Notes: a model not told the origin generated them from the sequence alone. DNA of 64,000 nucleotides from Candidatus Poribacteria bacterium (GCA_009839745.1 VXPE01000108.1:8121-72120); one strand, 5' to 3'. Shown: positions 1-64,000, counted from the stretch's first letter. Numbers and translations: made by a program.

Positions 1-25
1 AACCAGCGATTCGGAGGAACGCCGT

Positions 26-1218
26 ATGCAATGGATGGTAAATGGATACAACCCTCTTGTAAAAAAAGGAACCTGCAGTCCGTTTTACTTGATACTTATC
101 AGTTGGATGCTGTTTTCAGTTGTTATTTCCGTAGGTTTCACCGATGAACTGAGTCTCGTCCGTGAAGTGGAGTTTCAACCGTTCGCATCAGCGACCCAAC
201 GACTGATTGAGGCGTTGGATTATCTCGGCTCACCCCTCTCTGAAGACGATCTTTCAGCAATCCAGGAAGCCTTGATTTCCGATGACCACACACAAGCAAT
301 TGTTGACATCCAAAACATTCTCGACGCATACTGTTTGACGGGTGTCAATATCAACCCTGAAAGTCGTGTGAAGGTTTCGGTGCTAACGAGTATATCGTAG
401 ATGTCGTTCATGACGCTGTTGATTTCATCTCTACTGTAGACACACCCGCTATTTGGGAATTGCGTATCTGGTATCATACCCTGAACTGTGGGTTCCGCAC
501 TCGAATCAGTGGTGAGACGGACTTCCCCTGCATTTACGGTGAGCGCGTCGGATTAGGTCGCATATACGTAAAAATGCCTGCCGGTCCCCTTGACTTCAAT
601 GCGTGGGCTGCCGGATTGCGGGATGGACGTTCCTACGTCGGAGACGGTAAAAGTCATCTGTTAGACTTTACCGTCGGTGGCGTGCCAGTTGGCGAAAAGT
701 CACCGACCGGACAAATCAGTCAGTTGGATCTGGAAGCACCCAACACAGTAACAATTACCGCTCGCGTCGCCGCACGGCTCAATGAGACACCTAATCCCGA
801 AATACAAAATCGCCCTTTGGATCAAAAACCGTACTGGGATATCGAACGGGCACGTATTGCGGAAGAACGGAAAGTGCTTGTTGAACTCATCGTCAACGGT
901 CAGGCGGTTGAGACGCAAGAAATCGTCGCCAACGGTGAAATCGTCCCCGTCCAATTCGAGACAGCTATTGACAGATCGAGTTGGGTTGCATTACGGATCT
1001 TTCCGTCGTCTCACACGAACCCGGTTTTTGTCATTGTAGATGGAAAACCGATCCGAGCGAGTCGCAGAAGTGCGCAATGGTGTTTAGATGCCGTGGAAGT
1101 CTGCTGGAACGCGAAGGTTAATCGCATTCGAGAAGAGGAACGCGATGCCGCTCGCGAGGCATACAACGTAGCATCGCAGACATATCAAAATATTCTTGAA
1201 GACTGTGATGTAGACTGA
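26..1218 (+). pseudogene. Disrupted CehA/McbA-like (PHP-type) metallohydrolase: N-terminal signal/leader part (26-400) and C-terminal beta-rich part (frame open from 361 to 1218); catalytic middle absent
   Basis: First ORF ends ...GVNINPESRVKV with a stop at 398-400. A different frame is open from 361 and reads ...DAVDFISTVDTPAIWELRIWYHTLNCGFRTRISGETD... followed by a long beta-rich tail. As I recall the family, these two parts flank a histidine-rich PHP core, which is missing here. Confidence 0.4.
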
Positions 1219-1326
1219 ATCTTTGTAGAGAAAACGCGTAAGCCCAACCAACGGGCCGGGCTGGATATACGGAACGAACCGACGTCTACACAGCCGGGCC
1301 TCAACGAACCGCAAGGAAATTAAAAA

Positions 1327-2097
1327 ATGAAACTGATGCCCCAAGAGGTCGAACAATTCAAACGTGTAGGCTATCTCAACATAGAAAAACGACTCATTGA
1401 TGATGAACACCTTACCGTGCTACGTGAACACTACGACGCGCTGTTTGCAGAGAGACGCGACACCATCGGGGAGGGATTGCGTAACCTCGCAGTCGTCGGG
1501 GACTCGGAGAGCGATGAAGACGCCGATCGCGACGAAGAAATGTTGCAGATTATGGAGATGTGGCGTTTGGATGAGGAATTTCGGAAGTTACTCTACCATG
1601 AACCGCTGTTAGACATCGCAGAGAGTTTAATCGGACCCGATATCCAGTTATTTCACGATCAGGCTCTCTACAAACCCGCCCATCACGGCGGTGAAGTGTA
1701 TTGGCATCAAGACAATGCCTATTGGCAGTGCAATCCACCCAATCTCGTGAGCATCTGGATAGCCCTCGATGATGCCGACGAGGAGAACGGTTGTATGAAC
1801 GTTATCCCCGGCAGTTATGTAGAAGGACTGGCGGCGCATGGACGCGCTGCGTCGGAGAAAGGTAAGTTACCAGCGTTGTTGCAGGTGAATGCCGATGCAG
1901 ATCGTGCCGTGCCAGTGCCAGTTAAAGCCGGATGCGGGATGGTTCACCACTGCATGACCCTCCACCAAACCGATCCGAACCGTTCACCCCGAGACCGTCG
2001 GGCGATGGTCCTCCATTACATGCCATCGGGGACGCGAAATCGCGACGGCGAGGTGATGAAAGACCACCCACTCTTACGCGGAAACCAGTTGGTGTAG
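1327..2097 (+). CDS. Phytanoyl-CoA dioxygenase (PhyH) family Fe(II)/2-oxoglutarate oxygenase
   Basis: 256 aa. Has WHQDNAYW and ALDDADEENGCMNVIPGSY motifs (His-x-Asp facial triad) and a later HH...H. Upstream GGAAAT-type RBS. Confidence 0.75.
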   Translation: MKLMPQEVEQFKRVGYLNIEKRLIDDEHLTVLREHYDALFAERRDTIGEGLRNLAVVGDSESDEDADRDEEMLQIMEMWRLDEEFRKLLYHEPLLDIAESLIGPDIQLFHDQALYKPAHHGGEVYWHQDNAYWQCNPPNLVSIWIALDDADEENGCMNVIPGSYVEGLAAHGRAASEKGKLPALLQVNADADRAVPVPVKAGCGMVHHCMTLHQTDPNRSPRDRRAMVLHYMPSGTRNRDGEVMKDHPLLRGNQLV

Positions 2098-2205
2098 AAT
2101 AGGTCGCTACAGACCTTTTGGAGTCTCTCATTCCTTTTTTGCGGTTAAAGGTGAGTCCTCCCTACCCATGCAATAACGGAATCTACCTTGGGAGCTGCAA
2201 CTTAA

Positions 2206-2445
2206 ATGACAATTAACGGGATCTTCTTTGATTTATACGGAACCCTCTTGGTATACGGAAATATGGATACTGCATGGTCTGACTGGTTAAAGACCCTATA
2301 TGTGCAGCTCAAGTTGCGCGGATTCACCCGTTCAATTGATTCGCTTACTAAAAGTTGCGATCAATTTTATAGTAAAAGTGAGCCAACACCGCGACAGCAC
2401 GATTTGACGGTGTTTGAGCAACGTATCCAAAATCTCTGCACTTAG
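2206..2445 (+). pseudogene. HAD/haloacid-dehalogenase-like hydrolase, N-terminal 79 codons only
   Basis: Starts with motif I FFDLYGTLL but stops after 79 aa. Family members are roughly 200+ aa. The remainder is replaced by the convergent methyltransferase cassette. Confidence 0.55.
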
Positions 2446-2584
2446 ATTTTCCTGCAAGTGCTTGAAGCAATTCCTCTCTATGTCGAAGTTCGTCGTTTCT
2501 TCCTCCGTTTTTTGGTAGTCTTCGGTCTCTGTCTCTTGGAACAAAGACATTTGTCGGTTTTGTGCCACTGTTCTTCCCTTGTAT

Positions 2585-3475
2585 CTACGAATCGAACATC
2601 GTCATTTGATCTTCAGGTAACACTTTCTGTTTTTCCATCTTTGGTAGGAGGTGATATTTCCGTCTCGGTTCTTCATACAGACGTTGACACGTTAATTCAA
2701 TATATTTGGATTCTATCTCGTATCCGACACATTTGCGTTTGAACCTCAAAGCTCCGCGAGCGGTTTGTCCACTTCCCAAAAAGGGGTCAAGTATTTCATC
2801 TCCTTTTTCAGAATAGAGTAGCACTAAACGTCGGACGAGTTCATCTGGGAATGGACACGGATGGTCAATCGTTTTAGGTGGCACGGGTGCGATATGCCAA
2901 ATCGAGTTGGCTATATCACGTTTGAATACATCATCTATTGGGAGCGTAGGCTGTGAACCGTATCTGGGCTTATCACCTTTACGGAATATGAGTATGTATT
3001 CGGTCATTATATTCGGATAGTAGTACCCGGGTTTCTGGTGCTGAATAAATGAGCCAGCACGCCTCACACCCCCCGTGACCTTATTCCATATTATATCTTG
3101 GTGGAAGTGCCAGTCCGTGCCGTTCAATTGACTTGTTAAGTCGAAAGGTGCCGGATAGTGCTTGCCTTTGTGGAGGATTGTCCCGATAACAACAGCACAG
3201 AACCCGCCATCCATTGTGACTCGATAGACTTCAAGAAACACCTTTTTAAGCGTTGCGATCCAGTCCTCGTATGTTTTGCCAAGCCCGTCATAGTTCCGCT
3301 CCCGATACCACGCTTCATCATCCTGGGTGTGGGTATCGTAGTCAATCGCGTTCCAATAAGGAGGTGAGGTGATTGTCAGAGCGATAGAATTATCTTGGCA
3401 TTCCGACATATCAAGACAAGAGGCGTGATAAAAACGATAATTTTCGTCTGTGATCAGGGGACGATTTTTAGGCAT
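2585..3475 (-). CDS. Beta-class DNA methyltransferase (N4-cytosine or N6-adenine), apparently orphan
   Basis: Motif IV TSPPYWNAIDY lies near the N-terminus and motif I DPFLGSGQTA near the C-terminus, which is the beta-group order. No intact nuclease gene is adjacent. Confidence 0.8.
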   Translation of the reverse strand: MPKNRPLITDENYRFYHASCLDMSECQDNSIALTITSPPYWNAIDYDTHTQDDEAWYRERNYDGLGKTYEDWIATLKKVFLEVYRVTMDGGFCAVVIGTILHKGKHYPAPFDLTSQLNGTDWHFHQDIIWNKVTGGVRRAGSFIQHQKPGYYYPNIMTEYILIFRKGDKPRYGSQPTLPIDDVFKRDIANSIWHIAPVPPKTIDHPCPFPDELVRRLVLLYSEKGDEILDPFLGSGQTARGALRFKRKCVGYEIESKYIELTCQRLYEEPRRKYHLLPKMEKQKVLPEDQMTMFDS

Positions 3476-3825
3476 AGAGACTCCTCATCTTAGAAAGGTA
3501 TAGAATTCATTACCTCTGTGTCTGACTTACTTTCTGTTGTATTTGATTTCTCAAAAAAATAGGATTTGCCAGTCATTAGATTAGTCAGTTCCAGTTCTTT
3601 TATTCCGTAGCTACGGTGGAAGGGTGGCAGAAACGACTTGCCCCGCTTGTAGCTGTGTCACCCATAACTGGTTTAAAGAGTATACCATATCAGTGAAAAA
3701 AATAAAAATGGAAAGCTAAATGCCCCTAAATTCTTAAAAAGTGAATGGTGTTATATAACCGCAACTATGGTAAAATATAAAATTACTTACACACCAGAAG
3801 ATAGGCGAGGCTTAAGGAACATTCC

Positions 3826-4581
3826 ATGTCAAATACTGAACTCAAGACCACGTTTAATACTGCTCCAATGCTCTATGAAGATGTCCGACCGGGATATCCG
3901 GAAGAACTGATCCAGGATGTCTTGGACCTCTCTGGACTCAACGACCATAGCAGCATCCTTGAGGTTGGCTGCGGGACTGGGAAAGCGACACGTCCCTTTG
4001 CAGAACGCGGATACGAATTGGTCTGTCTCGATATTGGTGCCGATTTAATCGCCGTTGCGAAAGAAAAGTTGAAGGTGTTTCCAAACGTTTCATTTGTAGA
4101 ACACGCATTTGAGGAATGGGAATCAGATGGAAAGTTTGACCTGATTATCTCTGCCACCGCCTTCCATTGGGTAGATCCAAAAGTGAGATATCTGAAGGCA
4201 TCCGCAGTGCTTAAATCAAAGGGTTTCCTTGCCGTTTTCTCGAACCAGCACGTCAGAAAGGACGAAGGATTCTTTGCGGAAAGTCAGACTCTCTACGATA
4301 AATACTACGCGCCGCTGACCACGCATCGCCCAACACACGCCACACACTTTCCCGGTGTGGAAGCCTTTCAAGCTCCAATTAAACACACCTACCCATGGAC
4401 GCAAACGTATTCATCTGAGCAATACATTAAACTGCTCAGCACCTATTCCGATCACATAGCACTGCCAGACAAGAATAAACATTTTCTGTTTGAAGGGATT
4501 GTTAATCTTATTGAAACGAAGTATAACGGACAGATCACCAAGCATTACGAAGCCGTTCTTGACCTGCGGGAAACAAAATGA
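3826..4581 (+). CDS. Class I SAM-dependent methyltransferase
   Basis: Motif I ILEVGCGTGKAT, and post-I and II acidic residues (LDIG, DLIIS). Confidence 0.75.
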   Translation: MSNTELKTTFNTAPMLYEDVRPGYPEELIQDVLDLSGLNDHSSILEVGCGTGKATRPFAERGYELVCLDIGADLIAVAKEKLKVFPNVSFVEHAFEEWESDGKFDLIISATAFHWVDPKVRYLKASAVLKSKGFLAVFSNQHVRKDEGFFAESQTLYDKYYAPLTTHRPTHATHFPGVEAFQAPIKHTYPWTQTYSSEQYIKLLSTYSDHIALPDKNKHFLFEGIVNLIETKYNGQITKHYEAVLDLRETK

Positions 4582-4674
4582 AAATCACATGGGACAGCCG
4601 CACACATCCATGTCGGTGTTTCAATATCCTACCCTTTTCCAACAACCGAAAACTCATAACTGACAACCATTCAA

Positions 4675-4703
4675 TTGACATCTATTCCTAATCGTGATAG
4701 GCT
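4675..4703 (+). promoter_or_regulatory. Sigma-70-like promoter TTGACA-N17-TAGGCT, followed by a 10-bp perfect palindrome (4710-4733)
   Basis: TTGACA at 4675-4680 and TAGGCT at 4698-4703. ACTTCGGCAT/ATGCCGAAGT lies at the predicted transcript start, 45 nt before the ABM gene. Confidence 0.5.
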
Positions 4704-4778
4704 AATGTGACTTCGGCATCTGCATGCCGAAGTGAAAATAGAATCCACATTGAAAATTGTTTATAGAAGGAGAAAAGT

Positions 4779-5099
4779 ATGTTTGTTATTATTGCACCGA
4801 TTCAGATTAAGGAAGGGCACAGAGATGCGTTCATTGAAGCCATGATAGACGACGCGAAAGGCTCCGTTGCTGATGAACCCGGTTGCCTGAGATTTGATGT
4901 GATTCAGGACGGTGCCGATCCGAACCGGATCTGGCTCTACGAGGTTTATGTAGACGAAGCAGCGTTCCAAGAGCATCTGAAAGCCCCACACTTCATTAAG
5001 TGGCGAGATACCGTCAAAGACTGGTTCGCTGAGAACGATTTTAAAGGCGCAGGGAGCGGCAGTTCCATGATCTACCCGCCAGATGACGACTGGAAGTAG
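4779..5099 (+). CDS. Antibiotic-biosynthesis-monooxygenase (ABM) domain protein, YgiN-like
   Basis: 106 aa, ferredoxin-like pattern: MFVIIAPIQIKEG...FIEAM...EPGCLRFDV...YEVYVDEAAFQEHLKAPHF. Strong AGGAGA RBS. Confidence 0.7.
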   Translation: MFVIIAPIQIKEGHRDAFIEAMIDDAKGSVADEPGCLRFDVIQDGADPNRIWLYEVYVDEAAFQEHLKAPHFIKWRDTVKDWFAENDFKGAGSGSSMIYPPDDDWK

Positions 5100-5104
5100 C
5101 CAAT

Positions 5105-5476
5105 TTGATAGTTGATGTACTGTCCATAGTTTCACCGTCCGTGCAGCGTATTGTTGCGGGAAAAAAGATGGTCGAAATCCGGCGTTGGCTGCCGCCGAAG
5201 ATCCCCTTTCTGAATCTCGTGCTTGTAGAAAATGAGATTTATCTGACCGAAGAGGGACAAGAAGACCCGAACGGACTGGCACGCGCAATTGTCGATATTA
5301 CAGGCATTCACGATTGGACCCCTGAAGAAGCGGAATCGCAAGGAGTAGAGTGGATCCCTAACTATGTGTGTTGGGAACTCTCAAATGTGAGGCGTATAGA
5401 GCCACCTATCCCATGTGTCGCTCGACGGAAAATCTATAAAATCGACATTGACGCGCGCCTACCTATTGGTCGTTAA
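5105..5476 (+). CDS. ASCH domain protein
   Basis: SVQRIVAGKKMVEIRRW is a typical ASCH N-terminal strand/loop. About 120 aa. TTG start. Confidence 0.55.
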   Translation: MIVDVLSIVSPSVQRIVAGKKMVEIRRWLPPKIPFLNLVLVENEIYLTEEGQEDPNGLARAIVDITGIHDWTPEEAESQGVEWIPNYVCWELSNVRRIEPPIPCVARRKIYKIDIDARLPIGR

Positions 5477-5529
5477 GACCTAATCGTTGAAGTACCAATT
5501 GGAGTTCGATAGGAGCGTTTACCGACACG

Positions 5530-6144
5530 ATGCAATTCACTGACGGACTTGTGAAGTCATACGAGAAGTACGCCCATGAAAGAGCCGCTCACTCTCCTGA
5601 CGCATTTAAGGTCCGAGAGCGGTTGGAATTTCTACAATTCCTGAAGGACGAAGGACGAGAGACGCTCCTTGAAATTGGGTGTGGTCCCGGCGCGGATGCG
5701 CTGTTTTTTCAAAAGCAAGGGATCCGCGTTCTGGCGGTCGACAATACACCAACAATGGTGAAACTCACCGCAGAAAAGGGGATCTCTGCGCGAGTCTTGG
5801 ATTGCTACAATCTTGGCGAGATTAATGAGCGTTTTGATGCGGTATATACGATGAATTGTCTCCTACACATACCGAAGCGGGACTTTGATCAGGTTTTAGA
5901 TTTAATTTCAGGACGACTCAACGAAAACGGTATAATGTATATTGGCATTTGGGGAGACCAAAACTTTGAGGGTATCTGGGAAAAAGACAGATATGAGCCG
6001 AAACGGTTTTTCTCTTTCTGGAAGACAGAGGTACTTCTTGAAGTCCTACAACGATCATTTAAGTTAGAGTACTACCGGAGATTAGAGCCTCATGAAGGCA
6101 GGATATTCAATTCTATTGTTGTCCGTAAACACATGGAGGTTTAA
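5530..6144 (+). CDS. Class I SAM-dependent methyltransferase
   Basis: Motif I LLEIGCGPGADA, then VLAVDNTPTM and FDAVYTMNCLLH. Confidence 0.75.
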   Translation: MQFTDGLVKSYEKYAHERAAHSPDAFKVRERLEFLQFLKDEGRETLLEIGCGPGADALFFQKQGIRVLAVDNTPTMVKLTAEKGISARVLDCYNLGEINERFDAVYTMNCLLHIPKRDFDQVLDLISGRLNENGIMYIGIWGDQNFEGIWEKDRYEPKRFFSFWKTEVLLEVLQRSFKLEYYRRLEPHEGRIFNSIVVRKHMEV

Positions 6145-6145
6145 A

Positions 6146-6691
6146 GTGAGACGAATAGTTTCCTATATTCTGAGCGTGGCATTCATTTTGATATTCCCCT
6201 TCGTAACCGAAGCGATTGAGGACGACGCAATGGTTCTCTACTACTCGTTCGATGCAGGAAAGGGAAAAGAGATTGAAGACCTGAGCGGCAAGGGAAACCA
6301 CGGAACGCTCGAAGGCGATGCGAAATGGGAGAAAGATGGAAAGGTCAATTCGGGGGTATTTTTTAACGAACAGATTCAGAAAGGGGTGGTCGCCGCGGAA
6401 GCATCTGACAGTCTGGCAATTACCAAAAACTTGACGATGGAGGTATGGGTATACCCAGAGAGCGTCGGCGATTACCGTAATGTGCGCGGGCAGGCGGGAC
6501 CCCATACGTATTATCTGAGTATCCATCAAGGTAGACCCTCAGTGTGGATGGGATGCCCCGGTGCTGGGGGACGCACATGGAACAGCACAAAAAACGAGAT
6601 TCCGAACGATAAGTGGTCGCATGTCGCCGCAGTTTACGAGTTTGATAAGGCTGCGACGACTTGGGGGCTGCTCAAAAAAGTTGCGAGATAA
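6146..6691 (+). CDS. Secreted LamG/ConA-like protein, truncated fold, with C-terminal ATTWGLLKK tail
   Basis: GTG start 6 nt after GGAGG. Signal-like RRIVSYILSVAFILIFPFVTEA. LamG hallmark DLSGKGNHGTLEGDAKW...KWSHVAAVY is followed directly by the tail KAATTWGLLKKVAR instead of the second half of the fold. Confidence 0.6.
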   Translation: MRRIVSYILSVAFILIFPFVTEAIEDDAMVLYYSFDAGKGKEIEDLSGKGNHGTLEGDAKWEKDGKVNSGVFFNEQIQKGVVAAEASDSLAITKNLTMEVWVYPESVGDYRNVRGQAGPHTYYLSIHQGRPSVWMGCPGAGGRTWNSTKNEIPNDKWSHVAAVYEFDKAATTWGLLKKVAR

Positions 6692-6719
6692 GCGTCCAAC
6701 TTTAAACAAAGAAAGGAAC

Positions 6720-7418
6720 ATGTTGGACATTAGATTGGCGCGTCCAGATGATGCCCAAGTAATTCATCTAATATTACAGGAAACATGGGAAGAATCGCTG
6801 CTCTTTGACGTGTTCACGGATCACACCTCGTCGCCTGAGCATCAAGTCTTCGTTGCAATGGACAGTGGCGAAGTCGCAGGTTTCCTCTCGGCATTTCTGG
6901 TCCCTATTCGAGTCCCTCGATGGGAAATAGATCTCATTCTTGTTCGCCCTACAAGTCAGGGAAAGGGTATTGGGACTTCTCTCATTGCGGAAGCGTTAAC
7001 CTACGGTTCTCATCTGGGAGTGCATTGCGCTGCGGCATCCATCCGCGTGGATAACTCTGCAAGCCAACGTGCTTTTTCCAAGGCGGGCTTTGTAACAGAG
7101 GCTCAAGTGCGTAGTCTTTTTCTTTGGGATCCGTTGGCTTGTGAGTCCGCCACTAACGTGCCGGAGACTGTTCATTTCATACCCGTTGATACATTAACCT
7201 ACCGTGGATTGTGGATTGAAGGATTTATTGAACCTCGGCTCTCGGTGAAGGAACAACACAATGTGGTTCGCGCGGCTCGAAATTCTATTTTTCATGAGGA
7301 CCGCTCAAATACAGGATTGTTTATACCAGACAGTTTTAAACACACGCTCGCGCCGGATCTATTAACCTCCGCTGCCGATTTTGGTCAATATCACCGGTGG
7401 GAGTATACATACAAATAG
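6720..7418 (+). CDS. GNAT family N-acetyltransferase
   Basis: Start at MLDIRLARPDD after GAAAGGAA. Acetyl-CoA loop VRPTSQGKGIGTSLI. Confidence 0.7.
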   Translation: MLDIRLARPDDAQVIHLILQETWEESLLFDVFTDHTSSPEHQVFVAMDSGEVAGFLSAFLVPIRVPRWEIDLILVRPTSQGKGIGTSLIAEALTYGSHLGVHCAAASIRVDNSASQRAFSKAGFVTEAQVRSLFLWDPLACESATNVPETVHFIPVDTLTYRGLWIEGFIEPRLSVKEQHNVVRAARNSIFHEDRSNTGLFIPDSFKHTLAPDLLTSAADFGQYHRWEYTYK

Positions 7419-7517
7419 AAATTGCTATGCCACAATCATCGCTTCCAGTTGGAAATACCGTCCAACCTATCGCTCATGTTGACTTGCCTCAAAAGACAGA
7501 CTACGTCGGTGATACCA

Positions 7518-7538
7518 CCCACACGCTAAAGCGTGGGG
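7518..7538 (-). repeat. IS200/IS605-type subterminal hairpin, copy 1 (putative right end)
   Basis: CCCACACGC-TAAA-GCGTGGGG with flank CTTCGGCTTCGT. Homologous to the copies at 7979-8000 and 33369-33390. Confidence 0.55.
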
Positions 7539-7903
7539 CTTCGGCTTCGTAGACAGTGCGGTTTTCTCAAAAAGTCCACCGTCTTATTCCGTCTCCACCC
7601 GCAGGCAATTCCCCTATAGACTGAAAAAGCGTCAGTAGGGCATATCGTGCGAAAAACTTCCACGGGTATCCCTGCCTGCCTCTCTCCAGTATGGAGAGAA
7701 AAGATTTTAGGCGAGACCGCAATACAACCCGCAGACTTTCACCGCTGCTTGGAATATGTCAGCAAATCGCTGATTTATGTGTCAACGGTCTCAATATACT
7801 TTTAGAGTGGTATAGCACTTCGCACTTTATGAACCTTTCCACGGGTTCGGATAGGACTCTACCAAGCGGTAGAGGTGGAAACCCTATCCAAGTGCTGATA
7901 TTC

Positions 7904-7932
7904 ATTATACCACAATTTTGTGTCAATGTCAA
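7904..7932 (-). promoter_or_regulatory. Consensus sigma-70 promoter on the minus strand: TTGACA-N17-(TGG)TATAAT
   Basis: The reverse complement reads TTGACATTGACACAAAATTGTGGTATAAT. It points into about 380 nt with no credible ORF, ending at the 7518-7538 hairpin. Confidence 0.6.
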
Positions 7933-7978
7933 ATATTTTAAGGAACGTTTTGGTCTAATTTACAAGGGCGGACTTTCA

Positions 7979-8000
7979 TCCCAAAGCTAAAGCATTGGGA
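7979..8000 (-). repeat. IS200/IS605-type subterminal hairpin, copy 2 (putative left end)
   Basis: TCCCAAAGC-TAAA-GCATTGGGA with flank GACTTTCATTCCGT. Same orientation as copy 1. Confidence 0.5.
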
Positions 8001-8042
8001 GACTTTCATTCCGTCAATTCCCGTAAGTAAGGAGAAATATCC

Positions 8043-8840
8043 ATGGGAAGATTCAGACTTGCCTGCCACCTCATTCAATTTGGGGGTGAACAGCGAGATA
8101 ATCCGGAAAAAGTGTTGCGTGAAGTCGCTGACGCTGGGTGGGACGGTGTCGAAGGTTTAGGAATAGAAACAGCCGATGAACTCGTTGAAATGGCGACGCT
8201 CGCACGGAGTCTCGGACTTCATATTGTCAACGCCGGCGGAGCAGGACTTGACAGGGTTAAGTTTAATATCGCTCTGGGCAATGATGCCGCTGAAGTCCCT
8301 TCGTTGAGACGCTCAGAATGGGGTGGACCCGACCCAAGCGATACCGATTTCGAGAACGCCGCCCGAACGTTAGACGATGTCCTCGCGTTCTGTGACGCAC
8401 ACAATATCAAAGGCTTCCATCACGCACATCTCGGCACCCTGCTTGAGACGGTCGAGGATGCGGAACGCCTTTTGAGAGCAGCACCGAGTCTCTGGTTATT
8501 ATTTGACACAGGACACATGCTCGCCGCTGGCAGTGATCCGATGCAGGTTTTTGAGAGCGAAAATTTGCGGCATCGAATTGGGCATGTCCATCTCAAAGAC
8601 TGCCATTCAGACGATCCAGAAACATGGGATTATAGAACACACCGTTTCGGAGAACAAGCACGCTTTGCGGAACTGGGCGCGGGAAACCTGGGACTTGATG
8701 TCAAAGCTGCGCTAAAAGGACTCGAATCCGTCGGTTATGACGGATGGGTCTCTGTCGAACTCGACCGTCCTTATCCGCCGCGTCCACCCGCTGAAGCCGC
8801 AGTTGTAAACCGAGAGTATCTGCGGAGTTTGGGGTATTGA
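8043..8840 (+). CDS. Sugar phosphate isomerase/epimerase (xylose-isomerase-like TIM barrel)
   Basis: 265 aa. Typical ...GWDGVE..., HVHLKD and WVSVELD metal-site motifs. Confidence 0.7.
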   Translation: MGRFRLACHLIQFGGEQRDNPEKVLREVADAGWDGVEGLGIETADELVEMATLARSLGLHIVNAGGAGLDRVKFNIALGNDAAEVPSLRRSEWGGPDPSDTDFENAARTLDDVLAFCDAHNIKGFHHAHLGTLLETVEDAERLLRAAPSLWLLFDTGHMLAAGSDPMQVFESENLRHRIGHVHLKDCHSDDPETWDYRTHRFGEQARFAELGAGNLGLDVKAALKGLESVGYDGWVSVELDRPYPPRPPAEAAVVNREYLRSLGY

Positions 8841-8856
8841 ACGGAGGCATATTACT

Positions 8857-10179
8857 ATGCTGAAGCGAATCAGAATTCAAGGGTATAAATCACTCGTGGA
8901 TCTTGAGTTAAATCTCAAACCTCTTTCCGTGCTCGTTGGTCCTAACGCTTCGGGAAAAAGCAATTTCCTTGATGCCCTGCAACTTCTGTCCCGGATAACG
9001 ACCTCCCAAACCTTGGAAGAAGCATTTGACCCGCCATATCGAGGACATCCGTTGGAATCGTTTACTTTTAGGGACGAGGGCATCAAGAGTCTTCTGGAAA
9101 AAGAAAGTGTGTCCTTTACTGTAGAGGTAGATGTCCAGCTTTCTGCTGCTGTTATTGACAGTGTCAATCGGCGTATTCAGGAAATAAGGGAAACAGCAGC
9201 GAAAAATACACAAAGTGTAGATAAATCTACTTCAGACCGACTGCCCCCCGTGCGCGAGGAGGACCTGCGGTATCGGATTGAGATTGAAATGCTCCCAAAG
9301 CAAGGAATTCTACGCGTGGCGGATGAACATCTCACAGCATTAACCGACGAGGGACGACCAAAACAGAACAGGAAGCCTTTCTTAGAGCGAATGGAAAATC
9401 GATTGCATCTACGGATGGAGGGGCAGGCACATCCCCTCTACTATGAACGCTATCTTGACTACAGCATTCTTTCGAGATCACACTATCCACCGCACTATCC
9501 GCATTTGATTGCCATGCAGCGAGAGTTGGCAAACTGGCTTACCTTCTACCTTGAGCCGAGAGAACAAATGCGACTCCCAAACCCAATCAAGGCGGTTTAC
9601 GATATCGGATCGATGGGGGAGGACCTCGCAGCCTTTCTCAATACCTTGCAAACTCGTAATAAGCAACAATTTCAATCCGTCGAGAAATCGCTTCGGACGA
9701 TGATTCCATCTATAACGGGAATTGATGTTAGTGTTAACGAATTAGGCGAGGTCGAATTGGATCTTCGTGAAGGTGAAAAGCGCATTTCTGCCCGCGTCCT
9801 GTCGGAAGGCACACTCCGAATTTTAGGACTCTTAGCACTTGTTAGTGCTGAGGCACCTCCTACATTGATAGGATTTGAGGAACCAGAGAACGGCGTTCAT
9901 CCTCGTAGAATTCAGCGTATCGCCGAGTTTTTGGAAACCCGTATGCGTCTTGAAGATGTCCAATTTATTGTGACAACGCATTCATCGCTTCTGCCCGATC
10001 TCGTTCCCGCTGAATCTTTATATGTTTGTCGCAAGGTCAACAGGAATACAGAAATTGAGCCTTTCAATATGATGCATGTGGGTCCCCTATGGAAAAAGTC
10101 AGAGATTGAGGTAGCATTAGACGATGAAGATGCCTTATCCCCTTCCGAGCGTATCTTGAGAGGGGACTTTGATGCATAA
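8857..10179 (+). CDS. ABC/AAA_15-21-type ATPase of the kind paired with small Toprim/OLD-like partners
   Basis: MLKRIRIQGYKSL...LVGPNASGKSNFLDAL (Walker A), LSEGTLRILGLLAL (signature-like), LIGFEEPENGVHP (Walker B) and VTTHS (H-loop). Confidence 0.7.
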   Translation: MLKRIRIQGYKSLVDLELNLKPLSVLVGPNASGKSNFLDALQLLSRITTSQTLEEAFDPPYRGHPLESFTFRDEGIKSLLEKESVSFTVEVDVQLSAAVIDSVNRRIQEIRETAAKNTQSVDKSTSDRLPPVREEDLRYRIEIEMLPKQGILRVADEHLTALTDEGRPKQNRKPFLERMENRLHLRMEGQAHPLYYERYLDYSILSRSHYPPHYPHLIAMQRELANWLTFYLEPREQMRLPNPIKAVYDIGSMGEDLAAFLNTLQTRNKQQFQSVEKSLRTMIPSITGIDVSVNELGEVELDLREGEKRISARVLSEGTLRILGLLALVSAEAPPTLIGFEEPENGVHPRRIQRIAEFLETRMRLEDVQFIVTTHSSLLPDLVPAESLYVCRKVNRNTEIEPFNMMHVGPLWKKSEIEVALDDEDALSPSERILRGDFDA

Positions 10180-10225
10180 TATCAGTTTATTCGTTGAAGA
10201 TATCCACCCACGCGATTTTTTTTAG
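10172..10225 (+). pseudogene. 17-codon remnant of the ATPase partner gene (Toprim/DUF4276-like N-terminus)
   Basis: ATG overlaps the ATPase stop (GATGCATAA). It reads MHNISLFVEDIHPRDFF-stop. The hydrophobic strand plus VE[DG] resembles the first Toprim motif. It stops 20 nt before the convergent ggt end. Confidence 0.35.
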
Positions 10226-10244
10226 GAACAGCAGGGCATCATTT

Positions 10245-11861
10245 TTATCCTAAGCCTGCCGCGTGTCGTCCAGCAGCTGGGTCACCAGCAGCGTAGCAGG
10301 TTCCACTATCTGTGTCGATATGGATCATGGAAGGCGCGGCAATGGCACCTCTGTGTGCTCTAACTTGATGGCCGCGACCGGCAAGCTCCTCTCGAACACC
10401 CTCACTCACACTATCGTTGATCGTTAACGAACCCGCTTGCCCGAACGTCTCTACACGGTTCGGATTCGGATCGAACGAATCTTCGTGATGCGCAGTGGCA
10501 AAACGCGGTGCTGTGACAGCCGCTTCGGGTTGCATACCAAACTCAACGAAATTGAGCAGTAAATTTATCGTCGCTTGATCCTGTAGATCCCCACCGGCAA
10601 CGCTTATCGCTAAAATCGGGGTACCCTCTTTGAGAACGAGTGTCGGTGTTAGCGTGATTCTCGGACGCTTTCCGGGCTGGATACAATTCGGATGTCCAGG
10701 CGTTGTATTGAGGCTACGCAAACGGTTGCCGTAACTGACACCCGTCGGTCCGACCATGCCGCCTGCGTGATAGACGTTGGCACTCGGTGTCGCAGCGACG
10801 ACATTCCCCCATCGGTCAGCAACCGCACAGGTCGTCGTTCCCCCCACTCCGGGTCGAAAGACACCACCTGCCTTTAGGGGTTCCATATTATCCACATCAC
10901 CGGGTCTCGCCTCGTGTGAGGCTTTCTGCATATCAATGAGCGGTCGGCGAATTTCGGTATAGGCATCCGAAAGCAATGCGGCCATTGGAACATCAACAAA
11001 TTCTGGGTCGCCATAATACGCGTCGCGGTCCGCCATCGCCAATTTAAGTGCCTCCGTAACCACATGCACATAGTCGGTCGAGGCATTACCCATCGCTTTG
11101 AGATCGAAACCTTCCAATAAACGCAACGCTTGACAGAGATAGGGACCCTGCGTCCAAGGACCGCACTTGTATACCCTATACCCGCGATAATCAACTGCTA
11201 CAGGGGCCTCAATAAGCGTAACATGCGCAGCGAGGTCTGTCTTACGGAGGAACCCGCCCTTGTCAATGTAAAAACCTTCTAATGCATCGGCAATGTCGGT
11301 ATCAGCACCGTTTCGTCCGTAGAAACGATCGCTTGCCGCTTGGATTTTGTCCTCACGGCTCCCAGATGTCTTCTGTTCCGATTCAACCATCCGACGCAGG
11401 GTGACCGCCAAATCAGGGTGCCAATCTGCCTCACCAGCATCAAGGAGTGCCAATGTAGGTGCGACGATCTCCTCAAACGTTTTGGTCCCGTAAAGTTTGA
11501 GTGTCGTTGTGCAGAGGTCCACAACCGACGGGACGGGTGCCATTTTGATGTCGCCGTTTGGAATCCCGTTTTCCATGTACCAATCGATGGCAGTCTGTGA
11601 AAGCGGTGCACGTCCTTGCCCGGAGAGCGATTTCACTTCCTGTTTTTCCGAGTCAAAGATAAGGAGTGGCACCTCACCCCCAATAGAACAGGCACCGTGG
11701 TCGGTGACATTGAGTGCAAGAATCGTTCCCGCCGCTGCGTCTGCCGCATTGCCATCCGCTTCCAGAATCTCGATCCCCGCGGCAACCGCTTTCGCACCCC
11801 CCGCGGCAACGACCCCGGTTTTACTAACAGCGTTCCAACCAATTTCTTGAGTGTTCGGCAT
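10245..11861 (-). CDS. ggt: Gamma-glutamyltransferase family protein
   Basis: 538 aa. Autoprocessing/catalytic GGTTTCAVADRWGNVVAATPS and N-terminal AAGG...GNAADAA pattern. Confidence 0.8.
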   Translation of the reverse strand: MPNTQEIGWNAVSKTGVVAAGGAKAVAAGIEILEADGNAADAAAGTILALNVTDHGACSIGGEVPLLIFDSEKQEVKSLSGQGRAPLSQTAIDWYMENGIPNGDIKMAPVPSVVDLCTTTLKLYGTKTFEEIVAPTLALLDAGEADWHPDLAVTLRRMVESEQKTSGSREDKIQAASDRFYGRNGADTDIADALEGFYIDKGGFLRKTDLAAHVTLIEAPVAVDYRGYRVYKCGPWTQGPYLCQALRLLEGFDLKAMGNASTDYVHVVTEALKLAMADRDAYYGDPEFVDVPMAALLSDAYTEIRRPLIDMQKASHEARPGDVDNMEPLKAGGVFRPGVGGTTTCAVADRWGNVVAATPSANVYHAGGMVGPTGVSYGNRLRSLNTTPGHPNCIQPGKRPRITLTPTLVLKEGTPILAISVAGGDLQDQATINLLLNFVEFGMQPEAAVTAPRFATAHHEDSFDPNPNRVETFGQAGSLTINDSVSEGVREELAGRGHQVRAHRGAIAAPSMIHIDTDSGTCYAAGDPAAGRHAAGLG

Positions 11862-12092
11862 CGGTTTCTCCTTTGCTTAAGTGTCAGAGATAGTTCTGAT
11901 TTCCTTCTTTGCATGAGAGCATAGCATAAACTTCCATCTTATGCAATGCCTAACATCAAAGAACCATTCAACTCTCCTGATCGCGATACCGAGCACTACA
12001 CTTGAATAGTGAGCAGAATTAGGATAAAATACTAATAGGTAATTCTAAAATCAACCAGAGTCAGTAAAAAACGTTAGAGGCAATAGAAAACG

Positions 12093-12641
12093 ATGATCGA
12101 AATACAATCTCACAACCATGCAAGCGAACTTATTTCACTTTCTGGTGCCTATCTGGAACAGAATGAGAGTGAAAATAATTTGCCGATCGGTTTGGCTTAT
12201 AGGCTCGCTGAGGACCCATACTATTACGGATCCGAATTGCCGCTGCTATTGAGTATTTTGGAGCATGGAAGAGTCGTTGGCGTTTCACTCATGACACCCC
12301 CTAAGAGAATCATCTTAAGCAGAATTAACGCGAACATCCAAACCGCTATCGTTCATCTTGTAGATCACCTCCGTGAAATTGACATCCAGATACCGGGAGT
12401 CGTTGGACCGGAGACAGAAGCCCAAGTCTTTTCTGAGTGTTGGGTTGAAGGCATGCTCGATGTATCAGCCAGCATAGACAAGCGAATGCGTGTATTTGAG
12501 GCGAGAGGCGTCACAAATCTACCACTTTCACCTTTAGCCAATCCAACTTCTAACAGCATCTACATCAAAATCGGTTATGTGCCAATCGGAGATGCGTTGG
12601 TTTTTGATTTTGTGTTCTCAGATGGACACAATACTGCCTAA
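12093..12641 (+). CDS. GNAT-like acetyltransferase family protein (uncertain, possibly shortened)
   Basis: Its N-terminus MIEIQSHNHASELISLSGAYLEQNESENNLPIG recurs as a fragment at 16902. The assignment is by recollection only. Confidence 0.35.
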   Translation: MIEIQSHNHASELISLSGAYLEQNESENNLPIGLAYRLAEDPYYYGSELPLLLSILEHGRVVGVSLMTPPKRIILSRINANIQTAIVHLVDHLREIDIQIPGVVGPETEAQVFSECWVEGMLDVSASIDKRMRVFEARGVTNLPLSPLANPTSNSIYIKIGYVPIGDALVFDFVFSDGHNTA

Positions 12642-12716
12642 CCCTCTATCTTCAGTTGTGGTCCAAGATAACCTTCGCCAAACCAAAACGTAGACACCAC
12701 TTTAGCAGGAGAAAAT

Positions 12717-13781
12717 ATGGCTGAATACAAGATTGCGGTAATTCGAGGAGACGGCATTGGAATTGAAGTGATGGAAGAAGGACTCAAGGTCCTCAACACC
12801 ATCGCCGACAGGTATAACATCAAATGGGACTTTGTGGAGTTCCCTTGGGGCTCAGACTACTATTTCAAGCATGGGCACATGATGCCAGTCGATGCACTTG
12901 ACACCTTGGCGACGTTCGACCAGATTTACCTCGGGGCAGTCGGACATCCTGATATCCAAGATCACGTGACGCTCAATGGGCTTTTGTTGCCGATCCGACG
13001 TAGATTCGATCAATACGTCTGTGAGCGACCGAGTGTCCTCTATCCCGGCATTAACACACCCCTCAAGGGTAAAGGTGCCTGGGATATTGATTTAGTGGTG
13101 ATACGAGAGAACACAGAAGGGGAGTATGCCAACGTCGGTGGGTTCCAGTACCAAGGGTTTCCCGAAGAGGTCGGTGTGCAGGTTGGCGTATTTACGCGTC
13201 ACGGCTGCGAGCGCATTATTACTTATGCCTTCGAGCAGGCTCGGGCACGAGACAAAAAATGCAAAGTCACTTCGGTCACCAAGTCGAACGCCCAAGGTTA
13301 CGGCATGATTGTCTGGGACAAAGCCTTTGAGCGAGTGGCTGCAAAGTATCCCGACATAGAGACAGAATCGTTGCTTGTGGACGCGGCATGCATGGATTTC
13401 GTGCGGAGACCCGAGGACTTTGATGTCGTCGTCGCCAGTAATTTGTTTGGGGACATTCTCACGGACATCGGCGCGATTATCACCGGAAGCATGGGGTTGG
13501 CTCCGAGCGGCAATATCGACCCGCAACGCCGATTCCCGTCGATGTTCGAACCGGTTCACGGGAGTGCCCCCGACATCATGGGAATGGGCATCGCGAATCC
13601 GCTGGCGGCAATTATCTCTGGTTCGATGATGTTGCGTTTCATGGGTGAGGGGAAAGCGGCAGAAACAATAGATGCAGCCGTCCTAAAGGTCGTCGAAGAA
13701 GGGAAAATCCTCCCACCGGACCTTGACGGTCAAGCCACGACCTCACAGGTCGGCGACGCTGTAGTGAATGCGCTCGGCTAA
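12717..13781 (+). CDS. Tartrate dehydrogenase/decarboxylase-type isocitrate/isopropylmalate dehydrogenase family enzyme
   Basis: YKIAVIRGDGIGIEV..., NLFGDILTD motif, 354 aa. Confidence 0.75.
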   Translation: MAEYKIAVIRGDGIGIEVMEEGLKVLNTIADRYNIKWDFVEFPWGSDYYFKHGHMMPVDALDTLATFDQIYLGAVGHPDIQDHVTLNGLLLPIRRRFDQYVCERPSVLYPGINTPLKGKGAWDIDLVVIRENTEGEYANVGGFQYQGFPEEVGVQVGVFTRHGCERIITYAFEQARARDKKCKVTSVTKSNAQGYGMIVWDKAFERVAAKYPDIETESLLVDAACMDFVRRPEDFDVVVASNLFGDILTDIGAIITGSMGLAPSGNIDPQRRFPSMFEPVHGSAPDIMGMGIANPLAAIISGSMMLRFMGEGKAAETIDAAVLKVVEEGKILPPDLDGQATTSQVGDAVVNALG

Positions 13782-13881
13782 GGTTTGAAACCTCGCCAGC
13801 AGTTTACAGGGCGCGTCACAATTTTACGTCCGTCCTATAGCAAACATTGAATCAAACCGTCGTATCATCTAAGAGGAGCTG

Positions 13882-14880
13882 ATGAAAGAACAAGACTCTT
13901 CGCAATTCAATCCTAAAAACTATGCGTTACCGCTGAAGGGACACGTATACTGTAAAGTTTTATTTAATGAAGTCTTTCTACCCGTTTTAAAAAAACGCTT
14001 TCCAGATGTCCTTCCCCGCCTTAGTGCTGGAATCATCGGATTAGGATCCGATGTTCTTGGTGCCGATGACGAGCTGTCACGCGATCACGACTGGGGACCC
14101 AGTAAGTGCCAACTCCTGCTGCCGGAAGAGGATATCGCCGAGTATGGCTCTTCTATTTCTCAAGCTCTGGAGGCGGCTATCCCAGATGCGTTCTTAGGAA
14201 TTGACACGACCAAATTGGAACCGAAGACCATACGGATAAACACCATCGACGCAGTCTATCATGATTTTCACGAATCTGCCTATCCACCTGTGACGATCGA
14301 GGAATGGGCTGCCGCCGATGATAACAACCTCTGCTATGCGTCGTCAGGTTTTGTTCTCTACGACCCGTCCAATGCCCTTAGCGAACGCATATCCGCTTTT
14401 CAAAAGGCGTACTACCCGGTAGACATCTGGAAGTGGAAGATCGCGAGTGATCTCTGGGGACTTTGGCACAATGGCGACTACAACTCGTGCTATCGTTTAG
14501 CGAAACGTGGAGATGGTATAGGTTTACTCATCGGCCAGGGTGCTTTTGTGGAAGGCACTCTCAGACTCCTGTGTCTGCTCAATAAACGCTTTCCCGTATA
14601 CTGGAAATGGCTACACTGGCAGGCACAAAGCCTTCTGAAATGGATGGACAGGATAGAACCCTCTCTCAAGAAACTCGAATCGGCAAACAATCATGAAACG
14701 CGCAGCGAGATCATCCACACGATATGTCAATCAATTCGGGAAATCCTTTACAAGATGGATTTACTTCCCGATACAGAATGGCGCAATTACATGGGGAGCG
14801 AAGAGATTGCTCTGCAAATCGAATCGACGCAGGTGAAGGCGTTGATTCGGGAAAAAGAACCCCATTTGTATGTGTGGTAA
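13882..14880 (+). CDS. DUF4037-like protein
   Basis: GLGSDVLGADDELSRDHDWGP matches my recollection of the DUF4037 core. Confidence 0.4.
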   Translation: MKEQDSSQFNPKNYALPLKGHVYCKVLFNEVFLPVLKKRFPDVLPRLSAGIIGLGSDVLGADDELSRDHDWGPSKCQLLLPEEDIAEYGSSISQALEAAIPDAFLGIDTTKLEPKTIRINTIDAVYHDFHESAYPPVTIEEWAAADDNNLCYASSGFVLYDPSNALSERISAFQKAYYPVDIWKWKIASDLWGLWHNGDYNSCYRLAKRGDGIGLLIGQGAFVEGTLRLLCLLNKRFPVYWKWLHWQAQSLLKWMDRIEPSLKKLESANNHETRSEIIHTICQSIREILYKMDLLPDTEWRNYMGSEEIALQIESTQVKALIREKEPHLYVW

Positions 14881-14905
14881 TTAACCTAACACACGGAGAA
14901 TAGAT

Positions 14906-15592
14906 ATGACATTCATTTCAATTCATGACGCAGCAGCCAACGGGGATCTCGATACCCTAAAGAAAATCGTTGAACAGTACCCTCATCTGGTCAACCAAGA
15001 CGACAGATACGCATGGTGTCCTATATTTCATGCCGGATTAAGACGGCACTACGATGTTGTTAAATATCTCATAGACTGTGGTGCCGATTTGGCAGCCCAT
15101 GATGGCTATGCCATTCACTATGCTGGCGAAGTGCCAGACAATAAAGAAGTCGTATCACTACTCATTACGTATGGGGGGTTAGATGCACATGCCAAACCCT
15201 CGAGCGAAATTGCACGTCAGTTTATATACGCCGTTTTCTTAGCCAATGTGTCGCGAGTTAACGCAATGCTCCGAGACACCCCAAAGTTAGTGCAGGAGCG
15301 TTACGCCCGTGGCGATACAGCCTTGCATCATGCGACTCGAAACGGGGACCTGGAAATTGTAGAACAATTGGTCGGCAGTGGTGCGGATGTCAATCTAATA
15401 TCAGATCACGGGCATTTTCCCCTCTACTGCGCAGCCGGTCATGGACATGTAGAAACGACGCAATATCTCGTAGAACACGGTGCCGATTTACACGCCAGAC
15501 TCGGGGACGGCAAAACGGTCGTTGAGTGGCTAAAACAATATGCCGATCAAGATCGTCGCTTAAAATCTTGTCTGGATGTATTGGAGAGTTGA
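14906..15592 (+). CDS. Ankyrin repeat protein
   Basis: Repeated G-D/T-ALHHA..NG..E.V..L...GADVN units, for example TALHHATRNGDLEIVEQLVGSGADVN. Confidence 0.85.
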   Translation: MTFISIHDAAANGDLDTLKKIVEQYPHLVNQDDRYAWCPIFHAGLRRHYDVVKYLIDCGADLAAHDGYAIHYAGEVPDNKEVVSLLITYGGLDAHAKPSSEIARQFIYAVFLANVSRVNAMLRDTPKLVQERYARGDTALHHATRNGDLEIVEQLVGSGADVNLISDHGHFPLYCAAGHGHVETTQYLVEHGADLHARLGDGKTVVEWLKQYADQDRRLKSCLDVLES

Positions 15593-15688
15593 TGTCTCAA
15601 AGACTACACGACGATCGCATCAAGGGTATGTTTTCATGTAAATCCACAAATAATATGAAAAAAATTATCAACCTAACGGAGCAGTGAC

Positions 15689-16360
15689 TTGAAAGCAGTC
15701 TTCTTTGATTTATTTGAAACGCTTATCACCGAAAAAACGAGAAAAGATTTCCAAGCACGGGCTCCGTTTCATGAGCGACTGGGCACGACCGAAGATAAAT
15801 CTTCGCTTTGGTGGGAGGAGAACGGTGATGCCGCGATGATGGGAAAATTCCCTGATTGTCTGGCGCACTTCACCGATCTTTGCATAGCCACCGAGTCGCC
15901 ACTCACGAAAAATGAGATTATAACGGCTGCCCAAGAGCATGAGGTATGGAAATCAAAAGTCTTGCGTCGTGTTGAGCCTGAGATATTTGAAATGTTGCGC
16001 GCAGTCCGGGCGCGTGGACTGAAAGTGGGACTTATCAGCAATGCCTTACCAGAAGAGGTCCTCGCCTGGCGATTTTGCCCACTCCAAGATCATGTAGATC
16101 CTGTCGTATTTTCCTGCAGTGTCGGCGTAATGAAACCCGATAGGAAGATATTCGAGCTGGCTTGCTCACGGATGTGTGTTCAACCTTCTGAAGCCTATTT
16201 TGTTGGCGATGGCGGTTACGATGAACTACAGGGTGCGGCATCTGTCGGTATGAAGACGATTCAGGCAGCGTGGTACCAGGATCGAGATGTGAAATTGTCC
16301 GGCACATCTCCTTTAGTACGGGCAAACTCGATAAAAGACCTTCCCGAACTACTGTGTTAA
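15689..16360 (+). CDS. HAD-superfamily hydrolase
   Basis: TTG start. Motif I VFFDLFETLI, then LISNA and FVGDGGYDEL (motifs III/IV). Confidence 0.7.
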   Translation: MKAVFFDLFETLITEKTRKDFQARAPFHERLGTTEDKSSLWWEENGDAAMMGKFPDCLAHFTDLCIATESPLTKNEIITAAQEHEVWKSKVLRRVEPEIFEMLRAVRARGLKVGLISNALPEEVLAWRFCPLQDHVDPVVFSCSVGVMKPDRKIFELACSRMCVQPSEAYFVGDGGYDELQGAASVGMKTIQAAWYQDRDVKLSGTSPLVRANSIKDLPELLC

Positions 16361-16420
16361 ATCAAGATGTAGACAAGGAATAATATAGATACTCTTTGAC
16401 CTTGGAAAGGAAAAGCTCCA

Positions 16421-16894
16421 ATGAAGGTACAGATCGCCACACGCGCCGATATTCCGGGTTGGCTTGAATTAGCATCGCAGGTTGAGTTTCTCTTCGGACC
16501 GATGGTTGACCAGCCTGATTTTCATCGCGCACTCCGCAAAAACATAGATCGGAAGAGTGCCTACTGTGTTCGAGAACAAGATCGGTCAGCCGGAGCCCCG
16601 TTGATAGGAGGTTTGTTTCTGTCCTTCAGAGAACACCATATCAACTGGTTATCTGTGGACCAGCAATGGCGTCGCAGGGGTGTCGGTACGGTTCTCTTAG
16701 AGCATGTATTTGGTTTGATCAAACCACCTGCTGAGTTATTTGTCACGACCTTCGGAGAGGATAATCCGGAAGGTCAGCCAGCACGTCAATTCTATAAGAA
16801 GATGGGCTTTGAACCCTTTGCAGAGGCACCTTCAGGACCGGAAGGAGGATCCAGAGAGATCCTTCAAAAATCCTTTCCAACACAACAGACATAG
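16421..16894 (+). CDS. GNAT family N-acetyltransferase
   Basis: QQWRRRGVGTVLLEH acetyl-CoA loop and ...FYKKMGF. Confidence 0.7.
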   Translation: MKVQIATRADIPGWLELASQVEFLFGPMVDQPDFHRALRKNIDRKSAYCVREQDRSAGAPLIGGLFLSFREHHINWLSVDQQWRRRGVGTVLLEHVFGLIKPPAELFVTTFGEDNPEGQPARQFYKKMGFEPFAEAPSGPEGGSREILQKSFPTQQT

Positions 16895-16901
16895 AAAAAC
16901 A

Positions 16902-17060
16902 ATGATTGAAATAATATCTCATACCCATGCAAGAGAACTGATTTCACTTTCGGGGACCTACCTCGAACAGAATGAGAGCGAAAACAACAGATCGAAGCTG
17001 CTGTCCTTCATCTCGTGCGCTACCTCCGTCCAACAGGGGTGGGAGTAAAAGGTGTTAACT
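16902..17060 (+). pseudogene. Decayed paralog fragment of the 12093-12641 gene
   Basis: MIEIISHTHARELISLSGTYLEQNESENN matches the first 29 aa of the 12093 gene. After a deletion and frameshift, IEAAVLHLVRYLRPTGVGVKGV matches IQTAIVHLVDHLREIDIQIPGVVG. Confidence 0.65.
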
Positions 17061-17077
17061 TGTTGACAGTTAGTTCA

Positions 17078-19228
17078 TTATTCCTTATTTTTTTCGGGAA
17101 TACGGAAGCGCGGCTCGCCATCTGTTGATTGAATCGTAAAACCGCTCCAGCCCCACCTGTTATATCTACCTTTTACATGGGTATATACCACTTGCGTTAA
17201 ATGCTCATCTGTAATTGTGATAGTGTAACGGCTATCAATCGTCTCATTTCCTACAGGAATCTGCAACCGCTGAATTTGTTTCTGACCATTCGCGATAAGA
17301 TTCACTTCTAACGGTTCAGATCTATCCTCTTCATCTACTATATTTGCACTGAAATAACATATCACTTCGTAGGTCCCATTAGGAAGCGCGACTCGGAAAA
17401 CGGCATCTTCTTTCCCCAAAATGCTATCTGCATAAGGTTGTGAAACCCCAAATTTGCTTTGTGACGCTTCACGCGCTGACACTGTTAACCAGCCGTATTT
17501 TCCATCAGTGTAAATTGTATCCACATATACAGGAATATGTCCGGGTGCTGTCTGCCCCTCTTCGGGCTGCATGTCAAAGGAGACAACGGTTCCGCCATTC
17601 CACATCTGTGGATCGGGTGGCGTGCGTTTGCGACGGTAGAGTCGATTATAGTCGTTAGCATCGATAAGATCATACTCTTCTTCCAAACCACTAACATCGC
17701 CATATTCTGTCCGCCAGATGATAGCGAAATCCGCAAGATGTTCCTTTTCCTTATACGCTTCCTTATACCGTAGCGGAAAATGGTCTGTATTTGCCTCGTA
17801 GTTATCCAGATAAGCGATCCCTTTATGCACCGCCAACAGACACTCAAGATGACCGAAGGGTTCAACGTATTTCGGTTCAAAACCGAGCGAATCTGAAAAA
17901 CCACCCCATTCCCCCGGTTCACTCGTGAGAATTGTATCCTTTTCGTCCATCCCCTCCAACGAGATAGCATTGGCAATGTCTCGGTTCAACAAGGTATACG
18001 TGTGAACGTTGTAACCGAGATGCCATAAGGATAGAGCAATGATAATCACTCCCGCAGCAACGTTTATATGCCGATGCAAATTGACGGCAAAGAATGGAAT
18101 CAAGATAAGGAATATGTAGAGATGAAACCGGTCATTTATCCAGCCACCGCTGTAGCCAGACCAAGGGGCTATGAAAAACATCACTGTGATAACGACAGAC
18201 ATGATCAGAAACCCGTCCATTTGTGACACAGCACGTGTCCAGAGCCGTTCGCCTGTCTCTTTCCATGCCTCTGATTTATGGAATTTGTAACACTGCCAGA
18301 TTCTGTTGGTGATTGTCAGGACAATAGCGATAGCAAAAAAGATCAGCAGTACACGTCCGATCAGCACATGATCGTCTCGGAAAGAGACCAAGGATTTCAT
18401 GCCAAAGAAGTAGTCGTTTAACCATTCAAAACCCTTATGGTTGCTGTTACCTCCGTGGTTGTTGGAAAGGTAGAAGTAGTAGGAGAACAGGATAAAGTAA
18501 GCAGGTATAAGACTCCCTATGAAAGTCAGTGTCGGTTTGTGCATCCCTATACTTACCTTGAGTCGGTGCATGAGTGGCTGTGATGTCTCCTTATGGCTCC
18601 ATACCCGATGTAACACATCATAAGTCGATAAGAAGAGCGGGAAGAACGTCAATGACATGATAAGCAACGCGTAAGAGTGATAGTGGGTGAGGTAGGTCAC
18701 CAACGACAATACGTATATGACAATGATGTTTGTCAGCCGGAGTTTATCCTTGACTCGCCACCAGTAACCCATTGTGAAGAAAAACAGGGACATACTGAGG
18801 ACAAAGTTGTAGAAACCCATGTGGAGTAGGTAGTTGTAGGCACAAATAAACCCAAGCAGTCCAAACACTATATTCTTTTTCTCGACACGATTGAGGAAAT
18901 AGAAAAGGGACAGCGGTAGGAGACCGATGCAGAGCGTAAGCACTATCTTTTCACAAACGAGCGGTGGAAAAACGTATAACAGGACGACAAGGAGCGCGTG
19001 GGAGGTCCAATTGGGGAAGATCGTGGCGTTCAGTTCGTAGACTTCGCGTAATCGGTAGTTCTCGTGATTGTGGTATTCCTTCACCACGTAGGAATTGTAG
19101 ATATGACTCGCTCCATCTTGCGTCGGGAAATACTTGAAACCCCAGACCGGCAGAAGATGTAGCACCAGCATCACAATAACCGTAATATATCCAATAGAGA
19201 GTTGACGTGCTTTCATTACTTCCATCAC
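17078..19228 (-). CDS. Large polytopic membrane protein (about a dozen predicted TM helices) with a C-terminal beta-sandwich-like soluble domain
   Basis: 716 aa. Hydrophobic segments run throughout the first roughly 420 aa and the last roughly 250 aa form a soluble beta-rich domain. There is a 13-nt gap to the upstream TolB-like gene. Confidence 0.55.
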   Translation of the reverse strand: MMEVMKARQLSIGYITVIVMLVLHLLPVWGFKYFPTQDGASHIYNSYVVKEYHNHENYRLREVYELNATIFPNWTSHALLVVLLYVFPPLVCEKIVLTLCIGLLPLSLFYFLNRVEKKNIVFGLLGFICAYNYLLHMGFYNFVLSMSLFFFTMGYWWRVKDKLRLTNIIVIYVLSLVTYLTHYHSYALLIMSLTFFPLFLSTYDVLHRVWSHKETSQPLMHRLKVSIGMHKPTLTFIGSLIPAYFILFSYYFYLSNNHGGNSNHKGFEWLNDYFFGMKSLVSFRDDHVLIGRVLLIFFAIAIVLTITNRIWQCYKFHKSEAWKETGERLWTRAVSQMDGFLIMSVVITVMFFIAPWSGYSGGWINDRFHLYIFLILIPFFAVNLHRHINVAAGVIIIALSLWHLGYNVHTYTLLNRDIANAISLEGMDEKDTILTSEPGEWGGFSDSLGFEPKYVEPFGHLECLLAVHKGIAYLDNYEANTDHFPLRYKEAYKEKEHLADFAIIWRTEYGDVSGLEEEYDLIDANDYNRLYRRKRTPPDPQMWNGGTVVSFDMQPEEGQTAPGHIPVYVDTIYTDGKYGWLTVSAREASQSKFGVSQPYADSILGKEDAVFRVALPNGTYEVICYFSANIVDEEDRSEPLEVNLIANGQKQIQRLQIPVGNETIDSRYTITITDEHLTQVVYTHVKGRYNRWGWSGFTIQSTDGEPRFRIPEKNKE

Positions 19229-19241
19229 CTCACCAATATAT

Positions 19242-20249
19242 TTACCTCTTTTTTATTTTCCCCCACTCAATAGGTAGCAGCTGCGGTTGCGGCAACACAT
19301 CCAATGTTATAGGATCGAACCAGTCGGCTAACGCGTTCGCCTGATACGGCACGCCAATATGTGTCAGTTGTGTTACCACTTGACTGCCTACATCAACTTT
19401 AAAGAGTTGGAGGTGACCAGCAATCTCTTGTGTATAAACGATTTCATCGCCGAGTGGCGACCAGACCGGATTTTTCGCTTTCGGACCGGCTTCGTTAACA
19501 ATTTGCTGCACGTCAGTTCCATCAGAATTCATAATGTAAATTGTTTCCTGACTGAGCCATTCCGGTGGGACGCGGAAAGGTTTGCCGGGCATCGCATCCG
19601 GTGGGACTGGAAGCGGATTCTTATTCCAAGAAAAAGAGAGTTTGTCGCCCGTAACTGTCCATGCCGGATCTGCTTGCCATGCGGAGACCCCTTGCGGAAG
19701 GACTTGCCTTTGCCGCCGTGTGTGAATATTCAGAAGGACAAGACGATGGGACCCAAACGGATTTAATGTCAAGGCAATTTCTCTACCATCAGGTGACCAC
19801 GCCGGATCAAAACCGTCGGCGACCAATTCTTCCATTTGCTTACCTATCGTAGCGATATAGATAACCTCACCCCGCTCGTAAGCGATCTGTTTTCCATCGG
19901 GTGACCACGTTGGGTTTTCTCTGCGTGCTGTCCGTTTGAATACTTTTTCGACGTTCCCGCCATCAGCATCCATGAGATATAGATCTCGCATACCATCGCG
20001 ATCGGATACGAATAAAATCTGTTCGCCAGTCGGGGACCAGACAGGAAAAAGATCGTCTGCCAGATTTTTCGTTAAGTTCACCTGTTCGCTCCCATCGGGA
20101 TTCATTAGGTAAATCTCGCGGTTAAGATCACGGGCAGACACAAATACGATTTTGGCAGTTCTCGGTGCCTGTGCCGAAATAGGGCAAACCCCTCCGTATA
20201 AGAAGACAACACTTAACACGAAGCAGAACAATAGAGATGAACCTTTCAT
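19242..20249 (-). CDS. Secreted TolB-like (PD40/WD40-like) beta-propeller protein with a C-terminal EWGKIKKR tail
   Basis: Start at MKGSSLLF after GGAGG. Signal peptide ...GGVCPISAQA. Repeated P.WSPDG..I.F..... units. Ends ...PQLLPIEWGKIKKR. Confidence 0.7.
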   Translation of the reverse strand: MKGSSLLFCFVLSVVFLYGGVCPISAQAPRTAKIVFVSARDLNREIYLMNPDGSEQVNLTKNLADDLFPVWSPTGEQILFVSDRDGMRDLYLMDADGGNVEKVFKRTARRENPTWSPDGKQIAYERGEVIYIATIGKQMEELVADGFDPAWSPDGREIALTLNPFGSHRLVLLNIHTRRQRQVLPQGVSAWQADPAWTVTGDKLSFSWNKNPLPVPPDAMPGKPFRVPPEWLSQETIYIMNSDGTDVQQIVNEAGPKAKNPVWSPLGDEIVYTQEIAGHLQLFKVDVGSQVVTQLTHIGVPYQANALADWFDPITLDVLPQPQLLPIEWGKIKKR

Positions 20250-20361
20250 CGAATTACCTCCAAGAGATCCTGAAAAAATAAATTTCCTTTTCTGTCTGAA
20301 CTCCATTCTAATAGATTTTCGCTTTTGTTTCAATACCTCAAATCTTACAGGTTTCCAAAAC

Positions 20362-20390
20362 TTGCTATCTATTTCAAATTGTGATAGACT
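20362..20390 (+). promoter_or_regulatory. Sigma-70-like promoter TTGCTA-N17-TAGACT upstream of higB
   Basis: Hexamers at 20362-20367 and 20385-20390, about 75 nt upstream of the higB ATG. Confidence 0.45.
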
Positions 20391-20465
20391 ACTCCCAAGA
20401 TTGACATGTATAATAAAAAAACAAATGACTATTTACCACGGCTTAAGTCTTACCCATTGTACCGC

Positions 20466-20753
20466 ATGCATATTATTACGCGAAGACGCCTAAATGAGTT
20501 CACCCAGAAATATCGGAATACCCAAGCATCACTTGAACATTGGTATCGATTAATGAAACAAGGCAACTTCCGATCATTTGCTGAACTGCGGACAACGTTT
20601 CCTCATGCTGATCAAGTCGGAAAATTAACGATTTTCAATATTAGTGGCAACAAGGCACGTCTTATTACGGCAATACACTACAATCGCCAAAAAGTCTATA
20701 TTCGGGCAGTGCTAACACACGACGAATATAATAAAAGCAAATGGAAGGAATAA
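20466..20753 (+). CDS. higB: Type II toxin HigB (mRNA interferase)
   Basis: MHIITRRRLNEF...HWYRLMKQGNFRSFAELRTTF...FNISGNKARLITAIHYNRQKVYIRAVLTHDEYNK matches the canonical HigB pattern. Confidence 0.8.
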   Translation: MHIITRRRLNEFTQKYRNTQASLEHWYRLMKQGNFRSFAELRTTFPHADQVGKLTIFNISGNKARLITAIHYNRQKVYIRAVLTHDEYNKSKWKE

Positions 20754-20756
20754 ACC

Positions 20757-20984
20757 ATGTTACGGGAAGTACAAACAGTTCAAAATGTATGGCCACTGCT
20801 AACAGAGGTCGTATTCGTTCCTCACGCACAAAGCGAATACCAACGGCTGACGGAGGTACTGGATAGTTTAATCGATGTCGTAGGTGAGGATGAAGATCAT
20901 CCCTTGGCTTCACTCATGGAAGTTATCAGTGTATTGATTGAAAAATATGAAGACGAACATGTCCCAGAATTGACAGAAATATAG
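20757..20984 (+). CDS. higA: HigA-like antitoxin with an N-terminal neutralising region only; HTH domain missing
   Basis: Lies 3 nt after higB. ...EYQRLTEVLDSLIDVVGEDEDHPLASLMEVISVLIEKYEDEHVP is the usual HigA N-terminal half. It stops before any helix-turn-helix, and repeat elements follow. Confidence 0.55.
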   Translation: MLREVQTVQNVWPLLTEVVFVPHAQSEYQRLTEVLDSLIDVVGEDEDHPLASLMEVISVLIEKYEDEHVPELTEI

Positions 20985-21210
20985 TCTATAAGTTGGAGCG
21001 ATGGAAATCCCCAGTATTGTTATAATCGGCGATGATTCACAGGCTGGAACGTATATCTTAGGACTTACGCGGAGAAGCGATAAATCGCCTCACTACGAGC
21101 GCAAATCCCTTGTAAATACAAGCATTTCACCAAAGTGTATCAGTTTGTAGACGAAAAGACTGCGCATTGCATAAGTCCTGTCCAATTACAATATTTTTTT
21201 TGAGGTAAAT

Positions 21211-22323
21211 ATGCACGATCCACGACTTGATAAACTCGCAAATGTTCTCACAACCCATTCCACGAGAATCCAACCCGGTGAATTCACGCTCATTGAAGGC
21301 ATAGACATCCCACAAGAGATGGTCATTGCCCTCATCCGAGCCGTTCGGAAAGCGGGTGGTATACCCCTCGTGGAACTCAAGCAGAACCGCATCCAACGTG
21401 AAATTATTCTCAACGGAGACGATGCCGGAATAAAATTGATTGGTGAATACGAAATATATCGGATAAAAAAGGTCCAGGCGTATATCGGTATCCGTGGGAG
21501 CCACAATATCACAGAGCTGTCTGATGTCCCAGCAGAAGCAATGCAACGCTATCAAAAGCATTGGATACGTCCCCTCAACGATATCCGCGTGCCACACACA
21601 AAATGGGTCGTTCTACGGTGGCCCTACCCGGCAATGGCACAACAGGCACAGATGAGCACAGAAGCGTTCGAGGACTACTATTTCGACGTTTGCACGCTTG
21701 ACTACAGCCGAATGGAACAGGCGATGAAACCCCTCACGTCTCTGATGGAGGAAACGGATGAAGTTCACATCGTCGGGCAAGACACCGATCTCCGGTTCAG
21801 CATCAAGGATATTCCTGTGATCCCGTGTGCTGGCGAAAAGAATATTCCCGATGGTGAATGCTTCACCGCGCCTGTGCGAGATTCCATCAACGGCACTATC
21901 CATTTCAATACACCCACAATCTATCAGGGAACGACCTTCACTGATATTCGCCTCGGCTTTGAAAACGGTAAAATCGTTGAGGCAACGGCGAATAACACCG
22001 AAAGACTGAACGATATTCTTGACACAGACGAGGGGGCGCGGTATATCGGTGAGTTTTCCATCGCCTTCAATCCGTATATCACGAACCCGATGCTTGACAT
22101 TCTGTTCGATGAGAAAATCGCCGGATCGTTTCATTTCACACCCGGTCAGGCTTACGAGGAGGCGGATAACAGTGTCCGTTCCGCGGTCCATTGGGATATG
22201 GTCATGATACAGACACCAGAACATGGGGGTGGAGAGATGTACTTCGACGGAAACCTGATTCGGAAGGACGGCCGGTTTGTTCATCCTGAATTAGAAGCAT
22301 TGAATCCGGAGAATCTAAAATGA
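21211..22323 (+). CDS. M29 family aminopeptidase (AmpS/PepS-like)
   Basis: 370 aa. DPRLDKLANVL..., NIPDGECFTAP, EGARYIGEFSIAFNP and HWDMV motifs. Confidence 0.8.
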   Translation: MHDPRLDKLANVLTTHSTRIQPGEFTLIEGIDIPQEMVIALIRAVRKAGGIPLVELKQNRIQREIILNGDDAGIKLIGEYEIYRIKKVQAYIGIRGSHNITELSDVPAEAMQRYQKHWIRPLNDIRVPHTKWVVLRWPYPAMAQQAQMSTEAFEDYYFDVCTLDYSRMEQAMKPLTSLMEETDEVHIVGQDTDLRFSIKDIPVIPCAGEKNIPDGECFTAPVRDSINGTIHFNTPTIYQGTTFTDIRLGFENGKIVEATANNTERLNDILDTDEGARYIGEFSIAFNPYITNPMLDILFDEKIAGSFHFTPGQAYEEADNSVRSAVHWDMVMIQTPEHGGGEMYFDGNLIRKDGRFVHPELEALNPENLK

Positions 22324-22805
22324 GTAGAAAACAACACCCGGTATATGGGGATCCTGAGCGATTTGAAGTTGTTGCAGATTTCATCGCCGAACGATACGGC
22401 AACACAATCCACGCTATTGCCGATGTTGCTGGTGGGAAGGGAATATTAACCCGTCTTCTCACCAAAAAGAAAAATTTTGCATGTGAACTCATTGATCCGC
22501 GTCGCACAGTCCTCAAAGGCATCGACCATCGTCCCGATCAATTTGAGCCTGAGATGGCAGATTATTATGACCTGTTGGTTGGGCTCCATCCCGATGGTGC
22601 GTTGCGGCAGTTGGGAGAGGCGGCACTGGTTCGACCCGCCGTGATCATTCCGTGTTGCAATTTCTGGGATGAAGAACGGCGTGGGCAATACGAGTTGTTG
22701 ACGGCAATTGAGGATTTCTATCGGCGACATTCGGTCCAGTTTGAGCGAATTGAACTCGACTTCAAGGGACCGAAGAACATCGCTATCGTCTCCGAACCTT
22801 TTTAA
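22320..22805 (+). CDS. Small Rossmann-like (methyltransferase-fold?) hypothetical protein
   Basis: Start overlaps the upstream stop (ATGA). DVAGGKGILTRLL is a glycine-rich loop. Confidence 0.4.
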   Translation: MSRKQHPVYGDPERFEVVADFIAERYGNTIHAIADVAGGKGILTRLLTKKKNFACELIDPRRTVLKGIDHRPDQFEPEMADYYDLLVGLHPDGALRQLGEAALVRPAVIIPCCNFWDEERRGQYELLTAIEDFYRRHSVQFERIELDFKGPKNIAIVSEPF

Positions 22806-22989
22806 CTATGGGCCCCTGGACTGTGCTCCATTACATTACGCACAGGGGGTTGGTTAAGTCGTGACCGAAACAGGAATATGGACGGTATAGTATCAAACCA
22901 TAAGCCTGCAACAACGGAGCAGGCAACTCGAACACGAAAATTACTAAGTTCACAGATGCTATGACTTATCCGCAAGGAAAAATTAAAAA

Positions 22990-24456
22990 ATGGCACAATC
23001 TCCTAATATTCTCTTTCTTCTTACCGACCAACAACGTTTCGATTCACTCGGTTGCAACGGCGCACCTATTTGCAGAACACCTGCTATCGATGAAATCGCC
23101 GCAACAGGCATGCGGTTCACCAATGCCTACACCCCTATCGCGCTCTGTTCACCAGCACGCGGCTCTCTACTCACTGGACTTTACCCCCACAATCACGGAC
23201 AGTTGTCAAACATGGGCAACTTCAACGCCGTGTTTGCGAACCAGATCCTCGACAAACCGGCGTATCCTAAACTTCTTGGCGAGGCAGGGTATCGGGTCAG
23301 CTGCATCGGTAAGTGGCATCTTGCGAAGGAAGGCGACACAGCGTTTTGGGGTTACGATAAGTGGCATCCCTATCGCGAGTGGCACCAATGGCTCCGCGAG
23401 GACGGGATTGATTTCCGAATTGACAGGGATGCCGTCCAGCCGTATGAGTGGGGTGGGGAGGCACCTTTCTATGGGAGACACCCGCTCCCGGCTGAAAGGA
23501 CGATGGAAGCGTGGACGGCAGACAAAACGATCGAACTCATCAACGGTTACTCCGATTCTGAACACCCTTTTATGATCGCTGCGAATTTCTTTGGACCGCA
23601 CTTCCCGTATGCCGTGCCAGCACCTTACGACACGATGTATGATCCCGACACTGCTGAACGGTGGGGCAACTTTGACGAACAATTCATCAACAAACCGCTC
23701 ATCCAGCAGAAGGAGATGCTCCGGTGGAACGCCAGTCACTTGACATGGCCCGATTGGCAGAAGGTCATCGCGGCTTATTGGGGATTCTGCACCTTCATTG
23801 ATGACCAAGTGCGCCGAATTCTCGACTGCCTTGAGGCGAACGGCTTAGCAGAAAATACCGTCGTTATCTTTTCAACCGACCACGGCGATATGCTCGGCAG
23901 CCATCGGCTTTTCAACAAGGGGTTCCACATGTATGAAGAGACACACCACATTCCGCTTGTCATCCGGTACCCCGGCACGACATCACCCGGAACGACGTGT
24001 GATGAATTCGTGAATCTTGTGGATCTTATGCCGACGTTTTTGGAACTCGGGGGTGCAAAGATGCCCGAACGTCCTAATATCGGCTCGCAAGCTTCGCCGG
24101 AGCTCGATGGAAGGTCCATTATGCCGTTGTTAAGAGGGGAAACGGTAGAGGATTGGCCCGATGACGTGTTCGCTGAATTTCACGGGTATGAACCGACGCT
24201 TGCCTCTGTCAGGATGGTACGGACGAATTCGTGGAAATACGTCTATAACCCATACAGTGAGGACGAACTCTACGACATGAAGAGCGATCCTCATGAACTC
24301 CATAACTTGGCGAACCATCTCGGATACAAGCACGTCCTCCGCCGTATGAAGGCACGTATGGTCGATCGTCTGCGTGAAACGCGGGACAACATCGTTATGG
24401 AAGGCGGATGGCAGAGCAATTCGTTTGATCTACTGGTTTCAGAACGGGAACGGTAG
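22990..24456 (+). CDS. Sulfatase (formylglycine-dependent)
   Basis: NILFLLTDQQR, the C-x-P-x-R motif LCSPARGSLLTG, and GKWHL. Confidence 0.85.
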   Translation: MAQSPNILFLLTDQQRFDSLGCNGAPICRTPAIDEIAATGMRFTNAYTPIALCSPARGSLLTGLYPHNHGQLSNMGNFNAVFANQILDKPAYPKLLGEAGYRVSCIGKWHLAKEGDTAFWGYDKWHPYREWHQWLREDGIDFRIDRDAVQPYEWGGEAPFYGRHPLPAERTMEAWTADKTIELINGYSDSEHPFMIAANFFGPHFPYAVPAPYDTMYDPDTAERWGNFDEQFINKPLIQQKEMLRWNASHLTWPDWQKVIAAYWGFCTFIDDQVRRILDCLEANGLAENTVVIFSTDHGDMLGSHRLFNKGFHMYEETHHIPLVIRYPGTTSPGTTCDEFVNLVDLMPTFLELGGAKMPERPNIGSQASPELDGRSIMPLLRGETVEDWPDDVFAEFHGYEPTLASVRMVRTNSWKYVYNPYSEDELYDMKSDPHELHNLANHLGYKHVLRRMKARMVDRLRETRDNIVMEGGWQSNSFDLLVSERER

Positions 24457-24670
24457 GACCGAAGTTGCCTCGTCTACTATGGAACGCCACATTACTTTTA
24501 CACTTATAGTAGATTTGGCAAATAAGTTTACATCTTTGTAGCATACTATAGAAACCAAAAATGACACTATCCTTTAACAATTCACGCCTTGTGCTAAATA
24601 ACTGTTTGTAAAACACAACTTCACAGAAGTGCCATTTTTTTATCTGTTTCTCACGAGTTCTGCCCCTCTT

Positions 24671-24745
24671 GAGTCCCGTAGGGACGATATGTTTATAGAA
24701 AAACGGCATACACCCCCTTTCAGTCCCGTAGGGACGATATGTTTA
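24671..24745. repeat. Two copies of the 25-nt direct repeat AGTCCCGTAGGGACGATATGTTTAT, separated by 25 nt
   Basis: Copies at 24671-24695 and 24721-24745. Each contains the palindrome GTCCC-GTA-GGGAC. Confidence 0.8.
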
Positions 24746-24749
24746 TTTC

Positions 24750-24871
24750 AGGACTTACGCACTTTTGACTGTCGTCTGTTCTGTGAGATGAGATTTTTCG
24801 GAAAACACAGTGTTCTGGTGGAAACCCACACTAAAAGTTTATGCTACAAAAGAGCAGTATGCGTAAGTCCT
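24750..24871. repeat. MITE-like unit bounded by the 12-bp inverted repeat AGGACTTACGCA / TGCGTAAGTCCT
   Basis: Arms at 24750-24761 and 24860-24871. Solo copies of the same motif lie at 21060-21070, 31767-31784 and, with one mismatch, 62875-62884. Confidence 0.5.
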
Positions 24872-24974
24872 ATATTTCATAAAACTAAACACCTGTGAAA
24901 ACAGAAGAAACGACATGTTAATTAGCACAAGTCGTTATAATACCCTTTCGGCATCCAAAAACGGTGCGCTTGCT

Positions 24975-25877
24975 TTATTCCTGCGGCGTTCCATTTGACG
25001 GCTCCAATAGCTGCAGGAGTGCCATTTTCATATCTGGTTCCAAACTTTGTAAATCGTCTTGGCTAAGGCCTGCTAATCTTTCACCAACTGTCAAACCTTG
25101 AACCCGTTGGGAAACTGTTAAACCTTGAACCCGTTGGGAAACTGTTAAACCATCCATACGTTCTTCGGGGGTCATTTTTTTCAGGAGGTCGGTCCCCATA
25201 ACATCAACGATCTGTTGGAGTTGCTTTTCGTATAAACTCTGTTTTCCTGCCATGTCTAATATCTCCTTTGTAAGTGCTGGTTCGATGCGCGAAGCATAAT
25301 AAATGTAAGTTATATCCTCCTCGCCTACAATACGTTCAACAAATTGCCGAAACTTCTCCTTTGAGGTAGCAAAAAGGAGAAGCGGATAATTTTTCGGGAC
25401 AAGTTCAAGTTCGTTGCACACAAATAGGTTCACCGGAAAGATGTCTGTACTTCTGTAATGCCCCGCACTTTCTGACTCCCACTTCACATCAAGATTAGAG
25501 TGATAAAGGAGTTTCCTCGGTTGGCGAGCAGAAATAATCGTAACCGTCATTAAAGAAGACGATATATTCTTTTCACCAAGGTAGAGGTAACTGCGACCCC
25601 TAATCAGGTGGTATTCAGACTGTGTTAAGGGATCCTCTTTACCCTTAAACTCAATCTGATTATGGATGCGGAAATAATTGAAAATCGTTTGTTTATGGAC
25701 TTTTAAACGTTCGGTTTCCTGTTCCAGAACGACAAGCGCATCCATCGTCCGAGGCAAACGACTGATCTCTACTTGCGTCTCAACAGGGAGCGACAGTTGT
25801 GCAAATTTAAACGCCATGACTTCCTTGAGTACTGGATCTAGAAAATCGCGCCCTGTCGTTGCGTGGTCAACAGACAT
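24975..25877 (-). CDS. PD-(D/E)XK nuclease-like protein (Rpn/YhgA-like putative transposase family) with a C-terminal 9-aa tandem repeat
   Basis: ...TMDALVVL...NQIEFKGK gives a D...ExK arrangement. The C-terminus carries GLTVSQRVQ x3. Confidence 0.4.
   Translation of the reverse strand: MSVDHATTGRDFLDPVLKEVMAFKFAQLSLPVETQVEISRLPRTMDALVVLEQETERLKVHKQTIFNYFRIHNQIEFKGKEDPLTQSEYHLIRGRSYLYLGEKNISSSLMTVTIISARQPRKLLYHSNLDVKWESESAGHYRSTDIFPVNLFVCNELELVPKNYPLLLFATSKEKFRQFVERIVGEEDITYIYYASRIEPALTKEILDMAGKQSLYEKQLQQIVDVMGTDLLKKMTPEERMDGLTVSQRVQGLTVSQRVQGLTVGERLAGLSQDDLQSLEPDMKMALLQLLEPSNGTPQE
25067..25155. repeat. 27-bp tandem repeat (about 3 units) inside the CDS
   Basis: AACCTTGAACCCGTTGGGAAACTGTTA at 25094-25120 and 25121-25147, plus diverged flanking units. 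Confidence 0.85.
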
Positions 25878-25960
25878 TAAATTTCTCCACTATCTATTTT
25901 AACACATAAGCCACCTTTTTATTTTTTAGGTTGTTTTAGAAATAATGGCTCTTTTAAAAA

Positions 25961-25989
25961 ATTATAACACAGGCGACTTGAATCGTCAA
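25961..25989 (-). promoter_or_regulatory. Sigma-70 promoter TTGACG-N17-TATAAT (minus strand)
   Basis: The reverse complement reads TTGACGATTCAAGTCGCCTGTGTTATAAT, about 85 nt upstream of the 25877 start. Confidence 0.6.
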
Positions 25990-26089
25990 ATAGAAAACAG
26001 GGGCACACGGGAATCTGCGATTCAGATTTGAAAAAAATAAGGAAATATGATAACATGTTTACCAAATTCCTATCCTCGTTAGGAGGGCG

Positions 26090-28300
26090 TTGATGGTTAT
26101 CACAGTCGACGAAAGCTATCGCCATAAGAGGGATCGTACTGAACAGCAGCTCTTCGCAGTCGTTGAGCAGAATACGCCGGATTCCATAAAAACACCCCTG
26201 TTTCCGCAAGATGAACCAAAAGCATTCACGTTCCAACTTGATAAGGAACTGATTGCGCGTTTGAACCTCTGGGAATGGTTCCGTAACTACGCGAAAGAAG
26301 CACAGGTCTCGACCGCCGGTATCCGCGGGCCACAAAATATTTTATACCCATGGGACACCCGCTTCCCGATTAACCAGATTGGGATTATTTTAGCAACGCT
26401 CGGAAAAAGTCTCGTCGCGAATGAAACCACAGATGGAAGGTTGGTTGAAAAGCTCGCAGGATGTGAGGTGCGCTACAACTCGCAGAAATATGTTGAACAC
26501 ATCGCCCGTATCCAAGCCGCACAAGGGATTCGGACGTATGTGCCGAAATCATTTGGCACCCTCCCCATCTGGATGGCATCCTTTTTGATCTTTATGCTTG
26601 ATTTAGACGGCGGCGAACATGTCACGTCAAGCCATTCCGTCAGCACAAAAAACGCCACCAAAGACCTCAACAATCAGGGAAGCCAATACCTGCCCGAGGA
26701 ATCCATGCGGTTCGTCAACAAAATTGAAGAGATTCTCACAATCGCTGAGACGGACGGCTATCCCATTCAGTTCAGTGCCGTTAGCGACGCTCACATCGAT
26801 TTTGAACGACTGGAGGAACTTCACGACGGCGTGCAGCTGTATGTCGGCTATCTCAAAGACGGCGTTGCTACAGATGCGAATCTCAAACTCATCCGCGAGA
26901 CGAAACCTTCGATTGTTGTCGATTGTGTTGGTGGGTGTATGTATCGTCCGATGCGTGCCATCTTTGAACGGTTGGGAATCGCCAACTCTGTTCGCTGGCT
27001 CCACGTTGAGGCGGACCCGCTCTATCACAACATCGGAAAACTCGATCGGAATCCGAAAACGGGTGAAACTGAATTTTACGATCTCGGTTGCGACTTTAGT
27101 ATCCTCAATGTCGTCACATCCACAGATTACGCAACGAAACTCAAATCGCAGCCTATCGGAACCATTATCGAAGCGACCGATCCAGATGGCGACCGACTCA
27201 TCGTCTGTGAAATAGAGGATGCATCACGATCAGAAACGTTGGAACAACTCGGCATTGATTTTCTTGATCTCGGTGACGCCCGACTCTTGACGATTTATAC
27301 GCCGAATCAAGCGTTCCTTATGTTGATGGACTTCTACGCCAAGCAACTGAAAACCTCCGGTCTTTGGAAAGATCATCCGCGGTTCATGATTAAGACAACC
27401 CCCTCTGCGCTCGCTTGGGATCAGTGGGGTGATGCGAACACTGTGAAGGTCATTAACGTTCCTGTCGGTTTCAAGGAGATCGCCGCGATTATGAAAAAGA
27501 TTGAACGACAGTTGGCTGATGCCCCAGAGGCACCCGTTGTTGTTCAAGATGTCTACGGTAAAACGATTTCACTCGGTGTCCAACCGCGACTGATTTTCGC
27601 AGGTGAAGAGAGCGGAGGAATGATTACCGGTCCCGAAAAACTCATCCAGAGCCAAAGCGGTCGCACAGCGATTGCGATGCGCGAAAAATCGGCAGGTGAA
27701 TCCATGGTTCTGGTTACGGCACTCGCAGCACATTGTAAAGCGGCGAATATCACCCTCTCTGATTATCTCGCAGCTGTCTTTGCAGAGAGCCAAATCACAG
27801 CGATGTATGACGTGAGAGAGGACATCACGTATTACAACGAATCGGAGCCGAATCCTGAAAAACTCCGGGCAGCGAAGCGTGAAGGCGAGATGAAACGCGA
27901 TAAAAACGACCTGTTTTTTCTCGGCATTGCCATTGCGCTCCGAGATGGGATAATAGATATAGAACAAGCACGCGCTATCCTCTCAGATGCCCTGCCGAGC
28001 CTTGACTTCTCAACGCTTGAGGATGTCAGATTTGTTGGCGACGGAAGTTATCTCAAGTTTCACGATAAATGTGTTGAGGTCCGAAAGTCCGGCACGGATG
28101 CGAAAACCAAAGCCTACGCCTCTGGCAGCGATAAGGACGTCTGTCGGAAGTTCGCCAAAGCCTTCGGTGAAGCAAGTGGTGAATTAACCGAACTTTACAC
28201 CGAACAAATAGGTCAAAATTACTTAGGGGATGTTGAAAGCAGAGCACGCCAGATTTACAATGCATTTCAGTCAGCTAAAAAAGGAGATTATCATGATTAG
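26090..28300 (+). CDS. Divergent, unusually long alpha-D-phosphohexomutase superfamily protein
   Basis: STAGIRG near the N-terminus, HVTSSHS (phosphoserine-loop-like), EATDPDGDRLIV (metal loop) and FAGEESGGMI (sugar loop). 736 aa. Confidence 0.55.
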   Translation: MMVITVDESYRHKRDRTEQQLFAVVEQNTPDSIKTPLFPQDEPKAFTFQLDKELIARLNLWEWFRNYAKEAQVSTAGIRGPQNILYPWDTRFPINQIGIILATLGKSLVANETTDGRLVEKLAGCEVRYNSQKYVEHIARIQAAQGIRTYVPKSFGTLPIWMASFLIFMLDLDGGEHVTSSHSVSTKNATKDLNNQGSQYLPEESMRFVNKIEEILTIAETDGYPIQFSAVSDAHIDFERLEELHDGVQLYVGYLKDGVATDANLKLIRETKPSIVVDCVGGCMYRPMRAIFERLGIANSVRWLHVEADPLYHNIGKLDRNPKTGETEFYDLGCDFSILNVVTSTDYATKLKSQPIGTIIEATDPDGDRLIVCEIEDASRSETLEQLGIDFLDLGDARLLTIYTPNQAFLMLMDFYAKQLKTSGLWKDHPRFMIKTTPSALAWDQWGDANTVKVINVPVGFKEIAAIMKKIERQLADAPEAPVVVQDVYGKTISLGVQPRLIFAGEESGGMITGPEKLIQSQSGRTAIAMREKSAGESMVLVTALAAHCKAANITLSDYLAAVFAESQITAMYDVREDITYYNESEPNPEKLRAAKREGEMKRDKNDLFFLGIAIALRDGIIDIEQARAILSDALPSLDFSTLEDVRFVGDGSYLKFHDKCVEVRKSGTDAKTKAYASGSDKDVCRKFAKAFGEASGELTELYTEQIGQNYLGDVESRARQIYNAFQSAKKGDYHD

Positions 28301-29402
28301 AACGATTATCGCTTTACTCGGAGTTGCGATGCTTTTTTGTTTCGCAACAGTTTCCGAAGCAGCGTGGACGATCCTGCGTGAAGACAACTTCGTCCGAGAT
28401 GATGGAATTGATGCCAGATTACAAGATGTCTATTTCATGGATAACGAGAGAGGTTTGGTCGTTGGAGATAACGGTTTAATATTGGTGACGACGGACGGTG
28501 GCAAAATCTGGGGCAAAATCGAAGTTGATATGCGTCCCCCCGGTGCCGTGCAAAGACCAGGCGGACGTCCGGGGGGTGGCGGTGGTCCCCCCGGTGCGGG
28601 TGGTCCCCCAGCGGGTATGTTCGGTGGTGGCGGTGGTGCGCCGCTCTATAATATCTACTTTGTAGATGAAAACGTCGGCTATATCACTGGCGGTAGAGCG
28701 ACTATCCTGAAGACCGAAGACGGGGGTAAAACTTGGACACGGAAAATGGCGATGAGCGATACCCCCGGACGTGATGGTAGGCCAGGACGCCTTCGCGCCA
28801 ATCTGATGGGTATCCAGATGATTAGTGAAACAACCGGTTTCATTGCCGGAAGCGAGAACACGATCCTCAAAACAACCGATGGCGGCGAAACGTGGGTAGG
28901 GAGTTCCGAACGGGCACGCGTCGGCGAGACCCGGAACAACCTTGAAAATATCTGGTTCGTCTCCCCTACAATGGGTTGGGTTATCGGTTCCTTCGGAACG
29001 CTCCTGCACACCACGGATGGCGGTGAAACCTGGGAGAAACGGAACCTTGCCAGCGTCGATGATAACCTGTTTGGTATCCACTTCGTTGATGAAAACATGG
29101 GTTGGATATGCGGACAAGGCGGCTTAATTCTTCATACCGCCGACGGCGGTGCAACGTGGAATCAGCAAAAAACCGACTCATACGACGATCTCCACGATAT
29201 TATCTTCGTTGATGCCATGGTCGGTTGGGTAGTCGGCGGCTATAACACTATTTTACACACAACCGATGGCGGCAAAACTTGGAACAAGCCCCCTGCATCA
29301 GTGGGTGGAATTGATAGTTTTAAAGGCGTTCATGCAACCGACTCGAATAACTGTTGGACAGTTAACGATGGAGGGGTCATCGCAGGATACAAAGCCCAAT
29401 AG
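28293..29402 (+). CDS. Secreted BNR/Ycf48-like beta-propeller protein
   Basis: Start at MIRTIIALLGVAMLF after AAGGAG. Repeated T[TE]DGG.[TI]W units. Has a Gly/Pro-rich insert RPPGAVQRPGGRPGGGGGPPGAGGPPAGMFGGGGG. Confidence 0.65.
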   Translation: MIRTIIALLGVAMLFCFATVSEAAWTILREDNFVRDDGIDARLQDVYFMDNERGLVVGDNGLILVTTDGGKIWGKIEVDMRPPGAVQRPGGRPGGGGGPPGAGGPPAGMFGGGGGAPLYNIYFVDENVGYITGGRATILKTEDGGKTWTRKMAMSDTPGRDGRPGRLRANLMGIQMISETTGFIAGSENTILKTTDGGETWVGSSERARVGETRNNLENIWFVSPTMGWVIGSFGTLLHTTDGGETWEKRNLASVDDNLFGIHFVDENMGWICGQGGLILHTADGGATWNQQKTDSYDDLHDIIFVDAMVGWVVGGYNTILHTTDGGKTWNKPPASVGGIDSFKGVHATDSNNCWTVNDGGVIAGYKAQ

Positions 29403-29425
29403 TTGTCAGTTATCAGTTGTCAGTT
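29401..29425. repeat. Heptanucleotide tandem repeat AGTTGTC/AGTTATC (3.5 units)
   Basis: AGTTGTCAGTTATCAGTTGTCAGTT, directly at the stop codon. A near-identical array lies at 39414-39438. Confidence 0.8.
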
Positions 29426-29532
29426 TTAACCATCAACTCGTGCTTTAACATTTATACCGGAGTCGATGTTGATGGTTAAAGTTAAGAATGTTCCTGTAAC
29501 AAATCACTATCTTTTCATTTAAAGGAAAAGCA

Positions 29533-30744
29533 ATGTCAGAACTCAGAAGCCATAACGTCACGATGCTCGGCACTGGACTCATCGGAATGTTCTACACGAT
29601 GACACTCCACAACCAGCGCGGCGCAGACCGCGTCCACAGCGTCTATTCACGGCGCGAAGAACGCGCGACAGCGTTCGCCGAAGAGTGGAACATCCCGCAC
29701 GCAACAACCGATCTCTCAGAGGCGATCAATCACCCTGAAACGGATACCGTTGTTATTGGATTACCCAATAACTTGCACCTGAAAGCCGTGGAACTCGCGG
29801 CAGCAGCCGGCAAAAGCATCCTCTCTACGAAACCTCTTGGACGCACTGCTGAAGAGGCGAAAGCGATGTTGGACATCGTTGAAAACGCCGGTGTATTTGG
29901 CGGTTATCTTGAAGATCTCGTCTATCCCCCCAAAACCCTCAAAGCGTTAGAGTCCGTCCACAACGGTGCCCTCGGTAAGATCCTGTGGGTGCGTTCCCGC
30001 GAGACGCATCCGGGTCCACATAGTGATTGGTTCTGGGATCTGGAGCAAGCAGGCGGTGGTGCCATTGTCGATATGGGATGCCACTGCATCGAGATCATCC
30101 GAAACTTCGTCGGGAAAAATAACAGACCGCTTGAGGTGATGTGCTGGGCAGACACGCTCGTACATCCCATTGATGCGGAAGACCACGGCATTGCGCTTAT
30201 CCGATTTGAGAGTGGAGCAATGGGACAATTCGAGGTCGGCTGGGCATTCCGAGGCGGCATGGATTTGCGTGACGAGGTCTCCGGGAGTGAAGGAACCATC
30301 TGGCTCAACCACTGGCTCCGCACAGGTTATGAGATGTTCACGGCTGTCGGGCAGGGGGGATACGTCGCTGAGAAAGCAGAGAGCGACACGGGTTGGCTCT
30401 TCCCCGTTGGTGATGAGGTTGCGGAGCTTGGCTATCGCGATATGTTCCTCGATATGTTCAACGCGATTGACGAAGGACGTGAACCGATGGAAACCTTCTA
30501 TGACGGTTACGTCGTGAACGCTATTATCGATGCTTGTTATAAATCCGCGAAATCTAAACAGTGGGAAGTCGTTGAACTTCAGGAGTGGCGGGGTACAACA
30601 GAAACCGCCGATGCACAAACCACCGAGGCGGATGCCGATGAGCGATATGCCCCTCTCAAGAGTGAACGGATGCCGGATGGCAGAATGAAACGCATCTTCA
30701 GGGACCGGGAAACCGGGGAGATTATTGAGAGAGTAGAGGCTTAA
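29533..30744 (+). CDS. Gfo/Idh/MocA family oxidoreductase
   Basis: N-terminal Rossmann [13 protein letters not shown] and a STKPL (EKP-like) motif. 403 aa. Confidence 0.75.
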
Positions 30745-30753
30745 AAAAAGAAA

Positions 30754-30795
30754 GGCGATTGCGCTCCAGCGTTGAGGCTGGCAGTGGCAATCGCC
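30754..30795 (-). terminator. Rho-independent terminator for the minus-strand sigma factor gene
   Basis: GGCGATTGC...GCAATCGCC stem with an inner CCAGC/GCTGG stem. On the minus strand it is followed by CTTTCTTTTTTT. Confidence 0.65.
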
Positions 30796-30822
30796 GCTAT
30801 GCGTCGTTCATAATATTTGCCT

Positions 30823-31482
30823 CTATTCAATGAGTCCCAGATTTTGACATTCACGTCTCAATTTGCTTTCCACCTGTTTCAGGAGTTGATTGATTCTCGG
30901 ATTGCTCAGCGTGAGTCGTTCCGCTATATCCACCTGCTTCAGGTTCTGTCGGATGCAGGTGAACGCCTGCTGTTCACGTTTCGTCAAACGTTGTAGGAGT
31001 CGCGGCAGTGCCTTCTCGAAATCGGCGTTCCACATTTCATAGATGAGTCTATCCACAAAGTCATCTCGCTCGTCTGGCAATGCGAACCCCCTTCTCCTTT
31101 GCTCGTTGCGATGTGCCTCTGAGTTTTCTTGAGAAGCGTCATCCTCATAGGAAACAGACGTAAACCGCCAGGAGTGTTGCACCTCTTTCTTCTTTTCGCG
31201 TGTCAATGCTCCACAGACCCATGGAAGGATATAACTACGAAAGGATGCCTTTCGCTGGTGGTTTGGGTCAAAAGCAGGTCCTTTCTTCCAGAGCGTTATC
31301 CGAGCGATTTGCAATAAATCTTCTTGAATACTTGGAAGAGCCGGCGTTGCGTAAGCAGTGCAGTTCGCACACCGATTCAGATCACTTTCAAAACGGCTGA
31401 GCGTTTCATCAGTCGCCTTAAAAACGCCTTCATGGGTGTAAGACGGACATTTCATGCCTTCCGATCGACACCTCAGTTTCAT
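30823..31482 (-). CDS. Sigma-70 family (ECF-like) sigma factor with an N-terminal Cys-rich segment
   Basis: Start at MKLRCRSEGMKC after GAGGAGG. Region-2-like DLLQIARITLWKK and region-4 HTH LTKREQQAFTC...QVDIAERLTLSNPRINQL. The N-terminus has C-x7-C...C-x2-C. Confidence 0.65.
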   Translation of the reverse strand: MKLRCRSEGMKCPSYTHEGVFKATDETLSRFESDLNRCANCTAYATPALPSIQEDLLQIARITLWKKGPAFDPNHQRKASFRSYILPWVCGALTREKKKEVQHSWRFTSVSYEDDASQENSEAHRNEQRRRGFALPDERDDFVDRLIYEMWNADFEKALPRLLQRLTKREQQAFTCIRQNLKQVDIAERLTLSNPRINQLLKQVESKLRRECQNLGLIE

Positions 31483-32143
31483 AAGAAACCTCCTCGTGCC
31501 TCCAAAGAAAGTTCTCCACAATGTCCACGTCATTATGGATTTTACTATGAAGGATAGCATATTTGTCTCTATCTGTCAAGAAAAGTATTTTATTTCAAGA
31601 CTTTCGGTTTGAGAGAGTTTCACCCTATGTGAAATTACGCTCTACAACAGCTCGCGGATGCTACCATTTCAGATGTATTTTGAAGAGGACTCACGCAAAA
31701 TTGAGGAGGGATCCTATCCCCATTCATGCGGCAGGTACGGTTTTAAGCCGCACCTACCGGTAAATTGCGTAAGTCCTATATTTGTAAGCATGAAAACTAA
31801 GATGCAGATGCACTATCATAATCCTGCTGTCCATTTCCGTTATTATCAACACCTCCGATTGATGCCGAGGCATTGGCACTCGTAATTCCATCGGTAGATG
31901 CGTTAACAGAAGCAGATGTTGCACCGGAATATCTCCGGCTTTCACTATCAGAATCAGAACCTGCTGAGGCCGAAATAGACAGGCCTCCGTATGCTATATC
32001 GTCACTAGAGGATGCGCTTGCACTTGCACTGGAATGACTCCCGCTGCTGTAACTATAAGTAGAAGCACTTGCACTTGCGGAAACACCAGCATCTAGACTA
32101 CTAGTATTGCATCAAGATTGAGTTTATAGGTAGGTTCGTAGTC

Positions 32144-32192
32144 GTGCGATTTATCGCACGTCGATAACGCAAGAACGGGCAATGAATTGCCC
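32144..32192. repeat. Pair of short REP-like hairpins
   Basis: GTGCGAT-TTA-TCGCAC (32144-32159) and GGGCAAT-GA-ATTGCCC (32177-32192). A similar GCGATAAATCGC lies near 21078. Confidence 0.6.
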
Positions 32193-32296
32193 TACTACAA
32201 ACGAAAAAATATCCCTTAAGTTCAAAGTTGAAGAACTACTAGAAGACATGATAAAGTATAAGAGACTGGTAATGAGCAGAAAACTGAAGATTTTCA

Positions 32297-33073
32297 TTAT
32301 GGTAACTCCTGTGAAGTTAAAAAGGCATAAGGATCAATACCTTGGCCTTCAGATGAATCTAAGTCAATTAATCGTACATTTGGTGGAGGCAAGTCGAAAA
32401 TATCTTTTTGTTCAAAACGAACATCTCCTCCTCCAAAACTTTTGCTAATGACGGGGCCCAGCGTCCCATCCGGATAACGGATCTCTTTCCATTTGACGTA
32501 GAGCGTATTGACATAGTGGGGATGAACTCTGCCATTTTTACCAATAGATCCCCCTACGAAATCGCGTACGTCCTGATTCCAGAGTTTAACCAAGACATGA
32601 TCGATGAGTTTGTGCTCGTAGCTGAGTTGTTCCTGCAACTCCATCGATCGATCCCAATATGGAGTCAGCGGGTACCCCGACGGAGTTGTTTTGAAATCAA
32701 ACGGAGCTGCTACCTCTGGACTCAATTCTGAAGGCTCAACAACATCCATCTCTAATTCAGGGGGCACCTTAAACTCGGCATCGTTTTGGGGCATTTGGGT
32801 AAGCATGGGTGGTAACGTCTCAACCGGTTCAAGAAATGTTTCCGCTTGTTCAAAGTCCACCGGACTGGTATCTACAGCGTCTGCCGCAGGACGAGTCTTG
32901 TTTTTGCGCTCAAGCTGCAGCAACACGGACGATTGCGCCAATTCGTCCTGAGTGGTGCGACGGACGTGCCAATTATACAAGAAACTACTACCGACACACA
33001 GCAAAAAGAAAACGAAACCCGCGAGAAGACTTCTGCTTGAGAAAATATCCCCGAACCTGCTGTTTTTGAACAT
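32297..33073 (-). CDS. Single-pass membrane protein with an acidic/Pro-rich linker and a C-terminal globular domain (hypothetical)
   Basis: Start at MFKNSRFGDIF after AAGGAG. TM segment LLAGFVFFLLCVGSSFLY. No recognisable motif. Confidence 0.45.
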   Translation of the reverse strand: MFKNSRFGDIFSSRSLLAGFVFFLLCVGSSFLYNWHVRRTTQDELAQSSVLLQLERKNKTRPAADAVDTSPVDFEQAETFLEPVETLPPMLTQMPQNDAEFKVPPELEMDVVEPSELSPEVAAPFDFKTTPSGYPLTPYWDRSMELQEQLSYEHKLIDHVLVKLWNQDVRDFVGGSIGKNGRVHPHYVNTLYVKWKEIRYPDGTLGPVISKSFGGGDVRFEQKDIFDLPPPNVRLIDLDSSEGQGIDPYAFLTSQELP

Positions 33074-33368
33074 AACGAACTCCTTTGATTGAGAACTGGT
33101 AGTCCACTGGAATGTAACCACAATACAACCTGTTGCATTTGCCACTATATATGACACCCAAACGAAAAAAGTTAAGAGTAAAACCGCATTTTTTTGCTTT
33201 TTTACAAAAAACCTGAAAATTTTAGCGGTTATCCCAGAAATTGAGCCGAAAAATCTATGCGTACACATATCCGCATCTATCTGGTAAAGGATAGCAGATT
33301 CGTTCCTATCTGCCAAACTAAACCTCGGTGACAAAACTGTCTTGATGAGTTATCCAATTTGTTGACAT

Positions 33369-33390
33369 TCCCACAGCTAAAGCGGTGGGA
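33369..33390 (-). repeat. IS200/IS605 right-end hairpin, copy 3
   Basis: TCCCACAGC-TAAA-GCGGTGGGA, 63 nt downstream of the TnpB fragment stop on the minus strand. Confidence 0.6.
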
Positions 33391-33452
33391 TTCTTGTTTC
33401 GTCATTTCGCGCCTCCCGCAAGTGGAGGACTTATAGAAACTCCACAAGCGTT

Positions 33453-33773
33453 TTAACTCTCCGCGTATCCCGCGGCGAGCGTTCTTAAATTGAGTGCTGC
33501 GTTAGTGTCTCGGTCTATGGACCTTCCGCAGTGATTGCACTGATACTGCCTATCTGATAGCGTTAAGTCGTCTTTTTTATGTCCACAGGTGCTACAGATT
33601 TTAGAACGTGCGAAAAAGCGATCCGCCTGCACAATCGGGATACCCAATGCTTGGGCTTTCGTCTTGAGTTTCTCAAGAAAACCTCCGAGTGCCGTATCAG
33701 ATAACGCCTTTGCTAACTTTCGATTCTTAAGCAGGTTCGTAACCTGTAGCGTCTCAATACCGATTTGTACTTG
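33453..33773 (-). mobile_element. tnpB: TnpB (IS200/IS605 OrfB) C-terminal fragment, about 107 codons
   Basis: The open frame reads QVQIGIETLQVTNLLKNRKLAKALSDTALGGFLEKLKTKAQALGIPIVQADRFFARSKICSTCGHKKDDLTLSDRQYQCNHCGRSIDRDTNAALNL. That covers the RuvC-II Glu, a CxxC...CxxC zinc ribbon and the RuvC-III DRD. The N-terminal two thirds are absent. Confidence 0.8.
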
Positions 33774-33780
33774 TCAATCT

Positions 33781-34386
33781 ACTGCTCCAGCGATTTATGC
33801 CGCGTCTGGCGATGTCGGAAGCCGACCTGCAAACCATTTACGTGATGGTCGTGATGGTATCAACGATCAGCGGGCATATGATGATGGGGTACCTCATCCC
33901 AGCGCTTACGCATACGTTTCGGTTCGCAACCCCCGAAAACGAATGGCTATCGCTTTTTGGAAACAATATTCCCAGTTGGATTGCAATCAAAAGCGCACGT
34001 ATCTTAGATGGGTTCTACGAGGGAGATTCTACCCTCTATAATTCTACTACGCTCCACGGGAGACGGGTGTGCCGGAACTCGGCGTTATCGGCAGCAGTTT
34101 CCTGTTTACGATCTTCCTGATGATTATGAAAATTCGGTTTCTCTGGTGGCCCCTGCATCCGGGCGGTTACGTGTTAGTCAGTGGCTCTGGAATGGGGAGG
34201 TTATGGTTTACAATCTTCTTGGGGTGGTTAGCGAAGGCGATTGTGCTAAAGATTGGCGGTGTGAAACTCTATCGACAAGCAATCCCATTCTTTTTAGGGC
34301 TAATCTTAGGGGATTACACGCTCGGATGTGTCTGGAGTCTCATCGGGCTGGTGCTGCAGATACCGACCTATATTGTGTGGCATTGA
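33781..34386 (+). pseudogene. Decayed paralog of the 35188-37116 membrane protein (5' truncation plus about 1.1 kb internal deletion)
   Basis: 33781-34050 aligns to 35380-35650 (PRLAMSEADLQTIYVMVVM...GFYEGDSTLYNS). 34055-34386 aligns to 36783-37116 (PELGV.G.SFLFTIFLM.MKIRFLWWPLHPGGYVLVSG...TYIVWH). Confidence 0.8.
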
Positions 34387-34400
34387 GGTGTTCAGGACCC

Positions 34401-34429
34401 TTGAAAACTTATGCAAAGAGCAGTATAAT
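34401..34429 (+). promoter_or_regulatory. Sigma-70 promoter TTGAAA-N17-TATAAT
   Basis: Hexamers at 34401-34406 and 34424-34429, about 30 nt upstream of the PPS start. Confidence 0.6.
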
Positions 34430-34460
34430 AGAAGGAAACTTCTGCTGAGGTGCTACGCAA

Positions 34461-35198
34461 TTGAGCGACGTTCCCAAAACACATCCCCGTTACCTTTCAT
34501 TGACGTTACGAGATACCATCGTTGCAGGTGTGGAACAAGGGATTACCTCTGTCCACGGGCTTATCGCGCACGGACGCGGGGAGGCTTTCGATTACCTCAT
34601 CGGGGAAACGACACAACCCTTCGCGACGGAGGCAATCCACGCCGCCGCGGCGATGCTATGTCTTGCTGAACACCCCGTCATTTCGGTCAATGGCAATGTC
34701 GCTGCGTTGGCACCTGAAGCACTCATTGAACTCGGACAAGTTCTGAACGCGCCGTTAGAGGTCAATATTTTCCACACGGAGACGGGACGCGAGCAGAGGA
34801 TCCGAGAATATCTCCTGAAACACGGCGCACCCGACGTGCTGATGCCGACAACCGAGGCGCAACTCTCCTATATCGACTCCAATCGGAAGTTCGTGCATCC
34901 AGACGGGATTTTTAAAGCAGATGTCGTCTTCGTGCCGCTTGAGGACGGCGACAGATGTGAAGCACTCCGAAAGATGGGCAGAGCCGTCGTAACCATCGAT
35001 CTGAACCCAATGTCGCGCACAGCGAAGCAAGCGAGTATCACAATCGTGGATAACGTCGTCCGAGCGTTGCCACTGTTATGTGAAGAGATTCGGGACTTCA
35101 GCGATCCCTCAGCACAGGATACCCTGAAAAGATACAGCAACGCAGCGGCGTTACAGGAAGCATTACGGCACATCAGCAGGAGCGGGAATGGAGACTAA
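34461..35198 (+). CDS. Archaeal-type phosphopantothenate synthetase (4-phosphopantoate--beta-alanine ligase, COG1701/DUF137 family)
   Basis: TTG start. HPRYLSLTLRD...GITSVHGLIAHGRGEAFDYLIGETT...HPVISVNGNVAALAPE...ADVVFVPLEDGDRCEALRKMGRAVVTIDLNPMSRTAKQASITIVDNVVRA closely matches the conserved blocks I recall for the Thermococcus-type enzyme. Confidence 0.8.
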   Translation: MSDVPKTHPRYLSLTLRDTIVAGVEQGITSVHGLIAHGRGEAFDYLIGETTQPFATEAIHAAAAMLCLAEHPVISVNGNVAALAPEALIELGQVLNAPLEVNIFHTETGREQRIREYLLKHGAPDVLMPTTEAQLSYIDSNRKFVHPDGIFKADVVFVPLEDGDRCEALRKMGRAVVTIDLNPMSRTAKQASITIVDNVVRALPLLCEEIRDFSDPSAQDTLKRYSNAAALQEALRHISRSGNGD

Positions 35199-37116
35199 CG
35201 GAAACGGAAAAACCAATCTTGTCAAACCGCATATTCTGCTGATTGGACTGGTGCTTGTCGTCTTTAATAGCTACTGGTGCCTGATGGGGACCGAGGTATG
35301 GCACTCTACACAGCTGACGATCGCCTCTCTGTTTTTCAATGCCGTTTTTACCCTCCTTGTTTTCGTTCTCGTCAACCTACTGTTCCAGCGATTCCTGCCC
35401 CGTCTGGCGATGTCGGAAGCCGATCTGCAAACCATCTACGTGATGGTCGTTATGCTGACGACTATCAGTGGGCATACCATGATGGGCTACCTCATCCCCG
35501 TCCTCGCTCACGCCTTTCAATTCGCAACGCCAGAAAACGAATGGATTCCGTTATTCGGGCATCACGTTCCGACATGGATTGCCGTTAAAAGCCCACGCAT
35601 TTTGGACGGGTTCTACGAGGGGGATTCCACACTCTATAACTCCCCCACCTTAAACGCATGGATACCGCCGGTGTTGGCGTGGTCGGGTTTCGTGATTGCG
35701 CTCTGGCTGACGTTGTTGGCGGTGACGGTTTTTCTCCGGAAGCAGTGGACGGAAAATGAACGACTGAACTATCCTATCGTCCAGCTCCCTTTAGCACTCA
35801 CGAGCAATCCGAAACGCTTTTTTACTTCGCCGTGGATGTGGCTCGGTTTCGCGCTCGCAGGGAGCGCGGAATTGCTGAACGGTTTGAACTATCTATTTCC
35901 TGATATACCTGCCCTACCGATTAAAGGCAAGACGATTGGGCAATTCAGCTCGAAGCCGTGGAGTGCGATGGGACCGATACGTATCTCCTTCTACCCGTTT
36001 AGTATCGGTTTGATGTTCTTCACACCCTTAGACCTCTCGTTTTCCTGTTGGTTCTTCTGGCTTCTCGGTCGCCTCCAACTGATTGTAACGGACGCGCTCG
36101 GGGCACGGAATATCTATCATCTCGAACAACAAACGGGGGCGTGGATAGCGTTCGGATGTATCCCGTTGTGGATCGGACGACGGCACTACGGACGCATCCT
36201 TCGGAAGGTCTTCGGCATTGCTCAACGCCGCGGTGAAGCAGCACCTGACGATTCGCGTGAACCGATGCGCTATCGGACTGCGGCGGGACTGTTCACGATC
36301 GGGATGCTGTGTCTCTTCTTTTTCTGTTTCCAGATGGGGATGACCTTCTGGGCGATTGGACTCTTTTTTCTCTTCTATTTCCCGCTGGTTATCGGGATCA
36401 CGCGTATCCGCGCTGAAATTGGACCCCCGTTGCATCAACTTATCTTTGTCGATCCCGGACGGACGATGGTGCTTGCGTTGGGCACGCGGCGTCTCGGGGC
36501 AGGCAACCTGACGGGACTCACGTTTCTCTACCCGTTTGTCCGCTGTTTCCGTGCGCATCCGACACCGAGTGAGTTGGAGGCGTTCCGTCTGGCAGAACGG
36601 AGCCAGATTGGGTATCGTCAGTTGCTCATCGGGATGATCTTGGCGATTGTGTTCGGTATCCTGATAACGTTTTGGGCGTATCTGCACGTCCTCTACGATA
36701 TGGGTGCGGGGAGCAAGGCGCGCGGCTGGATCGTCTATATGGGGTGGGAGACGTTCAATCGTTTACAGACGTGGCTTGTCAGTCCGCGGGAGACGGCTGT
36801 GCCTGAACTCGGGGTTGTCGGTGGGAGTTTCCTGTTCACGATCTTCCTGATGCTGATGAAGATCCGATTTCTGTGGTGGCCCCTGCATCCCGGGGGTTAT
36901 GTCCTCGTCAGCGGGACAGGGATGGGCGGTCTGTGGTTTCCGATTTTCCTGAGTTGGTTGGCGAAAGCGACTGTGCTGAAGATCGGAGGCGTGAAACTCT
37001 ATCGACAGGCAGTGCCGTTCTTTCTGGGATTGATTTTGGGAGATTATACGCTTGGATGCGTCTGGAGTTTAATCGGATTGGTGCTGGAGATGCCGACGTA
37101 TATCGTGTGGCATTGA
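35188..37116 (+). CDS. Polytopic membrane protein of unknown function (642 aa)
   Basis: The start overlaps the PPS stop by 11 nt. More than 12 hydrophobic helices. A paralog remnant lies upstream. Confidence 0.6.
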   Translation: METNGNGKTNLVKPHILLIGLVLVVFNSYWCLMGTEVWHSTQLTIASLFFNAVFTLLVFVLVNLLFQRFLPRLAMSEADLQTIYVMVVMLTTISGHTMMGYLIPVLAHAFQFATPENEWIPLFGHHVPTWIAVKSPRILDGFYEGDSTLYNSPTLNAWIPPVLAWSGFVIALWLTLLAVTVFLRKQWTENERLNYPIVQLPLALTSNPKRFFTSPWMWLGFALAGSAELLNGLNYLFPDIPALPIKGKTIGQFSSKPWSAMGPIRISFYPFSIGLMFFTPLDLSFSCWFFWLLGRLQLIVTDALGARNIYHLEQQTGAWIAFGCIPLWIGRRHYGRILRKVFGIAQRRGEAAPDDSREPMRYRTAAGLFTIGMLCLFFFCFQMGMTFWAIGLFFLFYFPLVIGITRIRAEIGPPLHQLIFVDPGRTMVLALGTRRLGAGNLTGLTFLYPFVRCFRAHPTPSELEAFRLAERSQIGYRQLLIGMILAIVFGILITFWAYLHVLYDMGAGSKARGWIVYMGWETFNRLQTWLVSPRETAVPELGVVGGSFLFTIFLMLMKIRFLWWPLHPGGYVLVSGTGMGGLWFPIFLSWLAKATVLKIGGVKLYRQAVPFFLGLILGDYTLGCVWSLIGLVLEMPTYIVWH

Positions 37117-37128
37117 CGCGAAAATGCC

Positions 37129-37157
37129 TTGCTACCCATACAAATTTGTGGTAGAAT
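37129..37157 (+). promoter_or_regulatory. Sigma-70 promoter TTGCTA-N17-(TGG)TAGAAT
   Basis: Hexamers at 37129-37134 and 37152-37157, upstream of the GH32 gene. Confidence 0.55.
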
Positions 37158-37194
37158 TTAGAAGAATTCTATCAAAACCGAAAGGAAATAGTTA

Positions 37195-38541
37195 ATGATT
37201 CAGACGGCTTACAAGGAAGCATATCGTCCGCAGTTCCACTTTACACCGAAAACCAATTGGACCAACGATCCAAACGGCTTAATCCACTACAAAGGCGAGT
37301 TTCACCTTTTCTTTCAACACAACCCATTCGGCATCGACTGGGGCAACATGACGTGGGGACACGCCGTTAGCACAGACCTCGTCCATTGGAAGCAACTCCC
37401 GCATGCCATCCATCCAGATGAACTCGGCACAATCTTCTCAGGTTCTGGTGTTGTGGACTGGAAGAATACCGGCGGTTTTCAGACGGGTGACGAAGCAGTG
37501 CTCGTCAATTTCTACACATCTGCAGGCAGCCACGCGCCGAAAGAGGTGCCATTCACACAAAGCATCGCCTACAGCAACGATCGCGGACGGAGTTGGACAA
37601 AATATGAAGGGAACCCTGTGATTGAGCATATCGTCAGGGATAACCGCGACCCGAAGGTAATCTGGCACGAACCCACACAGAAATGGGTTATGGCACTCTA
37701 TCTCGACCAGAATGACTATACCCTGTTCGGTTCAACAGACCTGAAGGAGTGGACACGGTTATCCGACCTACAGATTCCCGATACAGAGTGTCCAGATATC
37801 TTTGAACTTCCCGTTGATGACGATGCCGATAATACGAAGTGGGTTTTCTGGGGTGCGGCGGGAAAATATTACATCGGTAGTTTCGATGGAACGACCTTTA
37901 CACCCGAAGGTGACGCGCAGCGCGCCGACTACGGTGCGAACTTCTATGCAGCGCAAACGTGGAGCGATGTGCCAGAATCCGATGGCAGACGCATCCAAAT
38001 CGCTTGGATGAGTGGCAGTAAACCCCCGGATATGCCTTTTAATCAGCAGATGAGTTTCCCCTGCAAGTTGACCCTTCGAACGACACCAGAGGGGATACGT
38101 CTACATCGAGAACCCGTTGAAGAGATCGAAAACATCCATACGTATACCCATGCCTGGAGCGACCTTTCCCTCAAACCGGGTGAAGATCCACTCGCAGGAT
38201 TGACAGGTGAATTGTTCGATATCCGTGCTGAACTGGCACTGAACGATGCGACCGCCGTTGGTTTCAAAATTCGCGGGCAGGATGTCCGTTACGATGTTGC
38301 AGCACAGGAACTCACATTCTTAGAAAGGAGCGGACCCCTCGTACCACAAAATGGGAAAATCCGCTTACAAATTTTAGTCGATCGTATCTCTATTGAAGCC
38401 TTCGGAAATGACGGTGAACTCTCAATGACGTCCTATTTCCTCCCAGATCTGGACAACGCAGACATCGGAATCTACGCCGAGGGAAGTCCAGCGACGTTAG
38501 TATCACTGAAGGTACACGAGTTAAGATCTTCGTGGGTGTAA
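37195..38541 (+). CDS. Glycoside hydrolase family 32 (beta-fructofuranosidase/levanase-like), no signal peptide
   Basis: WTNDPNGLIHYKGEFHLFFQHNP (nucleophile Asp block), RDPKV and TECPD blocks. Confidence 0.85.
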   Translation: MIQTAYKEAYRPQFHFTPKTNWTNDPNGLIHYKGEFHLFFQHNPFGIDWGNMTWGHAVSTDLVHWKQLPHAIHPDELGTIFSGSGVVDWKNTGGFQTGDEAVLVNFYTSAGSHAPKEVPFTQSIAYSNDRGRSWTKYEGNPVIEHIVRDNRDPKVIWHEPTQKWVMALYLDQNDYTLFGSTDLKEWTRLSDLQIPDTECPDIFELPVDDDADNTKWVFWGAAGKYYIGSFDGTTFTPEGDAQRADYGANFYAAQTWSDVPESDGRRIQIAWMSGSKPPDMPFNQQMSFPCKLTLRTTPEGIRLHREPVEEIENIHTYTHAWSDLSLKPGEDPLAGLTGELFDIRAELALNDATAVGFKIRGQDVRYDVAAQELTFLERSGPLVPQNGKIRLQILVDRISIEAFGNDGELSMTSYFLPDLDNADIGIYAEGSPATLVSLKVHELRSSWV

Positions 38542-38584
38542 TACCGAATAAATAAAATTTATTGGGAAACCCAATCCACCAAAA

Positions 38585-38621
38585 AGCGCGCCTGAAAATC
38601 ATAGAAATTCTCAGGCGCGCT
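38585..38621 (-). terminator. Rho-independent terminator after the Fe-S cluster operon
   Basis: An 11-bp stem AGCGCGCCTGA/TCAGGCGCGCT. On the minus strand it is followed by TTTTTGG. Confidence 0.7.
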
Positions 38622-38700
38622 TGAATAACGATTAATATTTTAAAGCGGTCATTTTCTACGGACGTGCTTGCCAGCGCGCCTACAGAACAGACCAAACGTA

Positions 38701-39036
38701 CTAAACACTAAACGACTCACCACAACCGCATGTATTTTTAGCGTTCGGATTTGTTATCTTAAAGCCTGAATCCATCAAGCCGTCGTTGTAGTCTAATACG
38801 GAACCCGCAAGGTAAAGCGTGCTACGAGGATCGATGAAGATTTTCAAGCCGTGAAATTCAAAAACTTTGTCGGTCCCTTTTGCGGTGCCAAACTCAAGAT
38901 TATATTGGAAACCGGAGCATCCACCGCCGACGACCTGCATCCGCAAGCCGAGTTCGGATTCATCTGAGGTTTCGCTGCTGTTAATGAGAGTGGTCGCTTT
39001 TTGGGCGGCAGATTCTGTAACAGTAATCATAGTCAT
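38701..39036 (-). CDS. IscA/HesB/ErpA-type iron-sulfur cluster insertion protein
   Basis: VVGGGCSGFQY and the C-terminal CGCGESF motif. The start overlaps the upstream stop. Confidence 0.85.
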   Translation of the reverse strand: MTMITVTESAAQKATTLINSSETSDESELGLRMQVVGGGCSGFQYNLEFGTAKGTDKVFEFHGLKIFIDPRSTLYLAGSVLDYNDGLMDSGFKITNPNAKNTCGCGESFSV

Positions 39037-39413
39037 TGCACCCCCTTCTTGGACAGAAAATCAGCAATTGCCATTTTTAGGACTTTTTCAGCTGTGTTCG
39101 CGTAACGCTGTTTATCCGGTGGCAGTCCTCCCAACGCATCAGAAAGTTGGTCAGCGGTAATCTCTAATGCCTCTGGGATATGAACTCCCGTAATGAGTTC
39201 AGTAAGCATTGAAGCACTCGCGATAGCCGTAGGGCAACCGAATGCCCGAAATTTCGCCCTAACGATCATGTCATCCGTTATTTTGAGTGTCAATTTTATC
39301 ATTTCGCCGTCAGCAGGAGAACCAACACTGGCGGTGCCATCCGCATCGACAATAGTTCCGATATTGCACGGGTTTTCGTAATGTTCGGTTACCTGTGGCG
39401 TATACATGATCAT
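39033..39413 (-). CDS. IscU/NifU-N-like protein lacking two of the three cluster-ligand cysteines
   Basis: Aligns to the IscU blocks HYENP, FGCPTAIAS and LPPDK. It reads GSPADGE where IscU has GAPACGD, and QRYAN where IscU has IHCSI. Confidence 0.7.
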   Translation of the reverse strand: MIMYTPQVTEHYENPCNIGTIVDADGTASVGSPADGEMIKLTLKITDDMIVRAKFRAFGCPTAIASASMLTELITGVHIPEALEITADQLSDALGGLPPDKQRYANTAEKVLKMAIADFLSKKGVQ

Positions 39414-39438
39414 GGTTGTCAGTTAGCAGTTGTCAGTT
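39414..39438. repeat. Heptanucleotide tandem repeat (GGTTGTC AGTTAGC AGTTGTC AGTT) abutting the IscU-like start codon
   Basis: Same unit as 29401-29425. The 14-mer TAACTGACAACCAT (reverse complement, including the ATG) is also present at 4657-4670. Confidence 0.8.
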
Positions 39439-39522
39439 ACAAAAAGATTTTGTTAAATGGGAACTCTTAACTGAAAACTGTGGACTGAAAGGATTTTCGT
39501 AGAAAATCCGATACTGAAAACT

Positions 39523-39551
39523 ATTATACCATATTTCCAAACGCTTGTCAA
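39523..39551 (-). promoter_or_regulatory. Consensus sigma-70 promoter TTGACA-N17-(TGG)TATAAT for the IscU-like/IscA-like operon
   Basis: The reverse complement reads TTGACAAGCGTTTGGAAATATGGTATAAT. A 7-bp hairpin (39491-39509) and three ACTGAAA(A) repeats lie in the leader. Confidence 0.7.
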
Positions 39552-39577
39552 ATTTTTAAAGTTTACAACAAGTTGAC

Positions 39578-40078
39578 TCAAACAGTAGTTTCCTCGTTTT
39601 CATCGAGTGTCTTTGGCTCTAACTCTGCTTGGCACTCAGCGCAGTAACCGATTATCTCATTGCGAAAACGCACGGGTTTAAAGGCGTGCGCTTCACACAC
39701 CGCTTTCTGCAAGGCATCAATTTGCGGTTCTTTAAACTCAACAATCTGATTACATCGCAGACAGATAAGATGCGCGTGTTCCCGAAGTGAATGAATACTC
39801 TCATAGCGAGTGTTCTTCTGCGCGTCAATGAATTCTGTTAACAGTCCACTTCTCACCAGCAGCGGCAACGTCCGATAGATCGTTGGGCGCGACACACGGT
39901 AACCGTTTCGACGCATCTGAACCAAGAGATCTTCTGTCTGAAAATGTCCCGGATAGTCAAAGACTTGGTTTAAGATGTCTAATCGTTTTTGGGTCAAACG
40001 GAGTCCATAGCTTTTGAGGTAATCTTCAAATTGCTTTGCAAACTCTATATCGCGAGTCGTTTCTTCAGCGGTTTCCAT
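39578..40078 (-). CDS. Fur family transcriptional regulator
   Basis: LRLTQKRLDIL...winged helix, HAHLICLRCNQIVEF and C-terminal YCAEC. Confidence 0.8.
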   Translation of the reverse strand: METAEETTRDIEFAKQFEDYLKSYGLRLTQKRLDILNQVFDYPGHFQTEDLLVQMRRNGYRVSRPTIYRTLPLLVRSGLLTEFIDAQKNTRYESIHSLREHAHLICLRCNQIVEFKEPQIDALQKAVCEAHAFKPVRFRNEIIGYCAECQAELEPKTLDENEETTV

Positions 40079-40090
40079 TTTCCGCCCCTT

Positions 40091-40930
40091 TCAACTGGTA
40101 GTGAAAGATATATGACGATCTGGCGGCGCAAGATCGTTCTTCACGGCATACTTATAATACAGTTCAAGACCTTTGATCTCAGGTGCATCCAAGTCGTATT
40201 TGATGTGATGTTGCAAATAATCGCGGCAAAGTTTTTCAGGAAAATCAAGCTTTCGCGCCTCAATCCGTGCGATTTCTGGGATGCGTGTGATACCCCGTGC
40301 TTTCGATTCGAGGAGCACCTCCGATAAATTACCAAGCTGCGTTTCCGTCCGGGCAACCCAACACGCATAGACAAAGGGTAAACCGGTTAACTTATACCAC
40401 GCCTCACCAAGATCTAAGTTATATTCCGTTGAACCCAGATGCCTGAGTGCTGAGTCTCCGATGAGAAGGATCGCATCAAAAGAGGGCGCTTGGTGATCTT
40501 GAAGGACTGTCTTCGGATTTATTGTCGGTCTACATGTTGTGAACGCTGCGGAGATTTGATACTTCTCAGCGAGTAGGATTTTCAGCAAGGCAATAGAAGT
40601 TCGGGAATTCGTATCGAGTCCGATACGTCGAATCTCTGGAATCGGAACGCGACTGAAAAGTTGGATGCTTTTGACGCTTCCGTGGGACGCAATCGACATT
40701 TTGGGTAAAATACAGTAAGACGTATCCAAAGGATTCGCTCGAAAATATTCAATAATCGGAATTAATCCAACATCCAGTTCACCTTTGCTTAAAAGTGCTG
40801 CAACGCGGCTCGGTATGTCAACACTCAAGGCAATATCCGTTTGAATTTCTTCCTTTAAAAGAGGATAAATAAGCGGTTTGGTATTCAGAAACGAGACTGC
40901 CCCAACCCTTAAGCGGCTTTTCTGTACCAC
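40091..40930 (-). CDS. mqnA: Chorismate dehydratase MqnA (futalosine pathway)
   Basis: LRVGAVSFLNTKPLIYPL at the N-terminus, periplasmic-binding-protein-like fold length, adjacent to an mqn radical SAM gene. Confidence 0.7.
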   Translation of the reverse strand: MVQKSRLRVGAVSFLNTKPLIYPLLKEEIQTDIALSVDIPSRVAALLSKGELDVGLIPIIEYFRANPLDTSYCILPKMSIASHGSVKSIQLFSRVPIPEIRRIGLDTNSRTSIALLKILLAEKYQISAAFTTCRPTINPKTVLQDHQAPSFDAILLIGDSALRHLGSTEYNLDLGEAWYKLTGLPFVYACWVARTETQLGNLSEVLLESKARGITRIPEIARIEARKLDFPEKLCRDYLQHHIKYDLDAPEIKGLELYYKYAVKNDLAPPDRHISFTTS

Positions 40931-42099
40931 CGATTCCCCTCTCGAATGACCTCATTGTAAAGCGTATCCCGCTCAACAGGCACGAAGCCAGCTTCCTCAA
41001 TGAGGTGTGTGAGTGTCGAAACGGAAACCGCCTCCGGCGTGTCCGCTCCTGCCATGTGTGTGATTTTTTCCTCGGTTACAGTGCCATCAATATCATCAGC
41101 CCCGAAACGGAGGGCGACCTGCGCAGTTTTCAAGCCGGTCATAATCCAGTAAACTTTAATGTGCGGCATGTTATCGAGCATCAAACGTGCAACAGCGATG
41201 TTCCGAAGATCGGTCAGACCCGTCGTCGAGGGTAGATACGCCATACGGGTGTTGAGAGGATGAAACGCAAGTGGAATGAACGTCACGAAACCACCGGATT
41301 TATCCTGTTGTTCCCGCAACCGAATGAAATGATCGACTCTGTCCTCATTTGTCTCAAGGTGCCCATAAAGCATCGTTGCGTTCGTCGAAATACCGAGACG
41401 ATGCGCGATATCATGAACTTCCAGCCACCCTTCTGCGCTCAGTTTTCCTGGGCAAATCTTCTCCCGCGTTTCTTCCGCAAATATTTCAGCACCACCCCCG
41501 GGCAACGAATCCAAACCCGCATCCCGCAATTGCGTTAAAACTTCTTCTATCGACATTTTAAAGATACGTGAGAAGTGATGAATTTCAACGGCTGTGAAGA
41601 ATTTGAGGTGGACCTGCGGCATCCGTTCCTTGAGCCCGCGGATCATATCTAAATAGTAATCGAAGGGTAATTTAGGATGTAACCCACCGACGCTATGAAT
41701 CTCAGTGCATCCGTGCTCTATAGAATACATCGCCTTGTCTAAAAATTCATCTACACTCATTTCCCAGGCCCCTTCGGTTTGCATGTTTTTCCGGGCGAAG
41801 GCACAAAAATGGCACCGGGCGTGTAGAATACAGACATTTGAATAATCTATATGCTGGTTGATGTTATAGTAAGCGACGTTTCCATTGAGGCGTTCGCGGG
41901 CATGATTCGCTATGAATCCAACCCCCGTAATATCTGGACTTTCATAAAGCGCGACCCCCTCCTCAAAGGAGAGTCGTTCTTCCGTCTTGACTTTCTCGTA
42001 GATTTCAGGCAACTTGGGATCCGTAAAACGGCTATAGTTCTCCATTATTTCTTTAATCCTAATTGGTTCTCCATTTTCCCAGGAATTTGGCAAACCCAA
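40909..42099 (-). CDS. Radical SAM menaquinone biosynthesis enzyme, MqnE/MqnC family
   Basis: NINQHIDYSNVCILHARCHFCAFARK cluster motif. About 396 aa. Overlaps the mqnA start. Confidence 0.7.
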   Translation of the reverse strand: MGLPNSWENGEPIRIKEIMENYSRFTDPKLPEIYEKVKTEERLSFEEGVALYESPDITGVGFIANHARERLNGNVAYYNINQHIDYSNVCILHARCHFCAFARKNMQTEGAWEMSVDEFLDKAMYSIEHGCTEIHSVGGLHPKLPFDYYLDMIRGLKERMPQVHLKFFTAVEIHHFSRIFKMSIEEVLTQLRDAGLDSLPGGGAEIFAEETREKICPGKLSAEGWLEVHDIAHRLGISTNATMLYGHLETNEDRVDHFIRLREQQDKSGGFVTFIPLAFHPLNTRMAYLPSTTGLTDLRNIAVARLMLDNMPHIKVYWIMTGLKTAQVALRFGADDIDGTVTEEKITHMAGADTPEAVSVSTLTHLIEEAGFVPVERDTLYNEVIREGNRWYRKAA

Positions 42100-42127
42100 A
42101 TTTGCTATAGTTAAAGTGAAAAATTGC

Positions 42128-42157
42128 TTGACACCTGTTTCTTAGTAAGGGTATTAT
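42128..42157 (+). promoter_or_regulatory. Sigma-70 promoter TTGACA-N18-TATTAT
   Basis: Hexamers at 42128-42133 and 42152-42157. Confidence 0.5.
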
Positions 42158-42284
42158 AGCATAGCAACTTTTAAGATGCAAGTCTTTTTTAGTTGTCAAC
42201 GGTCAGCGGTTATTTACACACGGTGGGAGCGGATTGTCGCTGCTTTTATCGGATTTGGACACTCAAAGCGGAGCAAATAAATTT

Positions 42285-43085
42285 ATGCCAAAATTAGGAC
42301 TTATCCATTACAATTACGCAAGTAAATCACTTGACGATTTTCTGAAATTTACGAGTGAAACAGGGTTCAGCTACGTCGAACTGCAAATTAGCGATGTATG
42401 GAACCCCGACGCCGAGAATCCTGAACAAAACGCAGAAGCCGTGAGAAAACAGGCTGAGGGTTACGGTTTACAGGTCTCCGCACTCGCTGCAGGGAACGAT
42501 TTCGTTGTGCTGGAAGAGGAAACTATCCAGGCGCAAGTGGCACGGATGGAACGCATCGCAGGACTTGCGAAACTTCTCGACACTTCGGTGCTCCGCACTG
42601 AGGGGGGCGCCGCAAAAGACGCTGTCCCAGAAAGTCGATGGGTTGAAGCAATGGCTGGATGTCTCACACGGTGTCTTGAATTCGCCGAACGGGACGAGGT
42701 CTACTTGGCAGTGGACAACCACGGCATCGTTACAAATGACGGAGACCTGCAGGTAGAGCTCTTTGAACGCGTCGGTTCCAAATATGTCGGTGCGAATATG
42801 GACACAATGAATTACCGGTGGGCGGGCCACGATTTGGAAACCGTGGGCAGATATTACGAGATCGTCGCACCTTATACACTGCACACACACCTCAAAGACG
42901 GAACGGGTTCACGTGGAGATTACCGCGGCGAAGCACTCGGTGAAGGTGAAATAGACCTCGCGAAGGCAATCCGCTGTCTCAGAGAAGTAGGCTATGAGGG
43001 TGTCTGGTGCTGCGAATATGAAGGTAGAGAAAACGACGGCACGGGTCAAAGAAAAAGTTTTACATGGATGCAAGCGAACCTGTAA
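42285..43085 (+). CDS. Sugar phosphate isomerase/epimerase (TIM barrel)
   Basis: MPKLGLIHYN..., HTHLKD and CCEYEG motifs. An alternative TTG start at 42234 is possible. Confidence 0.65.
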   Translation: MPKLGLIHYNYASKSLDDFLKFTSETGFSYVELQISDVWNPDAENPEQNAEAVRKQAEGYGLQVSALAAGNDFVVLEEETIQAQVARMERIAGLAKLLDTSVLRTEGGAAKDAVPESRWVEAMAGCLTRCLEFAERDEVYLAVDNHGIVTNDGDLQVELFERVGSKYVGANMDTMNYRWAGHDLETVGRYYEIVAPYTLHTHLKDGTGSRGDYRGEALGEGEIDLAKAIRCLREVGYEGVWCCEYEGRENDGTGQRKSFTWMQANL

Positions 43086-43088
43086 CCG

Positions 43089-43919
43089 ATGAATGAACGC
43101 TCTCGTATCATTACACTAACAACGGATTTCGGCACGAGCGATACTTATGTCGGAATCATGAAAGGTGTCATTCTCAGTATTAATCCGAAGGCACAGATAG
43201 TTGACCTCACGCACGCTATCCCACCACAAGATATCTACGAAGCGGCTTTCTCAATTTATGCCGCCCGCAGCTACTTTCCAAAAGGAACAATTCATATTAT
43301 CGTGGTGGATCCTGGGGTAGGGAGCGATCGGCAGGCAATAGTGAGTCATATAGACAACGCATTCTTCGTCTGTCCCGACAATGGCGTTTTGAGTTATCTA
43401 TTGCATGGTGCTGAGAACGCGGGGGCACACCCCATAGAGTCCGTGGCGATTCAGAACGCGGCATACTATTTGCCAGAAGTAAGCAATACATTCCACGGTA
43501 GGGATATTTTCGCACCCGTCGCGGCACACCTATCGCTCGGCGTGCCGTTTGATGACATCGGTCCACGGGTGAAAACCCTCGTTCGACTACCGATTCAAGT
43601 GCCCGAATTCACCGGTAATACATTGACAGGACAAATTGTTAAAATTGACAGATTCGGAAATGCAATAACAAATATATCGGAAACCGCAATTGCTCGCTTA
43701 GAAAGTACGTCTACGGCGGAGACACCTATTTATGAAATTAGGGTCGGCAGTGCCAGACTTAATCGACTGAACCGTGCTTATGCTGAATCTGATATTGGCG
43801 AACCTTTGGCAATGATTGGAAGTTGCGGATTGTTAGAAATTGCTATAAATGGTGGGAATGCCAAAGAGGGATTGGGAATAAAATGGGGGGATACGGTCGT
43901 AGTGCAAAGGTTTGATTGA
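43089..43919 (+). CDS. SAM hydrolase / SAM hydroxide adenosyltransferase (DUF62 family)
   Basis: ITLTTDFGTSDTYVGIMKGVI, VVDPGVGS, FHGRDIFAP. Confidence 0.8.
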   Translation: MNERSRIITLTTDFGTSDTYVGIMKGVILSINPKAQIVDLTHAIPPQDIYEAAFSIYAARSYFPKGTIHIIVVDPGVGSDRQAIVSHIDNAFFVCPDNGVLSYLLHGAENAGAHPIESVAIQNAAYYLPEVSNTFHGRDIFAPVAAHLSLGVPFDDIGPRVKTLVRLPIQVPEFTGNTLTGQIVKIDRFGNAITNISETAIARLESTSTAETPIYEIRVGSARLNRLNRAYAESDIGEPLAMIGSCGLLEIAINGGNAKEGLGIKWGDTVVVQRFD

Positions 43920-43983
43920 ATATATAAACCCAAGCAGGTTATAATAAGATAAAATCAAATCCGGACAGGAGGATGGAACGGAA

Positions 43984-44973
43984 TTGAAACAGATTACTTT
44001 AACTGGAATCAAGCCAACAGGACAACCGCACATCGGTAACTATCTCGGCATGATCAAACCCGCATTGGAGCTCGCAAAGGATTTTCAAGCACTCTACTTT
44101 ATAGCGGATTATCACGCACTCACGACCGTCCGGGATAAGAAGGAATTGGCACATTTAACGTATCAAGCCACTGCGACGTGGTTAGCATTGGGATTAAACC
44201 CTGATGAGGTAATTTTCTACCGGCAGTCAGACATCCCAGAAGTATTCGAGTTGTCGTGGGTGTTATCCTGTTTTACAACCAAGGGCTTGCTCAACCGTGC
44301 GCACGCCTACAAAGCGATTGTTGACGACAATATCGCCGAGGGACGTGAAGAGGATAAGAACATTAACGCCGGACTTTTCACCTATCCGGTTTTGATGGCA
44401 GCTGACATTCTGCTTTTCGGAACACACATCGTGCCGGTTGGGCTTGACCAGCAGCAACACCTTGAAATTACCCGCGATATTGCATTGACTTTCAACAAAA
44501 ATTACGGCAACGTCTTAACGATTCCGGAAGCCGTGATTCGGAAAGAGGTGATGACGATTCCCGGTATCGATGGCAGAAAGATGAGCAAAAGTTATAACAA
44601 CGTCATCCCGATCTTCGCGCCTTCTAACCAAGTACGCAAACCCGTCATGCGCATTGTAACCGATTCCAAGCGACCAGAAGATCCCAAAGACCCGGACGAA
44701 TGTAACATCTTTGCAATCTATCGTCATCTCGCGAAGGTAGATGCCGTTGAAGCGAAGCGGAAACTCTATCTTGAAGGTGGACTCGCGTATGGCGAGATGA
44801 AAAAAGAGTTATTTGCGTTGCTGGAAGCGACCTTTTCCGAGCAACGTGATCGGTATAATGCCTTAATGGAAGATCCAGATGAGTTGGATAAAATACTTGA
44901 AAAAGGGGGACAAAAAGCACGCGACATCGCCGGACCGATTCTGACGAAGGTTCGCAAAGCGGTCGGCGTGTAG
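43984..44973 (+). CDS. trpS: Tryptophan--tRNA ligase
   Basis: TTG start. TGIKPTGQPHIGNYLG (HIGH region), GLDQQQH, KMSKS. Confidence 0.9.
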   Translation: MKQITLTGIKPTGQPHIGNYLGMIKPALELAKDFQALYFIADYHALTTVRDKKELAHLTYQATATWLALGLNPDEVIFYRQSDIPEVFELSWVLSCFTTKGLLNRAHAYKAIVDDNIAEGREEDKNINAGLFTYPVLMAADILLFGTHIVPVGLDQQQHLEITRDIALTFNKNYGNVLTIPEAVIRKEVMTIPGIDGRKMSKSYNNVIPIFAPSNQVRKPVMRIVTDSKRPEDPKDPDECNIFAIYRHLAKVDAVEAKRKLYLEGGLAYGEMKKELFALLEATFSEQRDRYNALMEDPDELDKILEKGGQKARDIAGPILTKVRKAVGV

Positions 44974-45065
44974 ATTCGGAAAGTCTATAAACTCGATTCG
45001 CGCGTGTACTGAAGTATGCTATTGTCAACTGAGAAAATTGCTCAAGAGACAGATATTAATTTCGT

Positions 45066-45095
45066 TTGCTAATTATTGAACAGGTCTGCTATAAT
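45066..45095 (+). promoter_or_regulatory. Sigma-70 promoter TTGCTA-N18-TATAAT with a roughly 195-nt leader
   Basis: Hexamers at 45066-45071 and 45090-45095. The palindrome CTTGCAT-TTTA-ATGCAAG follows, about 30 nt downstream. Confidence 0.5.
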
Positions 45096-45291
45096 GATGA
45101 AATAGCGTTGCTATAAAAAAAACTTGCATTTTAATGCAAGATATGTCAAAATATATTTAACTCCTATTTCTATGTTACGCGGGACATCAGGCAATCAACA
45201 TGCGCCGATAGTTTGACAGACAGTGGAGTAGTGCCACGAAACAGTCCGCGTTGCGACGCGGCAAATCTCTAAAGAAAGTGAGAGGATTCAA

Positions 45292-46062
45292 ATGAAATTT
45301 AACACTTTAACATTTATCCTGTTTAGTTTAGGGCTGATAGCGATCAGTCTCGTTACGGTGAACAGTAGTAGTGCTGCAATTGATCCGAGCAGTGTTGTCG
45401 GTATTTGGCTGTTCGACGAAGCGGGCGGAAGCACAGTGATGGACGCTTCAGGAAACAATAACCATGGAACGATTGTCAACGCACCCATTTGGGTGGATGG
45501 GCGATTCGGTAGTGCTTTAGCATTTGATGGCAGTTGTGTCAACACAAACAAAAAACTTCTTAACGGCAGGAAGGAATTCACGGTTGTTGCGTGGGTAAAA
45601 CCGGGAACGATCACCGAGAATCGGATCGGACTAATAGGACAGAACGATTCACCGGAATTCGGTTTTATTAACCCGGATACCGTTGCACTATGGACGCCGT
45701 CAGCTGGTAGTAATAATCATCCGTATGAGCATCCGCCCGGTGAATGGCACCATGTCGCCGCTGTGGCTTCTGGGGAATTCACGAAGGTTTACGTGGATGG
45801 CGAGGCGACCACAGTCAACGGTAGGTGGTCCAATCACGGCAGGTCCGATTTCAACGTGAACATCGGCGGATGTGGTATTTGGGATCCTAACGGTAATTGG
45901 TTCACAGGGGCAATGGATGAGGTCGGACTCTTCCACGCACCTTTGACAGATGCCGATATTACTGATATTATGAATAATGGCTTGACTGCCTTAGGCGTTG
46001 CGGTAGAACCCGCAGGGAAAATCGCAGTAACATGGGGTATCCTCAAGCAGAAGGAATACTAA
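45292..46062 (+). CDS. Secreted LamG/ConA-like domain protein with a C-terminal AVTWGILKQ tail
   Basis: Signal peptide MKFNTLTFILFSLGLIAISLV. DASGNNNHGTIVNAPIW...WHHVAAV...VYVDGE...MDEVGLF. Ends EPAGKIAVTWGILKQKEY. Confidence 0.75.
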   Translation: MKFNTLTFILFSLGLIAISLVTVNSSSAAIDPSSVVGIWLFDEAGGSTVMDASGNNNHGTIVNAPIWVDGRFGSALAFDGSCVNTNKKLLNGRKEFTVVAWVKPGTITENRIGLIGQNDSPEFGFINPDTVALWTPSAGSNNHPYEHPPGEWHHVAAVASGEFTKVYVDGEATTVNGRWSNHGRSDFNVNIGGCGIWDPNGNWFTGAMDEVGLFHAPLTDADITDIMNNGLTALGVAVEPAGKIAVTWGILKQKEY

Positions 46063-46310
46063 GCATTTTTAGCACAGGACGGGTGAGCGGCGCGGTGCTC
46101 ACCGCTGTATCCACAACCCGTCCTATGTCCAATTTTAACCGATAAACCCCGGTTCAAGGCTCGTTTTAAAGAAAACAAATCCCAAACCGGGGCAAAATTT
46201 ATCAGCGCAGCAGGACGCGAAATAGTCGTTACCATCCCATCGCGACAATGTACCAATCCAATTCCAAAGGTCTATGCCATTGGAACTGTATTGGAGTTGT
46301 TAAAAACAGA

Positions 46311-46601
46311 CTACATGTTCCTGTCTGAATCGTCATACCGGCGCGGCTCGCGACGTTGCTCGCGAGGACGTGCAGGATTAACTTTCAGCGGACGTCCCAT
46401 CATCTCTTGGCCATCTAATGCTTCTATCGCTCGCTCGCCGTCCTCTTGGTTTTCCATCTCAACGAAGCCAAACCCTTTGGAGCGACCATCGTACCGGTCA
46501 CGGATAATCGTAGCCGTTGCAACCTGACCATACTCTCCAAAGAGTTCTTCGAGGTCGGTTTCCGTGGCCGCATAAGGCACGTTGCCAACGTAGATATTCA
46601 T
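46311..46601 (-). CDS. RRM-type RNA-binding protein
   Basis: RNP2 IYVGNV, RNP1 KGFGFVEM, and an Arg/Asp-rich tail. Confidence 0.9.
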   Translation of the reverse strand: MNIYVGNVPYAATETDLEELFGEYGQVATATIIRDRYDGRSKGFGFVEMENQEDGERAIEALDGQEMMGRPLKVNPARPREQRREPRRYDDSDRNM

Positions 46602-46964
46602 CTCGTTTCTCCTTTTAGAAATTATATGTACCCTAACCTAGCATCACGAAGACAACCGGCACATTCACGCGAACCGTGTCTCTCAAAAAACCAGTATAGG
46701 GAATAGAAATACGGGAAAATGAGAAAACTGAGCACTGTCAGCATTTTCAAAGGCAGAAATTTGGCAGCAAGCGTAGGCGGACATTGCACGCAATGCCCAA
46801 ATAGCAAGGATTGGGAAAAAGTAACTCTCATCAATCTCTTGTTGGAAGCCTCGTCACACTTACAATGAGCATGTTTCGGTTCCAAACCGTAAAACTGTCA
46901 AAACACTACTCGTAACTTTGCCAGCGGACACTATCCACATTTCCCTTAAACAAATTTACATAGA

Positions 46965-46993
46965 ATTATATCACAATTTATATTACTTGTCAA
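46965..46993 (-). promoter_or_regulatory. Consensus sigma-70 promoter TTGACA-N17-TATAAT upstream of the RRM gene
   Basis: The reverse complement reads TTGACAAGTAATATAAATTGTGATATAAT. It leaves a roughly 355-nt leader. Confidence 0.65.
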
Positions 46994-47018
46994 TATTAAT
47001 TTTATCTGTTGAATAATT

Positions 47019-49913
47019 TTATTTCGCGATCATCCAATTATCGCCGATTCCTGCCTCTGTCCGAAGCGGTACCCGAAGCGTCATCGCGTTCTCCATCTCT
47101 TGACAAACAATCGCGGCATATTCCACCGCGAGTGCCTCTGGCGTTTCAAGCACTAACTCATCATGAATCTGTAGAAGCATTTTTAAGGGAAGTTTGTCTC
47201 TATCAATGCGATGCTGCACTTGGACCATTGCTGCCTTCATTAAATCTGCAGCGGAACCTTGCACCACAGTATTGATTGCCAGCCGCTCCCCAAGGCTTCG
47301 CCGACTCCGGTTGGTCGCATAGATTTCAGGGATGGCGCGTCGCCTGCCCGTGAGCGTGCGAACATATCCATGATCCGATGCCTCCTGAACGCACTGCTGT
47401 AGAAAACGATCTATCCCCGGAAAACGCGTTTTGTAATCCTCTATCAGGGCAGCCGCCTCTTTCACACGCATCCCCTTAATCCGACGCGAGAGACCCGTTG
47501 GCGAAACCCCGTAAATGATACCGAAATTGATGGTCTTCGCCTTATCACGAAGTTCACGCGTAACCGAGGCAGCCGGCACCTCAAACACCTGCGAAGCGAC
47601 CGCTGTGTGGATGTCTAAATCTTGTGTAAACGTCTCGATTAAACTTTCATCTTCACTGAAATGTGCGAGAATGCGAAGTTCAATCTGTGAGTAATCTGCA
47701 CAGATTAACTTATGCCCTTCGGGTGCCCTAAAAGCGCGCCGCAATTGTCTGCCAATCTCCGTTCGGACAGGGATGTTCTGTAGATTCGGGTGGTCGGACT
47801 TCAAACGTCCTGTCGCTGTCGTTAGCTGATAGAGGTGTGTGTGGATACGCTCTGTTTTTGGGTCAACTGCATTCTGGAGTTGCGCCAGATATGTGCTCTG
47901 TAGCTTACGGAATTGGCGGTACTCAATTATTAAGCGCGGCACACTTGTCTTCGCATCGTTGATATCTTCTCTCAGTGAGAGTGCTTCTAACACCGTCACA
48001 TCAGTGGAGACTTTGCCACCCCGGGTCCGTTTCACAGGTTTGAAACCGAGTTCATCGAACAGCACCCGTGCCAGTTGTCTCGGTGAATCAATATTACACG
48101 GGTATCCAACGATTTCGTGAATCTCCTTTTGTCGAGCATCAACAAGTTCGCTAATCACAACGTTTTGGCGTTTGAGTTCCTCCTTATCGCAAACGATACC
48201 GTTATACTCCATTTCAGCGAGAATAGGGGCGAGCGGTGACTCTATATCACGCGCTAATGCTGTGATCCCCATCTCATCAAGTTTGGGCATCAGGAAATGA
48301 TAGAGGCGGAGGGTAACGTCAGCATCTTCTGCGGCGTAAATTGTGGCTTCTGCCAATGGCACTTCATCGATTGTTTTCTGCCGATCTGCCTCCGTTTCAA
48401 ACAGTTCACCTAAGTCCGTCGCTTGTAGGGGCGAGGTTGCCTCGCCCGTCCTATCTGAATCCGTCGTGAGTTCCTCAAACGAGATCATCTTGTGTTCTAA
48501 ATGGAGCAACGCCAGTGTATCAAGGTTGTGGGAGGGGATCTGTGCATCAACTAATTGACTCGCCAGCAGTGTATCAAAAGCAGCACCTTGGAGTTTAACC
48601 CCGTTCCTGATAAGAATGCTGGCATCAAACTTTAGATTATGTCCACATTTCGGGAGTGCTGGATTCTCTAAAATCGGCCGAAGTGCCGAAAGCACAGTGT
48701 TTGTATCCAGATGATCTTTGGGGTGCGGGGAACGCACGGGAACGTAAACACCTTGCTTCGGTTTCCATGAGAAACTCAATCCGCACAGCCTCGCGTCGCG
48801 TTCCAAGCCATCCGTTTCGGTATCAAAACTGATAATCTCCTGGGTTTCCGATAGTGTATCAACGAGATCTTGCAGTTGATCGAGCGTAACGATCGCCGAA
48901 TAGTCCCCCGTTTCAGCGGTCTCGTAATCGCCTTTGTCTAAAATGGCATCCGTTTTCTGTGCTAACGCCGCAACCCGTTCCTTGCGGGTCGTTGGTGTAG
49001 AAGGAACGGTGGACGTAGAATCACCCCCCGTAAGTTCCCGCACAACCTGCTCGTAGCGTTTGAGTTCTAACGCTTGGAAGAGGGGGAGGATCTTCTGGAG
49101 GTCAAGTGGTTTGACGCGTGCTTGTTCTATGGAGAAGTCCAAAGTCGCATCTCGCTTCAAGGTTACAAGCTCTCGTGAAAGATCGAGTTGTAAACGGGAC
49201 TTCTCCAAATTTTCGCGACGTTTCCCTCTAATCTGATCAATATTCTCAAAAATGCCTTCAATTGAGCCGTACTGCTGAATCAATTGCGATGCGGTTTTCA
49301 AGCCGATTTTCGCAACACCTGGGACATTGTCTGAAGTATCTCCCATTAAGGCAAGCGTATCCACAACTTGAGACGGTTTTATGCCTTTCGTCTCCAGCAG
49401 CGACCGTTCGTCGATAATCTTATCGTTATGGAGGTCAAGCATTGTAACCCGGTTGCCGATTAACAACTGTTCGAGGTCTTTGTCTTTAGAAATAATAGTG
49501 ACATTGACATCACTCGCCTCTGGATCGTTAAGGATTGCTTGTGTGACAGAGGCGATGATGTCGTCTGCCTCCAATTCAGGTTTACCGAGTGTCAAGATAC
49601 CAAATGCCTCAAGCAACTCCAGGATCCGATGAATTTGTGTCACCAGATCATCAGGTGCCGGAGAGCGATTCGCCTTGTAGTCCGAATAAAGTTCATTGCG
49701 AAACGTGTTCCCTGGTGTATCAATCGCAGCGACAACATATTTTGCCTGAAGTTGCGTCAAGATCCGAATAAGTGTGCCAGCGAACCCGAACACAGCATGG
49801 GTCGCCTCGCCAGTGACGCTGCTCGTCAATCCGCTACGAATCGCATAATAAGCCCGAAATATTTCGGCGTGCGTGTCGATAATATAGACAGTATCTTTTT
49901 GCTCGTTTTGCAT
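47019..49913 (-). CDS. polA: DNA polymerase I
   Basis: 964 aa. 5'-nuclease N-terminus, a 3'-5' exo block (FDTETDGL), polymerase motifs A (DYSQIELR) and B (RRxAKxxNFGxxYG), and QVHDE-like (LLQIHDELV). Confidence 0.95.
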   Translation of the reverse strand: MQNEQKDTVYIIDTHAEIFRAYYAIRSGLTSSVTGEATHAVFGFAGTLIRILTQLQAKYVVAAIDTPGNTFRNELYSDYKANRSPAPDDLVTQIHRILELLEAFGILTLGKPELEADDIIASVTQAILNDPEASDVNVTIISKDKDLEQLLIGNRVTMLDLHNDKIIDERSLLETKGIKPSQVVDTLALMGDTSDNVPGVAKIGLKTASQLIQQYGSIEGIFENIDQIRGKRRENLEKSRLQLDLSRELVTLKRDATLDFSIEQARVKPLDLQKILPLFQALELKRYEQVVRELTGGDSTSTVPSTPTTRKERVAALAQKTDAILDKGDYETAETGDYSAIVTLDQLQDLVDTLSETQEIISFDTETDGLERDARLCGLSFSWKPKQGVYVPVRSPHPKDHLDTNTVLSALRPILENPALPKCGHNLKFDASILIRNGVKLQGAAFDTLLASQLVDAQIPSHNLDTLALLHLEHKMISFEELTTDSDRTGEATSPLQATDLGELFETEADRQKTIDEVPLAEATIYAAEDADVTLRLYHFLMPKLDEMGITALARDIESPLAPILAEMEYNGIVCDKEELKRQNVVISELVDARQKEIHEIVGYPCNIDSPRQLARVLFDELGFKPVKRTRGGKVSTDVTVLEALSLREDINDAKTSVPRLIIEYRQFRKLQSTYLAQLQNAVDPKTERIHTHLYQLTTATGRLKSDHPNLQNIPVRTEIGRQLRRAFRAPEGHKLICADYSQIELRILAHFSEDESLIETFTQDLDIHTAVASQVFEVPAASVTRELRDKAKTINFGIIYGVSPTGLSRRIKGMRVKEAAALIEDYKTRFPGIDRFLQQCVQEASDHGYVRTLTGRRRAIPEIYATNRSRRSLGERLAINTVVQGSAADLMKAAMVQVQHRIDRDKLPLKMLLQIHDELVLETPEALAVEYAAIVCQEMENAMTLRVPLRTEAGIGDNWMIAK

Positions 49914-49931
49914 GATTCCTATACCTGCCTC

Positions 49932-51002
49932 CTAATCGGGGAAATGCCATTGACGTAAGGAGTCTGATGCTGACAAACCCGCCTCTTGTCCGAGCGCGAA
50001 CGCAGTCGCAATCAGATTTCGCTCACCAGATATGATGTCACCCGCCGCGAAGAGTCCGGGAATCGTCTCTCCGCTGCTGTCCAACATTTGCATATCCTCG
50101 TTTGCGATAATCAACCCTTCTTCGTCCTTTTGATAGTCCCATCCCTCAAGAAACTTCGTATTCGGGATGAGTCCTTCATCAACGAGGAAACCGTGGAAAA
50201 ATAATTCGCTCCCATCAACCATCTCAAATCCTAAAAGGTCGGTTTTTTCACCGATATGCCGTTTAATCTTTGTTTCAATGATATTAATTTTACGGGCTTT
50301 CACCTGCTCTAACACAGGTGGAGACATCCCGTGGGGTCTACCGTTTGTGAGAATTGTAATTTTATCCGTAAAATCTTGTGCCCCAATCGCTGCCTCGTAG
50401 ATATAGTCGCCAACGCCGAGGAGTGCAAGATGTTCGTTGACATGGAGATGTCCATCACAACGGATGCAGACATGCCACCCTTTTCGATTGCCGGCATAGC
50501 GAAATACCGTCGCATACTGCTTATATAAACGCTCCGCATCGGGGTCAAATTCAATATCGGGCCACTTATCATCAAACCCAGCGGCAACGACGATAGTGCG
50601 AGATTTAAAAGATACCATTTCCATGAATGTATTTTTTTTCAGTGTTTTTGTAGATGCTTCGAGTTCAAATAGGTCGCCGTTCCGTGTGAGTTTCGCAACC
50701 ATGCCGTCGCGTATATCAATACCTGTCTTGCGTTTCTCTGAACCCAGCATGAAATCGACGACGGGGCGGCTTTCCATCCATTTCATGAGTTCTTTCGCAA
50801 AGTGAGGTCCAATGATACCCGGAAAAACCGGCGCATCTTCAATTTCTACGGACTTTGACCAGTAAGCGCGACCCCGACTAAAACTCACCTTTCCTGAATG
50901 CAGCACTAAAACGTGCCGCATCTGATGGCTCGCTGAAACCGCTGCTTGCGCGCCCGCAGGTCCCGCGCCAATCACTGCAACGTCGTAAATTGTTTCTTGC
51001 AC
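49932..51002 (-). CDS. Thioredoxin-reductase-like FAD/NAD(P) pyridine nucleotide-disulfide oxidoreductase
   Basis: DVAVIGAGPAGAQAA, a CIRCDG redox motif and GDI near the C-terminus. Confidence 0.7.
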   Translation of the reverse strand: MQETIYDVAVIGAGPAGAQAAVSASHQMRHVLVLHSGKVSFSRGRAYWSKSVEIEDAPVFPGIIGPHFAKELMKWMESRPVVDFMLGSEKRKTGIDIRDGMVAKLTRNGDLFELEASTKTLKKNTFMEMVSFKSRTIVVAAGFDDKWPDIEFDPDAERLYKQYATVFRYAGNRKGWHVCIRCDGHLHVNEHLALLGVGDYIYEAAIGAQDFTDKITILTNGRPHGMSPPVLEQVKARKINIIETKIKRHIGEKTDLLGFEMVDGSELFFHGFLVDEGLIPNTKFLEGWDYQKDEEGLIIANEDMQMLDSSGETIPGLFAAGDIISGERNLIATAFALGQEAGLSASDSLRQWHFPD

Positions 51003-51248
51003 GGTTTTTCTCCTTTTTTAATTTCGCATTTAGTAGATTGGGGATCGCTTAAATTTCATTTCACATAATATTTCATAAGCAATATTAAGCAACAAGTTTC
51101 AGATTTTGAGGAAGGGTGGAAGCACAGGAAGACTGGAAGAAACACCGTATCCGCTATCTTCCAACCTTCCAACACAATTGAGAATGCAAAACTTCAATGT
51201 TAATACTCAAACTTGCTTAATGGGTGATTTTAAATCAGGAAATAAGAC

Positions 51249-51635
51249 TTAATCAATCCCTCCTTTTTCCTCATCATGATTCTCTCCATTTAATCTTTCT
51301 CTTATAGTTTCCCCTATCTTCTTTACTGATGATTTAGTGAGATATGCTACAACACCAAAATATACACCTAAGACAAACCCTGAAAATGCTGCAATCCCAA
51401 ATAAATACTTTACTATTTCTAATTCTGGCTTAAAATCAGAAGTTAGTAAAGCAATCGTGAATGCCACTCCTAAAGTAATCAATGAACTTGACAAACTAAT
51501 CTGTATGGTTGAAATTCCGCCTCGTTCGAGGGATTCCAGTTCATCTTCTCTAACTTCATATAACACAACAGCATCAACTTTGCCCCTTCTTACCCTAATA
51601 TTTTCATCGCTTGCTGGTGATCGAAAATCATTCAT
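51249..51635 (-). CDS. Two-TM membrane protein with a short cytosolic N-domain and a charged C-tail (hypothetical)
   Basis: Two hydrophobic helices (ISTIQISLSSSLITLGVAFTIALL; YLFGIAAFSGFVLGVYFGVVAYL). The start lies 1 nt after the upstream stop. AT-rich. Confidence 0.5.
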   Translation of the reverse strand: MNDFRSPASDENIRVRRGKVDAVVLYEVREDELESLERGGISTIQISLSSSLITLGVAFTIALLTSDFKPELEIVKYLFGIAAFSGFVLGVYFGVVAYLTKSSVKKIGETIRERLNGENHDEEKGGID

Positions 51636-51636
51636 C

Positions 51637-51906
51637 TTATAGATATTCCTTTAACCATTCATTATTTTTTTCACCGTATGAGTTTAGCCACGCAGAATAG
51701 GTTCCAGAACGTATAACAAATATACTATCTATATCATCGATCACCTGATGTAGATCATCTCGTATCTTGGCAGGTGTTTCATCCGAGATAATTGCCCAGC
51801 AATTCTCGTGAATAGGACAGTAATTCTTATACGCTGCAAGTTTATGCTTAAGTGCAATTTTCTTATCATCATCTTTTACATGGAAAGTAATGATGTAAGT
51901 TGTCAT
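51637..51906 (-). CDS. 89-aa alpha/beta (ferredoxin-like pattern) hypothetical protein
   Basis: Alternating strand/helix pattern YIITFHV / KKIALKHKLAAY / CWAIISD / AKIRDDLHQVI / IFVIRS. No motif recognised. Confidence 0.45.
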   Translation of the reverse strand: MTTYIITFHVKDDDKKIALKHKLAAYKNYCPIHENCWAIISDETPAKIRDDLHQVIDDIDSIFVIRSGTYSAWLNSYGEKNNEWLKEYL

Positions 51907-51931
51907 CTATTTGTCCTCACTCATTTACAGT

Positions 51932-52285
51932 TCAAATTTTATTGAGCCTTGAAATCAGATATTCTTGTCCACGGTCGCCTTTAACTCTGTTACAATGACC
52001 ACAAAGCAGTTGCAGGTTTTCAATATGATCCGTTCCGCCACTGGTTTCAGCAATGATATGGTCAACCTCCAAATGTCGCATCTGAAAATGCTCACCGCAC
52101 CCATTACAATATCCCTCCTGTTCTCCATATAACTCTTTCTTGTTTTCGGGTGCATTGTATCGCGGAATATCGCCCAAATCCGTGCGTTTCGGAATATCCG
52201 TGCGTGCAATAATTTCCTGAAACAATCCCTGATCTGCTTCGATACGTTCAACAACCAAGTAAATTAAAACCCGTACTTTTTCCAT
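51932..52285 (-). CDS. HNH endonuclease
   Basis: CNGCGEHF...LEVDHIIAETSGGTDHIENLQLLCGHCNRVKG (CxxC...DH...N...CxxC HNH core). The start overlaps the ubiD stop by 22 nt. Confidence 0.8.
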   Translation of the reverse strand: MEKVRVLIYLVVERIEADQGLFQEIIARTDIPKRTDLGDIPRYNAPENKKELYGEQEGYCNGCGEHFQMRHLEVDHIIAETSGGTDHIENLQLLCGHCNRVKGDRGQEYLISRLNKI

Positions 52286-53709
52286 TTTTCATCGACTAAC
52301 GCTATCACCTCGTCAGACATTTGGATCTCCTGGGGCCACTCGCGTTCATACCCCTCCTCCGCCCATTTCGTTGTCGCATCGATACCCATCTTCGATCCCG
52401 CACCCATCAATGGTGCCGCGTGGTCCAGCACATCAACAGGACCTTCGACAATCGTCACATCTCTTTTCGGATCGACATTACTGCCGACATAGAATAGCAC
52501 CTCTTCAAGGTTTTGGACATCGACCTCTTTATCAACGACGATGATAATTTTGCTGAACATTAACTGCCCGAGTCCCCACAAGCTGTGCATAATCTTCTTT
52601 GCGTGGTAGGGGTAGCGTTTGTCAATAGAGATCAGCGCAAAATTGTGGAATACACCAAATAAGGGGAGATTCATATCGACGAGTTCTGGCAACTGCGTCT
52701 TAATCAACGGCATAAAGATCCGCTCAGTCGCCTTACCCATGTAGCAATCCTCCATCGGCGGTTTACCGACGATGATCGTCTGATAGATCGGATTTTTCCG
52801 ATGTGTAATCGCTGTGATATGAAGGAGCGGGTACTCATCTGCCAAGGAATAGAACCCGGTATGATCCCCGAAGGGACCTTCTATACAGGTTTCATTTGGC
52901 GCAATGTATCCTTCAATCACGATGTCCGCGTCTGCAGGCACGAGCATATCAATCGTCTTGGCGGGTACCATCTCCACATTCGCTTTTCGCAGAAACCCCG
53001 CGAAGAGGAGTTCATCAATCCCAGATGGAAGGGGTGCCGTGCCGATATAAGACATCACGGGATCCCCACCGAGGGCAATTGCAACAGGCATCTGTCGTTC
53101 TGCTTGTTGATACTCGCGATGATGCGCAGCACCATCGTGATGAATTTGCCAGTGCATCGCTAAAGCGTCCGACGTTATTTTCTGTAAACGATATGTGCCA
53201 ACGTTCCGTTGACCCGTTTTAAGGCTATGCGTGAAAACCTGGGGCAAGGTGATGTATCTATCGGCATCAAGGGGCCAACATTTTATGAGCGGCAACACAT
53301 CTAAGGAGGCATCCTCACCCGTCCGGACGACTTCTTGACATGCACCTTTCTTCACCGTTTTCGGCGGAAAGTTCGTCAATTGCGACAGCAGTCGGAGAAT
53401 TTTTATCTTATCGAGGAGGGAATCCGGGGGTCCCAATTTAATCATACTCTCAATTTCCGACGCGATTTGCCCAAGATCGTCAACGCCAAGTGCCATCGCC
53501 ATCCGTTGATAAGAGCCGTAAGTATTGATGAGGAGCGGCATCCGGCTGCCTTCTACCTTTTCAAAGAGAAGCGCAGGACCGCCTGCTTTACTCACCCGAT
53601 CGGTAATCTCAGCGATTTCCAAGTCCGGTGATACAGTTGTTTTAATGCGTTTGAGTTCGCCTGCTCGATCCAAGGCTTTGACGAACTCTGCGAGACTGTT
53701 GTATGCCAT
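52264..53709 (-). CDS. UbiD family decarboxylase (menaquinone/ubiquinone biosynthesis type)
   Basis: Start at MAYNSLAEFVKALD after AAAGGA. Typical UbiD blocks LLFEKVEG, GTYR.Q and HHDGA. Confidence 0.8.
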   Translation of the reverse strand: MAYNSLAEFVKALDRAGELKRIKTTVSPDLEIAEITDRVSKAGGPALLFEKVEGSRMPLLINTYGSYQRMAMALGVDDLGQIASEIESMIKLGPPDSLLDKIKILRLLSQLTNFPPKTVKKGACQEVVRTGEDASLDVLPLIKCWPLDADRYITLPQVFTHSLKTGQRNVGTYRLQKITSDALAMHWQIHHDGAAHHREYQQAERQMPVAIALGGDPVMSYIGTAPLPSGIDELLFAGFLRKANVEMVPAKTIDMLVPADADIVIEGYIAPNETCIEGPFGDHTGFYSLADEYPLLHITAITHRKNPIYQTIIVGKPPMEDCYMGKATERIFMPLIKTQLPELVDMNLPLFGVFHNFALISIDKRYPYHAKKIMHSLWGLGQLMFSKIIIVVDKEVDVQNLEEVLFYVGSNVDPKRDVTIVEGPVDVLDHAAPLMGAGSKMGIDATTKWAEEGYEREWPQEIQMSDEVIALVDEKWKKYGF

Positions 53710-53729
53710 GTGAATCCTTTCATGATACA

Positions 53730-54047
53730 CTATTGTTTTGTATGTCTCTCAATTGGATCCCATTGTGTTTTTATTTTAACCCACGAATCCCATTTATAGT
53801 TTTGTGCAATGGACATAGCAAACGTTTTTGCAGCGTCCTCAAGGGGTTTCACATCTTCCAGTTTTAAATCGGTATAATATCTAATGCGTAATATAATAGT
53901 TTTTCCATCTTCCCCAGGGACGTATGCATAATCAACATTATCACTATGCATTGAGTTCACGTGTTGGATAAGTGAATTTAGCATTACTACCAGCCACTCT
54001 AAACGTGACGGTGTATAATCCTCAAATCCTGGTGCTTTTTCAGACAT
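53730..54047 (-). CDS. Hypothetical 105-aa protein
   Basis: Good ORF with AAGGAGA upstream, in the AT-rich segment. No motif recognised. Confidence 0.4.
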   Translation of the reverse strand: MSEKAPGFEDYTPSRLEWLVVMLNSLIQHVNSMHSDNVDYAYVPGEDGKTIILRIRYYTDLKLEDVKPLEDAAKTFAMSIAQNYKWDSWVKIKTQWDPIERHTKQ

Positions 54048-54066
54048 CGTTAATCTCCTTTTCTAA

Positions 54067-54441
54067 CTATAGAAATTTGACAATTAAGGTAACGATGATG
54101 CCTACAAAAGAAACGACAGCAGGAACAAGAATACCTATGAAAGTTTTTAAGCTTGATAACTGATCCTTGAAGTCACCTCTAACCTTCTGAATGTCATCTT
54201 TTAGGTCTGTCTTAACTCCCTGTATATCGCCTTTGATATCTTCCTTAACATCTTTGATGTTATCCTTGAGGTCAGTCTTGACTTCGCGAATGTCTTTCTC
54301 AAGGTCAGTTTTAACTTCTTTCACACGTTCCTCTAAGTGGGATCTTACTTCAGATAACTCTCTACTATACTGTTGCTCTTTTTGAGTTAGATAGTTTCCA
54401 AGCCCCGCAGTTATATCCTCACCCAATCTCGTGTTTTCCAT
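54067..54441 (-). CDS. Tail-anchored coiled-coil protein with 11-residue repeats (DUF1640-like?)
   Basis: Start at MENTRLG after AGGAGA. Repeats EVKTDLEKDIR / EVKTDLKDNIK / DVKEDIKGDIQ / GVKTDLKDDIQ. C-terminal TM FIGILVPAVVSFVGIIVTLIV. Confidence 0.55.
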   Translation of the reverse strand: MENTRLGEDITAGLGNYLTQKEQQYSRELSEVRSHLEERVKEVKTDLEKDIREVKTDLKDNIKDVKEDIKGDIQGVKTDLKDDIQKVRGDFKDQLSSLKTFIGILVPAVVSFVGIIVTLIVKFL

Positions 54442-54519
54442 AAGTTTCTCCTGTGAAATAGCGTTTTGTAGCGAATGTCCCAAGTGGGTAATTATGAGTA
54501 TCACAATTTTAGGAGATAG

Positions 54520-56067
54520 TTATTCTACCGCCAATTTACCAGAAATCTGTTTTAACCCCTGCTGATAGTTCCGGTTTTCTGGGTCAAGTTCTAGTGCTTT
54601 TCGGATAGATTTCTCTGCTTGTGGATAGTCGCCGCGCCGAAAATCAATGATTGCGAGGGTGTTGTAATAACTCGCGACGTTCGGATCCAAGCGGATGGCT
54701 TCTTGAGCATAACGCCGCGCCGCTTCTAAATCGGTTTTCGCTTGACGCGCATAACAGATACCCAAGTTATGGTGTATCTCAGCAGTGTCAGGGGCTAATG
54801 CCGCGCTCGCCTTATATGTATCAATCGCTTCCGCATAACGCTTCTGTTTCAACAAGATTGTTCCAATCTTTAGATGTGCCTCTAAAAGTTGGGGTGCCAG
54901 CGCGGCTGCACGTCGATAATGTTCCAGGGCGGATTCCATTTCATTCTGACTGAAATATGCCAGACCGAGTCCCGCGTGTGCCTTGGCGAAATTCGGTTGG
55001 AGTGCCAACGCTTTCCGCTGGGCAGTAATGGCTCCCGAGTGTTTTCCAAGCATCGTATAAGCAATACCCAAACCGTTATGAGCTGGCACAAGTTCGGGGT
55101 TCATTCCGAGTGCTTTTTGATATTCCCAGACCGCTTTCTCATAAAATCCGTTTTTGAGGTAGAGCCGCGCGATATTGGCGAGAATCTGGGCGCGTTCCGC
55201 TGTCCCTTGTGTCCGCTGCAACGCGCCTCGTAGCTGATGTAGAGGGGTCAGGGTCGCTTTGCGTTCTTCAAACAGTGCCATCTGTTCACGCGCTGCGGAC
55301 GGATTTCCAGCGCGAAGGGATGCCTGCGCGAGATTATAGAGTGCCTCAACTAACATCTCGTCGTGTGCATACGCTGTTTGGTATGATGCGATTGCGTCAG
55401 TCCACCGCTTTTCTTGGGCGTAGAGCAGTCCTAACTGATAGTGCGCTGCTGCGAATTCCGGTGCGATGGCAATTGCGCGTTGTTGATGCTGCATCGCGGC
55501 GGAACGTTCACCGCGTTTGCTGTAGACATTCCCGAGTTGATGATGAATCATTTCATCGTTCGGATCCAAAGCAATTGCCACTTTGTAAGCATCGAGGGCT
55601 TCGGTGTAACGGTGCATGTTCACATAAGCACTCGCCAGAGCCGCATGGGTATATGCCCAATCGGGAACGGAGGCAATCGCACGCCGATATGCAGCGACGG
55701 CATCTTCAAATTTCTCAAGTCCGGTGTATCCCAATCCCAATCCATAGTAAGCAGTGGCAATATCCGCATTGTGCCCAGTCCTCGCGCTGTTGGAAACTGG
55801 ATTCACTTCCATCAACCCAATTATTCGACGATACTCGTCAACTGCTTCCGTGTAAGCCTCAATTTGGAGGTAAACCTTCGCGAGTTGCAATCGAGTCTCA
55901 ATCCGTGTGCCATCAACCGCCAATTCTGCTTTGTAAGCGCGAATCTGTGCTGTGATGTCCGCAGCAGTCGTTTCTTGACAGAACCCGACTGAGATGTGAT
56001 GGAAAGCAAGGTGGCACGCGACGAGTGCCATCAATACAACTGGGGAATAGGAAAGTTTCCGGGCCAC
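54520..56067 (-). CDS. TPR repeat protein with an N-terminal signal/anchor
   Basis: 515 aa of tandem 34-residue A..YY.LG..Y...G....A...Y..AL.L.P repeats. Confidence 0.85.
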   Translation of the reverse strand: MARKLSYSPVVLMALVACHLAFHHISVGFCQETTAADITAQIRAYKAELAVDGTRIETRLQLAKVYLQIEAYTEAVDEYRRIIGLMEVNPVSNSARTGHNADIATAYYGLGLGYTGLEKFEDAVAAYRRAIASVPDWAYTHAALASAYVNMHRYTEALDAYKVAIALDPNDEMIHHQLGNVYSKRGERSAAMQHQQRAIAIAPEFAAAHYQLGLLYAQEKRWTDAIASYQTAYAHDEMLVEALYNLAQASLRAGNPSAAREQMALFEERKATLTPLHQLRGALQRTQGTAERAQILANIARLYLKNGFYEKAVWEYQKALGMNPELVPAHNGLGIAYTMLGKHSGAITAQRKALALQPNFAKAHAGLGLAYFSQNEMESALEHYRRAAALAPQLLEAHLKIGTILLKQKRYAEAIDTYKASAALAPDTAEIHHNLGICYARQAKTDLEAARRYAQEAIRLDPNVASYYNTLAIIDFRRGDYPQAEKSIRKALELDPENRNYQQGLKQISGKLAVE

Positions 56068-56102
56068 TTACTGCCATCCCAGTGGTGCGATGGAGACACC
56101 AC

Positions 56103-56786
56103 CTAAAAACGTTGTTTGAGGCGTCCCCATGTCGTGGCAAGTTTATCATTCGCATCAACGGCAAGGGTATCTATAACGTTATCACCGGTAATCATGACAT
56201 CGTCAAAACTCGCTGCGGTCTCCCATGCCCATACACCGATTTTGCCGGTCTTGTAGGCATTATCCTTCTGTTCACCCTGCAATTCGCCGTTAATATAAAA
56301 TTTAAATATCTCACCTTCAATCACAGCTTTAACATCAAGCCATTCTTCGAGCTCTATCTTCACTTTTTTAGTGGCCGGAATATTACTGTTAATCGCTTGA
56401 CGCGTATCCCACGCCCCTTTGGTATGCTTCCAGAGTTCAGACTTGTTGTTCGGAATGTTGAGATAATAGACATAGTACTCATGCTCGCTTTGTGCCCGGA
56501 AAACGAGACCTGCCCAATTGTGCTCATCTATTCGGATTTTTGCTTCAACGGTGTAATCATCCCAGTCCTCTTCACCGACGAGAGAATGTTCAGCTTTCCC
56601 GCCTCTTTCGACTTGGTAGATACCACCTTTGATTTCCCAATTTCCGTTCGCGACTTTCCAGTCATCGTGTTTTTCCTCAAAGTCCCACAATTGCGTCCCT
56701 GCAAAAGTTGGTAGCGAAAACGCGACCCCCAAAAGCATAATAAGACTCAGGGGAACTAACTTCGAGAATCCGATAGCCGTTCTCAT
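56103..56786 (-). CDS. Secreted ConA-like lectin/glucanase fold protein (DUF1080-like) with a C-terminal LATTWGRLKQ tail
   Basis: Start at MRTAIGF after AGGAGGAG. Signal ...AFSLPTFAG. WKVANGNWEIKGGIY...DYTVEAKIRI...VFRAQ.... Ends DANDKLATTWGRLKQRF. Confidence 0.7.
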   Translation of the reverse strand: MRTAIGFSKLVPLSLIMLLGVAFSLPTFAGTQLWDFEEKHDDWKVANGNWEIKGGIYQVERGGKAEHSLVGEEDWDDYTVEAKIRIDEHNWAGLVFRAQSEHEYYVYYLNIPNNKSELWKHTKGAWDTRQAINSNIPATKKVKIELEEWLDVKAVIEGEIFKFYINGELQGEQKDNAYKTGKIGVWAWETAASFDDVMITGDNVIDTLAVDANDKLATTWGRLKQRF

Positions 56787-57031
56787 ACTTTCTCCTCCTA
56801 TTTTCTCCCAATACAATATAGGGCTCATCAACACATTTTCTGCCATCATAACGATAGTAGAAACTACATAAATAGAATACCTTTAAAAGCGAATAAAGTC
56901 AACATTAACTTCAGAGACTTTAGAGCCAAAATAAGGCTTGCATCTAATCCTATTGTCGTGTATCTTAAAGGTATTCAGACACTCTTAGGCTTTATCTCTC
57001 AAATGACACAGAGTTTAGAAAGGAAAATATT

Positions 57032-58009
57032 TTGCGTATAAGGATTTTAATCACACTTTTAATCACCTGCTTTGCTGTAATAGAGGCAACTCCCGCAGCA
57101 CTAAAAGTCGGTCTCATCTATGATATCACCGGGCGCGGTGATCTCTCCTTCTGCGATGCCGCCTACGCAGGCGCGAAAAAAGCAAAAGACGAATGGGGAT
57201 TCAAACTCACAGAGGTCACGCCAAGCCTCAGCACGGATAACGAGTTAACGCTCCGCAGACTCGCAAAACTGAAATATGATCTCATCATCGGGGTCGGTTT
57301 CCTGTTTCAAGAACCGATGAACCGTGTCGCAAGCGATTTCCCGGATGTCAAGTTCGCACTCATTGACGCAGTCATAGAACACCCCAACGTCGCCTCGCTG
57401 ACCTACCGAGCACACGAAGGCACATTTCTTGCAGGGGTCATTTCAGCGTTGAAAACCGAGGAAAAGCAGATAGGTTTCATCGGAGGGATGAAGGTGCCGC
57501 TGGTTGAGGCTTTTGAAATCGGCTATCGAGCCGGTATTGTGGCAACGAACCCCGATCTTAAACTGGTGGCGGATTACGTAGGTGTTACGCCGCAAGCATT
57601 CAACGATCCGGCAAAAGCCAAGGAGCTCGCACTTTCGCAATACAACCGTGGCATAGATATTATCCTTGCCGCTGCCGGTGCGAGCGGCTTGGGGGTTCTT
57701 GAAGCCGCAAAAGCAACACAAAAATCAATCATCTGGGTCGATTCCAATGGTAACAATCTCGCCCCCGGCTTAGTACTCACAAGTGTTATCAAGGGTGTGG
57801 AAATATCGGTTTATGAGACAATAAAGAGTGTCCAAGAAGGAAATTTCTCTGGCGGTTTGAAAGAGTACGGGCTTAAAGAGGGCGGTGTCGAGTACATTAT
57901 TGATGATGTCAATCGCGCGCTCCTCTCGGACGAGATTCTGGAACAGGTCGAGGCATTTAAGACGAAAATTATCGCGGGCGATATCGTCGTTCCGCACAAA
58001 CGGCAGTAA
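57032..58009 (+). CDS. BMP family (Med/PnrA-like) ABC transporter substrate-binding protein
   Basis: TTG start and signal peptide. KVGLIYDITGRGDLSFCDAAYAG..., GFIGGM. Confidence 0.75.
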   Translation: MRIRILITLLITCFAVIEATPAALKVGLIYDITGRGDLSFCDAAYAGAKKAKDEWGFKLTEVTPSLSTDNELTLRRLAKLKYDLIIGVGFLFQEPMNRVASDFPDVKFALIDAVIEHPNVASLTYRAHEGTFLAGVISALKTEEKQIGFIGGMKVPLVEAFEIGYRAGIVATNPDLKLVADYVGVTPQAFNDPAKAKELALSQYNRGIDIILAAAGASGLGVLEAAKATQKSIIWVDSNGNNLAPGLVLTSVIKGVEISVYETIKSVQEGNFSGGLKEYGLKEGGVEYIIDDVNRALLSDEILEQVEAFKTKIIAGDIVVPHKRQ

Positions 58010-58011
58010 AG

Positions 58012-59541
58012 ATGGCGCGTACATCAATCATTGAGATGCATGGCATCAACAAGCGTTTTGGGCAAGTACAGGCAAACGACGCAGTAGATTTCACGCTCCA
58101 TCGGGGTGAGATCCACGCCATTGTTGGTGAAAACGGGGCAGGCAAGTCTACACTGATGAAAATTCTCTACGGGTTGTATCAACCCGATACAGGCGAGATT
58201 TTCGTCGATGGACGTGCTGTGGCTATCTCTTCACCACGACGCGCAATGCAGCTCGGTTTGGGGATGGTCCAGCAACACTTTACGCTGATTCCCGTCTTCA
58301 CGGCACTTCAAAACATCGTCCTTGCCAAAGAGCCTCGCAAATTCGGTGCACTTCTCGATTATCAACAGGCAGGAGAACAGATTGCTGCTCTCGCAGCACA
58401 ACTCGGTTTCGATGTCCCACTGAACACCCCTGTCGAATCCCTCCCAATTGGGGCACAACAACACACCGAAATCCTGAAAGTCCTCTACCACGGGGCAGAC
58501 ATCCTTATCATGGATGAACCGACAGCCGTGCTTGCACCCCAAGAGGTTGAAGGACTCTTTAATTGTATGCGTAGCCTCAAAAGCGAGGGAAAAAGCCTCA
58601 TAATCATTACACATAAACTCGATGAAGTCATGGCAATCGCCGATCGTGTCACAGTAATGCGACGCGGGAGAGCCGTCGCTTCTTGTTTGATCGACGACAC
58701 CGATGCTGCAGTGTTGGCAGAAATGATTCTCGGTGAACCCGTTATCCCTACGTCTGTGACGCGAGAACAGACGACAGGCACAACACCTCTGCTCCGTTTG
58801 GAAAACGTCACGCTCTCAGGAGATTCTGACACCCACAGAAGACACACATGGAAAAAGGTGGTGACAAATAAAGCATCCAGCAAACGGTATCTCAACGAAG
58901 TGAACCTTGAAGTCTTCCCCGGTGAAATCGTCGGTATAGCAGGGGTCGAAGGGAACGGACAGTCAGAACTCGTTCAGGTCCTGACAGGATTACGGCAGAT
59001 AGATAGTGGGACACTCACGCTAAACGGAGAACGAATCGCTCACATCCCCGCCGATAGACACCGACACGGCATTAGTCTGAACGACCGAATTGACGATAAC
59101 TTTATCATCAGGCATCATAAACACAGTCGGTTCTGCCGATACGAACTACTGCAGCGAAAATCAATTCAACGGTATGCGCTGAATGCCCTTGATAAATACC
59201 AAATTCGTGTTGGAGATATAGCGGATCCGATACGAACCCTCTCTGGCGGGAATCAACAGAAAGTCGTCGTCGCACGCGAGTTAGAGGCACATCCCGAAGT
59301 TATCATTGCGGCACATCCAACGCGAGGTTTAGACATCCATGCCGCGGAATTTGTCCATACACGACTTATTCATGCTCGGAACCGCGCCAAAGCCGTTTTA
59401 CTCGTCTCCTCTGAATTGGATGAACTCCTTCATTTGAGCGACAGGATCGCAGTGATGTACGATGGCAAAATTGTTGGTATTGTGAAGCCTGCAGAAACAA
59501 ATAAACAGGAGTTGGGTGCCCTGATGCTCGGTTTGACGTAG
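58012..59541 (+). CDS. ABC transporter ATP-binding protein, duplicated NBD (sugar/nucleoside type)
   Basis: GENGAGKST Walker A, ILIMDEPT, and a second NBD with GIAGVEGNGQSEL and LSGGNQQK. Confidence 0.85.
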   Translation: MARTSIIEMHGINKRFGQVQANDAVDFTLHRGEIHAIVGENGAGKSTLMKILYGLYQPDTGEIFVDGRAVAISSPRRAMQLGLGMVQQHFTLIPVFTALQNIVLAKEPRKFGALLDYQQAGEQIAALAAQLGFDVPLNTPVESLPIGAQQHTEILKVLYHGADILIMDEPTAVLAPQEVEGLFNCMRSLKSEGKSLIIITHKLDEVMAIADRVTVMRRGRAVASCLIDDTDAAVLAEMILGEPVIPTSVTREQTTGTTPLLRLENVTLSGDSDTHRRHTWKKVVTNKASSKRYLNEVNLEVFPGEIVGIAGVEGNGQSELVQVLTGLRQIDSGTLTLNGERIAHIPADRHRHGISLNDRIDDNFIIRHHKHSRFCRYELLQRKSIQRYALNALDKYQIRVGDIADPIRTLSGGNQQKVVVARELEAHPEVIIAAHPTRGLDIHAAEFVHTRLIHARNRAKAVLLVSSELDELLHLSDRIAVMYDGKIVGIVKPAETNKQELGALMLGLT

Positions 59542-59603
59542 TGCTCAGGTTAGATTGACAAATGCTGCAGGACACGCTATACTATACAATGGAGGAAGGC
59601 ACT

Positions 59604-60044
59604 ATGAAATATACTTTATTTTTCTTTGCTGCGTTTTTTGTAATTATATCGCCTACCTTTAGTGAATTAACGTCTCAAGATCTTGACAAGATCCGTCTGA
59701 TTGTCAAAGAAGAGGTTTCTGAATCCGAGGAGCGGCTCAGAGCAGAAATCGCTGAGTCTGAAAAGCGGCTCAGATCAGAAATCGAGAAATCCGAGTCGAA
59801 TATGAAAGGATATGTTGACCTCAAATTTGAGGGCGTTAACACCAAATTTGAAGGGGTTGACCAACGGCTTACCTTGGTCGTAGGCTTCGTATCCGCGCTC
59901 ATAATTCTCATCGTTGTAACTGTAGTCATTCCACAAATTATCATAGCATGGCGGGGGAAAAACGAGCGAGAACAAGGCAAAAAAATCGAAAAACTATCGC
60001 GAGAAATAGAAGCCCTGAAACAACGGCACATTGTAAGTCCGTAG
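59604..60044 (+). CDS. Membrane-anchored coiled-coil protein (second member of the tail-anchored type)
   Basis: Start at MKYTLFFF after GGAGGA. An N-terminal hydrophobic segment, repeats SEERLRAEIAESEKRLRSEIEKSE and KFEGVNTKFEGV, and the TM LVVGFVSALIILIVVTVVIPQIII. Confidence 0.5.
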   Translation: MKYTLFFFAAFFVIISPTFSELTSQDLDKIRLIVKEEVSESEERLRAEIAESEKRLRSEIEKSESNMKGYVDLKFEGVNTKFEGVDQRLTLVVGFVSALIILIVVTVVIPQIIIAWRGKNEREQGKKIEKLSREIEALKQRHIVSP

Positions 60045-60069
60045 TATCCGAACAGAGGACTCCAGAAAA

Positions 60070-60918
60070 ATGATAATTGATTCCCATACCCACGCATGGC
60101 CCCGGTGGCCCTATCAACCCCCTGTTCCTGATGACGAAAGTCGCGGTAAAGTTGAACAACTCCTCCACGAAATGGATCTGCACGATGTCGATAAAGCCGT
60201 GCTTATCTGCGCACGCATCGATCGAAACCCCGAAAACAACGATTACGTCGCAGCGTGTGTCAAACGTTACCCTGAGCGACTCATCCAGTTTGCTGATGTG
60301 GATTGCTCATGGACAGAGACGTATCACACGGATGGTGCCGCCGATCGGTTGAAAACTGCAGCGGAAGTGTATTCCCTCAAAGGCTATACGCACTACCTCA
60401 GGGGGGATGACGATGGGAGTTGGTTCTTTTCAGCGGAGGGACAACGTTTCTTCCAGACGACAGCCGACCTCGGACTCATCGCCAGCATCGCCATGGGAAG
60501 CCATCAGCACGAGGCACTCCGAAAACTCGCGGCGCAGTTCCCGACTGTGCCATTTCTGTGCCATCACATGGGCGGTGCGCGCGCCGGTGAGGAACCTCCG
60601 TATCCGCAGCTCAAGCAGGTGCTTGCATCAGGGGACGTGCCGAACATTCACATCAAGATGTCAGGTTTCGCTTATGTCTCGCAGGTCTCATGGGATTATC
60701 CACAATCGGATACCCATTGGATTGTGCGTGCCCTCTATGAACACTTCGGGCCTGATCGTCTCTGTTGGGGGTCCGACTATCCAGTTGTTCGCAACTTTAT
60801 GACCTATCAGCACGCCCTTGAGGCGTTCCGAACGCACTGTCCATTTATCCCAGAGGCAGACAAAGCGGAGATTTTAGGCGGAACGCTCCATCGCCTGTTA
60901 GCGGAAGCAGGAAGATAG
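60070..60918 (+). CDS. Amidohydrolase-2 family metal-dependent hydrolase
   Basis: MIIDSHTHAW (HxH), later HH.GG and WGSDYP motifs. Confidence 0.75.
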   Translation: MIIDSHTHAWPRWPYQPPVPDDESRGKVEQLLHEMDLHDVDKAVLICARIDRNPENNDYVAACVKRYPERLIQFADVDCSWTETYHTDGAADRLKTAAEVYSLKGYTHYLRGDDDGSWFFSAEGQRFFQTTADLGLIASIAMGSHQHEALRKLAAQFPTVPFLCHHMGGARAGEEPPYPQLKQVLASGDVPNIHIKMSGFAYVSQVSWDYPQSDTHWIVRALYEHFGPDRLCWGSDYPVVRNFMTYQHALEAFRTHCPFIPEADKAEILGGTLHRLLAEAGR

Positions 60919-61079
60919 CACGACCTCTATTGATTCTCGGGCGTGCCGGTAGATAACAGAAAAAGCAGAAAAGGTTGCTTTTTAAATTGATTTAAGGTAT
61001 AATAAGAGTTAAGGTTAAAATGGTATAGTGTTACTATTGCGTTTAGTAAGGTGAATCTCAAAAAAATGGAGAAATTAAG

Positions 61080-61733
61080 ATGAGAAATATCTTTGTTTTG
61101 ACGGTCCTCGCGCTGACCTTCATAGCAGGTTTCGCTTTTGCCAGCGAATCACCGACTGTGCAAGGCGAATACATTGAAGCCCGTTCAGCGAGTGTCTATG
61201 TCGGAGCATGCCACTATGGTTCCGAATTCGTGGAAGGTGGCAGAGAGGCAACCGCCGTCTGGAACATCCAGAGTGGAACGTGGAACGATGTTTCACTGGA
61301 GAACCTAACAGTCGTCGCTGTTATTAGTGCGAAAAACAATTTGGCAATTGAGACCAAGACCCGTAAGAGCGTGTTATACATGGATCCGAGTACTACCGCA
61401 GAACAGCGCGCCGCACTCAGCGACCTACTCACGACGAAATATGCTGGTGTTTTGGGTGAAGTCGTCGCAACCCAAACCGCTTCCGTTGAATTCACGAAGG
61501 AAGGCACCAAATATGATATAAGCGTTGGTGAAGTTCTCAAACTTTCCGCCAATCGTTATCCGTGTGCCGATTGCACACAGCCCCATCAGATCTGGTACAA
61601 ACCACTGACAACGATTCAGAACGCCATTGTCGGTAAATCCGAAGTTTATCGCTATAAGGATGCCCACCTCCCGGTGACGTGGCAGCAGAGCGGCACAGAG
61701 AACAACGTCTTTGTCGGCGACTTCTCGATTTAA
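61080..61733 (+). CDS. Secreted hypothetical protein
   Basis: Signal peptide MRNIFVLTVLALTFIAGFAFA. No confident family assignment. Confidence 0.45.
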   Translation: MRNIFVLTVLALTFIAGFAFASESPTVQGEYIEARSASVYVGACHYGSEFVEGGREATAVWNIQSGTWNDVSLENLTVVAVISAKNNLAIETKTRKSVLYMDPSTTAEQRAALSDLLTTKYAGVLGEVVATQTASVEFTKEGTKYDISVGEVLKLSANRYPCADCTQPHQIWYKPLTTIQNAIVGKSEVYRYKDAHLPVTWQQSGTENNVFVGDFSI

Positions 61734-61923
61734 GGTAGTGAATGTCTGTAGTTACCTCTGCGTAGCTACAGACACCTCTTACACGCCTCAGAATAGTGAT
61801 TTTTAACTTACTATAAAGGTTCTCCGCAGTAGAGTCCATGCGATTTCAAGCGGATATGAAAAACGGCTCAAACCAAGGTATTACTGGATTCAAGCCGATT
61901 TAGAAAATGTCTGATAGTTGCCC

Positions 61924-62628
61924 TTATCGGGCGTTTTTGATGCTGCCCCATGTGGTTGCGAGCTTGGCTCTGGGGTCTACGGGAAAACTATCATCGCCGA
62001 AGAACTCAATCTCGCCAATTTGAAAGTACGCCCCAGCCGGGTTCGATGCGGTGTCAAAAGTAACATGCCGAAAAAAACTATACCCGGTTTTTTGAACGTC
62101 GTAATCTTCCCCTGCCTCAAAAAGGACGACTTGCAGTCGCTGATCCCAAAAACTCTTCCCGTCGTGAGCATAGATGGTCGTAAACTTCTTGCCGTCGTTC
62201 GACCCCTGAACCTCCCACACTGTAGGGTCCCTCGGAGGAACATCGTTCGCTGAAGATACGGTGAAGTGTGTCAATGCGTACTGCTCCTCAAACTCAGCTG
62301 TCACGTGTAGACCTTCTTTCGGAATACCGCCCCCACGTCCGCAGCACCATTTGTCATTGCTGGGACCAAGGCGGTTATCGAAGACGTTAAACGCAAATTC
62401 TCCGCCCGCGAATCCGGGTTCATCATTGGCTGAGAAAGTGGCGTTGTAACCTTTATCTGCTTCAGGCTCGCCATCGTCTTCTGGGTCGGTGAGGTCTCCT
62501 CCGAGCAGTGAGTCCGTCCCTGTTCCCAAGACTTCCTCCGCCTGTGCCATGTCGCTCGTGCTGATAACAAGACAGGCTATCATCAACACAAATCCTGCTA
62601 ATACCAACATAATTTTCATGTCGTTCAA
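61924..62628 (-). CDS. Secreted discoidin/F5-8 type C-like domain protein with a C-terminal LATTWGSIKN tail
   Basis: Signal/anchor IMLVLAGFVLMIACLVI. FDNRLGPSNDKWC...FTVSSANDVPPRDPTVWEVQGSNDG. Ends DPRAKLATTWGSIKNAR. Confidence 0.65.
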   Translation of the reverse strand: MNDMKIMLVLAGFVLMIACLVISTSDMAQAEEVLGTGTDSLLGGDLTDPEDDGEPEADKGYNATFSANDEPGFAGGEFAFNVFDNRLGPSNDKWCCGRGGGIPKEGLHVTAEFEEQYALTHFTVSSANDVPPRDPTVWEVQGSNDGKKFTTIYAHDGKSFWDQRLQVVLFEAGEDYDVQKTGYSFFRHVTFDTASNPAGAYFQIGEIEFFGDDSFPVDPRAKLATTWGSIKNAR

Positions 62629-63153
62629 TCTCCCAGAGAAATGAATCTCATTTTTACGTGAGTTTCCACTTCTTATATAAAACTAAAATAGACTAATAGA
62701 ATAACACATACACACCCCCATTTTCAAGGGAAGTGAACAGAATCTTTCAAGGCATCACACACCAAACACGGTTCAGTCGAAACGTGCTGATCATTGATGA
62801 GAACCGGAGTATCGTTATACTCAAACCTGACCGATCCCAAGTCGTCAAAAACCATTCACCCGACAGATTTAATTGGACTTACGGAGGATCAGAAACCGCA
62901 CAGTTGAGCGTAATCTATGAACCAAGAGCAGAGGTGAGAGTCTGTTCATGACACCACCTACGTAGGGACATTACCAGAGAAGAAATTGTTTGAATCATAG
63001 AGAATCCTATTGTATACTTAAGTAGTAGAGTTTATGGAGTATGCAACTCAGCAACAAAAAAGAAAACTGCAGACATGTGGTCGTATATGTCGTATATAAT
63101 GAATAGGCAAAAAAAGAGAAAATAAAAAAACACGAATATTAAAAGGAGAATGA

Positions 63154-63999
63154 ATGGATACAAAAATAACAGCCGAGGAACGGAAGTTTAAACTAACGCC
63201 TGAAGAACGATCCTCTTGGGACGAAAACGGATACTTTGTCCGTTACGACGTTTTTACAAAAAAAGAAAACGACGTTTTAGCGCAAATTGCGGATGACATT
63301 GCTATCCGAAAACGCTCCTTCCCCGACTATCATATCTTTCAAAACGCTTTAGTCAGAGACGGTAAAATCGAAGCACAAGGGATCTACGCGATGCACAATA
63401 TCCAATATGTGAGCTGTAATTGTTCAGAATTTCTCGCACGCACCCGTGATCCGCGGCTCACTGATCCCGTTGTTGACATACTCGGTCCAGATCTCCTCGG
63501 TCTCAATAATCTTTACATTTGGAAACCGCCAAAAATTGGTCTCGGTTTTCCGTGGCACCAAGATAAATGGTATTTTAACCATCAGTATAAGACTGGGACG
63601 ACAGTCGCCACATGGACTGCTATTGATGACGCAGATAAAGACAACGGATGTCTATACGTTATCCCCGGCAGTCATAAGTATGGAGTTCGTGAGCACATTG
63701 AGCTTGAAGGTTCACAACAGGGAGAGTTTAAACAAGCGCAAGGCGCTCGTGATGAAGATGGTGTTGCGGTAGAAGTCCCTGCTGGAGCGGTCATCTATTT
63801 TAACAGCCAAGTCCTCCATAAAAGTACGGATAACCACAGTGAGCGTTTCAGACGCGCAAACATCGCACATTATATCAGTGCCAAAGCAGAATGGACACGT
63901 CCGGAGGCTGTAAATAAAAAACGACCTCCCATGTGGATTCGGGGTGAAACCTATCCCGGTATGGCAGATGAAGTTCAATGGAACGTTATATCAATTCTA
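63154..63999 (+). CDS. Phytanoyl-CoA dioxygenase (PhyH) family protein, 3' end beyond the window
   Basis: Not in the supplied ORF track because there is no stop in the window. ATG after AAGGAG. I read the frame as open to the window end. WHQDKWYF, AIDDADKDNGCLYVIPGSH and a later LHKS. Confidence 0.75.
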   Translation, partial: MDTKITAEERKFKLTPEERSSWDENGYFVRYDVFTKKENDVLAQIADDIAIRKRSFPDYHIFQNALVRDGKIEAQGIYAMHNIQYVSCNCSEFLARTRDPRLTDPVVDILGPDLLGLNNLYIWKPPKIGLGFPWHQDKWYFNHQYKTGTTVATWTAIDDADKDNGCLYVIPGSHKYGVREHIELEGSQQGEFKQAQGARDEDGVAVEVPAGAVIYFNSQVLHKSTDNHSERFRRANIAHYISAKAEWTRPEAVNKKRPPMWIRGETYPGMADEVQWNVISIL

Positions 64000-64000
64000 T

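Follow-up and report, generated by a model that had tools for sequence, protein, structure and literature searches.

The closest described counterparts of the protein tail analyzed here are the tripartite sorting systems PEP-CTERM/exosortase, LPXTG/sortase, GlyGly-CTERM/rhombosortase, MYXO-CTERM/myxosortase, and PGF-CTERM/archaeosortase, whose signals, as outlined in published accounts, carry a hydrophobic transmembrane helix after the signature motif (PMC11980579, PMC1569441). In T9SS, a Sec signal peptide is combined with a C-terminal domain (CTD) that governs a step after the inner membrane, and many of the cargo proteins are lectin-like or propeller proteins. The CTD is a folded beta-sandwich domain of ~70-100 residues. 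Encapsulin cargo-loading peptides and PTS1 are very short linear C-terminal peptides on a flexible linker, with neither a membrane segment nor a fold; their substrates are cytoplasmic proteins that lack a signal peptide. In the dockerin-cohesin system, different binding modules share one docking element, the dockerin, a folded Ca-binding domain of ~70 residues. To our knowledge, every envelope sorting tag described so far either crosses the membrane or adopts a domain fold.

Here we describe a tail of ~20 residues, of the form A-V-E-P-x-G-K-L-T-T-T-W-G-x-L-K-x-x-x, on exported proteins of Candidatus Poribacteria. Like the tripartite signals, it is a short, lineage-restricted C-terminal homology region on otherwise unrelated signal-peptide proteins, with dozens of carriers per genome and a many-to-one logic, and it consists of a signature motif (V-E-P ... 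K-L-T-T-T-W-G, whose V-E-P recalls the P-E-P of PEP-CTERM) followed by an end that tends to be basic, with R as the commonest last residue, but varies in length and sequence. Unlike them, it has no membrane-spanning helix between the motif and the end. Between K(-5) and K(+4), counted from the Trp, there are only ~10 semi-polar residues, and the best 15-residue Kyte-Doolittle window within the last 25 residues has a mean of 0.16 and a maximum of 1.26. The tail shares with the T9SS CTD its position behind a Sec signal peptide and its lectin-like and propeller carriers, but their Pfam domains end ~20-30 residues before the stop codon, and the ~20 residues left after the last domain strand offer no room for a CTD. 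Possible TIGR04183 matches on poribacterial eukaryote-like proteins were noted by Kamke et al. 2014, who reported the T9SS genes to be absent from poribacterial single-cell genomes and left the secretion route open (PMC3909097). Neither TIGR04183 nor PF18962 matched any of the five proteins from which our analysis started, and no such match appeared in the Pfam census of carriers given below. The tail further differs from encapsulin and PTS1 tags in that 91% of its carriers are Sec substrates, and from dockerins in being a ~20-residue peptide; no cohesin-like scaffold was found.

NCBIfam models, including TIGR02595 and its relatives, gave no C-terminal match to the whole proteins (E<=1) or to the tails alone (E<=10), sorting signals among them, and no Pfam model matched the tail in either kind of search. 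A PDB profile search with the tails returned internal chance matches only (E>0.2), and no description of the tail was found in the literature searched. Only 23/172 tails end in F, Y, or W, and the carriers have soluble lectin or propeller folds, unlike proteins that end in an outer-membrane protein (OMP) beta-signal. The preliminary description of this locus had held that the tail has no hydrophobic helix, is far shorter than a T9SS CTD, and does not end in the aromatic residue typical of an OMP beta-signal; it had not recognized the tail as a described signal and had named coverage by an existing sorting-signal model as a contrary outcome, which was not observed in Pfam or NCBIfam. By its logic the tail would belong with the C-terminal sorting tags, judged by analogy, while it fails the defining structural features of each family tested. 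As it neither spans the membrane nor folds, the analogy to known envelope sorting tags is loose.

Five tailed proteins are encoded in the window, that is, the whole 64-kb stretch of DNA analyzed. They and their tails are as follows:

6092/6146-6691, + strand: short exported protein with half a LamG domain (Pfam Laminin_G_3, partial), ending ...FDKAATTWGLLKKVAR
6638..6688, + strand: variant tail of this protein, EFDKAATTWGLLKKVAR, without the V-E-P and K-L positions
19242-20249/20333, - strand: exported PD40/TolB-like beta-propeller protein (Pfam), ending ...PQLLPIEWGKIKKR
19245..19304, - strand: diverged tail of the PD40/TolB-like protein, LDVLPQPQLLPIEWGKIKKR
45292-46062, + strand: exported Laminin_G_3 protein (match to residues 83-223 of 256), ending ...EPAGKIAVTWGILKQKEY
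45997..46059, + strand: tail of this Laminin_G_3 protein, VAVEPAGKIAVTWGILKQKEY
56103-56786, - strand: focal exported DUF1080/ConA-like protein of 227 aa (Pfam 3keto-disac_hyd and Laminin_G_3), ending ...DANDKLATTWGRLKQRF
56106..56165, - strand: tail of the focal protein, its last 20 residues, LAVDANDKLATTWGRLKQRF
61924-62628, - strand: exported F5/8 type C (discoidin-like) protein (Pfam), ending ...DPRAKLATTWGSIKNAR
61927..61986, - strand: tail of the F5/8 type C protein, FPVDPRAKLATTWGSIKNAR

All five reading frames lie where the preliminary description had placed them, with ends that match its quoted tails exactly, and each begins with the signal peptide claimed for it, of the Sec type by a hydrophobicity heuristic. 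Its other statements about the set need correction. The folds were called unrelated, which is overstated, as three of the five are jelly-rolls of the ConA-like/LamG superfamily; the propeller and the discoidin-like protein do have clearly different folds. Among the common features it listed, the W-G end is present in all five, but the 6092-6691 protein lacks the V-E-P and K-L positions, and the TolB-like tail has diverged. The conserved element is C-terminal, as stated, but longer than was described, with V-[ED]-[PA] as its start, ~10 residues upstream of the Trp.

In the focal protein the jelly-roll domain lies between a signal peptide and the tail, and public assemblies call an identical 227-aa product with the same start. 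For the PD40/TolB-like protein (19242..20333), the start is probably near 20249. The tail of the F5/8 type C protein is retained in its orthologues at five other loci (L050, L068, L084, L090, and L094). In the 6092-6691 protein, the LamG domain is only half present (profile positions 8-90 of 151 in Pfam) and passes directly into the variant tail, whose core reads K-A-A-T-T-W-G-L-L-K; this reading frame overlaps the next one (6561-7418) by ~130 nt, and the protein looks like a deletion derivative in which the tail was retained.

A six-frame scan of the window for W-G-x-[ILVM]-[KR] gave eight matches, five of them in long reading frames and all of these 7-9 residues before the stop; the other three fell into short spurious frames. 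With ordinary amino-acid frequencies, 0.015 tailed proteins are expected by chance among the 52 window proteins, and the probability of five or more is ~5e-12. The tail occurs on five of the ~10 exported soluble proteins of the window versus none of the 42 others (Fisher p = 1e-4), and the exported proteins without it include TPR, Bmp, BNR, and DUF1326 proteins. Since only half of the exported proteins carry the tail, it marks a subset, and therefore a route.

To follow the tail beyond the window, K-L-[AT]-T-T-W-G-x-[LIMF]-K was back-translated to a degenerate DNA pattern and scanned against one genome per species (185,579 species). At least 120 stretches matched, and among the matches listed nearly all are Poribacteria metagenome-assembled (MAG) or single-cell genomes; one Synechococcus match among them is a non-coding chance match. 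Homologues of the focal protein with a source name are annotated as Candidatus Poribacteria, and a carrier labeled "uncultured bacterium" groups with a named Poribacteria protein. Thus, among the matches listed, the tag is confined almost entirely to Poribacteria. Two tailed reading frames lie on contigs with other labels, namely L040 (JAPPIL010000222.1), binned as Pseudomonadota (sponge bin RHO2_bin_21), and L106 (JAFDHL010000343.1), labeled Deltaproteobacteria, where the frame is interrupted immediately upstream of the tail; both are probably misbinned poribacterial contigs, horizontal transfer being the alternative. Among 2.9 million viral contigs the pattern matched once, at a true C-terminus (...RPKLATTWGHLKSGK*; L121 300-329, IMG/VR UViG_3300012947_000048), and this protein may belong to a poribacterial prophage or phage, or else the contig may be misclassified.

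Two protein-level searches with the tails were also made. A profile search of a representative library returned 2118 proteins at E<=0.001, which is not a clean count, the profile having also caught a LamG C-terminal motif, so that giant multi-LamG proteins without the tail contaminate the set; among the 150 best of the 2118, the tail is present in 87 of the 147 newly returned proteins. A word-indexed protein search with an X-padded tail profile gave 14 short fragments, all of them tail-bearing.

A census of the tail was taken in the 120 loci of the genome scan plus the window (0.98 Mb), which contain 172 reading frames with the motif. In a Trp-anchored alignment the consensus is L-[LTF]-[AP]-V-[ED]-[PA]-x-[GD]-K-L-[AT]-T-T-W-G-x-[LI]-K with 2-5 polar or basic residues behind it. 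In 175 of 180 motif matches the distance from the Trp to the stop is 6-17 residues, most often 8, and the DNA pattern by which the loci were fetched had no stop-codon requirement. V(-10) is present in 158/168 tails and P or A(-8) in 149/168; both positions are outside the search pattern and thus constitute independent evidence. All synonymous codons are used at each conserved residue, for example six for Leu, four for Thr, and four for Gly, which argues for constraint on the peptide rather than on DNA or RNA. Of the best 120 focal-protein homologues, which range from 51 to 93% identity, 118 carry the ending K-L-[AT]-T-T-W-[GA]-x-[LI]-K, and the two without the tail look truncated or frameshifted; the tail is therefore conserved at least as well as the domain core. 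It is under strong selection at the protein level. The T-T, the G, and two Lys are near-invariant at fixed spacing, and such conservation of polar residues points to specific recognition rather than to generic physicochemistry.

The PD40 family displays a graded divergence of the tail, from LLTTTWGDVK to LLPIEWGKIK and then to MWGWLKQL in a lineage of 65% GC, and its members at L006, L080, L002, L096, and L097 have tails ranging from canonical to diverged. This gradation suggests that the tag was acquired long ago and that its core is W-G-x-[LI]-K. At L097 (CAYYPK010000012.1, 64.6% GC), a tandem PD40/Kelch array bears both canonical (KLTTTWGAMK) and variant (MWGWLKQL.., STWGWLK) tails, and the contig may represent a divergent lineage with a drifted tag.

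In the census loci, a signal peptide is present on 143 of the 157 carriers with complete 5' ends versus 183 of 514 control reading frames (91% versus 36%; odds ratio 18, p = 1e-37), and lipobox-like sites occur in only four of the 143. The preliminary description had proposed a test of enrichment among signal-peptide proteins, which is positive in these loci, and had named as contrary outcomes a similar frequency of the motif at internal positions or in cytoplasmic proteins and an origin of all tails as the last strand of one common domain. Neither was observed: the motif is C-terminal in nearly all matches and its carriers are predominantly exported, and the tail follows LamG, DUF1080, F5/8-C, CBM9, PD40, Kelch, ankyrin, and He_PIG+LTD architectures. 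The tag is C-terminal, modular, and tied to signal peptides.

In a Pfam census of 146 carriers, Laminin_G_3 accounts for 81, CBM9 for nine, F5/8-C for eight, DUF1080 for seven, and pentaxin-like domains for six, with Kelch, PD40, and LTD (three each) and ankyrin as minor classes. Individual carriers include He_PIG+LTD giants of up to 1681 aa, signal-peptide ankyrin-repeat proteins, and Kelch propellers. A typical secreted-enzyme class is absent among the 25 most frequent carrier families, where the sole enzyme-named entry is 3keto-disac_hyd/DUF1080. Most carriers are single-domain binding modules, and they often form tandem paralogue arrays. The tag thus marks mainly binding and repeat modules, which in sponge symbionts have been discussed as the "eukaryote-like" repertoire (PMC3909097). 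An LRR+LTD protein at L122 (9913-12615) has a diverged terminal tail (KLTERWATLKSEE), and poribacterial LRR proteins at L122 1973-3877 and L124 1-278 give weak to clear matches to Dockerin_1 in precomputed Pfam annotation.

The place of the tail relative to the fold was modeled with AlphaFold2 for the focal protein with 70 orthologues (mean pLDDT 87). The model contains the signal-peptide helix and the jelly-roll. The final strand of the jelly-roll closes at residue 201 of 227, leaving ~25 residues for a low-confidence linker and then a weakly helical tail (pLDDT 58-67), with L, W, L, and F on one face of the helix. In this model, therefore, the tail is an exposed appendage rather than the final strand of the fold.

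A signal peptide, an exposed near-invariant peptide, restriction to an exported subset, many folds, and one phylum together fit an address tag used after Sec export. Most likely, the tail is an undescribed address or anchor tag of this kind. The N-terminal signal peptide would carry the protein over the inner membrane via Sec; the flexible tail, exposed on a short linker past the folded domain, would then be recognized by a dedicated poribacterial envelope factor, perhaps a receptor or scaffold, perhaps a translocon, or else an enzyme of the processing or transpeptidase type; and recognition would lead to retention, display, or release of a defined exported subset, consisting mostly of small lectin-like modules and eukaryote-like repeat proteins. 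We infer recognition by a specific partner, and each step past Sec export, from these features of the tail and its carriers. That a dedicated factor of the poribacterial envelope recognizes the tag and thereby brings about surface retention, display, or release seems to us an even chance. The stronger proposal that the tag defines a new post-Sec poribacterial pathway, with its own receptor, translocon, or transpeptidase, displaying or releasing lectin-like and eukaryote-like proteins, is more tentative: it is less likely than not, but has a substantial chance of being right. Of the preliminary description's idea of a modular sorting, docking, or processing tag, the modular and undescribed C-terminal tag is supported, while its function is inferred, no receptor, enzyme, cleavage, or location having been found. 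The functional logic that we hold most likely is that of the dockerin-cohesin system.

In the neighborhoods of the tail genes, no receptor, enzyme, or translocon was identified, and no cognate exosortase, sortase, or rhombosortase. Clustering of 908 reading frames in 121 loci gave as recurrent neighbors only large poribacterial paralogue families, namely WD40, GFO/IDH/MocA, PhyH, FG-GAP/ASPIC, TPR, and ECF-sigma/BNR. A large membrane protein with DUF6785 and DUF6784 adjoins a GH32 hydrolase in the window (35188-37116, + strand), and its family recurs in six tail-selected loci (e.g., L066 5767-7848). Two neighbors of tail genes in the window were considered as candidate partners:

17078-19228, - strand: polytopic membrane protein of 716 aa with ~8 TM segments and no Pfam or NCBIfam match
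54520-56067, - strand: exported TPR protein of 515 aa, immediately downstream of the focal tail gene

In the 716-aa protein, TM1 is followed by a conserved F-P-T-Q-D-G-x-S-H-x-Y-N loop, and the C-terminal domain is rich in beta structure; its AlphaFold2 model was unusable (pLDDT 39.9). The family is very conserved in Poribacteria, with 543 homologues at E<=0.001, the best 120 of these 543 at 71-96% identity, and forms at least three paralogous subfamilies of 31-50% identity. Its gene adjoins tail genes in the window, L082, and L086. However, no canonical tail gene is adjacent in four loci picked via the membrane gene, and the adjacency is thus an ascertainment effect of choosing loci by the tail; the family was rejected as a partner. 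TPR domains can bind C-terminal peptides. The pairing of the TPR gene with the focal gene recurs in L094 and in public assemblies (L126-L128), and two further exported TPR subfamilies flank LamG tail genes elsewhere. Exported TPR proteins lie beside tail genes in three synteny groups. Exported TPR neighbors are not enriched, with 12 TPR proteins among the 908 reading frames, a frequency about that of the background, and we therefore treat them as a lead and not as evidence.

The tail might instead act with no protein partner, a cationic Trp-containing peptide itself sticking to LPS or lipid head-groups, or to peptidoglycan, possibly through one invariant Lys. Its composition is suitable: the segment from K(-5) to the end has a mean net charge of +2.8, and an invariant interfacial Trp is flanked by Leu or Ile and accompanied by two invariant Lys. 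The one-sided arrangement of L, W, L, and F in the weak predicted helix, and the outcome of the neighborhood analyses, in which no partner gene was found, point the same way. However, the mean hydrophobic moment is low (0.25) in both helix and strand geometry. Anchors of the PBP5/MinD type form a strongly amphipathic helix; here AlphaFold2 does draw a helix, but at low confidence (pLDDT 58-67). Generic membrane-binding tails conserve character, not sequence, whereas here T-T, G, and V-E-P hardly vary, and keep a fixed spacing, in hundreds of paralogues. We regard direct binding to the envelope as unlikely.

A role in oligomerization, in which a swapped strand or helix joins the lectins into homo- or hetero-oligomers or filaments in a donor-strand-like manner and has no part in sorting, would suit single-domain binding modules encoded in tandem paralogue arrays, as these would gain avidity as multimers, and the Thr-rich K-L-T-T-T-W segment is strand-like in composition. 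Against it, folds as unrelated as jelly-rolls, propellers, ankyrin repeats, and Ig+LTD cannot share a complementary groove, and AlphaFold2 leaves the tail undocked on its own domain, making this explanation quite unlikely. A degron or processing signal, through which tail-specific proteases of the periplasm, or quality control there, would adjust protein levels, is less probable still: the tail is strictly C-terminal, exposed, and flexible, as this would ask, but tail-specific proteases favor apolar C-terminal ends, whereas the final residues here vary among polar and basic ones (R, Q, K, N), and strong selection for a degron in over a hundred paralogues is hard to see.

The T-W-G-x-L-K segment seems to resemble encapsulin targeting peptides of the T-V-G-S-L-K type, and such a peptide, short, C-terminal, flexibly linked, and built around a G-x-L-K core with a few residues after it, could in principle load cargo into a protein compartment. 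Encapsulin cargo is cytoplasmic, however, whereas nine-tenths of the carriers have Sec signal peptides; no shell gene is present among the annotated window genes or the recurrent neighbors of tail loci, and no paper linking Poribacteria and encapsulins was found in the literature, so that we give this reading hardly any credence. The OMP beta-signal, amphipathic-anchor, and encapsulin-type readings are all rejected or weakened by the signal peptides and the tail composition. Finally, that the conserved end is no protein signal at all but either a conserved DNA or RNA element located where genes end, at the 3' side, or simply the final strand of a single homologous domain, is a negligible prospect, since, for all the LamG-superfamily carriers (81/146), free synonymous codon use rules out a DNA-level element, and the tail follows at least eight unrelated architectures and lies outside the fold in the AlphaFold2 model.

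An address tag acting after Sec export would be of interest both for bacterial envelope biology and for symbiosis. Poribacteria are dominant uncultivated symbionts of sponges, and their secreted "eukaryote-like" proteins are thought to mediate the interaction with the host. With the tag, candidate surface and secreted proteins can be picked from any poribacterial genome by a one-line sequence rule; it also supplies a defined peptide for use in pull-downs, antibodies, and structure-prediction screens, and a target of phylogenetic profiling for the machinery. If the proposed role is correct, this would be the first bacterial envelope-sorting signal to consist of nothing but a linear peptide of ~20 residues, without a membrane segment or a folded C-terminal domain, and the design space of bacterial sorting signals would widen accordingly.
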